Below, piece by piece: positions 1-64,000 of a stretch of DNA of 64,000 bases; positions within the stretch are counted from its first letter, which is position 1; every line of letters begins with the position of its first letter. The stretch lies in the NCBI GenBank assembly GCA_965368975.1, contig CBDUPA010000003.1:1-64000 (forward strand), written 5' to 3'. This DNA comes from an uncultured bacterium (GTDB lineage: Bacteria > Acidobacteriota > Thermoanaerobaculia > Multivoradales > JAHZIX01). The notes under the pieces were generated by a model. It searched no databases. It worked only from the letters and a program-made list of their open reading frames with translations, and had not been told where the DNA came from. Position numbers and translations under genes: made by a program.

Positions 1-1
1 C

Positions 2-292
2 GGCGTGCTTCAGGCTCAGGGCGATCTAGTAGGTGCCCGCGCGTATCTGGAGCGTGTTTTGGATATCGAAATGTTGCTATATGGCACCCGCGATCACTAC
101 TCATCGGCAATGACCGAAGAGCAGCTTGGGTTTCTCTTGCTGCAACTCGGCGAGCCCCAGCGAGCCATAGAGTTGCTAACGCATGCGCTGCAGGTCTACC
201 ACCAAGCTCTCGGTCCACAGCATCTATACACAGTTCGGCTCGCAGGTTTCTTTGCCCAGATGCAACAGGCCGGCGACTCTCCACAAGACTGA
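2..292 (+). CDS. Tetratricopeptide-repeat protein, C-terminal part (truncated by window start)
   Basis: Frame open from base 2; helical TPR_12-like repeats (QGDLVGARAYLERVLDIE..., LGEPQRAIELLTHALQVYHQALGPQH). Confidence 0.75.
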   Translation, partial: GVLQAQGDLVGARAYLERVLDIEMLLYGTRDHYSSAMTEEQLGFLLLQLGEPQRAIELLTHALQVYHQALGPQHLYTVRLAGFFAQMQQAGDSPQD

Positions 293-296
293 TCTC

Positions 297-1391
297 CTAC
301 CAGCGCACACCCATCATCGTGCAGTTCAAACCACTGCCGATCCCCATCAACCCCGCCGCATCCCCAGCCTTCAGGCGTCCCGCTTCTGCCGCCTGCGCCA
401 GGGTGATCGGCAGGGCCGCCGGGCCGATGTTTCCCAAAGTCTCGACGTTCAGCTGCACCTTCTCGGGCGTCATTCCCAAGGCCTTGCCCACCGACTGGAC
501 GTGCTTGGTCGACACCTGGTGTGGCACGTAGACGTCGATCTGTTCGTCTCGCCAGTTGGGAATGTCCCGCTCGGCGACTTGCCAGGTGCGCTGTGCCAGT
601 GCCACGCCCGCTTGCAGCAGGGCTGCGGGGTCGACCAGCATCTGGTCCCGTTGGCCTAGACACAGACGGTTCTGCGACGTGTCCGCCAGGGTGACGGCAC
701 CCGTGATGTGATGGCCGTCGGGGTGGTCCTCAGCACGTCCCAAGAGCATCGCGACGGCGCCGGAGCCCAACGTCAGGGTCGCGAAGTGCCGGTGGAACTC
801 CTGGATCGTCACGTGCGACTGGCGCAGACGCTGGATCGTGGCTTCGACGACTTCGCGCGAACTCTCGCCGGCGACCACCAGCGCGTGCCGAGCCCAGCCG
901 GCGTCGAGGATCAAGGCGGCCTGCAGCATGCCATCGAGAAAGCCGAGGCAAGCGTTGCCGACGTCGAAGTTCATGCAGTGGGCGGGCAAGCCGAGGTTGC
1001 CGTGCACCAGGCAGGCGACGGAAGGCTCGACGTAGTCCTTCGACACCGAGGTGCTGACGATCAAGCCAATGTCGGCGGCGGCGGTGCCGGTCGTCTCGAG
1101 CAACTTGCGGGCGGCACGGGTGGCGGCGTCGGAGGGGGAGACGCCATCGCCCCAGAAGCGGCGCTCGGCCACGCCGGTGAGGCCGACGATCTGGTTGCGC
1201 GGCAGGCGCAGGCGCGCAACGGTGTCGGCGAGCTGCGCTTCCAGCTCACTGGACGGAACGACGTGTTGCGGCAACTCGTAAGCCAGGCCGGCGATCACCA
1301 GATCCCGTGGGATGCGGCGGCTGGGGACGGCGTCGGGGGAGGCTGTGGGCGCAGCTGAAGACCAGGCGGCCGGTGGAGAAGTGTGCGTCAT
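297..1391 (-). CDS. oleA: OleA-type thiolase-fold condensing enzyme (3-oxoacyl-ACP synthase III family)
   Basis: Motifs EPSVA (OleA catalytic Glu), NACLGF (Cys), PHQVS (His), GNIGPA, GIGSGLNC. Start taken at MTHTSPP (1391); the longer track ORF overlaps the MFS gene antisense. Confidence 0.8.
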   Translation of the reverse strand: MTHTSPPAAWSSAAPTASPDAVPSRRIPRDLVIAGLAYELPQHVVPSSELEAQLADTVARLRLPRNQIVGLTGVAERRFWGDGVSPSDAATRAARKLLETTGTAAADIGLIVSTSVSKDYVEPSVACLVHGNLGLPAHCMNFDVGNACLGFLDGMLQAALILDAGWARHALVVAGESSREVVEATIQRLRQSHVTIQEFHRHFATLTLGSGAVAMLLGRAEDHPDGHHITGAVTLADTSQNRLCLGQRDQMLVDPAALLQAGVALAQRTWQVAERDIPNWRDEQIDVYVPHQVSTKHVQSVGKALGMTPEKVQLNVETLGNIGPAALPITLAQAAEAGRLKAGDAAGLMGIGSGLNCTMMGVRW

Positions 1392-1470
1392 GGGAGGCGG
1401 AGTATAGCGTGAGGAATTGTCCGCGTACGGCGTGGTACGGAGCGGAGGCTGTGGTAGGGTCGCGCGCGCC

Positions 1471-2979
1471 ATGAGTCTGGAACCGAGTTCCCCGCCCACT
1501 GCGACCGCTGCGGTCGACCCTGCCGAACCCGGCATGGCGCCCAGGGCTTCGAGCCCGCGAGGCAAGCTGTCAGACGGCTGGCGTACGCTGGTCACGATCT
1601 GGTTCGGCCAGTTCGTCTCGGTCTTCGGTTCGGGCATCAGTGGTTTCGCGCTCGGCGTCTGGGTGTTCGACCAGTCTCGCTCGGCGACCGCGTTCAGCTT
1701 CCTGATCTTCATCACCTCGCTGCCGGCCATCTTGGCGACGCCGTTGACCGGCGTGCTGGTGGACCGCTGGGACCGCCGCTTCTGCATGCTGCTGGGCGAC
1801 ACGGTGGCCGCCATCTCGACGGTGATTCTGCTGGCGCTGGTGTGGGACAACGGTCTGCAGATGTGGCATCTCTACGTCTTGATCGCTGTCGGTGGTCTCT
1901 TTGGTTCGCTGCAGCAGCCGGCGTTCAGTGCCACGGTGCCGCTGCTCATTCCCAAGGATCAGCTCGGCCGTGCCGCGGGGATCTCGCAGATGGTGTTTTC
2001 GGCACCGCAGATCGTGACGCCGGTGCTCGGTGGCTTCCTGTACTCCCAGATCTACCTGCACGGCATCCTCATGATCGACCTCGCGACCTTCCTCGTGGCG
2101 GTCGTGACGCTGTTCATGGTGCGCTTCCCGAAGCCGCCCAAGTCGGCGCTGGGAGCGGAAGTCGACCGTGGCTCGTTCAAGGAGCAGGCGCTGTTCGGCT
2201 GGACCTACACGCGTGAGCGCAAGGGGCTGTTCGCCCTGATGTTGTTGTTCGCGATGTCCAACTTCTGCAGTGGCATGGCCTACGTGCTGTTCACGCCGTT
2301 GGTGCTGACCATCGGCGGACCGGAACAGCTGGGTATCGTCATGGGAGCGGGAGGCGCCGGCTTCCTGATCGGCAGCACGCTGATGGCCGCTTGGGGTGGG
2401 CCGGAGCGCAAGATCTTCGGTGTGCTGGGTGGTGTCCTGTTGCAGGGCTTGATGCTCTTCCTGGCAGTACTCGAGCCGACGACGATCGGCATCAGCGTCT
2501 TGGTGCTGGTGTTCATGGCCGCGTCGATGGTGGTCGGAGGGTGCAGTCAGGCGATCTGGCAGGTGAAGGTCGAGCCCGACCTGCAAGGACGGGTGTTCGC
2601 CATTCGCAAAATCGTCGCCTGGTCGACGTTGCCGCTGGCGCAGCTGCTGGGTGGACCGCTTGCGGACTATGTCTTCGAGCCTTGGATGCGCGAGGGCGGA
2701 TTCTTCGCCGAGACGGTTGTCGGTGAGATCATGGGGATCGGTCCGGGACGCGGTATCGCGCTGCTGTTCATCGTGCTCGGTGCGATCACGGTGGTGGTCG
2801 TCGCCGTGGGGCTGTCCCACGCGCACCTGCGGCGGGTCGACATCGAGTTGCCCGACGCCTTGGACGATCTGCCGCCGGGCATGGTTCTACCCAGCATGGG
2901 GCCGCCAGCCGGAGAGCAAGCCGGTGAGCAGGAGGGCGCCGAGGCATCGCCGGCAGAGCCGCCTACCGAGCACACCTAG
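1471..2979 (+). CDS. MFS transporter, DHA3/macrolide-efflux type
   Basis: About 12 hydrophobic helices; GVLVDRWDRR motif A; QGRVF motif in the second half. Confidence 0.9.
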   Translation: MSLEPSSPPTATAAVDPAEPGMAPRASSPRGKLSDGWRTLVTIWFGQFVSVFGSGISGFALGVWVFDQSRSATAFSFLIFITSLPAILATPLTGVLVDRWDRRFCMLLGDTVAAISTVILLALVWDNGLQMWHLYVLIAVGGLFGSLQQPAFSATVPLLIPKDQLGRAAGISQMVFSAPQIVTPVLGGFLYSQIYLHGILMIDLATFLVAVVTLFMVRFPKPPKSALGAEVDRGSFKEQALFGWTYTRERKGLFALMLLFAMSNFCSGMAYVLFTPLVLTIGGPEQLGIVMGAGGAGFLIGSTLMAAWGGPERKIFGVLGGVLLQGLMLFLAVLEPTTIGISVLVLVFMAASMVVGGCSQAIWQVKVEPDLQGRVFAIRKIVAWSTLPLAQLLGGPLADYVFEPWMREGGFFAETVVGEIMGIGPGRGIALLFIVLGAITVVVVAVGLSHAHLRRVDIELPDALDDLPPGMVLPSMGPPAGEQAGEQEGAEASPAEPPTEHT

Positions 2980-3126
2980 GTCGCGCAGGCGCGTCGGCCA
3001 AAAGCGCGGAAGGCTGATACTCTGAAGGCAGAGGCGCCGGTCGGACGAGTCGCCAGTGAACCTGCGGCTGGCCCGGGAGTGAAGAGCAGCTAGAACCGGC
3101 AGCTCGGCGCCCCGTAGGTAGTAGCT

Positions 3127-3852
3127 ATGGCAAAACCAGGCAGCTCGGCGCCGACCGTGTTCCGCATGCAGGGTGTGACGAAGGTCTACCACATGGGGGA
3201 GGTCGATGTGCATGCCCTGCGCGGCATCGATCTGGCCCTGCCTGAAGGTGAGCTGGTCGTGTTGCTGGGGCCGTCGGGCAGCGGCAAATCGACCTTGCTC
3301 AACATCCTGGGGGGGCTGGACGTGCCGACCGATGGCGTCGTGCACTACCGCCAGCAGGACATTACCGCCGCCGGTGAAAGCGAGCTGACGCGCTACCGCC
3401 GGCATCACGTTGGCTTCGTTTTCCAGTTCTACAACCTGATCCCGAGCTTGACGGCGCGGGAGAACGTGGCGCTGGTGACCGAGATTGCCGACGACCCGAT
3501 GACGCCGGAAGAGGCGCTGGAGTTGGTCGAGCTGAGCGGCCGTCTCGATCATTTCCCGGCGCAGCTCTCGGGCGGCGAACAGCAACGGGTGGCGATCGCG
3601 CGTGCCATCGCCAAGCGTCCCGACGTGCTGTTGTGCGACGAGCCGACCGGCGCGCTCGACATCACCACCGGCATGGTGGTGCTGGAGGCGATCGACCGGG
3701 TCAACCGGGAACTCGAGACGACGGTGGCCGTGATCACGCACAACGCTTCGATCGCGGACATGGCGCATCGCGTCATTACGCTGGCCGATGGCCGCATCGC
3801 CAGCCAGCGCGTCAATGAGCATCGCTCGGCGGTGCGCGAGCTGAGCTGGTAG
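3127..3852 (+). CDS. ABC transporter ATP-binding protein (LolD/MacB type)
   Basis: Walker A GPSGSGKS, signature [13 protein letters not shown], Walker [12 protein letters not shown]. Confidence 0.95.
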
Positions 3853-3865
3853 CGGGGAGGGCACC

Positions 3866-6229
3866 ATGCGCGCGCTGGACCGCAAGCTGCTTCGGGAACT
3901 CTGGGAGATGAAGGCCCAGGCGCTGGCGATCGCGCTGGTGATCGGAGCGGGCATTGCGCTTTACGTCGCCTACCTGAGCAACTTCCATTCGCTCGATCTG
4001 ACCCTCGACACCTACTACGAGCGCCAGCGCTTCGCCGATGTCTTCGCATCAATGAAGCGAGCGCCGCAGCGACTGGCCGACCGCATTGCCGAGATTCCCG
4101 GCGTGGCGCAGGTCCACACGCAGGTGGTGATGGACGTCAATGTCGACGTCGAGGGCATGACCGAGCCGGCGGTCGGGCGGCTGGTGTCGATTCCCGAGGT
4201 CGACCGCGATCATCTCAACGACCTCTACCTGCGCCGAGGGCGGTACCTCGAGCCCGGGCGTAGCGACGAAATCCTGATCAGCGAAGGCTTCGCCGACGCC
4301 CACGGGTTCATGCCGGGCGATACGGTGGCGGCGATCGTCAACGGGACACGCCGACGCTTGGAGATCGTCGGTGTTGCGCTGTCGCCCGAGTATGTCTACA
4401 CGATCCGTCCCGGTGATCTGTTCCCGGACGACACCCGTTTCGGCATCTTCTGGATGGAGCGAAGAGCTCTGGCCAGCGCCTTCGACATGGAGGGTGGTTT
4501 CAACACCGTCGCCCTGAAGTTGGTGCCGGGGGCGTCGAAGCCGGAGGTGATCGCGCGGTTGGATGTGTTGCTCGAGCCCTACGGAGGGCTCGGGGCCATC
4601 CCACGTGAGTTGCAGCTCTCGCATTGGACGATGAGCAACGAGCTGGCGCAGCTGAGTTCGATGGGAGTGATCATTCCGGCGATCTTTCTGTCCGTGGCCG
4701 CCTTCTTGCTCAATGTGGTGATGGCACGCGTGATCTCGGTGCAGCGCGAGCAGATCGCGGCACTCAAGGCGCTCGGCTACAGCAATCGGAATATCGGCGT
4801 GCACTACGTCAAGTTGGGCATGGCGATCGCCTTCCTGGGAGCGTTGCTCGGCGTGGCTGGTGGGCTGTGGCTGGGCAATGCCCTGGCGCACCTCTACGCG
4901 ACCTTCTTCCGTTTCCCGATCCTCTACTACGAGCTGCCGCCGCAGGTGTTGGTGAATGCCTTCGCCATTAGCCTCGGCGCGGCAGTTCTGGGCGTGCTGA
5001 GCACCGTCCGCAAGGCCGTGCGCTTGCCGCCTGCCGAGGCGATGCGCCCGGAGCCGCCGGCCAACTACAAGCGCACGCTTCTCGAGCGACTGGGCCTGGC
5101 TGCCTTGCTCAGCCCGCCGGCGCGCATGGTGCTGCGCAATTTGGAGCGGCGGCCGCTGCGCGCCGCGCTGTCGGTGTTGGGGGTCGGTTTCGCCTGTGCG
5201 CTGCTGGTTGTTGGCCTGTTCTTCGTCGACTCGATGGACGTGCTGCTCGATTTACAGTTCAATGTCGTGCAGCGCGAAGACGTCACCATCACCTTCTACG
5301 AGCCGACCTCGCCGCGGGCTCGCCACGAGCTGGCCCGCCTGCCTGGGGTGCTGCAGCTGGAGCCGCTACGCATAGTGCCGGCGCGCTTGCGACACGGCTA
5401 TCGCTCGCGTCAGCTGGCCCTCACCGGCATTCCCCAGGGAGCCGAGCTGCAGCGTATCGTGGGGGCCGATTTCCGGAGCCGCCAGCTGCCAGTCGCGGGT
5501 CTAGTGCTGTCTGAGCAACTCGCCCAGGTCCTGCGCCTGCAGCCGGGCGAACTCGTGACGGTGGAGGTCTTGGAAGGTCGGCGCCCGGTCTACGAGCTGC
5601 CGGTGACCGCAGTGGTCGACGACTTCATGGGGCTGTCTGCCTACATGGAACTTGGCTCTCTGCACCGTCTGCTGCGGGAAGACGCGCTGCTCTCCGGGGC
5701 CCGGATGCGGGTTGACGAGACGCTCGAGTTGGACTTGTACCAGAGGCTCAAAGAAACACCCGGTGTGGCCGGCGTCGGCCTCAAGCGCGCGGCGCTGAAC
5801 AACTTCCAAGAGACCCTGGGCCAGAACATGAACACCATGATCTTCTTCAACATACTCTTCGCCGGCATTATCGCCTTCGGCGTGGTGTACAACGCGGCGC
5901 GCATCTCGCTCTCCGAACGCAGCCGTGAGCTGGCCAGTTTGCGCGTGCTCGGGTTCACGCGTGCCGAGATCTCCGGCATTTTGCTCGGTGAGCTGGGGGT
6001 CGTGACGCTACTGGCATTGCCAGTGGGCCTGCTGATCGGTACCGGCCTGTCGGTGCTGGCGGTCGAGGCCCTGGCCACGGAGTTGTACCGCTTTCCGATC
6101 GTCCTGCGTGCCGACTCGCTGCTGCAGGCTGCCGGTGTGGTGGCCGTCGCGGCCTTGCTCTCCGGCTTAGCAGTGCGCCGGCGTCTCGATCGCCTCGATC
6201 TGGTAGAAGTCTTGAAAACTCGGGAGTGA
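3866..6229 (+). CDS. ABC transporter permease with duplicated FtsX/MacB domains
   Basis: Two periplasmic+TM halves with [14 protein letters not shown] and [15 protein letters not shown] motifs. Confidence 0.9.
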
Positions 6230-6233
6230 AGCA

Positions 6234-7466
6234 ATGGCGAAACAGGGACAAGTAAAGCAGAATCATGTGCATCGGCGCTGGCTTCGGCGCCTGGTATGGC
6301 TCTTGGCCTCGGCCGTCGGGGTCGTCCTGATCGCGCTGGCCATGCGGCCGCAGCCGGTACCGGTCGACCTGGCGTCGGCGCAGCGCGGGCCGCTGGAGGT
6401 GACGGTCGACGAGGAGGGCGAGACGCGGGTGCGTGAGCGCTATGTGGTGTCGGCACCGCTAGCCGGGCGCGTGCTGCGTATCGAACTCGAACCAGGCGAT
6501 CCGGTGGTTGCCGAGGAGACGATACTGGCGATCTTCCAGCCTGCCGAGCCCGTGCTGCTGGACGCTCGCAGCCGGGCCGAGGCCGCCGCGCGCGTACAGG
6601 CGATGCGTGCCGCCGTCAGCCGTGCCCAGGCCGAGCGAGACGGTGCCGCCGCTGAGCTAGAGTACCGTCAGGCCGAACTCCGGCGGTTCCAGCGCCTGGC
6701 TGCCGAGGGAGTCGTGTCGGGCGAAGCCCTCGACGCCGCGCAGATCGGTGCGCGCACCGCCGAGGAGTCGCTGAAGGCGGCCGAGTCTGCGCTGCGCAAC
6801 ACGCGCTACGAACTGGAAGTGGCACGCGCGGCACTGATCGAAGATGGACCGGGTACGGCAGGTCGTACGCTCGAGCTGCGCTCGCCGGTCGACGGTGCAG
6901 TGCTCAAGCGGCTGCGCGAGAGCGAGGCGATCGTGGCGGCGGGGGAACCGCTACTAGAGGTGGGAGACCCGCGGCAGCTGGAGATCATCGCCGATTTCCT
7001 GTCCACCGACGCGGTCAAGATCCGGCCCGGGCAGGCGGTCTATGTTGAGCAGTGGGGCGGGGAAGGCAGCCTGGCGGGCCGCGTGCGGCGCGTCGAGCCC
7101 TCGGGCTTCATGAAGGTGTCGGCGCTCGGTGTCGAGGAGCAGCGGGTCAATGTGATCCTCGACCTGGTCGAGCCGGCCGAGCGCTGGCAGGCTCTGGGCG
7201 ATGGTTACCGCGTCGAGGTGCGGGTGCTGGTGTGGCAAGCGGACGACGCCCTCAAAGTGCCGACGTCGAGCCTGTTCCGGGATGGTGATGCCTGGGCCGT
7301 GCTGACGGTACAAGCTGGCCAGGCCCGCAAGGTACGCCTCGAGTTGGGGCAGCACAATGGCCGCGAAGCCGAGGTGCGTTCCGGCCTGACGGCGGGTCAG
7401 GAGGTCGTGATACATCCTGGTGATCGAGTTGCCGACGGCATCAAAGTCACGGCGCGCGAAGAATGA
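6234..7466 (+). CDS. HlyD/MacA-family efflux periplasmic adaptor
   Basis: N-terminal TM, lipoyl half-motifs (VSAPLAGRV, LRSPVDGAV), coiled-coil hairpin. Confidence 0.9.
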   Translation: MAKQGQVKQNHVHRRWLRRLVWLLASAVGVVLIALAMRPQPVPVDLASAQRGPLEVTVDEEGETRVRERYVVSAPLAGRVLRIELEPGDPVVAEETILAIFQPAEPVLLDARSRAEAAARVQAMRAAVSRAQAERDGAAAELEYRQAELRRFQRLAAEGVVSGEALDAAQIGARTAEESLKAAESALRNTRYELEVARAALIEDGPGTAGRTLELRSPVDGAVLKRLRESEAIVAAGEPLLEVGDPRQLEIIADFLSTDAVKIRPGQAVYVEQWGGEGSLAGRVRRVEPSGFMKVSALGVEEQRVNVILDLVEPAERWQALGDGYRVEVRVLVWQADDALKVPTSSLFRDGDAWAVLTVQAGQARKVRLELGQHNGREAEVRSGLTAGQEVVIHPGDRVADGIKVTAREE

Positions 7467-7546
7467 TGCCTGGGCGCGATCTTGCGGCCTGCCTTTGCAA
7501 GGGGTTCGGATTCACGTCAGCTTGAGCTATACTCTCGGACCTGAGT

Positions 7547-7800
7547 GATCCGCGTTCGGCTTCGTGTGTAGCATGGTATCGCTCCACAGAACGAACACGG
7601 ATCTGACTTAACTCTTTCCGTCAATTCCTCATTGACGGTCTTGAAATTGCGCCAGCTGAGGAGGAGCCCGCCGAAGGGGAGTAAACCCAGCAGAGCGCCC
7701 AAGCAAACAAGCAAGACTCGGTAGATTGCGCGGAAGGCGTGTGCCGGACGGGCGGGTTCAGCACGTGCTGAACGCCTGACCAGTAGCGCTTCGGTCAGCA
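7547..7800 (+). promoter_or_regulatory. Structured leader with several inverted repeats upstream of the fkb operon
   Basis: IRs at 7547-7558/7592-7603 and 7618-7625/7631-7638, perfect palindrome GTTCAGCACGTGCTGAAC at 7756-7773, CTGACC/GGTCAG at 7776-7798. Confidence 0.35.
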
Positions 7801-7857
7801 ACACGTCGGCGCCATGGCGCTGTGGACTAAGTACCGCGTATGCCTTTGGAGGATAGC

Positions 7858-8721
7858 ATGAAATTCGAGACTGTGGGAGTGGTAGGAGCTGGCGTCATGG
7901 GTGCCGGCTTGGCCCAGAACCTGGCGCAGACCGATCACAAGGTGGTGCTGGTCGATATCGGCCAGGAGCAATTGGATCGTGCTCGAGACGAGATCCGCAG
8001 GAACATCCGCATGCAGGCCTTCTTCACCAAGGAGAAGCCGAAGGACGACATCGACACGGTGCTCGGCCGTATTCTGTTCACCACCGACTACGGCGACTTG
8101 AAAGACTCCGACTTCCTGGTCGAGAACGTCACCGAGAATCTGGCGATCAAGGAGAAGGTCTACCGCATCATTGACGGCATCTGCCCGGATCGCTGCGTCT
8201 TCGCGGTCAATACCTCGTGCATTTCGATCACCCGCGTGGGCTCCTGGACGCAGCGCGCGGACCGCATCCTCGGCATGCACTTCATGAACCCGGTGCCGCT
8301 CAAGCCGGTGGTCGAGACTATTCGTGGCTACCACACCACCGAAGAGACCATCGAGACTGCCAAGGCATTTCTCGCCGGTTTCGGCAAAGAAGCCATCGTG
8401 GTCAACGACATGCCCGGCTTCGTCTCCAACCGCGTCCTGATGCTGACCGTCAACGAGGCCATCTTCCTGGTCCAGGACGGTGTTGCCCCGGCCGAAGACG
8501 TGGACCGCATCTTCAAGACCTGCTTTGGTCACAAGATGGGTCCGTTGGAGACCGGCGACCTGATCGGGCTCGACACCATTCTCTACTCGTTGGACATGCT
8601 CTACGAGGCCTACAACGACGACAAATTCCGCCCCTGCCCATTGCTCAAGAAGATGGTCTATGCCGGCCTGCATGGTCGCAAGAGTGGCAAGGGTTTCTAC
8701 GATTACGGCGCTTCGATCTGA
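7858..8721 (+). CDS. fkbK: 3-hydroxyacyl-CoA dehydrogenase family, FkbK/ZmaG-like glyceryl-ACP dehydrogenase
   Basis: GAGVMG Rossmann motif, NTS, GMHFMNP, PGFVSNR; GGAGG RBS; context with ACP, acyl-CoA DH and FkbH. Confidence 0.85.
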   Translation: MKFETVGVVGAGVMGAGLAQNLAQTDHKVVLVDIGQEQLDRARDEIRRNIRMQAFFTKEKPKDDIDTVLGRILFTTDYGDLKDSDFLVENVTENLAIKEKVYRIIDGICPDRCVFAVNTSCISITRVGSWTQRADRILGMHFMNPVPLKPVVETIRGYHTTEETIETAKAFLAGFGKEAIVVNDMPGFVSNRVLMLTVNEAIFLVQDGVAPAEDVDRIFKTCFGHKMGPLETGDLIGLDTILYSLDMLYEAYNDDKFRPCPLLKKMVYAGLHGRKSGKGFYDYGASI

Positions 8722-8757
8722 AGCGCCTCCAACTGAGGCAGCAAGAGGGATTCGACA

Positions 8758-8997
8758 ATGGAAGAGCGTAAGCAAAAGATCAAAGCCTTTCTGGCGCGGT
8801 TTTTCCGCAATCACGAGCTGAAGGACGACGAAGACATCTTCGCCCTCGGCTTCGTCAACTCGCTGCTTGCCATGCAGCTGGTGCAATTCGTCGAGAAGGA
8901 ATTCTCAGTCAGTATCGGAGACGATGATCTCGACCTCGACAACTTCCGCTCGATCAACAGCATCGATGCGCTGGTCGAGCGCAAGGCAGGAGCCTGA
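8758..8997 (+). CDS. fkbJ: Acyl carrier protein, FkbJ/ZmaD-like
   Basis: 79 aa acidic protein with GFVNSLLAMQLV phosphopantetheine site of the methoxy/hydroxymalonyl-ACP type. Confidence 0.9.
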   Translation: MEERKQKIKAFLARFFRNHELKDDEDIFALGFVNSLLAMQLVQFVEKEFSVSIGDDDLDLDNFRSINSIDALVERKAGA

Positions 8998-9001
8998 GCT
9001 C

Positions 9002-10186
9002 ATGACCATTGCTGAAGCGGGAGCGGCTGTAGAGACGGGCATGCATGTGGAGTTGTCCGAGGGGCAACAGCAGGCCCGCCTGGAATTCCGCGCTTTCACT
9101 CGCGAGCACGTCACGCCCTTCGCCGCTGACTGGGACCGCGAGCGAGCCATCCCGATGGACCTGGTCCAGAAGATGCGCGAGCGCGGTTACCTGGGGGCCA
9201 TCCTGCCCACCGATTGCGGCGGTGGCGGTATGGATCCGGTGACCTACGGCCTGCTGACCGAAGAACTGAGCGTTGGCTGCTCTTCGGTGCGCACCCTGCT
9301 CACCGTGCACGACATGGCCGCGGTCGCGATCAACCGCTGGGGCAACGCCAAGCTGCGGGAGACCTTCATGCCACGGATCGCCACGGGCGAGCTGATCGCG
9401 GCTATGGCGCTGTCCGAAGAGAACGTCGGCAGTGATGCGGCCGCCGTCGAAGCCGAGGCGCACGAAGTCGAGGACGGCTGGGTGCTCAATGGATCCAAGC
9501 ACTGGACCACCTACGGCATGATGGCCGACGTCATCCTGGTCTTCGCCGCGGTGATTCAGGACGGCGACCGCAAGCTCGCCGCCTTCCTGGTGCCCGCGGA
9601 CACTCCGGGCCTCGAGCGTCAACCGATTCCAGGCATGACTGGCTTGCGCGCCTCGCGCATCGCCCACCTCGACCTTCGCGACTGCAAGGTGCCCAAAGAC
9701 CACCTGGTTGGCCGGGTCGGTTTCGGCTTCTCGCATGTGGGGTCCACCGCTCTGGATCAGGGGCGCTACAGCGTCGCTTGGGGTTCCGTGGGGCTGGCCC
9801 AGGCCTGTCTCGACGCCACCCTGGACTACACTGCTAGCCGGCATCAGTTCGGTGTCCCGCTGAACAAGCACCAACTGGTGCGGCGCAAGCTCACCGAGAT
9901 GATCGTCAACACCCGGGCGGCTCGCTTGCTTTGTTACCGTGCTGGCTTCCAGCGCCGTGTCGGAGACCCGTCGGCGGCCGTCGAAGCGATGGTGGCCAAG
10001 TACTACGCTTCGCGCGTCGCGTCTTCCGCGGCTGCCGATGCAGTCCAATTGCACGGGGCCCGCGGACTCAACGAGGCCAGTCCGGTCGAGCGCTATCAGC
10101 GCGACGCCCTGGTGGGTGAGATCATCGAAGGTAGCAGCCAGATCCAGCAGATCATCATCCCACGCTCTCCGCTCCCTGAGCTCTGA
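9002..10186 (+). CDS. fkbI: Acyl-CoA dehydrogenase family, FkbI/ZmaE-like
   Basis: ALSEENVGSD, LNGSKHWTT, RHQFG, AVQLHGARG, EIIEGSSQIQ motifs. Confidence 0.85.
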   Translation: MTIAEAGAAVETGMHVELSEGQQQARLEFRAFTREHVTPFAADWDRERAIPMDLVQKMRERGYLGAILPTDCGGGGMDPVTYGLLTEELSVGCSSVRTLLTVHDMAAVAINRWGNAKLRETFMPRIATGELIAAMALSEENVGSDAAAVEAEAHEVEDGWVLNGSKHWTTYGMMADVILVFAAVIQDGDRKLAAFLVPADTPGLERQPIPGMTGLRASRIAHLDLRDCKVPKDHLVGRVGFGFSHVGSTALDQGRYSVAWGSVGLAQACLDATLDYTASRHQFGVPLNKHQLVRRKLTEMIVNTRAARLLCYRAGFQRRVGDPSAAVEAMVAKYYASRVASSAAADAVQLHGARGLNEASPVERYQRDALVGEIIEGSSQIQQIIIPRSPLPEL

Positions 10187-10222
10187 GAGCTCGAAGGACC
10201 CCTGCCATGAGGATCCCGCATC

Positions 10223-11320
10223 ATGAGTAACCCCACCGCCACCGGCGAGGCGGCCAGTCAGGCTGAGTCAGATCAGGCTCAGTCTGGGCCCAGCAAGAAA
10301 GTGATCAAGGTTCTGGTCTGGGACCTCGACAACACCCTGTGGAACGGCACTCTGCTCGAAGGTGACGATGTGCAGCTACGCCCAGGCGTCGCCGAGGCTC
10401 TCGAGGAACTCGACGCGCGCGGCATCCTGCAGTCCGTGGCGAGCAAGAACGATCACGCTGCTGCCATGGCCAAGCTCGAAGAGCTGGGCGTTGCCGATTA
10501 CTTCATCTATCCGCAGATCAACTGGAATGCCAAGTCCTCGGGCCTGGAGCAGATCGCCAAGGCAATCAACATCGGCATCGACGCCGTTGCCTTCATCGAC
10601 GACCAGCCTTTCGAGCGCGAGGAAGTTCATCACGTGCTGCCGGACGTCATGACCATCGATGCCGCAGATATCGCCAAGCTGACGGAGTATCCGGAGCTGA
10701 TGCCGCGCTTCATCACCGACGAGAGCGCCATTCGCCGCAAGATGTATCAGGCCGACATTGCGCGCCAGACGGTGGAAGAAGAATTCGTCGGTCCGCAGGA
10801 AGACTTCCTGGCGTCGCTGGAGATGCAATTCACCATCGGTCCGGCACAGGAGGAAGACCTCAAGCGTGCCGAGGAACTGACCGTTCGCACCAACCAGCTC
10901 AACAGTACGGGCTACACCTACAGCTACGAAGAGCTGGACGCCTTCCGCCACAGTGACGACCATCTGTTGCTGGTCGCCAGCCTGGTCGACAAGTACGGAA
11001 CCTACGGCAAGATCGGCCTGGCGATGATCGAGACCGGTAAGGAAGTGTGGACTCTCAAGCTTCTCTTGATGTCCTGCCGCGTCATGTCGCGTGGCGTTGG
11101 CACGATCCTCATCAGCCATATCCTGAACCAGGCCAAGGCTGCAGGTGCCCGCTTTCAGGCCGAGTTCATGAACACCGGCCGCAACCGCCTGATGTTGGTG
11201 AGCTACAAGTTCGGTGGCTTCAAAGAAGCCGAGAAGAAAGACGACTTCATCATCTTCGAGCATCCGCTGGAGAATATCCAACCGTTCCCGGACTATGTGG
11301 ATGTCCAGATCCTGCAATAA
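10223..11320 (+). CDS. fkbH: FkbH-like HAD-IIIC glyceryl transferase/phosphatase
   Basis: WDLDNTLW, SKND, FIDDQPFER, RTNQLN, LLMSCRV motifs. Confidence 0.95.
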   Translation: MSNPTATGEAASQAESDQAQSGPSKKVIKVLVWDLDNTLWNGTLLEGDDVQLRPGVAEALEELDARGILQSVASKNDHAAAMAKLEELGVADYFIYPQINWNAKSSGLEQIAKAINIGIDAVAFIDDQPFEREEVHHVLPDVMTIDAADIAKLTEYPELMPRFITDESAIRRKMYQADIARQTVEEEFVGPQEDFLASLEMQFTIGPAQEEDLKRAEELTVRTNQLNSTGYTYSYEELDAFRHSDDHLLLVASLVDKYGTYGKIGLAMIETGKEVWTLKLLLMSCRVMSRGVGTILISHILNQAKAAGARFQAEFMNTGRNRLMLVSYKFGGFKEAEKKDDFIIFEHPLENIQPFPDYVDVQILQ

Positions 11321-11410
11321 GTAGGTAGGGCTCTGCTATGATCCCGGGCGGTCAAAGACCAAACTGGAATTGACGACTAGACCCATCGAGTCGAGGTAAG
11401 GAGAAATACA

Positions 11411-11773
11411 ATGAGTGAGTTGGTGCAGAAACTGGCGAAGGGAGATTCCCGGGTGGTCTTCGAGACCAACCACGGTGAAGTTCTGGAAGAGCTCAAGGCG
11501 AGTGTGGACCGCGGCTATGTGCTGATCAAGTTCACCGAGACCCAGGGCGGCACCGTGCTGGGCATCCGCCTGGAAGACGGCAGCGACACCAGCGGTGCCG
11601 ACTTCGAGAAGGGCACCGGCAACTGCCACTTCGTCGGCCGCCTGATCCTCGACTACGTTCCCGTCCGCCTGGTCGCCGACATCGATGTTGCAACCATGGA
11701 AGGCAAGGGCCACCTGGAGATCCTCGAAGGCGAGGAAGCGCAGATGGACGACGACGACGAGGCCGACGCCTGA
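11411..11773 (+). CDS. Small protein resembling the C-terminal extension domain of long MbtH-like proteins
   Basis: RGYVLIKFTETQGGTVLG...ADFEKGTG...LDYVPVRLVADID pattern; lacks the MbtH Trp core; AAGGAG RBS. Confidence 0.6.
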   Translation: MSELVQKLAKGDSRVVFETNHGEVLEELKASVDRGYVLIKFTETQGGTVLGIRLEDGSDTSGADFEKGTGNCHFVGRLILDYVPVRLVADIDVATMEGKGHLEILEGEEAQMDDDDEADA

Positions 11774-11843
11774 GCTAGCGTCGCGCTACGTGCGTCGGAA
11801 GTGCCTTGAAGAGTAGCCGGCGTTCGCGCCGGCTGTTCTGTTC

Positions 11844-13133
11844 TCAGCCCAACCGCACGCGCCGCAGCAACACCCCCAGCTGCGCCAGCGCCAACAGGCT
11901 GTGCGTCCAGATCGCTGCGACGGCGGTGCCTTCGACGCCCAGCGTCGGCAGCCACCACAGGTTGAGCGCGATCGAGATGAGCACAGCCATGACTTGCAGC
12001 GCGAACGCGCGATCCTGCAATCCCCAAGCGGCTAGCAAAGTGCCGTGCAGGGCGGTGGCGGAGGCACCGGGGAGGGACCAGGCGAAGATGGTAAGCAGGG
12101 CTGCCGCGGGTTGCTGGACCTCGGGATCCTCGAACAGGAGCTGGGCGATCGGCTGGCGCAGGAGGACGACGAGTACGGCGAGGACCAAACCGGTGGCGGT
12201 GCCAGCGGCTGTACAGACGAACAGGGACTTCAAGCGTTGATGCTGCCGCTCCGCAGCCCGCGACAGGCTAGGGTAGAGGGCGCCGCCGATGACGATGGGC
12301 GCGGTCAAGAGGCCCCAGGTGACCAGGGTGGCGGCGCCGTAAAGGCCGACTTCGAGACGGCTGGCCACCAGCTCGACGAGAAAGCCGTCGAGGCGCAGCA
12401 ACAGCTGCGTCCCCAGGCCGAGCGCCAGGAATGGCCAGCCTTGACGGTAAAGCCAGGCGGCCGACGGTAGCTCGCGCACGGTCGGTGTGAAGGCGTCCTT
12501 ACGAGGGGCGTCGAACTCGGTCTCCTGGCGTAGTAGCCAGAGCAAGCCGATACCAGCGCCGAAGGAGAAGGCTGCGGCGGTGGTCCAGACGGGGGCGTCG
12601 AGGTAGACGGCGAAGCCGAGCAGGGGCAGAGTGATAGCCATGGCGATGCCGCGCGTCTTGATCTCCATGTCCATGCGTTCGAGGCCGCGGAAAGCGGCGC
12701 ACCAGGTGAGCATGGGAGCGCGCACGAGGGAGAAGGGGAGGAACGCGAGCAGGGCGGCGCGCAGCGTCGGTTCTGGGGTGAGCACGGCCACGACCAGAGC
12801 GAGTGGGCCGAGCCAGGCCATGACCCGGCGCTGTAGCATCTCCGCACGGCGCAGCAGAGTGCGGGCGGCGCGCGGATGGCGGGCGGTCTCGCGGATCAGC
12901 ACCTCGACCTGGCCGCACATCAGAATCACAATCAGGATCATGGCGGCGTTGAAGGCCAAGGTGTACGTTCCCAGCGCCTCGACGCCGAGGCCGCGGGCGA
13001 CCAGCAGTGAACACAGCAGCAAGCTCGCTTTGAGCACCAACTCGCCGGCCATCAGCCAGCTGAGATTGCGCACCAGGCGTCGTAGCAGCGCTGCCAGATC
13101 CGAGGTGCCAGCCGATTTCTGAGGCGGGGTCAT
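11844..13133 (-). CDS. Oligosaccharide flippase (Wzx/MOP family)
   Basis: Multi-TM protein; ARGLGVEALGTY and EVGLYGAA motifs. Confidence 0.85.
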   Translation of the reverse strand: MTPPQKSAGTSDLAALLRRLVRNLSWLMAGELVLKASLLLCSLLVARGLGVEALGTYTLAFNAAMILIVILMCGQVEVLIRETARHPRAARTLLRRAEMLQRRVMAWLGPLALVVAVLTPEPTLRAALLAFLPFSLVRAPMLTWCAAFRGLERMDMEIKTRGIAMAITLPLLGFAVYLDAPVWTTAAAFSFGAGIGLLWLLRQETEFDAPRKDAFTPTVRELPSAAWLYRQGWPFLALGLGTQLLLRLDGFLVELVASRLEVGLYGAATLVTWGLLTAPIVIGGALYPSLSRAAERQHQRLKSLFVCTAAGTATGLVLAVLVVLLRQPIAQLLFEDPEVQQPAAALLTIFAWSLPGASATALHGTLLAAWGLQDRAFALQVMAVLISIALNLWWLPTLGVEGTAVAAIWTHSLLALAQLGVLLRRVRLG

Positions 13134-13142
13134 CCGCGCATC

Positions 13143-14234
13143 CTACCGCGGTCGTTCCCGCAACCAGCGCACCTCTTGGACGATCGCGCGACCGAGCGCA
13201 CGGGCTACCAACAGTGGCGGGGACGTCGAGCCGAAGGCGCCAGCGATGGCCCACAAGGTGCGCGGGCCGATCGTGCGCTCGGACGTGATGGCGTAGATCG
13301 GTTCCCAACTCTGCGGCAGGAACTTGGCCTTGTAGGCGTCGAGTCCGTCGAAGTCGTAGAAGCGGCGACCATGGGCGCGCACCCAGGCGAGCAGAGCGCG
13401 CAGCCACCAGCGTTGCTCTGGTGCTTCGACGTCGGCGCGCCTGGAGAGGGGACAGAGACCGAGCGTCACATACGCGGCTCCCTCCTTGGCGACCGCGCGT
13501 ATGGCGGTGTCGAGCAGCAGCTCCGTTGTGCCGTTGGGAGCCCCGGCACCCCGGATGTTCTGCTCGATCAGCCAACCCCGACGCTGCGGGATCGGGGATG
13601 CGACGAGGAAGCCGAGGGGGGTCGTGTTCTGTTCTGCGATGAACACGCGTCGATCGTCGAGGCGGTCGAGCGTGTCGGGTTCGACCAGGAAATGGAGCGG
13701 AGGTAGGCCGCGGGTCGACAACCAGTGGTCGAGGCATCGCTGGAGGTCGGCTGGGTGCGGTGCGTCGATGGCGGCCGAATAGCGGCGAACCCGCACCTCC
13801 TTGTTGCTGGCTCGGTTCAATTGGGCTCGTAGCGACGCCTTGCCCTCGAGAATCTCGGTCCAATCGTCGGGACGCCACACCGGCTGGGCGCCGAGTAGGA
13901 TCCGATCGAGGGGACCCCGTGCCGCCAGCAACTGTGCCAGGCGCTCGTCGGCGGCGAAGTAGCACGACCAAAGGCCACGCTGGTGGGTGTCCTGCTCGAA
14001 CTCTTCGACCACGTCGGGCAGCCGCGCGGGAGCACAGATCGGGTCGCCTGCCACCACGCGGTAGCCGGCGTGTCGAACATAGCCGACCACGGCGTCACCT
14101 TGCTGGCTGAACCAGCGTTCGATGCCGGGATTGAGGATCTGGTAGCAGGTGGCGTTCCAGCCGTGGTCGAGCACGAGCTGGCGGGCCTGACGCAGTTCGG
14201 GAGCGTCCCGCAGGTGCCGATGGGGCATGCTCAC
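13143..14234 (-). CDS. DUF2156 / phosphatidylglycerol lysyltransferase C-terminal-like (aminoacyl-tRNA-dependent transferase), no flippase domain
   Basis: VVAGDPIC, APNGTTELL, VTLGLCPL, FYDFDGLDAYKAKFLPQSWEPIY; GTGA overlap with the GT gene. Confidence 0.85.
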   Translation of the reverse strand: MSMPHRHLRDAPELRQARQLVLDHGWNATCYQILNPGIERWFSQQGDAVVGYVRHAGYRVVAGDPICAPARLPDVVEEFEQDTHQRGLWSCYFAADERLAQLLAARGPLDRILLGAQPVWRPDDWTEILEGKASLRAQLNRASNKEVRVRRYSAAIDAPHPADLQRCLDHWLSTRGLPPLHFLVEPDTLDRLDDRRVFIAEQNTTPLGFLVASPIPQRRGWLIEQNIRGAGAPNGTTELLLDTAIRAVAKEGAAYVTLGLCPLSRRADVEAPEQRWWLRALLAWVRAHGRRFYDFDGLDAYKAKFLPQSWEPIYAITSERTIGPRTLWAIAGAFGSTSPPLLVARALGRAIVQEVRWLRERPR

Positions 14235-15649
14235 GCGTCTGCGGAGCGAGCGGAGCCACGCACGCGATCGCGCAGGCGGCGCAGCACCGAGCGTGGACCC
14301 TCGTGGCGCACGGCGCGCAGCAGTCGACGACCGGCTGGCTCCGGGCCACGGCGCAGCAGCTGGGCCGGCGACAGCAGGTGCCCGTGATCCACGGCGGCCG
14401 CGTCCTGGGCGCGCCGGGGCTCTCGGGCCCAGGCGGCGAGAGCGGCTGCCGTCGTTTCCGCTGTACGGCCGGCGGCAAAGGTCAGAGCCGCATCGGCTCG
14501 CCGGGAGCGCTCGTGCGCGTCGCTTGCTAGCCGCTGAAGCGCCGCCGTCAGCAGTTGCGTACGGCGGTCGGGATCACTGTCGATCAGCACGGCTGCATCC
14601 GCCGCCGCCGCGAGTTCGAGAAATTCCACGCCGCGCGTCGCCAGGACCGGCAGTCCCGCCGCCAGCGCGGTGGCCGCGCGCGTGCGGCAGCCGAGTTCCG
14701 TCTCAGCGCAGGCGACATCGATCACGAGGGCGATGTCGCAGTCGAGTAGCACTTGGTGGACGCGCGGCTGTTCGAGCCAGCCGAGGAGATGGAAGCGTTG
14801 CCGATGCGGACTGGTCTCGACACGTGCCTGGAAGGCGCGGAAGGTACGATCGTCCTGTCCGGGAATGCTACCGCCGGTGGCCACGAAGTGCAGTTCGGGA
14901 CGCGCGGCCATGGCCTGCTCGAGGGCATCGAAGCAGGTCCCCGGATCGGCCCAGGTATTCCAGCCCCCCAGCCACAAGACCGCGACGGCGTCCAGCGGCA
15001 GGATGTCGCCGCGCAGAGAAGGGCCAGCGGCCGGCGGCAGAGGCTCCGGCACGCTGCCGATCACGTGCACCAGCTTGGCGTCGAAGGTCGCCTGATTGAG
15101 CCGGCCGGCCAGTCCCAGCTGGCCGAGCGTCGCGAAGCGCTGGCGTTCGGAGACGGTGGAGAAGGCATCAGCGCGTCGCAGGCAAGCCCAGGTGCGCCAG
15201 GAGAAGGCAGCGATGTAGGAATCGTCACCGTAGGTCGCGGCCTTGGCCTGGCCCTCGGCGAGCGGTTCGCCGTGCAGGTCGGCCCAGATGGGCAGGCGCG
15301 TCGAGATGCGGCAAGCGCACGCCGAGGCAAAGCTGCCGGCCCCCACGATCGCCGCGTAGTCGCGCTGTTGCAGCTGGCGGCGCAGGACCCCGGGCCGTTC
15401 CAGCCAGGCTAACGGCACGGACGTCACCGTCGAGCCCAAGGCCGGCGCTTCTTGGCGCAGCTTCTCTTGCGCCGGTGCAGACGTGCCCGGAATGCGGCCG
15501 CCGAGCACGTCGACCTCGAGATCCGCCGCGCGCAGGGCCTGCAGCAGCTGCAGGGTGCGCAGCTGCGCGGCGTAGCGCCGGCTGGCGGAGTCGTCGAAGG
15601 GGGCGTGGCCGAGAAGCAGGAGGGGACGGGGGGAGACAGAGGAGGGCAT
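14231..15649 (-). CDS. Glycosyltransferase family 4 (GT-B)
   Basis: LWLGGWNTWADP, ETELGCRTRAATALAAGLPVLAT C-terminal GT4-type motif. Confidence 0.8.
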   Translation of the reverse strand: MPSSVSPRPLLLLGHAPFDDSASRRYAAQLRTLQLLQALRAADLEVDVLGGRIPGTSAPAQEKLRQEAPALGSTVTSVPLAWLERPGVLRRQLQQRDYAAIVGAGSFASACACRISTRLPIWADLHGEPLAEGQAKAATYGDDSYIAAFSWRTWACLRRADAFSTVSERQRFATLGQLGLAGRLNQATFDAKLVHVIGSVPEPLPPAAGPSLRGDILPLDAVAVLWLGGWNTWADPGTCFDALEQAMAARPELHFVATGGSIPGQDDRTFRAFQARVETSPHRQRFHLLGWLEQPRVHQVLLDCDIALVIDVACAETELGCRTRAATALAAGLPVLATRGVEFLELAAAADAAVLIDSDPDRRTQLLTAALQRLASDAHERSRRADAALTFAAGRTAETTAAALAAWAREPRRAQDAAAVDHGHLLSPAQLLRRGPEPAGRRLLRAVRHEGPRSVLRRLRDRVRGSARSADA

Positions 15650-15770
15650 GGTGCGATGCTACTACGTGGTTGGAGTAAGTCGTGAACGATGAGAAAGCTG
15701 TGTTATTAGTATGCCATCTATAACGGAGTTCCTGGGTTGCATCCCGGCGTTCTCAACTGGAGGAGGAATC

Positions 15771-15917
15771 ATGAAGAAGTCACGGCAGAAGTCCCCGAAA
15801 CTGCAGCTCGAGCGAGAAACGCTGACCCTGTTGCAAGAGAACTCGTTGCAGGACGTGGCTGGCGGAAACCGGTTCACCGACCTGGCGCCTGTTACGACGT
15901 GCTTCTCAGCTGGCTGA
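15771..15917 (+). CDS. RiPP (lanthipeptide-like) precursor peptide 1, 48 aa
   Basis: AGGAGG RBS; MKKSRQKSPKLQLERETLTLLQENSLQDVAGG|NRFTDLAPVTTCFSAG. Confidence 0.8.
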   Translation: MKKSRQKSPKLQLERETLTLLQENSLQDVAGGNRFTDLAPVTTCFSAG

Positions 15918-15958
15918 GGATAGACATCGGACCTTGACGTTTCACGAGGAGAAAGCTC

Positions 15959-16123
15959 ATGAAGAAGAAAACCCTGAAGTTGGCATTGCATCGCGAAACC
16001 CTGGTGACGTTGCAACGGCAGGACGTGCAACTGGTCGCGGGCGCTACGAATGCACTTCTCTGTGGTGATGACCTCTGGCAGACGGGAACACGGTGCAACA
16101 TCAGCATCTGTATCTGTGACTGA
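15959..16123 (+). CDS. RiPP (lanthipeptide-like) precursor peptide 2, 54 aa (not in ORF track)
   Basis: Hand-translated; GAGGAG RBS; MKKKTLKLALHRETLVTLQRQDVQLVAGA|TNALLCGDDLWQTGTRCNISICICD. Confidence 0.85.
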   Translation: MKKKTLKLALHRETLVTLQRQDVQLVAGATNALLCGDDLWQTGTRCNISICICD

Positions 16124-16150
16124 CGTCGCGGGCTTTCAGGCCCGTGTGGC

Positions 16151-16186
16151 AAACCGCCGCGTGCTCTGAGAGCCGTGGCGGTTTTT
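16151..16186 (+). terminator. Rho-independent terminator after precursors 1-2
   Basis: AAACCGCCGCG-TGCTC-TGA-GAGC-CGTGGCGGTTTTT hairpin ending in a T-run. Confidence 0.75.
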
Positions 16187-16416
16187 CATTATGGAGTCTT
16201 GTATACGGTCTTTAAAATATGTCTTACCGATGAAGGCGTTGACTTAGGCAGATGCTTTCTCTGGGATCGCGCTGTTTCTACGTTTCACTCCCTTTGAGCA
16301 GAAGGCCGTCGCCTTCGAACCTGTACAGGTCATCGAGCGGATCGCCTCTGTGCGATGCGATGGTTGCTACCTGTGTTTTCGGAGCCAACTTCATCTCAAT
16401 TTGTGAGGAATGAACC

Positions 16417-16590
16417 ATGAAGAAGACTCAGCGCAAGCCCCCGAAGCTACAATTGCAACGTGAGACTCTTGCGATACTCAGGGACCAGGAGGCAAAGGCG
16501 GCGAGGGGAGCAAGTGCTGCCTCCACAGGGACTTGCATAAATTGTACTTCCGACATCTATGTGAGCTGCCTCCTGCCACCCCTCTACTGA
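16417..16590 (+). CDS. RiPP (lanthipeptide-like) precursor peptide 3, 57 aa (not in ORF track)
   Basis: Hand-translated; GAGGA RBS; MKKTQRKPPKLQLQRETLAILRDQEAKAARGA|SAASTGTCINCTSDIYVSCLLPPLY. Confidence 0.85.
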   Translation: MKKTQRKPPKLQLQRETLAILRDQEAKAARGASAASTGTCINCTSDIYVSCLLPPLY

Positions 16591-16602
16591 GTAACTACTG
16601 AT

Positions 16603-16640
16603 GCACGGCCAGCTGCTTCAGGTGCGTTAGCAGGCCGTGC
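16603..16640 (+). terminator. Hairpin after precursor 3 (possible terminator)
   Basis: GCACGGCC...GGCCGTGC 8-bp stem, followed by GTTAGTTGT (weak U-tract). Confidence 0.45.
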
Positions 16641-16702
16641 GTTAGTTGTCACCTGCTCTCCGTTGACACCTCGCGGCTCCGGGGCTATTTTCTTAGCCTC
16701 CT

Positions 16703-18421
16703 ATGACTACCGCGATCCTCTACCAGCTCCCCCAAGATCCCACTGATTCCGATCCCACAACCGGCCTCGCTCCGCTGCAAGAGCGCTTCCAACTCGGCCC
16801 GGAAAGCCAGCACCGCGAGCAGCGCACCTTCTTCGACACCTTTGACTGGCGTCTGCACGACGCTGGCCTGCGGCTCTGGCTGCAGGCAGCGAAAGGCCGC
16901 GGTGCAGGACGTACGGGAAATTTGCTGTGCTGTCGACGGCAAGATGGGGAAGAGATCCAGCTCCAGCTAGCTCGGGTTCCTGACTTCGCGGCGAGGCTGC
17001 CAGAGGGACCGTTGCGGGCCGTTCTGCTGCCGATCGCCGGCATTCGCTGCCTGTTGCCGCTGGTGACCCTGCGGCGGCAGGTACGGCAGCTGCCAGTCCT
17101 TGATCTCAACGAGAAGACGGTGGTGCGGATGTGCTTGGAGCAGCGGCGGGTCGACTTCGATTCGCGGACGGCTCCGGTGCTCGGCTTGCAGGTGCCGGCG
17201 GCACTGCCCGATCTGCCGCCACGGCTCAGTGTGACGGCGGTGCGCGGGTACGAGGGCGAGGTGGCGCCGCTGTGCTTGTTCCTGGAGACAGACTTGGGAT
17301 TACAGCGCCAGGAATACGACGAGTTGACCGAGGCGCTGGAGACCGTTGGCTGCACGCCTGGGGACTACAGCTCCAAGTACCAACGCGAACTCGACCCGAC
17401 CCTGACCGGCGGCGAGGCCTTCCGTGCTATCGGCCAGGAGCTACTGACGACGTTGCAGCGCAACGAGCCAGGGCTGCGGCGGGATCTGGATGTCGAGTTT
17501 CTCCACGACTTCCGTGTCGCGGTCCGCCGCACGCGCACCGCGCTGGGCCAGCTCAAGAGCCTGGTGCCAGCCGAGTTGTTGGCTTCGTTCAGGAGCGAGT
17601 TTCGCTGGCTCGGCCAAGTGACGGGGCCCAAGCGTGACCTCGATGTCTTCGTCGAGCACCTGGACGGGGAGTACCGTGGTGAGGTGCCGGAGCGTCTGTT
17701 GCCCGATTTACGGCGGCTACGTGAGCGGATGTGCAAGCATTTGCCACGCGAACAGCGCAAGCTGGTCAAGGCTCTCGACTCGGCCCGCTACGCGGAGCTA
17801 CTCGCGGACTGGGGGGCGTTTCTAGCTTCTTCTTCGGTAGCTGAGACAGCGGATGATGAGAGCGCGGATGCAGGCAAGCCAGTGACGGTCGTGGCGTCGG
17901 TGGCGCTCGGACGGGCGTTTCGCAAGGTGTTCAAGCGCATCGACGCAATCGGCGACGCCTCGCCGGACGAGGACTTCCATCGCTTGCGTATCGAGTGCAA
18001 GAAGATCCGCTATCTGATGGAGTTCTTCCGCTCGCTGTTCCCAGCCGAAGAGTTGGCTCGCTTGATCAAGGCTTTGAAACAACTGCAAGACCAGCTGGGT
18101 GAGTTCCAAGATTTGAGCGTGCAACAAGAGGATCTGCGTCGCTATGCGCAGCAGGTGCAACGGGGGCAATGTGCGTCCGTGGCGCGGCGCGCCAAGATGG
18201 AGGCCTCCCGGGAGCGCCGGCAGGCGGAGGTTCGTAGCGTCGAAGAGAGTACTGACGAGCTGCTGCTGATCGGTTTCCTGATGGCCCGCCTCGACCGCCG
18301 TCACGATGGCGTCCGTGCGGGCTGCTTCAAGGCGTTGGAGCGCTTCGCGCGGCCAGCGCGAAGGCGTCGGGTCCAGGAGTTGTTCGCTGGAGAGCGCTCG
18401 ACTGAGGGAGGTGGCGCGTGA
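16703..18421 (+). CDS. CHAD domain protein (polyphosphate-binding) with degenerate CYTH-like N-terminus
   Basis: FFDTFDWRL N-terminal motif; CHAD motifs LHDFRVAVRRTR, RDLDV, HRLRIECKKIRY, LQDQLGEFQD. Confidence 0.9.
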   Translation: MTTAILYQLPQDPTDSDPTTGLAPLQERFQLGPESQHREQRTFFDTFDWRLHDAGLRLWLQAAKGRGAGRTGNLLCCRRQDGEEIQLQLARVPDFAARLPEGPLRAVLLPIAGIRCLLPLVTLRRQVRQLPVLDLNEKTVVRMCLEQRRVDFDSRTAPVLGLQVPAALPDLPPRLSVTAVRGYEGEVAPLCLFLETDLGLQRQEYDELTEALETVGCTPGDYSSKYQRELDPTLTGGEAFRAIGQELLTTLQRNEPGLRRDLDVEFLHDFRVAVRRTRTALGQLKSLVPAELLASFRSEFRWLGQVTGPKRDLDVFVEHLDGEYRGEVPERLLPDLRRLRERMCKHLPREQRKLVKALDSARYAELLADWGAFLASSSVAETADDESADAGKPVTVVASVALGRAFRKVFKRIDAIGDASPDEDFHRLRIECKKIRYLMEFFRSLFPAEELARLIKALKQLQDQLGEFQDLSVQQEDLRRYAQQVQRGQCASVARRAKMEASRERRQAEVRSVEESTDELLLIGFLMARLDRRHDGVRAGCFKALERFARPARRRRVQELFAGERSTEGGGA

Positions 18422-19185
18422 AGATCCTGGCCATTTACAACATCAAGGGTGGGGTCGGCAAGACGGCGACGTCGGTCAACCTCGCCTGGTTGGCAGCCCG
18501 CGAGGGCTGGAGGACGCTGCTCTGGGATCTCGACTCGCAGGCCGCGGCAACCTACTACTTGCGTGTCGAGCCGAAGGTCAAAGGCGGGGGCAAGAAGCTG
18601 ATCCAGGGCCGATCCGACCTGGAAGCGAGCATCCGCGGCAGCGACTACGAAGGGCTGGATCTGCTGCCCGCCGACCTCTCCTACCGCAAGTTCGACCTGG
18701 CGCTGGACGACACCAAGAAGCCCGAGCGGCAACTGCGACGGCGGCTCAAGCCCTTGGCCGACGACTACGACATCGTGATCCTGGACGCCCCGCCCGGCCT
18801 GACGCTGCTCGCCGAAGCTGTCTTCGAGGCTGCCGATGCTCTCTTGGTGCCGACCATCCCGACCCATCTCTCGCAGCGTACACTGTTGCAGCTGCAGGAG
18901 TTCGTTCACCACAAGGGCCCCAAGAAGCTGCCGATCTGGCCCTTCTTCTGCATGGTGGATCGGCGCAAGAAGCTGCACCGGGAGCCCGAGAGGCTGTTCG
19001 ATGCCCTGTCCTTGCCCTTCCTGCGCAGCGAGGTACCCTACGCCAGCGCGGTCGAGCAGATGGGCATCCACCGGCAGCCGGTCTTTGTCTTCGACGCCGC
19101 CAGCCCGGCCGCGGAGGCCTACCGCAACGTGTGGGCCGAAGTCTGGGTGCGCCTGTCGGGGAAGCGGGAGTCATCGGACAGCTAG
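18418..19185 (+). CDS. ParA/MinD-family ATPase (orphan, no ParB)
   Basis: Deviant Walker A KGGVGKT, DLDSQ, ILDAPP; GTGA overlap with the CHAD gene. Confidence 0.9.
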   Translation: MKILAIYNIKGGVGKTATSVNLAWLAAREGWRTLLWDLDSQAAATYYLRVEPKVKGGGKKLIQGRSDLEASIRGSDYEGLDLLPADLSYRKFDLALDDTKKPERQLRRRLKPLADDYDIVILDAPPGLTLLAEAVFEAADALLVPTIPTHLSQRTLLQLQEFVHHKGPKKLPIWPFFCMVDRRKKLHREPERLFDALSLPFLRSEVPYASAVEQMGIHRQPVFVFDAASPAAEAYRNVWAEVWVRLSGKRESSDS

Positions 19186-19304
19186 AACCTGTCGGCTGGA
19201 TCTGGGCCGCGGGCCTGTGTCTGGACAGCCTCTGGGAGCTCTCCTATACTTCTTGCTAAGAGTTCGCAATAGCTGCCGGGTCGAGTGTTCGAAAGGGGCG
19301 AGAG

Positions 19305-20315
19305 ATGGCAAGAAGGCGTCACCTGTTACGGGCCTTGGACATCCTGACGGAGGAAGTACCGAGAGCGGTGCCACTGGCTTTCGTGGCCGAAGCTGAGGCG
19401 ATGCACGCAGAGTCGCGGCCCTGGGCGCAGGGTGAGAATATCCAGGGCCTGGGCTTGGGACCGAAGATCTCTGCCGGCCAGGAACTCGACGAGATGGTGC
19501 TCAAGGTCTACGTTGATCGCAAGTTGCCGAAGGCCAAGTGCCAGAACATGGTACCGCCGAAGCTGCAGGTGCCGGGGGTCGAGTCCGAGGTGTTGACGGA
19601 CGTCGAGGAGATCGGCGTCGTCGAGTTGGAGATGGACACGACACGCAGTCGTCCGGCGATGCCGGGGACCGGCGTCGGGCACCCGCTGGTCACGGTCGGC
19701 ACCTTCGGTTGTCTGGTGCGCAAGCGCGGCACCGAGGAACCGTTCTTCATCCTCAGCAACTCGCACATCCTGGCCAATTCGGGGGTGGCGCAGGTCGGGG
19801 ACGAGATTCTGCAACCGGCGGTCCGCGACGACGGCGAGGCACCGGACGACGTGATCGGCACCCTCAGCGAGTGGGTCGACTTCGAGTTCACGGACACTGG
19901 CTATCCCAACTTGGTCGATGCTGCCATTGCCCAGGTCGAGCGCGCCAATGTGAGTTCGATCTTCCGCCAGCTCAACCTGGTGCCCGGCGGTACCAGCGAC
20001 ACGGTGCGCAAGGGCATGCAAGTGCGCAAGGTAGGGCGGACGACCGACCTGACCTTTGGCGAGATCAAGGACATCTACTACCGCGTGCCTCTGTCGTATC
20101 GGCGCACCAGCGGCTTGTTGGGTCGGGCCGGTTTTCGTGACCAGGTGCTGTGCACGCGCTACACGGCGGGCGGCGACAGCGGTTCGGCTGTGCTCAACAA
20201 CAACGATCAGCTGGTCGGCCTGCACTTCGCGGGCTCGGCGTCGGCGAGCATCTTCACGCCGATTCGTTTCGTCTTCGACGCCCTCGACCTGGAACTGGTC
20301 ACGCAGGCCTTCTGA
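19305..20315 (+). CDS. Trypsin-like serine protease, Nal1-like, no signal peptide
   Basis: Catalytic triad motifs LSNSHIL, VDAAIA, GGDSGS; KVGRTT and VGLHFAG; extra N-terminal domain. Confidence 0.85.
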   Translation: MARRRHLLRALDILTEEVPRAVPLAFVAEAEAMHAESRPWAQGENIQGLGLGPKISAGQELDEMVLKVYVDRKLPKAKCQNMVPPKLQVPGVESEVLTDVEEIGVVELEMDTTRSRPAMPGTGVGHPLVTVGTFGCLVRKRGTEEPFFILSNSHILANSGVAQVGDEILQPAVRDDGEAPDDVIGTLSEWVDFEFTDTGYPNLVDAAIAQVERANVSSIFRQLNLVPGGTSDTVRKGMQVRKVGRTTDLTFGEIKDIYYRVPLSYRRTSGLLGRAGFRDQVLCTRYTAGGDSGSAVLNNNDQLVGLHFAGSASASIFTPIRFVFDALDLELVTQAF

Positions 20316-20343
20316 GATGGCCTGCTGAAATGGCTTCCTGAGG

Positions 20344-20673
20344 ATGGCGAGTGCCGACCAAGTTCGACGGGCGATGGATCACCTGGGTCCCGAACTAGAG
20401 AGCAAGGCCCATGTGGTCGGCTTGGGAGCGGGTGCGGCGCGGGACGGCCGCAAGGGGCACTACGACCTGGTGGTCTACGTCGACCACAAGCGGCCGCGAT
20501 CGGAACTCTCGCTGGCGGATCTGCTCCCCTCGCAGGTGACAGTGCCCGGTCGCAGAGGCGACATCACCATCGGCGTGCAGGTGATCGAGCAGGGGAAGGT
20601 CGAATTGGAGCCCCAGGCGCTGGACGAACCCCTCGCTGCCGAGCCGGAGATGTTTCGTCCTGAGGAGGGCTAG
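20344..20673 (+). CDS. Stand-alone paralog of the N-terminal domain of the upstream protease
   Basis: VVGLGAG...VVYVDHKRP...VTVPG...VQVIEQGKVELE aligns with IQGLGLG...KVYVDRKLP...LQVPG...TDVEEIGVVELE. Confidence 0.75.
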   Translation: MASADQVRRAMDHLGPELESKAHVVGLGAGAARDGRKGHYDLVVYVDHKRPRSELSLADLLPSQVTVPGRRGDITIGVQVIEQGKVELEPQALDEPLAAEPEMFRPEEG

Positions 20674-20680
20674 TTCGTCT

Positions 20681-21652
20681 TCACAGCTCGAAAGAGCGCT
20701 GAGAGCGGAGCACGGCCTGTCCGGTGACGGCATGCGTGGTAGAGCCTGCAGTGCCGATCCTGTCGCCTGGTAGATCGCCACCGGGCAGCTCAGCCGCACC
20801 GTCCGGGAGGAAGGTCACCAGGACGCCGAGGACATCCGGAATCTCGATGCCTTCGGGAAGCTGATCGCCGTCGACTTCGATGAAACTCGGGTTGGAAACC
20901 TGGAAGCTGGTGCTCGGCACTTCGCCGCGGTCTGTGACGAACCAGATCTGGTAGCGACTGCTCTCGGAGGTCGGCTGCAGGCCGGATAGGCCGACGTACC
21001 ACTTGTGCGTCTTGCCGCAGATATAGAGCGCGCCATGGGCGCCTGGGGCCGTCTGCCCGGGGGCGGAGGGCTCAGAGTTGGCAGGGTCTGGGTGACGTGG
21101 GGCTTGTAGCTGGTACAGGCGAGCCGCGGTTTGCGTCATCACGTATTTCTGTTCTTGCGCGAGACGCAGCTGGTTGCTGGCTTGGTGTTGCTCGTCGAGT
21201 TCGTGCCGCAACTGCGTCAGCGTGACCTGTTGATCAGCCAGGCGAGCATTGAGTTGTAGCGCGAACCAGCCGAGGCCCACGACCGCCAGGGCGAGAGCGG
21301 CAGCCAGGGCTTGAGGCCAGCCGAAGCTGCGGGATGAAGCGGAGCGTTCTGTGGCGGCTGCGAGGGGCCGCTGGAAGGGCAGCAGAGGAGCTGGCATCGG
21401 TTCGGGTGCGGGCTGGGTAGACTCTCCCTGGCTCGCCTGCGGATCGAGTGCTGCCAACAGGCGCGTGCGGAGGTGCTCGGGTGGAGCTTCGAGTTCCAAA
21501 GCCAGAGGCAGCTCTGCCAGCACCTCGCGATACTCGCGCAGCAACTCCGGATCGACGCTCCCTTCGGAGGCGACAGACGGATCCAGACGTGTGTCGAGCG
21601 CCGCCAGAATAGCTTGCTCTTCGAGCGCACTGATCGCTTCTTCGTGACTCAT
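20681..21652 (-). CDS. Anti-sigma factor, RskA-like
   Basis: APPEHLRTRLL cytoplasmic motif, one TM, coiled coil, extracytoplasmic domain with YQIW; ATGA coupling to the sigma gene. Confidence 0.8.
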   Translation of the reverse strand: MSHEEAISALEEQAILAALDTRLDPSVASEGSVDPELLREYREVLAELPLALELEAPPEHLRTRLLAALDPQASQGESTQPAPEPMPAPLLPFQRPLAAATERSASSRSFGWPQALAAALALAVVGLGWFALQLNARLADQQVTLTQLRHELDEQHQASNQLRLAQEQKYVMTQTAARLYQLQAPRHPDPANSEPSAPGQTAPGAHGALYICGKTHKWYVGLSGLQPTSESSRYQIWFVTDRGEVPSTSFQVSNPSFIEVDGDQLPEGIEIPDVLGVLVTFLPDGAAELPGGDLPGDRIGTAGSTTHAVTGQAVLRSQRSFEL

Positions 21653-22245
21653 AGCAGTTCCCGTACTTCCTGGTGCAGCGCCGCACGCAGCTTCTTCATG
21701 GCCAACAGGGTCCGTGTCTTGACGGTGCCGAGCGGGGTGCCGGTCTGGGCGGCAATTTCGCTCTGACTCAGGCCGCGGTAGAAGGCCAGCTCGAGGACAT
21801 GGCGTTGCTCGGCGGGCAACTCGGCCAAATGCTCTTGCAGGCGTTCCTGCCGCTCCACTTGCAATACGTTGCTGGTGGCTTTGGCGGATGTATGGGTGCG
21901 GGTCGTCTCTTGTTCGAAGGCGGCGGCAGTGCGCTCCTTCGATTGACGGCTGCGCAAGCGGTCGATGGCGCGGCTGCGTGTCAACATGACCAGCCAGGTG
22001 GCGACCGACGACCGGCTGTGCTCGTAGCGGTGGGCCTGATTCCACACCTGCAAGAAGACCTCCTGCAGGATCTCTTCGGCGTCGGCCGCGTTGCTCAAGA
22101 CGCGGCGGGCCAAGGCGAGCAACAGCGTCGAGTGCCGGTCGTAGAGTTCGGCGAGGGCCACGGATTCGCGCTCGACGATCAATTGCATCAGGCGTCGATC
22201 ACGAGCGGCGGCTTCAGGGTTGGCGACACGGGCGATTTTGCTCAT
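21649..22245 (-). CDS. ECF sigma-70 factor (SigK-like)
   Basis: LYDRHS, DAEEILQEVFLQVW, WL...RSRAIDRLR, EIAAQTGTPLGTVKTR. Confidence 0.92.
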   Translation of the reverse strand: MSKIARVANPEAAARDRRLMQLIVERESVALAELYDRHSTLLLALARRVLSNAADAEEILQEVFLQVWNQAHRYEHSRSSVATWLVMLTRSRAIDRLRSRQSKERTAAAFEQETTRTHTSAKATSNVLQVERQERLQEHLAELPAEQRHVLELAFYRGLSQSEIAAQTGTPLGTVKTRTLLAMKKLRAALHQEVRELL

Positions 22246-22335
22246 AAGCGCGTGGTGGAGCCTATCATGTGGCCGCGGTGCTCAGCCTTCTCTGGACGGT
22301 GGAGCCAGGGACGACGGTCAAAGAAGGCCGCTGGC

Positions 22336-22806
22336 TCAGGCTGGCGAGCCGGGGCGGCGCAGCGTGTTGCCATCGAAGGCCAATGGCAGCAGCTCGCGGA
22401 AGCGCAAGGTCTGCCGTACCCCGTCGCCATCGCACAGGTAGACGCTCGCTTCGGGCAGGGCGTGCTCCGAGAGCTTCTGCCGGCAGCCACCGCACGGTGC
22501 GCTGGCGTTGCTGGTGACGACCACGATGTCGGTGATCCGAGGTGTCGCGCCACTACTGATCAGAGCACCGAGAGCGCTCGTCTCGGCGCAATGGCCGAGC
22601 GGGAACGAGGCATTCTCGACGTTGCAGCCAGCATGAATGCTGCCGTCTGTACTGCGCAGGCAAGCACCGACGGCGAAGCTGGAATAGGGCGCGTAGGCAT
22701 GTTGACGTGCTGCCCGAGCGCGTCGAATCATCTCGTCGATGTCCGGCTGGGGCCGGGGCTGGGGCTGGGGCGCAGCGGAGTCGGGATCGGTAGGCTGGGC
22801 GCACAT
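22336..22806 (-). CDS. cdd: Cytidine deaminase
   Basis: AYAPYSSFAVGA, GCNVENAS, HCAE, PCGGCRQKL, LLPLAF; start uncertain. Confidence 0.9.
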   Translation of the reverse strand: MCAQPTDPDSAAPQPQPRPQPDIDEMIRRARAARQHAYAPYSSFAVGACLRSTDGSIHAGCNVENASFPLGHCAETSALGALISSGATPRITDIVVVTSNASAPCGGCRQKLSEHALPEASVYLCDGDGVRQTLRFRELLPLAFDGNTLRRPGSPA

Positions 22807-22831
22807 CGGATCTCGGACTATACTGCCAACC

Positions 22832-23530
22832 ATGCCACACCGCCAAGCAGACCCGCGCTACCAGGTCGAGATCCTGGAGCGACGGGAACAGTACCGTTTC
22901 CACTCGCTGTTCCGGGTCGTCGAGGTGCGACTGCGTCATGGTCTGCGCGACGGTAGCTTGGGAGCACCGCAACTGCGTGTCGATTTCGAGCGCGGTGCCG
23001 CGGCGGCTGTGCTGCTGCACGATCCGCGGCGTGACGAGGTGGTACTGGTGCGCCAGTTTCGCTATCCCGCCTACGCGGCCTTGACTGGCCACAGTGGCCC
23101 ATCGATCCCAGAGTCGACACCGGAGCTCGTGGCTGGCGAGGGAGCCTGGTTGCTCGAGATTCCCGCCGGGATTCTCGAGGCCGGAGACGAAGATATCGAG
23201 GAACTGGCACGCCGCGAGGTCTTGGAGGAAGTTGGCTACCAGCTGCGGGGCGAACTGCGCCGATGGCACGATGTTTTCCCCAGTCCTGGCGCCTGCTCGG
23301 AACGCGTGACGATCTTCTACGCTCAGGTGGAGATGTCCGATCGTATTGCCCCGGGCGGTGGGGTGGCAGGAGAAGGGGAGGACATCGAAGTGGTGGTGCT
23401 GCCGGTCGCACGAGCCCTCGCGCTGCTGCGCCAAGGTGACATCAGTGACGCCAAGACGGTCATCGCGCTGCAGGCCCTGGCTCTCGAGCGCGATTGTTCG
23501 GGTATCGATTCTCCTGGCGGCTCGTTTTGA
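22832..23530 (+). CDS. Nudix hydrolase (ADP-ribose/GDP-mannose pyrophosphatase-like)
   Basis: LVRQFRYP, EIPAG...ARREVLEEVGY Nudix box, SPGACSE, DAKT. Confidence 0.9.
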   Translation: MPHRQADPRYQVEILERREQYRFHSLFRVVEVRLRHGLRDGSLGAPQLRVDFERGAAAAVLLHDPRRDEVVLVRQFRYPAYAALTGHSGPSIPESTPELVAGEGAWLLEIPAGILEAGDEDIEELARREVLEEVGYQLRGELRRWHDVFPSPGACSERVTIFYAQVEMSDRIAPGGGVAGEGEDIEVVVLPVARALALLRQGDISDAKTVIALQALALERDCSGIDSPGGSF

Positions 23531-23703
23531 TACCGGTGATCCGCAAGGATCAGTATGCAGAGATGATAGGCTTCGACGCGGCAGAAACAACGCCTTCCAA
23601 CAGGGCGTTGGAATCTTAGAAATTCAGGGATTGCAATATGCGATTTCCTTTGTTTCGATCCATTTGATTTCTCTTCGATCAGAGTGTGTAAGGAGACCCG
23701 ACC

Positions 23704-24552
23704 ATGCAACGATCCATCGCGCGCGTCGGCATCTATGTCGACGGAGCCAACATCATGCGCAACGGCGGCTTCGGCATGCGCTACGACGTATTGCGGGAGT
23801 TCGCGTGCCGTGACAACGCCGAGCCGATCCGGCTCAATGTATATCTGACTTTCGATGAAGAAAGGGCTCAAGAAGACCCCGGTTATAAGCATGCTCAATT
23901 TGGTTATTTCTCTCGCCTGCGCGATTTCGGTTACAAGGTAATCGTCAAGGCGGTCAAGTGGTACCGGGACGATCAAGGCAACCGTTTCGGCAAGGCCGAT
24001 GCCGATCTCGACCTGGCGGTCGATGCCCTGCTGCAGTCGAGCAATCTGGACCGCGTGCTGCTGGCGACCGGTGACGGAGATTTCGTACAGGTGGTGCGGG
24101 CGCTGCAGAACCGCGGCTGCCGTGTCGAGGTGGTGGCCTTCGAGAACATTTCGCGCGACCTGCGCGAGGAGGTCGACCTCTTCGTCTACGGCTACCTGGT
24201 CCCCAACCTGCTGCCCACCACCGGTGGCCGCCGGTCGCAGCCATCGCCGCCGGCACCGGCCTGGGGCGAGGTCGGATCGAGGGTGCGCGGCTTCTGCTAC
24301 ATGCACAAGGAAGAGGGCTACGGCTTTTTCCGCTTCATGCGGCGGATCTCTTCTGGCTTGTGGATCACAGACACGCGGCAGAGCGGCTCGCCGTACGAAA
24401 CCGTGTTCTTTCACGACTCACAGTTGCCGCACGAGGTGCATCCGTCGCAGCTGCCCAGCCGTCACATCCTGTTCGAGTTCGATCTGGCGACCTCGGAGCG
24501 CGAGGATGGTGGCAAGTTGCAGGCGGAGAATATCGAGCGCGTCGGGGGTTAG
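23704..24552 (+). CDS. NYN (LabA/DUF88) ribonuclease domain protein with C-terminal cold-shock-like OB fold
   Basis: YVDGAN, KADADLDLAVD, TGDGDF; C-terminal EGYGFF / VFFHDS / AENI. Confidence 0.85.
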   Translation: MQRSIARVGIYVDGANIMRNGGFGMRYDVLREFACRDNAEPIRLNVYLTFDEERAQEDPGYKHAQFGYFSRLRDFGYKVIVKAVKWYRDDQGNRFGKADADLDLAVDALLQSSNLDRVLLATGDGDFVQVVRALQNRGCRVEVVAFENISRDLREEVDLFVYGYLVPNLLPTTGGRRSQPSPPAPAWGEVGSRVRGFCYMHKEEGYGFFRFMRRISSGLWITDTRQSGSPYETVFFHDSQLPHEVHPSQLPSRHILFEFDLATSEREDGGKLQAENIERVGG

Positions 24553-24570
24553 TTCGCTACAATTCGGGCC

Positions 24571-26082
24571 ATGAAACGACCCGATGAAACTCGATCCGAC
24601 GCTCCCGATGTACCTGACTCGTCGACGCAAGACCCGGTGAGCCGCGGCAAGGGTGTCGACCGCGACGCGGAACAGCGTCGCGTCGCGGCCTTACGCACTC
24701 ACCGGGCGGCGCTCGTCTTGCTCGTCCTGGCGGCGCTGAGCACCGTTTGGGCACTGTTCCTGTGGAATGAACTCAACGATGCCCGGCGCACGGGTACCGC
24801 TCCGGTGTGTGCCTTCGGAGACACCGCCTGTGGTGCGCTCTGGGACGCTGACTTCGCGACTTGGGTACATGGCGCGACCGGTCTGCCCGTGGCCGGCTGG
24901 GGTGTCGCCTGGGGGCTCGCAGCCTTCTTGACCTCGCTGGCGCTGCTGCTGGCGCGCTTGCGCGCCCGCAGCCAGCCGGAGAGCCGTGAGCCAGAGGCAC
25001 TGCCGCTGCACGCAGTGTGGAACGGCGCCGTGCACGTGGTGGCGGCGATCGGTGCGCTGTCGATTCTGGTGCTCGCCGGGGCCTCCGCGGCCGCCGGACT
25101 GTTCTGCTCCAGCTGTGCTGTCACCTACGTGACTGTGCTGGCCTTCGCCGCCGTCTGTTTCTTCGGCCTGCCGTCGCCGGGAGGAGCCGGGCTGGGGCAG
25201 GGGTTCGGCGTCGCGGCGGTGGCCAGCGTAGGTGCCGCACTCCTGTTGCTGGTGTTGGGGCCGCAGACGCCACCGAAGACCGGCGATTCTCTGGCTGGGG
25301 CCCGGGCTCCGTCGTCGGCGACGGCTGGCACTTCAGCTGCCTCCGGCAGCGGGTCTTCCACCCCGGGCCAACCTCTGACCGCTGAGGAGCAGCTGCGCTC
25401 CTTCCTCGACTCGATGCCACCGCAAGCTCTGCAGAGCATCAGTGACACCTTGGAGGCGTATCGCCAGGCTCCCGCCGTCCAGCTGCCGCCGCCCCGCGAT
25501 CTGGTGGGGGAGGTGGCCGCGCCAGTGCGCGTGACCGTCTTCACCGATACCCTGTGCAGCCACTGCGCGACGCTGCACCAGACGCTCGAGCAGCTGATGA
25601 TGATGGCGCCCAATCGCTTCAATATCGACTCGCGCCAGTATCCCCTCGATCCCGGCTGCAACCCGCATCTGGGTGGGCAGGGGGAACCTCCGGGCGTGCG
25701 CTGCACGTCCGCGCTGGTGCGCATCTGTGCCGAGAGTTCCGAGCACCGGTGGGAGGTCGAGACCCGCCTCTACGCCAACCAGCGGGTGCTCGACTCGAAC
25801 AATCTCTACAGCTTTGTCGTGCCGCCGCTCGAACGCATGCTGCTCGATGCCTGCATCGGTGCCGACAGCACCGCCGCCAGCCTGGCGCAGGACATCGAGA
25901 CCGCCTGGCAGGTGCGTCCGCACGGCACGCCGATCGTGCTGGTGAACAACAGGCAGGCGCTGTTCTATCCGCCGCTGCTGCTGTCGCTGATTCTCGCCGA
26001 GGGAGATACGAACCACGCCGCTTTCGCCCAGCTGCCGTCACCGCAGCCGCTGCCCGACGAGCACGAAGGCCATGAGCACTGA
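24571..26082 (+). CDS. VKOR + thioredoxin/DsbA fusion membrane protein
   Basis: Loop Cys pair (VCAFGDTAC), GLPVAGWG, TM CxxC (FCSSC), then CSHC and GTP cis-Pro motif. Confidence 0.85.
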   Translation: MKRPDETRSDAPDVPDSSTQDPVSRGKGVDRDAEQRRVAALRTHRAALVLLVLAALSTVWALFLWNELNDARRTGTAPVCAFGDTACGALWDADFATWVHGATGLPVAGWGVAWGLAAFLTSLALLLARLRARSQPESREPEALPLHAVWNGAVHVVAAIGALSILVLAGASAAAGLFCSSCAVTYVTVLAFAAVCFFGLPSPGGAGLGQGFGVAAVASVGAALLLLVLGPQTPPKTGDSLAGARAPSSATAGTSAASGSGSSTPGQPLTAEEQLRSFLDSMPPQALQSISDTLEAYRQAPAVQLPPPRDLVGEVAAPVRVTVFTDTLCSHCATLHQTLEQLMMMAPNRFNIDSRQYPLDPGCNPHLGGQGEPPGVRCTSALVRICAESSEHRWEVETRLYANQRVLDSNNLYSFVVPPLERMLLDACIGADSTAASLAQDIETAWQVRPHGTPIVLVNNRQALFYPPLLLSLILAEGDTNHAAFAQLPSPQPLPDEHEGHEH

Positions 26083-27541
26083 CAAAGCCCTTGCCCTGGG
26101 GCAGGTTCCAGCCACCGCACAAACCTTGCAGCGTGTCACGGCAGAGCATGTGAGCGAGTTGCGTCGCCGTCTCGGTGACGACACCGTGCGCACCGATGCT
26201 GCTGCTCTCGATCAGCACGGTCGTGATGCGACCGAGGCCTTCTGCTTTCCGCCGGCCGCGGTGGTGCTGCCGTCGAGTACCGAGCAGGTGGCCGAAGTGC
26301 TGCGCTATGCGAGCGAACAGCGTTTGGCGATCACGCCACGCGGCGCCGGCACCGGTCTGTCGGGTGGTGCGCTGCCGGTGCACGGTGGCCTGGCGCTGGG
26401 CCTCGAGCGCATGAACCGTATCCGCCACATCGACCACCGCAACCTCACCGCCGAGGTTGAGACGGGCGTCATCACGGCCGAGTTCCAGCGTCAGGTCGAG
26501 GCACAAGGTCTGTACTATCCACCGGATCCGGGGAGCCGTGAGACCTGCCAGCTGGGGGGCAACCTGGGAGAGGATGCCGCGGGGCCGCACAGCTGCAAGT
26601 ACGGCACCACACGCCGCTTCGTGCTCGGCCTGGAAGCCGTGCTCGCCGATGGCAGCATCATCCACACCGGTGGTGCCAACCGTAAGGACACCACCGGCTA
26701 CAATCTGACGCAGTTGCTGGTCGGGTCCGAGGGCACGCTGGCGGTGCTGACCGCCGCCACGCTGCGTCTGCTGGCGCTGCCCAAGGCGCGCTTGCTGCTG
26801 GTCGTGCCCTTCGGCGACCTGGCCGAGGCAGCGGCAGCGGTCGAGGCGATTTTCCGCCAGGGCTTCGACCCGGCGACGTGTGAGCTGCTGGAGTCAGGAG
26901 CGCTGAGTTCGGTCGGCGACGTTATGCAACTGCCCGACTCCCTGGTCGGCCAGGAAGCCGTGCTGCTGCTCGAACTGGACGGCGACGACGCGGATGCGCT
27001 GCTGCAGCAGGCCGCGGCGTTGGGGGAGCTGGTCGAGGGCTTCGGCGCCGGCGAGATCCTGGCCGCTGAGGACGCCGCCGACCAGCGTCGACTGTGGCAG
27101 GTGCGCGCCAAAGTGGGCGAGGCGATCGCCGCCCGCTCGGTGTTCAAGGAGGCGGACACCGTCGCGCCGCGCCACAGGCTGGTGGAATTGGTCACCGCCG
27201 CGCGCGACGTCGCGGCCCGCCACGGTTTGACCGCCTACTGCTTCGGGCACGTCGGGGACGGTAATCTGCATGTAACGATGCTGCGCGGCGATCTCGCCGA
27301 TGCCGAGTGGCACGCACGCCGGGACGCAGCCGAGGCGGAACTCTTCGCGGCCGTCGTGGCTTTGGGCGGCAAGATCGCTGGAGAACACGGCATCGGCTGG
27401 ACGCAGCGCCGGTACCTCGGGCTGGCCTTGGAACCAGCACAGATCGCCCTCATGCAACGCTTGAAGCACGCTTTCGATCCGCTGGGCATCCTCAACCCGG
27501 GCAAGATCTTCGCCGACGCCGCCGGAGACGCCACGGCGTGA
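26072..27541 (+). CDS. FAD-linked oxidase, GlcD/D-lactate dehydrogenase family
   Basis: PRGAGTGLSGG, PPDPGS, GSEGTL, GHVGDGNLH, GEHGIG, DPLGILNPGK. Confidence 0.92.
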   Translation: MSTDKALALGQVPATAQTLQRVTAEHVSELRRRLGDDTVRTDAAALDQHGRDATEAFCFPPAAVVLPSSTEQVAEVLRYASEQRLAITPRGAGTGLSGGALPVHGGLALGLERMNRIRHIDHRNLTAEVETGVITAEFQRQVEAQGLYYPPDPGSRETCQLGGNLGEDAAGPHSCKYGTTRRFVLGLEAVLADGSIIHTGGANRKDTTGYNLTQLLVGSEGTLAVLTAATLRLLALPKARLLLVVPFGDLAEAAAAVEAIFRQGFDPATCELLESGALSSVGDVMQLPDSLVGQEAVLLLELDGDDADALLQQAAALGELVEGFGAGEILAAEDAADQRRLWQVRAKVGEAIAARSVFKEADTVAPRHRLVELVTAARDVAARHGLTAYCFGHVGDGNLHVTMLRGDLADAEWHARRDAAEAELFAAVVALGGKIAGEHGIGWTQRRYLGLALEPAQIALMQRLKHAFDPLGILNPGKIFADAAGDATA

Positions 27542-28623
27542 TCTCGGATTTCACCCGCACGCGCTTCGACACGCTCAGTCGTTACCTCCAGGAACACAGC
27601 GATCCCGGCCGCTGGCTGGTGCTGACCCACGACAACCCGGATCCCGACGCGCTGGCAGCTGCAGTGATGCTCGGCCGTCTGCTGCAGCAGGGCCTGGGAC
27701 AGCGTGTCACCCTGGCCTACAGTGGCTTGATCGGCCGCGCCGAGAACCGCGAGATGGTGCGTAGCCTGAAGCTGCACTTCAGTCTGCTCCGGCACCTGAA
27801 CTTGAAGCGCTACAAGCACTTCGCGCTGGTCGACACGCAGCCGCGCACGGGCAACAACTCGCTGCCGGCCGACATCACGCCAGACCTGGTGATCGACCAC
27901 CATCCGGCGCGTCGGCCCAGCGCTTCGGTGCCGCTGGCCGACATCCGGCCGGAGTATGGCGCCACCGCGACCATCGTCGCCGAGTACCTGCAGGTCGCTG
28001 GCGTGTCGCTGTCGCGCAACGTCGCTACCGCCCTGGTCTACGCCATCCGCTCGGAAACCCAGGACTTTGGGCGCGAGGGCAGCGACCTCGACAAGCAGGT
28101 CTACGACGCCTTCTTGCCGCGCGCCAACAAGCGCCTGCTCGGCCGCATCCAGCACGCACCGCTGCCGCTGGCGTACTACGGCATGCTGCACCAGGCGCTG
28201 GAGAATCTACAGGGTGTCCACACGTTGGTGGTCAGTCACTTGGGGACCGTCGAGCAGCCGGATATCGTGCCCGAGATCGCCGACCTGCTGCTGCGCATGG
28301 AGGGCATGACCTGGTCGTTGTGCACCGGCGTCTATGGCGACCGTGTCTACCTGTCGATCCGTACCACCAACCCACGAGCTGCCGCTGGCGATATCGCCCG
28401 CCGGCTGGTCGGGCGTCGCGGCCGCGGTGGTGGCCACGGCATGCTGGCCGGTGGCTGGGTCCAGCTGACGGCGACGCAGCAGGCCGAGCCGGAGCGCGTG
28501 CAGCAGCAGCTGGGGCGCAAGCTGGCCAAGGCGCTACGCAAGAATCCGGACAAGCTGGGTCCGGTGGACTTCGGCCTCACGCCCCGAGAGCAGGCTTCGT
28601 GGCGCAGATCACCACCAGCGTGA
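27538..28623 (+). CDS. DHH/DHHA1 phosphoesterase
   Basis: THDNPDPDALAA, LVDT, IDHHP, GGGHGMLAGG; GTG start overlapping the upstream stop. Confidence 0.9.
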   Translation: MISDFTRTRFDTLSRYLQEHSDPGRWLVLTHDNPDPDALAAAVMLGRLLQQGLGQRVTLAYSGLIGRAENREMVRSLKLHFSLLRHLNLKRYKHFALVDTQPRTGNNSLPADITPDLVIDHHPARRPSASVPLADIRPEYGATATIVAEYLQVAGVSLSRNVATALVYAIRSETQDFGREGSDLDKQVYDAFLPRANKRLLGRIQHAPLPLAYYGMLHQALENLQGVHTLVVSHLGTVEQPDIVPEIADLLLRMEGMTWSLCTGVYGDRVYLSIRTTNPRAAAGDIARRLVGRRGRGGGHGMLAGGWVQLTATQQAEPERVQQQLGRKLAKALRKNPDKLGPVDFGLTPREQASWRRSPPA

Positions 28624-31600
28624 TGTCGTCGCGTGGTGCCCGCTCGCCGGGGGCGATTCCGCCGGCTCGCAGCAGAGCGTCGAGGACCTGCTGGGCGCCA
28701 CCATCGGCGATGCCTTGCAGGCAGCGCACCACGGCCTCGTAACCCGGCTCACCCGTGCGCTCTTCGATCCACTCCGGCAGGCCATCGGAATACAGGACGA
28801 GCACGTCTCGGGGCTGCAGCTGGAAGGTGCTCTCGCGGTAGTTCTCGTCCAGCCGGCTACCCAAGGGCAGGCCTGGGAGTAGCAATTCCTCGACCGTTGA
28901 CTCCTCGGTGGCTGGCTCCTCGGTGGCTGGCTCCTCGGTGGCTGGCTCCTCGATTGGCACTGGGTCGCTGCCTGCCGGCCGGCAGTGCAGGACCGGCGGC
29001 ATGCCGGCGGATGACAGGGTGACCCGGTGGCCCTCGAGATGCAGCACGTTCAGAGCCATGCGCAGACGCTTGAGTTCCATCGTGCGTAGCACGCCGTTGA
29101 GTTCGCGCAGCAGGGCGCTCGGTGAGCGCACGGCCAGGGCCTTGAGGGCCGCCTTGGTCATCGACACCATCATGCCGGCGGACAGGCCGTGACCGGTGGC
29201 GTCGCCGGTGACGGCGAACAGGCTACCGTCTTCCTGTGGAAAGAAGTCGTAGTAGTCGCCGCCGACCTCGGTGGCGGTCCGCATGAAGGTGGCGATCTCG
29301 AGGCCGGGCAGCCGCGGCGGCGCCGGGGGCAGCATGGATAGTTGCAGGTCGCGGGCGCGCTCCAGTTCTTCGGCCTGGCGTTGGTGCTCGGCGGCCAAGG
29401 CGCGGCGTTCCAATTCGTGCTGACGGTCGCGCAGGGCGGCTTCCTGGCTGGCGACGCGGTGGCGCACGTACCCCAAGACGCCGGTACCAGAGAGCAACAG
29501 ATAGCCCGCATAGGCCCACCAGGTGCGCCAGGGCGGCGGAATGACGCGCACGCGAATGCTGGCAGCTTGCGGGCTCCACACACCATCACTGTTGCTCGCT
29601 TGGACGCGGAAGACGTAGTCACCGCCATCCAGATTGGTGTAGCTGGCGTAGCGTCGAGTTCCGGCGTCGATCCAGTCGTGATCGAAGCCGATCAACTGGT
29701 AGGCGTAGCGGTTGTGCTGTGGGCTGGTGAAGTCCAGGGCGGTGAACTCGAAGGCGAAGAAGTTCTCGCGGTAGCCGACCTCCAGATCGCTCAGCTGTGC
29801 TGGGTCGGTACTCAAGCGCTGCCGTTGGTCGAGCCTGTAGAAGTTGGTCAGCCGCACCGGTGGTGGGTGTGGGTTGCTGCGCAGGTGACGTGGGTGGAAG
29901 TAGTTGAGGCCGTGGATACCGCCGAACAGTAGCTCGCCAGCGGGCGTGCGCCAAGCCGCGCGGCCGTTGAACTCTTCGCCGCCGAGGCCGTGCTGGCTGC
30001 CGTAGTTGGTGAACTTGCCGGTATCGGGCTCGAAACGGCTGAGGCCGGCGTTGGTCGACAGCCAGAGGTGTCCGTCATCGTCTTCCAGGATGGCGTAGAG
30101 GGTGTCGGTGGGTAGGCCGTCGCGCTTGCGGTAGGGGCGGAAGATGCCCGAGTCCGGGTCGAAGAGGTCGAGACCTCCGCCGTGCGTCACAACCCACAGG
30201 CGACCCTCTCGATCCTCGTGCATGGCCATCAGAATGTCGTGGCTCAAGCTCGATGGATCTCCGACCCGGTGCTGGTAGCGGCTGAAGCTGCCGGCCGCCA
30301 TGTTCGGTCCACCGTCGGAGTTCGTGCCGGCCGACGCCGGATGGTAGCGCGCCAAGCCCGCGGCAGTGCCGAACCACAGGCGCTGGTGGCTGTCCTCGAA
30401 GGTGAAGCGGACGAAATTGGCCGGCAGGCTGTTGCCGTCCGCGGGGTTGTTGGTCCAGGTCAGAAACGTCTCCGTTTCGGGATCCCATCGTTGCACGCCG
30501 CCGTTGGTGCCGATCCAGATGGCGCCGTCCTGGCTCTGGGTCAGGCTGAAGATGTTGTTGCTGACCAGGCCACCTGGGCTCGCGAAGTAGCGCCGCACGA
30601 CCTGTCCGGCGCCGCGGTCGATCACCGAGATGCCACTGCCGACAGTCCCCACCCACAGCCTTCCATCCCGGTCTTCGAGCAGCGCGCGTACGAAGTTGCT
30701 CAACAGATTGCGGCCGGTTCCAGGCCGGGTGCCGTAGTGCTCGATCACGTGGCGCCGGGTGGCGTCGAAGCGGTACAAGCCGGCTTCCGAAGTTCCCACC
30801 CAGAGGGTGCCGGCCGCATCCACGAGCACGCTGAACACCTTGCTGTCCTGTAGCCCTTCGGGGTGCGACGGACGGTGGTGGAGCAGCCGGAACTGGTTCT
30901 TGTAGGGGCTGAGTCGGCTGATGCCGGCGCCCTGGGTGCCGATCCACAGGTTGCCGCTGTGATCTTCGTAGAGAACGGACAGCAGGTTGTTGCCCAAGCC
31001 GCGTGGCTCGGCCGGATGATGGGCATAGCGTTGGAAGTCGTCGCTCTCGGGCTGGTGCAGATACAGGCCGCCGGTCGTCGCGACCCAGAACCTTCCCAGG
31101 TGGTCTTCCAGAAGGTCGGCGAGGAGGCTGTTGCTCGGAGAGCGCCTGTCGAGGGCAGCCTGGGAACCGGGAGGGTCAGCAGGCCAGGCACGGAACTGGT
31201 CGGTCAGCGGTTCGTAGCGCAGCAGGCCGGCATTGGTACAGATCCACAGCCGTCCCAGGCGGTCTTCGGCCAGTGGATGTTCCAGGGTGCCGCCGCCGAT
31301 GTTGTTCCAGGGGCCAGTGGCTGCCAGTTCGGTGGGTACCGAGTGGCGCAAGACTTGCCGGCTGCGGGGATCATAGCGATAGAGGCCAGCGGTACCGGTG
31401 GCCACCCACAGATTGCCGCTGCGACTCTGCAGCAGGCTGGTGATGCGACGGTTCGGCAGGACGACGTCGACTGCCAAGTCCGCTCCGAAGCGAATCTGCT
31501 CGGCTGGCTGCTGCAGTCGCAGCAGACCGGTGGCGGTCCCCAACCACAGCACGCCGTCGCGATCCTCGAGCAAGGTCAACACCGCCGCTGCCGCGGGATG

Positions 31601-32167
31601 GGGGGCCGCGATGCGCCAGACGCGGCGACTCTCGGGGTCGACGATCTGGAGGCCGAGCGGCGTTCCCAGCCACAGCCGCCCCAGCGCGTCTTCGTAGACG
31701 GCCCGTCGGGCGACCGCGGTCGGGCGGGGGGACGCGGGATCCGCGGGATTGTGGTGGAAGCTGAAGAAACGTTGGGCTCGCGGGTCGAAGTACTGCAGCA
31801 CGCCACCCTGGCTGGGCATGGCCCAGATCCGGCCACGGCTGTCGAGGAAGAGATCCTGCACCAGGCTGGTGGCGGGTGAGCCAGGATCGTCCGGATCGTG
31901 CTGGAAGACTTCGAACTCGTAGCCGTCGAAACGCTGGATGCCGTCCTGTGTGGCGATCCAGATCCAGCCGTGGCGATCCTGCAGCAGGTCGTTGACCGAA
32001 ATCTGGGATAGGCCGTCGTCGCGCCCCAGGTGGTCGAAGTGCGGATCGGGATTGGGTCCTCGCCAGGCTCCGTCCAGGTCCGAGGATTCACCGACCGCTG
32101 CTGCCACAGGTGCGGCAGGTGAGATCGCGCAGGCGCAAACGAGGAGAAGTAGAAGGCGGGCAAACAT
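28577..32167 (-). CDS. Membrane sensor: two-component regulator beta-propeller + Y_Y_Y + TM + SpoIIE/PP2C phosphatase
   Basis: Signal peptide, many EDxxGxLWxGT repeats, YTNLDGGDYVFRV, PPPWRTWWAY, VGGDYYD, GDATGHG, YSDGL, DDITLV. Confidence 0.92.
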   Translation of the reverse strand: MFARLLLLLVCACAISPAAPVAAAVGESSDLDGAWRGPNPDPHFDHLGRDDGLSQISVNDLLQDRHGWIWIATQDGIQRFDGYEFEVFQHDPDDPGSPATSLVQDLFLDSRGRIWAMPSQGGVLQYFDPRAQRFFSFHHNPADPASPRPTAVARRAVYEDALGRLWLGTPLGLQIVDPESRRVWRIAAPHPAAAAVLTLLEDRDGVLWLGTATGLLRLQQPAEQIRFGADLAVDVVLPNRRITSLLQSRSGNLWVATGTAGLYRYDPRSRQVLRHSVPTELAATGPWNNIGGGTLEHPLAEDRLGRLWICTNAGLLRYEPLTDQFRAWPADPPGSQAALDRRSPSNSLLADLLEDHLGRFWVATTGGLYLHQPESDDFQRYAHHPAEPRGLGNNLLSVLYEDHSGNLWIGTQGAGISRLSPYKNQFRLLHHRPSHPEGLQDSKVFSVLVDAAGTLWVGTSEAGLYRFDATRRHVIEHYGTRPGTGRNLLSNFVRALLEDRDGRLWVGTVGSGISVIDRGAGQVVRRYFASPGGLVSNNIFSLTQSQDGAIWIGTNGGVQRWDPETETFLTWTNNPADGNSLPANFVRFTFEDSHQRLWFGTAAGLARYHPASAGTNSDGGPNMAAGSFSRYQHRVGDPSSLSHDILMAMHEDREGRLWVVTHGGGLDLFDPDSGIFRPYRKRDGLPTDTLYAILEDDDGHLWLSTNAGLSRFEPDTGKFTNYGSQHGLGGEEFNGRAAWRTPAGELLFGGIHGLNYFHPRHLRSNPHPPPVRLTNFYRLDQRQRLSTDPAQLSDLEVGYRENFFAFEFTALDFTSPQHNRYAYQLIGFDHDWIDAGTRRYASYTNLDGGDYVFRVQASNSDGVWSPQAASIRVRVIPPPWRTWWAYAGYLLLSGTGVLGYVRHRVASQEAALRDRQHELERRALAAEHQRQAEELERARDLQLSMLPPAPPRLPGLEIATFMRTATEVGGDYYDFFPQEDGSLFAVTGDATGHGLSAGMMVSMTKAALKALAVRSPSALLRELNGVLRTMELKRLRMALNVLHLEGHRVTLSSAGMPPVLHCRPAGSDPVPIEEPATEEPATEEPATEESTVEELLLPGLPLGSRLDENYRESTFQLQPRDVLVLYSDGLPEWIEERTGEPGYEAVVRCLQGIADGGAQQVLDALLRAGGIAPGERAPRDDITLVVICATKPALGA
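28901..28952. repeat. 15-bp tandem repeat (CTCCTCGGTGGCTGG)x3 + partial; encodes EEPAT repeats
   Basis: Read directly from the sequence. Confidence 0.95.
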
Positions 32168-32176
32168 GGCTGGTGC

Positions 32177-33301
32177 CTATTCTATGCTGGGCTCTTGCCG
32201 CGTCGCCCCGGTCGTGAGCTCCACCCCAGGAATCAGCTCCACCCAGGCTGCGCGTCCACTGGGACCCGCACGGAGCAAGGGGACGACCGGCCGGTCGTCG
32301 GATGCCTCTGGTACGTCCCGGCCGAAGCACAGTTTCAAGCTACCGGCGCTGGTGTGGGGTAGGGCTCCTGCGTGCGCCACTGCCTGCGCCACTGCGTACG
32401 CCACGAAGCCGAAGGTCAGGCGGGCGTTGATTTCACTCAGGGGTTGCAGGGCGGTGCCGTCGCTTCCCCGGTAGCGGTAGCCGTCAACGCCGAATGGGCC
32501 GTGGTAGCCGATCGCCGCGAGGGCTTCGCCGGCCGCGGTGGCGGCAGCCGTGGCGGCGGCTTGTTCATCGAGTCGCCAGGGCAGAGGGCCCAGTTCGATG
32601 CCGGTGAAGCGACCCCGCGTGTCGACAAGGACGCGGTGGGGTCGCTGCAACTCGACCTTGCCGTCCGGGTGGACGGTGCCGAGCAGGCCGAAGTCGAGGC
32701 TGTCTGGACCCAGGTCACGATCGACCCAGGGCTCGAAGAGCAGCTCGCGGTGCTGTTGTAGTAGGCGTCGCACTCGTGTCTCGGCCTGTTCAGAGACTCG
32801 GCGGGCTCTTGGAGGCTCGCTGTCATGAGCTTCGATGTGACGGTCGCGGCCGGCAGCGGAGTAGGGAGCCTTGACCACCCAGGATGTGACGCCGGTGGTG
32901 TCGAGATGAGAACGTAGCTGCTCGATCGAGTGGAGGAAGCGCGCGCTGGGAAAGGCGTGGCCGAGCCGGCGGGCGAGGTCGTGGGCGAGGCGTCGGTGGT
33001 GCAGGTTCTTGTCTTCCACGGCCCAGGTCACCACCGTATCGCCCTCCGCGACGTGCTCCGGCATCCCGACCGCCAAGCGTGGTCGTGCCAGCACCGGCTG
33101 GGTCGGCCCTGGCACGTCGACCAGGCGCGCCGGGTCGACCGCTGCTGGCAGCCACAGTGTTGCGTTCGCTTCGGTCGCGTCCGCGGGCAAGAGGGCGCGC
33201 AGCAGCGTGCCGGCGTCGGCGATGGCCTGCAGCGCCTTGCGCGGTAGCGTGACGCCAGCCAGCCGGGCCTCGACCTCGAGGTTGGCGATCACGTGCAGCA
33301 A
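32177..33301 (-). CDS. ATP-grasp-fold protein
   Basis: VVKAPYSAAGR, FEPWV, GYHGPFGVDG, EINARLTFG motifs. Confidence 0.7.
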   Translation of the reverse strand: MLHVIANLEVEARLAGVTLPRKALQAIADAGTLLRALLPADATEANATLWLPAAVDPARLVDVPGPTQPVLARPRLAVGMPEHVAEGDTVVTWAVEDKNLHHRRLAHDLARRLGHAFPSARFLHSIEQLRSHLDTTGVTSWVVKAPYSAAGRDRHIEAHDSEPPRARRVSEQAETRVRRLLQQHRELLFEPWVDRDLGPDSLDFGLLGTVHPDGKVELQRPHRVLVDTRGRFTGIELGPLPWRLDEQAAATAAATAAGEALAAIGYHGPFGVDGYRYRGSDGTALQPLSEINARLTFGFVAYAVAQAVAHAGALPHTSAGSLKLCFGRDVPEASDDRPVVPLLRAGPSGRAAWVELIPGVELTTGATRQEPSIE

Positions 33302-33329
33302 GGGGATCTTCCTCGGCGCTCGTGCCAGC

Positions 33330-34112
33330 TCAGGCGTCGACGGCTTCGAGACGGCGGATGAAGTCGGGGTCGAGGCCGGCGAGTTCGCGTCCCTGGTGGT
33401 GGAAGGTGCGACCCTTGGCCTTGAGCGGGCGCAACGGCCACGTGAGGTTGGCGCGATAGGCGTCCCAGGCGCTTTCTTCGGGAGCCTTGAAGCGCTGCAG
33501 CCAGGTCCAGCCGAAGCGCACGTGCTCGGCCTCGTCGCGGTGCACTTGCTCGATCACCGCCGCCGTCTTGATGTCACCGGCCGTCCGCGCGGCCTCGGCG
33601 TACTCGACGGTGTGGTCGAGGTTGGCGTTCTCGAAGGTCAGGGACATGGCGCAGACGAAGCGCAGCGGCGTCGTCAGCTGCTCGGCCTTGCTCCAGAAGT
33701 AGCCGGTGACCGGGAAGTCGCCGAAGCGGTGGCCGGTGGCCTCGACGCGGGCGATGTACATGCGCGTGTGGCGCTGCTCGTCCTGCAGGATCTTGAGCAG
33801 GCCGCGACGGAAGTCAGCGGGAGCTTCGGGGAAGGCGAGCAGCGCCCAGGCGAAGAGTTCGGCGGCCTGCAGCTCGTGGTTGGCCAGGCCGTGCAGAATG
33901 CGCGGACGCTGCGCCGGGTCGACCATGCCGCTGACCGGCGGCACCTTGACCTCGTCGTTGGGCCGGATGCGCAGCGCTTCCGGGCGTCCCGGGCCAGCCG
34001 CGAAGATAGCTGGGCCGGGGGTCTCGTCGCTCAACTCTTCGCGTGCCGGCGTCAGCTTGGCGTCGAGGTCTTCGGTGTCCAGCACGCGGCGGGCGAAGTC
34101 GCGGATTTCCAT
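33330..34112 (-). CDS. DUF455 ferritin-like di-iron protein
   Basis: HGLANHELQAAE, DEQRH, FENANLD, DEAEHVRFG. Confidence 0.88.
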   Translation of the reverse strand: MEIRDFARRVLDTEDLDAKLTPAREELSDETPGPAIFAAGPGRPEALRIRPNDEVKVPPVSGMVDPAQRPRILHGLANHELQAAELFAWALLAFPEAPADFRRGLLKILQDEQRHTRMYIARVEATGHRFGDFPVTGYFWSKAEQLTTPLRFVCAMSLTFENANLDHTVEYAEAARTAGDIKTAAVIEQVHRDEAEHVRFGWTWLQRFKAPEESAWDAYRANLTWPLRPLKAKGRTFHHQGRELAGLDPDFIRRLEAVDA

Positions 34113-34224
34113 GACCCGATGCTACACCGCCGTGTCGCGCAGCTGGAGGGCTCCGAGTTGTCAGTCCTGACATAGTTTGTAGTCACGAATCCTGTGCCAC
34201 CATCATCACGAGGAGATCGAGACC

Positions 34225-35274
34225 ATGAGCGAACCCACCACCGACGCGCGCGACGGGATCTTGGGTATTCACCACATCACCGCGCTGGCCAGCGATCCGC
34301 AGGCCAACCTGGACTTCTACGCCGGTCTGCTCGGCCTGCGTCTGGTCAAGAAGACCGTCAATTTCGACGATCCCGGTACGTACCACTTCTATTATGGTGA
34401 CGACGCCGGCCGGCCCGGCACGATCCTCACCTTCTTTCCGTGGCCCAACGCCCGCCGTGGCGCCCTCGGCGCCGGCCAGACGCGCGTCGTCCGCTTCGCC
34501 GTGCCGGCCGGCTCGCTGGACTTCTGGCAGCAGCGTCTGCGCGAGCACGGCATCGGTGCCGGTGATCGAGGCGAGACGAGCGATGGCGAGACGCTGCGCT
34601 TTCGCGACCCCGATGGCATGGGTCTGGAGCTGGTCGCGGATGCGGTCGCTGCCGAGCGTCCGGCTTGGTCGACAGGACCTGTACCGCGAGACAAGGCCAT
34701 TCGTGGCTTCCACGGGGTCGAGTTTCTGGAGGCGGATCCGCAGGTGACGGCCGAGGTCTTGGTCGAACACATGGGCTTCCGTGCTGTCGAAGCTTCCAGC
34801 GATAGGGGGCGGAACGATCTGCGCTTCGAGATCGGCAGAGGTGCCGACACCGCCAGGATCGACCTGGTTGCGACGCGTGAGTCCCAGGGAAGGGTCGCCG
34901 CCGGCAGTGTGCACCATATCGCCTGGCGCGTCGCCGACGATGCCCGGGAAGTCGCCTGGCGCGAACGCTTGCAAGGCCTGGGGCACCACATCACGGAAGT
35001 ACTCGATCGGCAGTACTTTCACTCCGTCTACTTCCGCGAACCGGGCGGCGTGCTGTTCGAGCTGGCTACCGATCCGCCAGGCTTCGAGCTGGACGAGAGC
35101 TACCATGATCTGGGCTCCGGCTTGATGCTGCCGCCGTGGCTCGAAGGCCAGCGCGAGCGGATCGAGACCCTTCTGCCGCCCGTCACGCGCCCCTGCATGG
35201 GCCACGCGATCGCCGCCGACGAGATCACCGCCGACGAGATCGAGGCGGCGCGCGATCTCGTCGGCGGTGTTTGA
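34225..35274 (+). CDS. Ring-cleaving dioxygenase / VOC family (MhqO-like)
   Basis: GIHHITA, KKTVNFDDPGTYH, VHHIAW, DRQYFHSVYFREPGGVLFELATD. Confidence 0.92.
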   Translation: MSEPTTDARDGILGIHHITALASDPQANLDFYAGLLGLRLVKKTVNFDDPGTYHFYYGDDAGRPGTILTFFPWPNARRGALGAGQTRVVRFAVPAGSLDFWQQRLREHGIGAGDRGETSDGETLRFRDPDGMGLELVADAVAAERPAWSTGPVPRDKAIRGFHGVEFLEADPQVTAEVLVEHMGFRAVEASSDRGRNDLRFEIGRGADTARIDLVATRESQGRVAAGSVHHIAWRVADDAREVAWRERLQGLGHHITEVLDRQYFHSVYFREPGGVLFELATDPPGFELDESYHDLGSGLMLPPWLEGQRERIETLLPPVTRPCMGHAIAADEITADEIEAARDLVGGV

Positions 35275-35360
35275 GTGCTTGCTCGGGAACTACGCCAGGA
35301 ACCATGCCCGGAGCCAACCCTGGAGCCAGGCCAGGTGGCGGAGGCGGTACTGGCCAGTGG

Positions 35361-36452
35361 TTACTGTCCGGAAGCTTGCGCCATCTGGGCCCAGCCGTCG
35401 AGCTGACTCGAGAACCCTGGTTGGCTGGGGTTGTAGTACCCCTCGATCCAGGCGAACGAACCGCCGAAGCAGCCGGGATACTTGGCGGCCAGCGCCTGCA
35501 ACACAGGGACGATGACGACCTGCGAGCTGGGGCTGCCACCAGTCAAGGGCTGGGATCCGGCCGGATAGTTGGGATCCTGAATCTCAGGTGAGAAGCCGGC
35601 CATCAGGAAGGCGGCGGCGTCGGAGATGCCGGTCTGGCCCGAGATGCTCTGTAGCGAGCTGACTAGGTTGTTGTAAGCCGACTCTGCACCCGGCGTGCTC
35701 TGCGGGTCTCCCCCCGCGTAGTACTGCACGTTCAGATAGTCGACGCTCTGCGTCGAGCCGTTGTAGGTTGCTTCCAGGATCGGCTGGTCGTTGGGCAGGC
35801 CAGGACAGCTGCTGACATAGAACGACGTGCTGAGGCCGTTGGCGGGCGTGTGCGAGACGACGTAGCCGCGGCTGGCGACTTCGTTCGACAGATCAACGAT
35901 CAACTGCCCGTAGGTCTGGTAGACGCTGGACCAGCTCTCGCCCTGCTGTCCGGGTTCCAGGTCGATATTGATGCCGTTGGCGTTGTAGGCCTTGAAGAAA
36001 TCGTTCTCGAGCTGGTCGACGAACTTGCTGACCCCCATGGTCTGGATTGTCTTGAAGACGTCAGAACCCTCCCAGCCACCGATGGACACCAGCAGGTTCA
36101 TGCCGGCGGCACGCAGCTGGGCGAACTTGGCTGGGAGCTTCTGCGAGAGTTCCCACACATCACCAGAAGTTGTGGTCAGTGGGGTGATCGGCACGCCGTT
36201 CCAGGTCAGCGTGTCCGGATTGCTGGTGTAGAAGGGGGAGTTGGTGTCAGGGAAGTGGAAGAGCCAGAGGAAGATGTCGGTGAACTCGTACTTTCCTGAG
36301 GCTCCCTCGAGCTGCTGGATGACGCTGTCGATGATCGTGTCGATGTCGGCCGAGGTCGAGGCGGGGTTGCCGTTCTGGTCGCCGTTCTCGGACGGCGTCC
36401 CAGCGTTGAGGCCCAAGGTACCCGAATACAGTCCGAAACGAAGCGTGGTCAT
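35361..36452 (-). CDS. Glycoside hydrolase family 18-like (chitinase-like), no signal peptide
   Basis: LVSIGGW, ANGINIDLE (variant of DGxDxDxE), DYLNVQYY, FGGSFAW; AGGAGG RBS before MTTLRF. Confidence 0.75.
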   Translation of the reverse strand: MTTLRFGLYSGTLGLNAGTPSENGDQNGNPASTSADIDTIIDSVIQQLEGASGKYEFTDIFLWLFHFPDTNSPFYTSNPDTLTWNGVPITPLTTTSGDVWELSQKLPAKFAQLRAAGMNLLVSIGGWEGSDVFKTIQTMGVSKFVDQLENDFFKAYNANGINIDLEPGQQGESWSSVYQTYGQLIVDLSNEVASRGYVVSHTPANGLSTSFYVSSCPGLPNDQPILEATYNGSTQSVDYLNVQYYAGGDPQSTPGAESAYNNLVSSLQSISGQTGISDAAAFLMAGFSPEIQDPNYPAGSQPLTGGSPSSQVVIVPVLQALAAKYPGCFGGSFAWIEGYYNPSQPGFSSQLDGWAQMAQASGQ

Positions 36453-36775
36453 GATGTCCTCCTGAGTTTGTGAGCGTGGCAGAGACTCACCCGCGGGCGG
36501 TGCCGTGAGGAGCCAGGTGTCAGTCCGGAAATGAGTGACCTCATCTCCTAGGAAAACACGGAATCGCGCAGATAGGGGCCAACCTTCTGTCAGAAACCTC
36601 AAAACCGTCGCGAACCCCTCCCTGAAGCCGTTCCCGCCCGAGCTGACGTCGAGACGCACTGGCTCTTCTCGCGTCGTCGAACATCAGGTTTCGGGAGGAT
36701 GCGGGAACATCGATGAGCAAGCTCCGATGCTGTGACCCCTAGGGTTCGATGGCGTGCGGAGAAGGGAGGAGTCAC

Positions 36776-54453: not shown

Positions 54454-55026
54454 ATGGACAACAGTTTCAGCGCCGTAGCTGGCAGGGTCGCTCGCCGCTC
54501 CGAGACGGACGACGGCAGCGAGTGCCAGCGTTACTTCGGCAAGTACCGTGGCACCGTGATCCAGAACATCGACCCGCTGCAGGAGGGCCGCATCCAGGTC
54601 ATCGTGCCCGACGTCGACGGCCTGGTGCCGGGTACCTGGGCCATGCCTTGTCTGCCCTCGGGCATGCAGAATGGCTTCTTCACGGTGCCGCCGATCGGGG
54701 CCGGCGTGTGGGTCGAATTCGAGCAGGGCGACCCCGACTATCCGATCTGGGTCGGCGGCTTCTGGGGCAGCAAAGCCGAGGTACCGGCTATGGCGACGCT
54801 GATTCCGCCTGGCATCCCGGGCGTTGCCATGCAGACCACTGGTCAGAACGGCTTGGTGATCAACGACGCCCCCGGCCCGACCGGCGGCTTGTTGCTCAAG
54901 TCCACCACCGGCGCCTCGATCAGCGTCAACGACACCGGCATCATCATCCAGAACGGCAAGGGCGCCATCATCACGCTGCAAGGGCCCTCGGTGACGATCA
55001 ACGCGGGCGCCCTGGTCATCACCTGA
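54454..55026 (+). CDS. Phage baseplate assembly protein V / gp5 OB-fold spike
   Basis: YFGKYRGTV..NIDP..GRIQV.VP, WAMPC, VWVEFEQGDPDYPIWVGGFW; GGAGG RBS. Confidence 0.92.
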   Translation: MDNSFSAVAGRVARRSETDDGSECQRYFGKYRGTVIQNIDPLQEGRIQVIVPDVDGLVPGTWAMPCLPSGMQNGFFTVPPIGAGVWVEFEQGDPDYPIWVGGFWGSKAEVPAMATLIPPGIPGVAMQTTGQNGLVINDAPGPTGGLLLKSTTGASISVNDTGIIIQNGKGAIITLQGPSVTINAGALVIT

Positions 55027-55063
55027 GATTGCTGTTGGTCGGTAGTCACGAGAGGAGGCAAGC

Positions 55064-55387
55064 ATGCCGGGATTTCTGCTCCATCAACAAGCGCAAGTAC
55101 TGTGCAGCCACGCCGGCCAGGCGACGCCGATGCTGGTGCAGCCACGGGTCAAGGTGATGGGCATGTCGGTGGCCCTCCAGGGCGCACCCTGGACCGTCGC
55201 CGGCTGCACCTTGCCGCCGCCGCCGGCCGCCAACGGTCCCTGTGTCACGGCCGTGCACTCGACCGCGGCGCTACGCGTCACGAGTTTCGGCATCGCCGTG
55301 CTGCTGTTCGACAGCCAGGCCACCTGCGCCCCGACCGGCACGCCGCTGCTGCCGCCGATCACCCAGACGCGCGTGACGGGAATGTGA
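55064..55387 (+). CDS. PAAR-like spike-tip protein (DUF4280-like)
   Basis: CSHAG...GC...PC...C metal-ligand pattern; position after the spike gene. Confidence 0.75.
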   Translation: MPGFLLHQQAQVLCSHAGQATPMLVQPRVKVMGMSVALQGAPWTVAGCTLPPPPAANGPCVTAVHSTAALRVTSFGIAVLLFDSQATCAPTGTPLLPPITQTRVTGM

Positions 55388-55391
55388 GTCC

Positions 55392-55769
55392 GTGATGGCG
55401 ACGCATCTGGCCTTTCCCTACCGCATCGACGCGCGTGGTCGCACGGCCGCCGCCGACGTCGACGCGCACGTGCGCAGCTTGATCGAGCAGCTGCTGCTCA
55501 CCGCCCCCGGCGAGCGGGTGCACCGCCCTGACTTCGGGAGCGGCCTGCGCCAGATGGTGTTCTCGCCCAACAGCCCCGAGGTCGCGGCGACGCTGCAGTT
55601 CACCGTGCAGGCGGCGCTGGAGCGCTATCTGGGCGCGCGCATCGAGACACAGGAGGTCGAGGTCGAGGCCGATGAGGCGACGCTGCGGGTGCACGTGCGC
55701 TATCGCCGACGTCCGTCCGGAGACGGGGCGGGAGGAGACGGAGCGGTGACCGTCGAGGTGGGGAACTAG
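55392..55769 (+). CDS. GPW/gp25 baseplate wedge protein
   Basis: LAFPY, LLTAPGERVHRPDFGSGL. Confidence 0.93.
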   Translation: MMATHLAFPYRIDARGRTAAADVDAHVRSLIEQLLLTAPGERVHRPDFGSGLRQMVFSPNSPEVAATLQFTVQAALERYLGARIETQEVEVEADEATLRVHVRYRRRPSGDGAGGDGAVTVEVGN

Positions 55770-55771
55770 CT

Positions 55772-58411
55772 ATGAGCAGCGCACCGGATCGCTATTGCTG
55801 CCGTGACGAAGAGCGCCGTGCCGCGGTAGCCGCCGATGGCAACCTGAACGGTATCGACTTCCTGGAGGTCGTCGACCAAGAAGTGCTCGCCGCCGGCGCC
55901 CCGGAGAGCCTGCGCCAGCGCCTGTTGCTCGTCGTCTTGCTGCGGCCGGTTCCCGCCGGCTTCGGTGCCGTCGGTCCGGACGCCCAGCCCGTGCGCTTGC
56001 AGGGAGGCGTGCGTCGGCGTGTCGGCATACGCTGGACGGCAGCGCTCAACGCCCTGCCGGCAGCAGTGCCGGACGTCGTGCTGGCCGAAGAACTGGATTT
56101 TCTGCAGAACGATCTCGTGCCGCCGGCCCCGGCGGGCCGGGTGCTGGTGGTGGCCACCGACTCGACGGGCGATCACTCGCCCTACACGCTGCGGCTGGTC
56201 GGTGCCGCCGACGATCTGCCGCTGGCCGGCTTCGACGGGCGCCTGTCCGAGGTCTGCTTCTCGTTCAAGGTCGAGTGCCCGAGTCCTCTGGACTGCTACG
56301 ACGACGATGGGTGTCCACCGCCGACGTTCGACAGCGACCTGGCTGAAGACTATCTAGCCAAGGACTACCCGAGCTTTCGGCGTCTGATGCTCGATCGCCT
56401 GCGCACGCTGGCGCCCGAGTGGAATGAACGCAACCCGGCCGACTTCGGCGTCACGCTGGTCGAGGCGCTGGCCTATGCCGCCGATCACCTGAGCTACTAC
56501 CAGGACGCCGCCGCGGCCACCGAGGCCTACCTCGGCACCGCGCGCCAGCGTATCTCGGTGCGGCGCCATGCCCGCCTGGTCGATTACTTCCTGGACGAAG
56601 GCGCCAACGCCCGCGCCTGGGTTCATGTGCGTGCCGACCAGGTGGTTGCGCTGCCGGCGTCGACCCAGCTGCTGCCAGCTGCTGCCGACGGCGAGCCTAC
56701 TGAAGTACAGGGCGCGGTGCTGGATAGCGGGGCGCTCCTACCGTCCGTGCTCGAGGCCACGATCGAAGCCGCGCCGGCCGTCTTCGAGACGCTGCACGCC
56801 GCGACCTTTGATCCGGGGCACAACGAGCTCCTGTTCTACAGCTGGAGCGATCGCGAATGTTGCCTGCCTGCCGGCTCGACCCGCGCGACGCTGGTCGGTG
56901 CGCGCCGGCCCGAGGGGGCGGTGCCGCCGTATGAGCCTGTCGCCCCATCACTCGCCGCTGGCGATTTCCTGCTCTTTGAAGAGGTGCTCGGTGCGCACAC
57001 CGGTGCCGCCGCTGACGCCGATCCCGGCCATCGCCACGTGGTGCGCCTGATCGAGGTCACCCCGGGCGTTGACCCGCTTAACGGCCAGCCGGTTTTGGAG
57101 ATCACCTGGCACGCCGAGGACGCGCTGCCGTTCCCGCTCTGCGTCTCGGCCTTCACCGACGCCGAGCACGGCGCCCGCTACGTCGAGGACGTCAGCGTGG
57201 CGCGCGGCAACCTGGTGCTGAGCGACCATGGTCGCAGCGTCGAGGACGAAGTCGTCGGTCCCGTCCCGAGCGCTGCCGACGCCCCGGCCGTCCTGCACGA
57301 CTGGCCCTTCCGGCCGAGGCTCGAGCATGGACCGCTGACCCACGCGGCGCCTATACCCGACGGTTTCCCGCACGCGGGAGCTGGCGCTGGGGTCAGTGCC
57401 GCGCAGCTGTTCTCGAGCCATCCGCAGGCCGAGCCCTTGCTGGCGCTGGTTGAAGAGGGTAGCGGTGATCCCTGGACATCGCGCCGCGACCTGCTCGCCG
57501 CGGGTCGCTTCGACCGCGCCGTGGTGGCTGAGATCGAGGATCCAGAAGGCGGTGTGGAGGTGGGTGGTGGTCGCGCGCGTCTGCGCTTCGGGGATGGCGA
57601 GCATGGCCAGCGGCCACGCCGTGGGCTCGCCTGGCGGGCCAGCTACCGCGTGGGGCAGGGGCCGCAAGGCAACCTCGGTGCCGAGGCCCTGGTCCGCGTG
57701 GCCACCAACCAGCCGGGCATCGCGGCGGTGCGCAACCCGCTGCCGGCCACTGGCGGCCGCGCGCCGGAACGCAAGCTCGAAGCGCGGCGCAAGGCCCCCT
57801 ATGCTTTCCGTGTGCAACAGCGGGCGGTCACCGCCGACGATTACGCGCGCATGGCCGAACGCCATCCCGACGTGGCGCGCGCCGCCTCGACCTTCCGCTG
57901 GACCGGCAGCTGGTACACCGTCTTCGTCAGCGTCGACCGCCACGGCGGCCGGTCGGTCGACGCTGACTTCCGCGACCAGCTGCGCGCTCACCTCGAGCCC
58001 TTCCGCCTGGTCGGGCACGACCTGGAAGTCGACGCACCGCGCTTCGTGCCGCTGCTACTGCGCCTCTTCGTCTGCTTGCGCTCCGGTTACCAGCGCAGCG
58101 ATGTGGCGCGCGAGCTGCACCGCGTGCTTGGACGCTCTCGCTTCGCCGATGGCCGGCGTGGTTTCTTCCACCCCGACCGCTGGACCTTCGGCCAGGATGT
58201 CCACCTGAGCCCGATTCTCGCCGCTGCTGCCGCGGTCGACGGTGTTGCCTCGGTCGAGCCGCGCGCCTTCCGGCGCCTCGACCGCCGCGCCGATCAGGAA
58301 CTCGAGCTCGGCGTGCTGCCCGTGTCGCGGCTAGAGATCGCGCGCCTCGATCATGACCCCAACTTCCAGGAGTACGGACGCCTGGAGCTGAGCTTCGGAG
58401 GTTCGCGATGA
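55772..58411 (+). CDS. Baseplate J-like protein 1
   Basis: DYLAKDYPSFRRLM, LSYYQDA, RLRFGDG, RAVTADDY, FTFGQ-like WTFGQDV. Confidence 0.9.
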   Translation: MSSAPDRYCCRDEERRAAVAADGNLNGIDFLEVVDQEVLAAGAPESLRQRLLLVVLLRPVPAGFGAVGPDAQPVRLQGGVRRRVGIRWTAALNALPAAVPDVVLAEELDFLQNDLVPPAPAGRVLVVATDSTGDHSPYTLRLVGAADDLPLAGFDGRLSEVCFSFKVECPSPLDCYDDDGCPPPTFDSDLAEDYLAKDYPSFRRLMLDRLRTLAPEWNERNPADFGVTLVEALAYAADHLSYYQDAAAATEAYLGTARQRISVRRHARLVDYFLDEGANARAWVHVRADQVVALPASTQLLPAAADGEPTEVQGAVLDSGALLPSVLEATIEAAPAVFETLHAATFDPGHNELLFYSWSDRECCLPAGSTRATLVGARRPEGAVPPYEPVAPSLAAGDFLLFEEVLGAHTGAAADADPGHRHVVRLIEVTPGVDPLNGQPVLEITWHAEDALPFPLCVSAFTDAEHGARYVEDVSVARGNLVLSDHGRSVEDEVVGPVPSAADAPAVLHDWPFRPRLEHGPLTHAAPIPDGFPHAGAGAGVSAAQLFSSHPQAEPLLALVEEGSGDPWTSRRDLLAAGRFDRAVVAEIEDPEGGVEVGGGRARLRFGDGEHGQRPRRGLAWRASYRVGQGPQGNLGAEALVRVATNQPGIAAVRNPLPATGGRAPERKLEARRKAPYAFRVQQRAVTADDYARMAERHPDVARAASTFRWTGSWYTVFVSVDRHGGRSVDADFRDQLRAHLEPFRLVGHDLEVDAPRFVPLLLRLFVCLRSGYQRSDVARELHRVLGRSRFADGRRGFFHPDRWTFGQDVHLSPILAAAAAVDGVASVEPRAFRRLDRRADQELELGVLPVSRLEIARLDHDPNFQEYGRLELSFGGSR

Positions 58412-61200
58412 GCGGCTGTACTTGTGCCAGTACCAGCGCCTGCGGCTGCTGCGATGGCCTGACGCGGCCAACGCCGGTCCTACACCACAACCGACCGGGC
58501 CTGTCGACGGTGCGCTTCCGTGTCGGTACCCACGGCCAATTCAAACAGAGCCTGCTCGCCGGTCTCACCACTGGTACTGGTACGGGCAGCGTCGACGCAG
58601 CCGCGCTGCGGGCTCTCACCACCCGCGACGACAGCGACTTCACCATTGCGCTACTCGACAGCTGGGCCGTGGTACTCGACGTGCTCAGCTTCTACCAGGA
58701 GCGCATCGCCAATGAAGACCTGCTGCGCACCGCGCTCGAACGGCGCTCGATCCTCGAACTGGCGCGCTTGATCGGCTACGCGCCGCATCCCGGAGCTGCC
58801 GCCGCGACCCACCTGAGCTTCGACCTCGACGCCTCCCCCGGCTCGCCAGCACGCATCGTCATCCCCGCTGGCACGCGCGTACAGAGCCAGCCGGGGCAAG
58901 ACGAATTGCCGCTCACCTTCGAGACCGACGCAGACCTGCCGGCCCGACCGGAGTGGAGCCGCCTGCCGGCCCGGCGCAGCGAGCCGCAGCACTTCAACGG
59001 CACCATCGACGTACTCTACCTGCAGGGCCCCGACAGTCAGCTCCAGCCCGGCGACCGCCTGATCCTGGAGTCCGCGCTCACCGAGCCGGTGGAAGTGCGC
59101 GACGTGCGCAGCGTGCAGAAGATCGTCGACGGCGCGCCGCAGACCTATACGCGCGTCGACGTTGCGTCGATCGACGGTGGCATCCCGCGCCTGGTTCCCG
59201 TCTGGCTGCCGGGGGGCGTCTACCCGCCGCTGAGCTCGGAAGAGCTGCAGCAGTTTAGCCCCGAATCGGTGCGCGAGCTGATTCTGGGTCGCAGCCGCTG
59301 GCCAGCCGAGGAGCTGCACGCCCTGGTCGAGGAGCGCGGCTGGGACCTGCAAGAGGTCGCGCAGCACCTGGAAGCCCTGCCGGCCCCGGCCGACGGTAGC
59401 TTCGAGTCGCTGCGTGTCTATGCCCTGCGTCGGCGCGCTGCCGCCTTCGGGCACAATGCCCTGAAGTGGAGCAGTCTGCCGGCGGCGCAGAAGTTCGGCG
59501 AGTGGGCGCGGGACGGGAACAACGCGCCGGTCTTCCTGCCCGGTGCCTACACGTCGAACTGGGACGGCAGGAAGCTGCATACCGATTCGCAGAACAATGC
59601 CTTGCTGGCCGGCCAGCTGCATCTCGACGCACCCTACGCCCGGCTGGTGGCCGGCGGTCGAGTGCTGCTGGAGAGTTCCGTCGCTGGCGAGACGGCACGC
59701 GTGTACAGCGTCGACGCCATCGACGAAGTCACCCGCGCGGACTATGGCATGAGCGCCAAGGTCAGTCGCCTGCAGCTGGACCCGGCCGCCGGTCTCGACG
59801 CCTTCACGCTGCGCGACACCAGCGTCTACGCCGAGAGCGAGCCCCTGCCGCTGGCGCGTCGGCCGCTGCTCGCCTGGATCGGTGGCGCTGAGTTGCCGCT
59901 GGATACCCTGGCCATCGGCTTGCTGCCCGGCCGCCGAGTGGTGGTCCGCGGTCGGCGCCTAGACCTCGGAGGTGTCGAGGCCAGCGAGACGCGCGTTCTG
60001 GCCGAAGTCGAGCACCGGCTCGACGAAGGCACCACGGTGCTCACCTTCGACGAACCGCTGGCCTACCGCTACGAGCGCGAGAGCGTCAGCGTCAACGCCA
60101 ACGTCGTGCTCGCCGACCACGGCGAGACGCAGCGCGAAGTGCTGGGCGGCGGTGATGCAGCGCGCCCCTACCAGAGCTTCACCCTGCGCCAGAAGCCGGT
60201 GACCCAGGTCAGCGCGGAGACGCCCAGTGGCGTCGAGCCGGCGCTGGAAGTGCGCGTCGGCGGTGTCCGCTGGTACCGCCGGCAACACGTGCTGGCACCG
60301 GATCCGTCTGGCGATGGACGCACCTACATCCTGGAACGTGACGACGACGGCAGCACACACGTGCACTTCGGCGGCGCCCGCCGCCTGCCCACCGGCCAGG
60401 CCAACGTCAGCGCGCGCTACCGCACGGGCCTCGGCGTCGCTGGCAACCTGGAGGCGGACCGCCTGCAGATGCTGGTCGATCGACCCCTGGGCGTCACCGG
60501 CGTCACCAATCCGCTGCCGGCCAGTGGTGGTGCCGATCCGGAGACCCTGGCACGCGCCCGAGGTAACGCTCCGGGCACCGTGCTGACCCTGGACCGGGTC
60601 GTGTCGCTGCGCGACTTCGAGGACTTTGCCAGCGCCTTCGGAGGCATCGCCAAGGCGCGCGCCGACCACGTCTGGGACGGTCGCCGCCGGGTCGTGTACG
60701 TCACCGTCGCCGGGGAAGCGGGCGCCGAGGTGACCCCAGGCCTACCGCTGTACGACAAGCTACGCGCGGCCATCGACCGCTACCGCGAGCCGTTCCAGCC
60801 GATGTTGCTGGCGAGCTACGCGCCGCGCCTCTTTCACCTCGCGGCACGCCTGCTGCCGCACCCGGATCACCTGCCCGAAGACGTGCTCGCCGCCGCGCAG
60901 GCAGCCCTCGCCGAGAACTTCAGCTTCGAGCGTCGCCGCCTGGGCGAGGTGGTCGCGGCCAGTGATGTCGTCTCCGTGCTGCAGGCGGTACCCGGCATGC
61001 TGGCCGTCGATCTCGACCACCTGTATCTCCACGGCGAGCCGGCGCTGCTGCAGCCCCGGCTTGTCGCCCTGCCGGCGCGCCGCGACAGCAGCCTCGACCC
61101 GAGCATCCACGGCGGTATCGCTGCTGCTGAACTGCTGACCCTGGCCCCCGGCGGCGCCGACCTGAGCACCGTCAGCCGCTTGCAGGAGGTGGCGTCATGA
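58408..61200 (+). CDS. Baseplate J-like protein 2
   Basis: LTTRDDSDFTIALLD, FYQERIANE, LIGY.P.PG, RVVSLRDFEDF. Confidence 0.9.
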   Translation: MSGCTCASTSACGCCDGLTRPTPVLHHNRPGLSTVRFRVGTHGQFKQSLLAGLTTGTGTGSVDAAALRALTTRDDSDFTIALLDSWAVVLDVLSFYQERIANEDLLRTALERRSILELARLIGYAPHPGAAAATHLSFDLDASPGSPARIVIPAGTRVQSQPGQDELPLTFETDADLPARPEWSRLPARRSEPQHFNGTIDVLYLQGPDSQLQPGDRLILESALTEPVEVRDVRSVQKIVDGAPQTYTRVDVASIDGGIPRLVPVWLPGGVYPPLSSEELQQFSPESVRELILGRSRWPAEELHALVEERGWDLQEVAQHLEALPAPADGSFESLRVYALRRRAAAFGHNALKWSSLPAAQKFGEWARDGNNAPVFLPGAYTSNWDGRKLHTDSQNNALLAGQLHLDAPYARLVAGGRVLLESSVAGETARVYSVDAIDEVTRADYGMSAKVSRLQLDPAAGLDAFTLRDTSVYAESEPLPLARRPLLAWIGGAELPLDTLAIGLLPGRRVVVRGRRLDLGGVEASETRVLAEVEHRLDEGTTVLTFDEPLAYRYERESVSVNANVVLADHGETQREVLGGGDAARPYQSFTLRQKPVTQVSAETPSGVEPALEVRVGGVRWYRRQHVLAPDPSGDGRTYILERDDDGSTHVHFGGARRLPTGQANVSARYRTGLGVAGNLEADRLQMLVDRPLGVTGVTNPLPASGGADPETLARARGNAPGTVLTLDRVVSLRDFEDFASAFGGIAKARADHVWDGRRRVVYVTVAGEAGAEVTPGLPLYDKLRAAIDRYREPFQPMLLASYAPRLFHLAARLLPHPDHLPEDVLAAAQAALAENFSFERRRLGEVVAASDVVSVLQAVPGMLAVDLDHLYLHGEPALLQPRLVALPARRDSSLDPSIHGGIAAAELLTLAPGGADLSTVSRLQEVAS

Positions 61201-63515
61201 ACGAGCCCGCGCGCGACCAGGCGCCGTTCCTGGATACTGACAGCCTCTACCAGCTGCTGCCAGCGGTGCACCGTCACCGCGACGCCGAGCAAGGCTACCC
61301 CCTACGCGCGCTGATCGCCTTGCTGGCGCGCGAAGGCATGGTGGTTGAGCGCGACATCTTCCGCCTGCACGAGAACGCCTTCATCGAGACCTGCGATCCG
61401 TGGGTGGTGGCCTACATCGGCGACTTGCTGGGCATCGAGCCGCTCGCCGACACCGGTCGCAGCGCCCGTGCCGAGGTGGCCAACACCCTCGGCTACCGCC
61501 GGCGCAAGGGCACCCTGGGCGTGGTCGAAGACCTGGCGCGCACCGTGACCGGCTGGCCGGCGCGCGCGGTCGAGGGCTTCCAGCATCTGGCGACCACGCA
61601 GCACACGCGGCACCGGCGCCTGCACGCTCTGCGCGCTCCGGATCTACGCCAGCATAGCGAGGGTGGCCAGGCGCACCGACAGCCGCTGTACTTGGAACAG
61701 CTCGGGGGTGCCCCTTACGGCGGTTCGCCGCATGGCAGCCTATTCGCCGCCGGTCCCTTCGACCCGACGCTGCGCACCCTCGACGTACGCCGCGCCGACC
61801 CACGCCGGCACGGCGGTCCCGAAGGCGGTCCGCACCCGCGCTACCGTGCCGCCTGGCACGGCCTGCCGCACGTCGCTGTACACCTGTGGCGGCTGCTACC
61901 GTATCCGCTGCGCCGCGTCGTGCCGGCGCGCGTCGACGACAATCCGGACCAGATCCTACCCGGTCAGAACCCGCGCTACACCTTCTCGACGCTCGGCCAG
62001 GACGTTCCGCTGTGGCGCCTGCCGCAGCCGGAAGGCTCGTACTTCGGGCTGCCCGGCGCCAGTGTTGGTGACGGCGCCGCCATTTCGAGCCTGGCTGGCG
62101 AGCTGCACGTGCCGTCACCGATTCGCCGCCGTCACCTGCACGCGCAGTTCGAAGGCCACGTGCCGGCGGTGGCGGGGGAGCCGGCGGACTACGGTCCGGC
62201 GCGTAGCCTCGAAGTCGAGGTCGACGGCGCGGTGGTACCTGCGGCGACCCTGATGGTGTGCGACCTCAGCGGCTGGACGCACCGACCTCCCGCCGGCCGC
62301 ATCGCCGTCGACCCGCGGCTCGGCCGTCTCGCTTTCGCTGACGGCGAAGCTCCGGGCGACATCTTCGTCAGCTGGCACCACGCTGCGCCCGCCGATCTGG
62401 GCGCTGGCGGCTACGACCGCACGGAGAGCTTCACGACTATCGAAGGCGAGACCGTGCTCGGCGTCGGTGCCGGCGAAGCCTTCGCGGACATCGAAGCGGC
62501 ACTGGTTCATTGGGGCAACCTGCTGGACGCCGAAGGCTCGCGACCGTCGGTGGTGATCGAGATCCGCGACAGCGCCAGCTACCGCCAGACGCTGGTGATC
62601 GACGTGCCGGCCAACCGCCGCGTCGAGCTGCGCGCCGCTGACCGCCAGCGGCCCACTGTCCACCTCGCGGCGACCCTGCAGGTCAGCGGTGGCGAAGGCA
62701 GCGCCTTCGAGCTCAACGGCCTGCTGCTGACCACCAGCGCCGTGCGCACCGCCGGTCAGCTCAACCAGCTGCGCATCGTCCATTGCACGCTGGTGCCCGG
62801 TCGCTCGGTAGCTGCCGACGGCACGCCCGACGATCCCGGTGCCGCCAGCCTCGAGATCACCAGCGCCACCACCGAGGCACGCCTGGAACGCTCGATCCTG
62901 GGCCCGCTGCGCGTCGCGCCCGAGGCGCAGGCCGAGCTGGTCGACTGCATCGTCGACGCCGCACCGCTCGAGCCTTGGCCAGCTGGCGGCAGCGAGAATC
63001 CCCCCATCGGCACGCCCCTGGGGAGTGTCTACGGCGGTCCCGGTGCGCCCGCGGCGGACAACTACGGCGGTGCCCTGACGGCTGTCTCCTGCACCTTCCT
63101 GGGCAGCATCCTGGCGCGCCAGCTGACCCTCGGCGACAGCTGCCTGTTCCTGGCGCCGGTACACGCCGAGCGCCGGCAGCAGGGCTGCGTGCGCTACAGC
63201 TACGTCGCCCCCGGCTCGCGCGTGCCGCGCCGCTACCGCTGCCAACCCGACGTGCCCGAGGAGATCGCACCCGCCCAGGCCCGGCGTCTGCGCGACCGGG
63301 TGCGACCGCGCCTGCTGTCCGCCCGCTACGGCACGCCGCACTACGCCCGCCTGCACCCGGCCTGCCCGCAAGAGATCTTCCGCGGCGCCGCCGACCAAGC
63401 CGAGATGGGCGTCTTCCAACATCTGCGTCAACCACAGCGCCTGGACAACCTGCGCCGCCGACTCAGTGAATACCTGCCGGTAGGCCGCCAGGCCGGCATC
63501 TTCTTCAGCACCTGA
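61197..63515 (+). CDS. Baseplate/tail protein (P2 gpI-like N-terminus)
   Basis: LYQLLPAVHR.RD, FIETCDPWVVAYIGDLLG, RAEVANTLGYRRRKGT, QQGCVRYSY. Confidence 0.8.
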   Translation: MNEPARDQAPFLDTDSLYQLLPAVHRHRDAEQGYPLRALIALLAREGMVVERDIFRLHENAFIETCDPWVVAYIGDLLGIEPLADTGRSARAEVANTLGYRRRKGTLGVVEDLARTVTGWPARAVEGFQHLATTQHTRHRRLHALRAPDLRQHSEGGQAHRQPLYLEQLGGAPYGGSPHGSLFAAGPFDPTLRTLDVRRADPRRHGGPEGGPHPRYRAAWHGLPHVAVHLWRLLPYPLRRVVPARVDDNPDQILPGQNPRYTFSTLGQDVPLWRLPQPEGSYFGLPGASVGDGAAISSLAGELHVPSPIRRRHLHAQFEGHVPAVAGEPADYGPARSLEVEVDGAVVPAATLMVCDLSGWTHRPPAGRIAVDPRLGRLAFADGEAPGDIFVSWHHAAPADLGAGGYDRTESFTTIEGETVLGVGAGEAFADIEAALVHWGNLLDAEGSRPSVVIEIRDSASYRQTLVIDVPANRRVELRAADRQRPTVHLAATLQVSGGEGSAFELNGLLLTTSAVRTAGQLNQLRIVHCTLVPGRSVAADGTPDDPGAASLEITSATTEARLERSILGPLRVAPEAQAELVDCIVDAAPLEPWPAGGSENPPIGTPLGSVYGGPGAPAADNYGGALTAVSCTFLGSILARQLTLGDSCLFLAPVHAERRQQGCVRYSYVAPGSRVPRRYRCQPDVPEEIAPAQARRLRDRVRPRLLSARYGTPHYARLHPACPQEIFRGAADQAEMGVFQHLRQPQRLDNLRRRLSEYLPVGRQAGIFFST

Positions 63516-63539
63516 GCTGGAGAGTACGAGGAGCGAGAC

Positions 63540-64000
63540 ATGCGAGGCGATTTCTCCCGCGACACCTTCCGCCCAGCCAAGGGCTATACCAGCGTCCGCT
63601 CGCAGCAGGGTCGAGTGCAGACCGACGCCGAATGGAACGAGCAGAGCGACATCCTGAACCACCTGCGTCACACCGCGCTGACCGACGTCATCGGTCCGTG
63701 CGGCGCCCCCGAGAACGGTGGTGGCTTCGAGATCGGCGTGACGCCCGCCGGCACCGACCTGACCGTCTCCGCCGGCCGCTTCTACGTCCACGGCATCCTG
63801 TGCGAGAGCGAGGGCTTCCGCTACTCCGAGCAGCCCGGCGTTGATGGTCCGCCACCGCCCGAACTGCCGAACCAGCCGACCGGCGTGCTGGTCTACCTGG
63901 ACGTCTTCCAGCGTCACATGACCTTCCTCGACGATGCCGAGATGCGCGAGAGTGCGCTCGGCGGGCCCGACACCACGAGCCGCCTCAAGACCGAGTGCCG
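63540..64000 (+). CDS. DUF6519-domain eCIS protein (truncated by window end)
   Basis: Hand-translated MRGDFSRDTFRPAKGYTSVRSQQGRVQTDAEWNEQ...GRFYVHGILCE...ALGGPDTTSR; GAGGAG RBS. Confidence 0.85.
   Translation, partial: MRGDFSRDTFRPAKGYTSVRSQQGRVQTDAEWNEQSDILNHLRHTALTDVIGPCGAPENGGGFEIGVTPAGTDLTVSAGRFYVHGILCESEGFRYSEQPGVDGPPPPELPNQPTGVLVYLDVFQRHMTFLDDAEMRESALGGPDTTSRLKTEC

What the first reader, a model, noticed from the sequence alone, without database searches (positions are those of the whole stretch)
15771..16590. Hidden array of three orphan RiPP precursors: conserved leader, unrelated Cys/Ser/Thr cores, no maturase nearby
Seen: three small genes, each with its own RBS, in a lower-GC interval; two are below the ORF-track cutoff. 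Leaders align as MKK..KLxLxRETLxxL, then exactly 14 residues after RETL ending in GG/GA/GA. The cores are unrelated: NRFTDLAPVTTCFSAG (1 Cys, 4 S/T), TNALLCGDDLWQTGTRCNISICICD (4 Cys, 4 S/T), SAASTGTCINCTSDIYVSCLLPPLY (3 Cys, 7 S/T). Known: LxLxKx5L leaders with a double-glycine site typify pinensin-like class I lanthipeptide precursors. Here the motif carries Arg, and no LanB, LanC, LanM, LanKC, rSAM or C39 transporter occurs in the 64 kb. Inference: this is a satellite of a prochlorosin-style combinatorial library, with dispersed precursors processed in trans by a promiscuous synthetase.
Basis: partly seen in the sequence, partly recalled or inferred. Interest (0 to 1): 0.85.

Follow-up and report, generated by a model that had tools for sequence, protein, structure and literature searches.

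The report
Orphan class I lanthipeptide precursor genes
Three tiny genes encode precursor peptides for ring-forming (lanthipeptide) natural products, belong to a family of about fifty such genes scattered over the genome, and are probably modified by a single enzyme set encoded far away.

Summary
Three + strand small ORFs (15771-15917, 15959-16123, 16417-16590) each have a Shine-Dalgarno site, a KLxLxRETLxxL leader ending GG/GA exactly 14 residues after RETL, and unrelated Cys/Ser/Thr cores. The leader matches NCBIfam NF038153, the class I lanthipeptide leader L1a (33.3, 21.4 and 20.8 bits; cut-off 22). No LanB, LanC, LanM, C39 or radical-SAM hit lies in the window.

The genome holds at least 50 such precursors at 36 loci on 18 contigs. 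A reversed-genome decoy gives none. All 50 cores contain Cys plus Ser/Thr. There is one full-length LanB, flanked by two same-leader precursors and two LanCs, on another contig.

In other genomes this leader sits beside LanB/LanC homologues. It was found only in genomes with a canonical LanB. A relative has a solitary LanB and 18 scattered leaders. A complex model docks the leader motif onto LanB (0.76 against 0.01 for the best control).

Best reading: a dispersed class I lanthipeptide library matured in trans. Modification and expression are untested. I rate it a new variant of a known kind.

The parts
15759..15766 (+). Shine-Dalgarno site GGAGGAGG, 4 nt before the ORF1 start codon
   Evidence: Read. 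47 of 50 family members have GGAG or GAGG at -20..-4, against 13.2% of 5000 random ATGs.
15771..15866 (+). ORF1 leader (32 aa, ends GG)
   Evidence: NF038153 33.3 bits (cut-off 22), residues 1-32. Alignment.
15867..15917 (+). ORF1 core NRFTDLAPVTTCFSAG (16 aa) plus stop codon
   Evidence: It has 1 Cys and 4 Ser/Thr. The cleavage site is inferred from the GG position.
15946..15951 (+). Shine-Dalgarno site GAGGAG before ORF2
   Evidence: Read.
15959..16045 (+). ORF2 leader (29 aa, ends GA)
   Evidence: NF038153 21.4 bits, just under the cut-off of 22. In the complex model, residues 7-8 and 10-20 contact LanB.
16046..16123 (+). ORF2 core TNALLCGDDLWQTGTRCNISICICD (25 aa) plus stop codon
   Evidence: It has 4 Cys and 4 Ser/Thr.
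16154..16186 (+). Intrinsic-terminator-like GC-rich hairpin (stem 16154-16181) followed by UUUUU (16182-16186), after ORF2
   Evidence: -40.2 kcal/mol over 16121-16195, z = -4.56, 0 of 200 shuffles fold as well. The consensus scan did not list it. There is no structure between ORF1 and ORF2 (z = +0.51), so ORF1 and ORF2 are probably one transcript (inferred).
16405..16409 (+). Shine-Dalgarno site GAGGA before ORF3
   Evidence: Read.
16417..16512 (+). ORF3 leader (32 aa, ends GA)
   Evidence: NF038153 20.8 bits, just under the cut-off of 22. Alignment.
16513..16590 (+). ORF3 core SAASTGTCINCTSDIYVSCLLPPLY (25 aa) plus stop codon
   Evidence: It has 3 Cys and 7 Ser/Thr.
16597..16646 (+). Strong hairpin after ORF3, with no U tract
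   Evidence: -35.5 kcal/mol over 16588-16660, z = -4.07, 1 of 200 shuffles folds as well.

Best explanation
The three ORFs are genuine precursor (LanA) genes of class I lanthipeptides with the double-glycine 'L1a' leader. They have no enzyme of their own. They belong to a family of at least 50 precursors at 36 loci in this genome.

Proposed mechanism:
1. After translation, the KLxLxRETLxxL leader is bound by the N-terminal glutamylation domain of the genome's only full-length LanB dehydratase (contig C13, 1159 aa).
2. LanB glutamylates Ser/Thr of the core using Glu-tRNA and eliminates glutamate to give dehydro-residues.
3. LanC cyclases add the core Cys to these residues to form thioether rings. 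Candidates are the two LanCs beside LanB, and possibly the stand-alone ones.
4. The leader is removed after GG/GA, probably by one of three unlinked C39-peptidase ABC exporters.

Shown here: the genes, the leader family, the composition of the cores, the presence and location of the enzymes, and the co-occurrence of leader and LanB across genomes.

Inferred: that LanB and LanC act on these peptides in trans, the cleavage site, the export route, and any biological activity.
For: 1. Leader family. NF038153 (class I lanthipeptide leader) is the only family with a significant match for all three ORFs.

2. Real coding genes.
- 47 of 50 family members have a Shine-Dalgarno site, against 13% of random ATGs.
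- Window ORFs have GC3 of 0.76, 0.67 and 0.62, above GC2 of 0.45, 0.42 and 0.52.
- Family GC3 is 0.749, against 0.764 for long ORFs, which indicates native codon usage.
- At the conserved L/R/E/T/L columns, synonymous codons are thoroughly mixed (for example GAA 24, GAG 24). Conservation is therefore at the protein level.

3. Cores fit lanthionine chemistry.
- 50 of 50 cores have Cys and Ser/Thr, and 49 of 50 have Ser+Thr >= Cys.
- Cys makes up 12.0% of core residues, against 0.9% in long ORFs.
- 26 cores have an odd and 24 an even number of Cys, so there is no preference for disulfide pairing.
- 1 of 50 leaders has a Cys.

4. Conserved leader, unrelated cores. Mean pairwise identity is 46% for leaders and 24.5% for cores, against a shuffled-core baseline of 23.3%.

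5. A cognate enzyme set exists. LanB, two LanAs and two LanCs lie together on C13. Those two LanAs carry the same leader, 43-54% identical to the window leaders.

6. Comparative linkage. Leader-bearing ORFs lie beside LanB/LanC homologues in 5 of 7 fetched LanB loci, from Acidobacteria, Pedobacter and Saprospiraceae records and from G007.

7. Co-occurrence. Among 31 related genomes, the 6 with the leader all have a canonical LanB (E <= 1e-105). 0 of the 24 without such a LanB have the leader.

8. Trans action looks normal in this lineage. In G011 the only LanB has no LanA or LanC in a 20 kb locus, while 18 leader matches lie on other contigs.

9. Complex model of LanB(1-850) with ORF2.
- Score 0.76; best of 3 controls 0.01. 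This mark was reached by 51 of 78 solved complexes and 2 of 108 mismatched pairs.
- Runs agree in at least 49% of contacts. Partner pLDDT is at least 44.
- The confident peptide contacts are residues 7-8 and 10-20, which is exactly the conserved motif.
Against: - There is no biochemical or expression evidence of any kind.
- ORF2 and ORF3 fall just under the curated NF038153 cut-off (21.4 and 20.8 against 22).
- The complex pass may reflect memory of the solved NisB-NisA complex. 4wd9, 6m7y, 5ehk and 9g04 are sequence relatives of this LanB, and a pass does not tell which family member binds.
- The genome also holds other candidate enzymes: a LanM, a split LanB, three LanB_N-like proteins, four further LanC-domain proteins and 35 radical-SAM hits.
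- One family member on C27 is followed by an AsnB-like / radical SAM / FAD-oxidoreductase operon, so the leader may serve more than one pathway.
- No core is net cationic (net charge 0 to -7), unlike classical lantibiotics.
- The assembly has 59 contigs and the window starts at a contig end.
- My leader HMM was seeded from the 27 pattern hits, so those 27 match by construction.
- Leader/core boundaries come from a heuristic.
Confidence: 0.68

Rival explanations
1. The peptides are substrates of a different maturase encoded elsewhere. Candidates are the class II LanM on C18, the split LanB on C12, the LanB_N-like trio on C9, LanKC/LanL-like proteins, or radical-SAM enzymes. On this reading the L1a leader is a shared handle, not a LanB-specific one.
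For: - All these enzymes exist in the genome.
- The LanM lies at a contig edge, so its own precursors are unseen.
- One family member on C27 is followed by an AsnB-like, a radical-SAM and an FAD-oxidoreductase gene.
- A Thermoanaerobaculia LanM pathway with a Cys-rich core has been characterised (PMC13083261, passages read).
Against: - None of the 50 leader-bearing ORFs lies near the LanM, the split LanB, the C9 trio, or the three long LanC-domain proteins of 787, 906 and 839 aa. Apart from the four precursors that lie within 300 bp of the C13 LanB/LanC set or of a stand-alone LanC, the nearest same-contig distance to any LanB, LanC, LanM or PCAT hit is 17 kb or more.
- The split LanB has its own adjacent short precursor, with a different leader and no GG.
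- The LanM has the ordinary CHG zinc motif, not the CCG motif of promiscuous ProcM-type enzymes (the motif's meaning is taken from PMC12328550).
- The radical-SAM gene next to the C10 precursor is lipoyl synthase.
- In other genomes the leader is linked to LanB/LanC.
Confidence: 0.12
2. The peptides are unmodified, or only disulfide-bonded, double-glycine peptides. They would be bacteriocin-like or signalling peptides, cut and exported by the C39-peptidase ABC transporters without lanthionine formation.
For: - The leaders end in GG/GA.
- There are three C39 ABC transporters in the genome.
- GG leaders are common cargo signals (PMC7268733).
- NF046113, a bacteriocin-like peptide family, gives a weak hit to ORF1 (E = 0.091).
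Against: - Odd Cys counts are as common as even ones (26 against 24), and 7 cores have a single Cys.
- Ser+Thr is enriched to 19.4% of core residues and is >= Cys in 49 of 50 cores.
- The leader was found only in genomes with a canonical LanB.
- No PCAT lies near any family member; the nearest is 37 kb away.
Confidence: 0.1
3. The three ORFs are silent relics of a once-clustered lanthipeptide locus. They would be intact by chance and no longer expressed or processed.
For: - No enzyme is nearby.
- No sequencing run could be listed, so expression is unknown.
- The five same-family genomes G001-G005 show no NF038153 match at E <= 0.01.
- One family member, C3:373058, lacks an ATG/GTG/TTG start.
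Against: - All three frames are intact, each with a Shine-Dalgarno site and a hairpin downstream of each transcription unit.
- Paralogues are old (dS about 1.45, saturated), yet the motif residues are kept through scrambled synonymous codons.
- Cys is retained in 50 of 50 cores.
- The same dispersed pattern recurs in G011 and G030.
Confidence: 0.08

Closest known systems
Class I lanthipeptides of Gram-negative bacteria with double-glycine LxLxKx5L ('L1a', NF038153) leaders, such as Ped15.1/15.2 of Pedobacter lusitanus, thalassomonasins and viridisins
   Same: - The leader type is the same (PMC7268733).
- The leaders end in GG-type sites and the cores are rich in Cys and Ser/Thr.
- LanB and LanC homologues are present; the Pedobacter LanB is 30% identical.
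- Related leaders sit beside LanB/LanC in Pedobacter and Saprospiraceae loci.
- Modification of such peptides by LanB/LanC in E. coli is reported for the viridisins (PMC9680876, abstract and passages read).
   Different: - Here the motif has Arg (RETL) instead of Lys.
- The three genes have no enzyme within the 64 kb window or on the 449 kb contig.
- The family has about 50 members at 36 loci, instead of a few genes inside one cluster.
- No C39 exporter lies in the LanB cluster.
Prochlorosins / synechococsins (ProcM and SyncM, class II, marine picocyanobacteria)
   Same: - There are many precursors with a conserved leader and hypervariable cores.
- Many precursors are encoded far from the single synthetase (PMC7268733; PMC12328550).
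- The biological role is unknown.
   Different: - The enzyme class differs: separate LanB and LanC proteins, not a LanM.
- The leader family differs: a short L1a leader of about 30 aa, not Nif11. The NCBIfam scan gave no Nif11 or NHLP hit.
- The genome's only LanM lacks the CCG motif.
- The phylum differs: the nearest named LanB relatives are Acidobacteriota MAGs.
- Several LanCs exist, some paired with their own precursor.
Pinensins (Chitinophaga pinensis; class I with a split LanB)
   Same: Both have an LxLxKx5L-type leader and belong to class I (PMC7268733).
   Different: - The likely dehydratase here is full length: 1159 aa with both Pfam domains.
- The genome's split LanB on C12 has its own different precursor next to it.
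- The cores show no detectable relation to each other, and no comparison with pinensin was made.

Membership tests
NF038153 lant_leader_L1a (class I lanthipeptide precursor) | The leader scores at or above the curated cut-off of 22 bits | tested here: inconclusive
   ORF1 passes at 33.3 bits. ORF2 (21.4) and ORF3 (20.8) fall just below. All three score E = 1e-10 to 6e-12 against a profile of this genome's leaders, but they were themselves in that profile.
NF038153 lant_leader_L1a (class I lanthipeptide precursor) | [quoted passage not shown] | tested here: met
   The leaders end GG, GA and GA, each 14 residues after RETL. Across the family the counts are GG 35, GA 10, AA 3 and AG 2 of 50, with boundaries set by a heuristic.
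Class I lanthipeptide | The core holds both Cys and Ser/Thr for thioether rings | tested here: met
   Cys and Ser/Thr counts are 1/4, 4/4 and 3/7. 50 of 50 family cores have both.
Class I lanthipeptide | LanB dehydratase (both domains) and LanC cyclase are encoded in the genome | tested here: met
   On C13, a LanB of 1159 aa matches PF04738 (E = 2.4e-167) and PF14028 (E = 7.6e-66). Two LanCs and two same-leader precursors lie beside it.
Class I lanthipeptide | The precursor is encoded in the same gene cluster as LanB/LanC | tested here: not met
   No Lan enzyme hit lies anywhere on contig C3. The flanking genes encode a GT4 glycosyltransferase, a CHAD protein, a ParA-like ATPase and a trypsin-like peptidase.
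Class I lanthipeptide | Dehydration of Ser/Thr and (methyl)lanthionine rings in the product | not testable with these tools
   This needs mass spectrometry of co-expressed or native peptide.
Prochlorosin-type library (ProcM) | Nif11 or NHLP leader, and a LanM with the CCG zinc motif | tested here: not met
   Only NF038153 matched. The single LanM has CHG at residues 1031 and 1076.
Prochlorosin-type library (ProcM) | Tens of dispersed precursors with a conserved leader and unrelated cores | tested here: met
   There are 50 ORFs at 36 loci on 18 contigs. Leader identity is 46%, and core identity is 24.5% against 23.3% for shuffled cores.
Pinensin type | A split LanB acts on the precursor | tested here: not met
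   The split LanB on C12 is on another contig and has its own distinct precursor. The same-leader precursors flank the full-length LanB.
Double-glycine peptide exported by a PCAT (C39 ABC transporter) | A GG-type leader plus a C39-peptidase ABC transporter | tested here: inconclusive
   The GG/GA site is present. There are three PCATs in the genome, none on C3 and none within 37 kb of any family member. Cleavage was not tested.

The most novel reading that the evidence does not exclude
This bacterium, whose nearest named LanB relatives are Acidobacteriota, runs a class I counterpart of the prochlorosin system. It would have arisen independently of the cyanobacterial class II one.

One LanB dehydratase would serve about 50 scattered precursors with unrelated, non-cationic cores. 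Ring topology would be set by a small panel of LanC cyclases, some of which travel as two-gene LanA-LanC modules.

Two relatives in another family of the same order share the layout: G011 with 18 leader matches and G030 with 27. In G011 the LanB is unlinked from every LanA and LanC. The layout would then be a lineage trait, not a one-off.
Probability: 0.5. Interest if true: 0.75.

Novelty: new variant of a known kind. Interest (0 to 1): 0.6.

Why it matters
Natural combinatorial lanthipeptide libraries are so far documented for class II enzymes of marine picocyanobacteria (ProcM, SyncM).

A class I version would give three things:
- a LanB and a set of LanCs that may tolerate very diverse cores, which is useful for peptide engineering;
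- a second, independent case for asking why bacteria keep hypervariable peptide libraries;
- a warning for genome mining. Cluster-based mining looks only near LanC; Walker et al. 2020 searched within seven genes of it (PMC7268733). In this genome it would miss 46 of 50 precursors.

The uniformly neutral-to-acidic cores also argue against a classical cationic lantibiotic role.

Tried and rejected
Shared promoter or mobile element
- Exact k-mer counts in the 250 nt upstream of the 50 genes gave nothing beyond self-overlap of neighbouring genes.
- All-against-all blastn of the genes with 400 bp flanks showed similarity only in the 40-110 bp that encode the leader.
- I therefore dropped the idea of a transposed cassette or a common regulatory box.

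Horizontal transfer as the cause of the low GC
- I rejected this. GC3 of the family (0.749) is close to that of long ORFs (0.764). The low GC comes from Lys-rich leaders and from intergenic DNA.

Radical-SAM maturase
- The radical-SAM gene divergent from the C10:200894 precursor is lipoyl synthase.
- No radical-SAM hit lies in the window.

ProcM-like LanM
- The LanM has CHG, not CCG, and unrelated neighbours downstream.

Synteny
- CHAD-ParA is conserved in 4 of 5 same-family genomes, but the upstream GT4 gene is not found within the about 1.5 kb fetched there.
- This gave no information on how the peptide genes arrived.

Expression
- The look-up of sequencing runs: none was listed and no RNA holder was listed.

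Homologues
- The search for homologous proteins with ORF2 returned only the window's own protein, 1 of 3 candidates. Sensitivity for a 54-aa peptide is low.

Literature
- Searches found no description of a dispersed class I precursor library.
- The library lacks most subscription papers. Bothwell 2021 (PMC9845027) was not held and Caetano 2020 was not seen.
- Supplements were closed and I did not ask for them. Supplementary tables of PMC7268733 may list multi-precursor class I clusters.

Taxonomy
'Acidobacteriota' rests only on the titles of the nearest LanB loci.
Full report
WHAT IS THERE

The window is the first 64 kb of contig C3 of a 7.13 Mb genome in 59 contigs, with 65.4% GC. Between a GT4 glycosyltransferase gene (14231-15649, minus strand) and a CHAD-domain gene (16703-18421, plus strand) lies a 1 kb stretch of lower GC. 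GC there is 0.51-0.57, against 0.65-0.77 in the flanks.

The stretch carries three plus-strand small ORFs:
- 15771-15917 (48 aa)
- 15959-16123 (54 aa)
- 16417-16590 (57 aa)

- Each ORF begins MKK.
- Each has K-L-x-L-x-R-E-T-L-x-x-L, followed by exactly 14 residues ending GG, GA and GA.
- The cores are as quoted, with 1, 4 and 3 Cys and 4, 4 and 7 Ser/Thr.
- Each ORF has a Shine-Dalgarno site 4-7 nt upstream.

A GC-rich hairpin followed by five U residues comes after ORF2 (z = -4.56, 0 of 200 shuffles fold as well). A strong hairpin without a U tract follows ORF3 (z = -4.07). There is no structure between ORF1 and ORF2. I infer two transcription units: ORF1-ORF2, and ORF3. The simple consensus scan listed neither hairpin.

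IS IT MORE THAN CHANCE?

The strict leader pattern occurs 27 times in the six-frame translation of the genome, each time at the head of a short Cys-rich reading frame. It occurs 0 times in a reversed-sequence decoy.

An HMM built from those 27 leaders finds 50 distinct small ORFs at E <= 1e-3. The 27 seeds match by construction; the other 23 are additional. The decoy gives none, and its best E is 3.5.

An independent curated model, NCBIfam NF038153 (lant_leader_L1a, 'class I lanthipeptide'), matches the three window ORFs at 33.3, 21.4 and 20.8 bits, with a cut-off of 22. It gives 21 matches in the genome at E <= 0.01. Pfam has nothing for the three peptides.

ARE THEY REAL GENES?

- 47 of 50 family members have GGAG or GAGG at -20 to -4, against 13.2% of 5000 random ATGs.
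- GC at third codon positions is 0.749 for the family, against 0.764 for long ORFs. In the window ORFs, GC3 (0.76, 0.67, 0.62) exceeds GC2 (0.45, 0.42, 0.52).
- The low GC of the interval therefore reflects Lys-rich leaders and intergenic DNA, not foreign origin.
- At the conserved Leu, Arg, Glu, Thr and Leu columns, synonymous codons are thoroughly mixed. For Glu the counts are GAA 24 and GAG 24, and Arg uses four codons. Synonymous divergence between paralogues is saturated, with mean dS of 1.45 over 290 pairs among 29 gapless sequences.
- The leader is therefore held by selection on the peptide, not by recent copying.
- DNA similarity between paralogues is limited to the 40-110 bp that encode the leader. 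I found no shared flank, mobile element or promoter box.

THE FAMILY

The 50 ORFs lie at 36 loci on 18 contigs. The window locus is one of three triplets.

| Measure | Leaders | Cores | Comparison |
|---|---|---|---|
| Mean pairwise identity, family | 46% | 24.5% | shuffled cores 23.3% |
| Pairwise identity, three window peptides | 47-59% | 12-24% | |
| Cys share of residues | 0.1% (1 of 50 leaders has a Cys) | 12.0% | 0.9% in long ORFs |
| Ser+Thr share of residues | not compared | 19.4% | 10.6% in long ORFs |

Further features of the cores:
- All 50 cores contain at least one Cys and one Ser/Thr, and 49 of 50 have Ser+Thr >= Cys.
- Odd and even Cys counts are equally common (26 and 24). This speaks against obligatory disulfide pairing and fits one Ser/Thr partner per Cys.
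- No core is net positive; net charge runs from 0 to -7.
- Leader/core boundaries were set by a heuristic: the first GG, G[AS] or A[GA] at 5-17 residues after the motif.

WHERE ARE THE ENZYMES?

None is in the window or anywhere on C3. Whole-genome searches with PF04738, PF14028, PF05147, PF13575 and PF03412 give no hit on that contig, and none of the 35 radical-SAM hits lies in C3:1-64000.

Elsewhere the genome is rich in lanthipeptide enzymes.
- The only full-length LanB (1159 aa, both Pfam domains) is on C13.
- Reading away from LanB come two precursors with the same leader and then two LanC genes.
- Housekeeping genes flank the cluster (cmk, rluB, scpB, scpA, Nramp). The cluster has no transporter or protease.

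Other enzymes are:
- a split LanB on C12, with its own short and different precursor immediately upstream;
- three LanB_N-like proteins on C9;
- one LanM at the start of C18, with the ordinary CHG zinc motif;
- two stand-alone LanCs, each with one leader-bearing precursor 205-260 bp upstream and unrelated neighbours;
- three longer LanC-domain proteins;
- three C39-peptidase ABC transporters.

Only 4 of the 50 precursors lie within 300 bp of a Lan enzyme. The other 46 are at least 17 kb from any such hit, or on another contig.

COMPARATIVE EVIDENCE

LanB's nearest named relatives are in Acidobacteria and Thermoanaerobaculia MAGs (44-55% identity), followed by Saprospiraceae and Pedobacter.
- In 5 of 7 LanB loci examined, ORFs matching my leader HMM lie directly beside the LanB/LanC homologues. 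The five are L027, L029, L031 and the two clusters of relative G007.
- L028 is a truncated contig, and L030 showed none.
- The leader-to-LanB/LanC linkage thus holds across phyla.

Among 31 genomes of the same order, 6 have the NF038153 leader at E <= 0.01.
- All 6 have a canonical LanB (E <= 1e-105).
- 7 genomes have such a LanB; G009 has the LanB but no leader match.
- 0 of the 24 genomes without a canonical LanB have the leader.
- Related genomes are not independent, so this is association, not statistics.

In a sample of 301 genomes of the phylum, 12 have the leader at E <= 1e-3. One of these is the unpublished G179. G000 has the most matches, 13, and the next genome has 6.

A profile of 19 G000 leaders gives these match counts:

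| Genome | Matches |
|---|---|
| G000 (19 by construction) | 41 |
| G030 | 27 |
| G011 | 18 |
| G257 | 12 |
| G007 | 4 |
| G020 | 3 |

In G011 (100% complete), the single LanB has no leader ORF and no LanC in a 20 kb locus. Its LanCs and leaders lie on other contigs. Two-gene or three-gene LanA-LanC modules without LanB recur in G011 and G030. In that relative, action in trans is the only way the system could work.

STRUCTURE MODEL

LanB residues 1-850 were folded with ORF2.
- The score was 0.76, and the best of 3 controls was 0.01.
- This mark was reached by 51 of 78 solved complexes and 2 of 108 mismatched pairs.
- Runs agree in at least 49% of contacts, and partner pLDDT is at least 44.
- The confident contacts on the peptide are residues 7-8 and 10-20, which is exactly K-L-x-L-x-R-E-T-L-x-x-L.
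- On LanB the confident contacts are residues 244-314, 458-459 and 678-682.

Solved relatives exist: NisB 4wd9 and 6m7y, MibB 5ehk, and 9g04. The pass may therefore partly be memory of the NisB-leader complex. It does not show which family member binds. It does show that the model treats this non-FNLD motif as the LanB-binding element.

INTERPRETATION

The best-supported reading is that the three ORFs are orphan class I lanthipeptide precursor genes. They would be members of a large dispersed library, dehydrated by the C13 LanB and cyclised by one or more LanCs in trans, with the leader removed at GG/GA by an unlinked C39 exporter.

The genes, the family and the enzyme inventory are shown. The enzymology, the cleavage site, expression and function are inferred.

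Rivals are given with their odds in the report sections:
- another maturase (0.12);
- unmodified double-glycine peptides (0.10);
- silent relics (0.08).

COMPARISON WITH WHAT IS KNOWN

The leader type and its link to class I enzymes and GG cleavage are described for Bacteroidetes (PMC7268733, passages). Peptides of this kind have been modified by LanB/LanC in E. coli (PMC9680876, abstract and passages).

Large dispersed libraries with one promiscuous enzyme are described for class II ProcM and SyncM (PMC7268733; PMC12328550). Nine literature searches found no account of such a library for class I. The held library is incomplete, and supplements were closed.

I therefore rate the three genes as members of a known precursor family. 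I rate the genome-wide arrangement as a new variant of a known kind.

TOOLS THAT WERE NOT AVAILABLE

- The listing of cluster members could not be made.
- No sequencing run was listed.

Noticed in passing
G000:C27:37553-41879 (L040:3553-7879): A family member on C27 (37553-37717) is followed on the same strand by three genes: a weak AsnB-like protein of 458 aa, a radical-SAM protein of 348 aa and an FAD-dependent oxidoreductase/halogenase-like protein of 554 aa. This may be a tailoring operon that uses the same leader.
   Followed up: partly
G000:C12:117002-120874 (L026:7002-11003): The split LanB consists of a 367-aa elimination-domain protein followed by a 921-aa glutamylation-domain protein. 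Immediately upstream is its own 40-aa precursor, with a short LNLELETV-type leader, no GG and a core with 5 Cys. No LanC is nearby.
   Followed up: partly
G000:C9:118735-128334 (L043): Three adjacent Lant_dehydr_N-like reading frames (878, 1698 and 944 aa) have no Lant_dehydr_C partner and no leader-bearing ORF nearby. Their function is unexplored.
   Followed up: no
G000:C1:561300-562869 and G000:C13:186196-187686: Two-gene modules, each a leader-bearing precursor plus a stand-alone LanC, sit among unrelated genes. The C13:186k LanC (436 aa) lacks the CHG zinc-ligand motif. Similar LanA-LanC modules occur in G011:C35 and G030:C8.
   Followed up: partly
G000:C3:373058-373207 (outside the window): A fourth leader-bearing frame on the same contig has a Shine-Dalgarno site but no ATG, GTG or TTG start where the MKK would be; an ACG codon stands there. 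It is either a relic or uses a non-canonical start.
   Followed up: no
G000:C10:200894-201127 (L039:4894-5127): A 77-aa precursor with 8 Cys is wedged between lipoyl synthase and the 3' part of rpoC, in a core housekeeping neighbourhood.
   Followed up: no
All 50 family cores, genome-wide: No predicted core is net cationic (net charge 0 to -7), and Lys+Arg make up only 2.9% of core residues. This is unlike classical cationic lantibiotics.
   Followed up: partly
G000:C13:52418-54337 (L023:14418-16337, minus strand): A 639-aa protein directly upstream of LanB has no Pfam family. It has only a weak NCBIfam hit to a putative glycosyltransferase family (31 bits, cut-off 200). No counterpart was found in the other LanB loci by tblastn.
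   Followed up: partly
window 16703-19185: The CHAD-domain gene followed by a ParA-like ATPase gene is a conserved pair in 4 of 5 same-family genomes. The glycosyltransferase upstream of the peptide genes was not found beside it there.
   Followed up: partly
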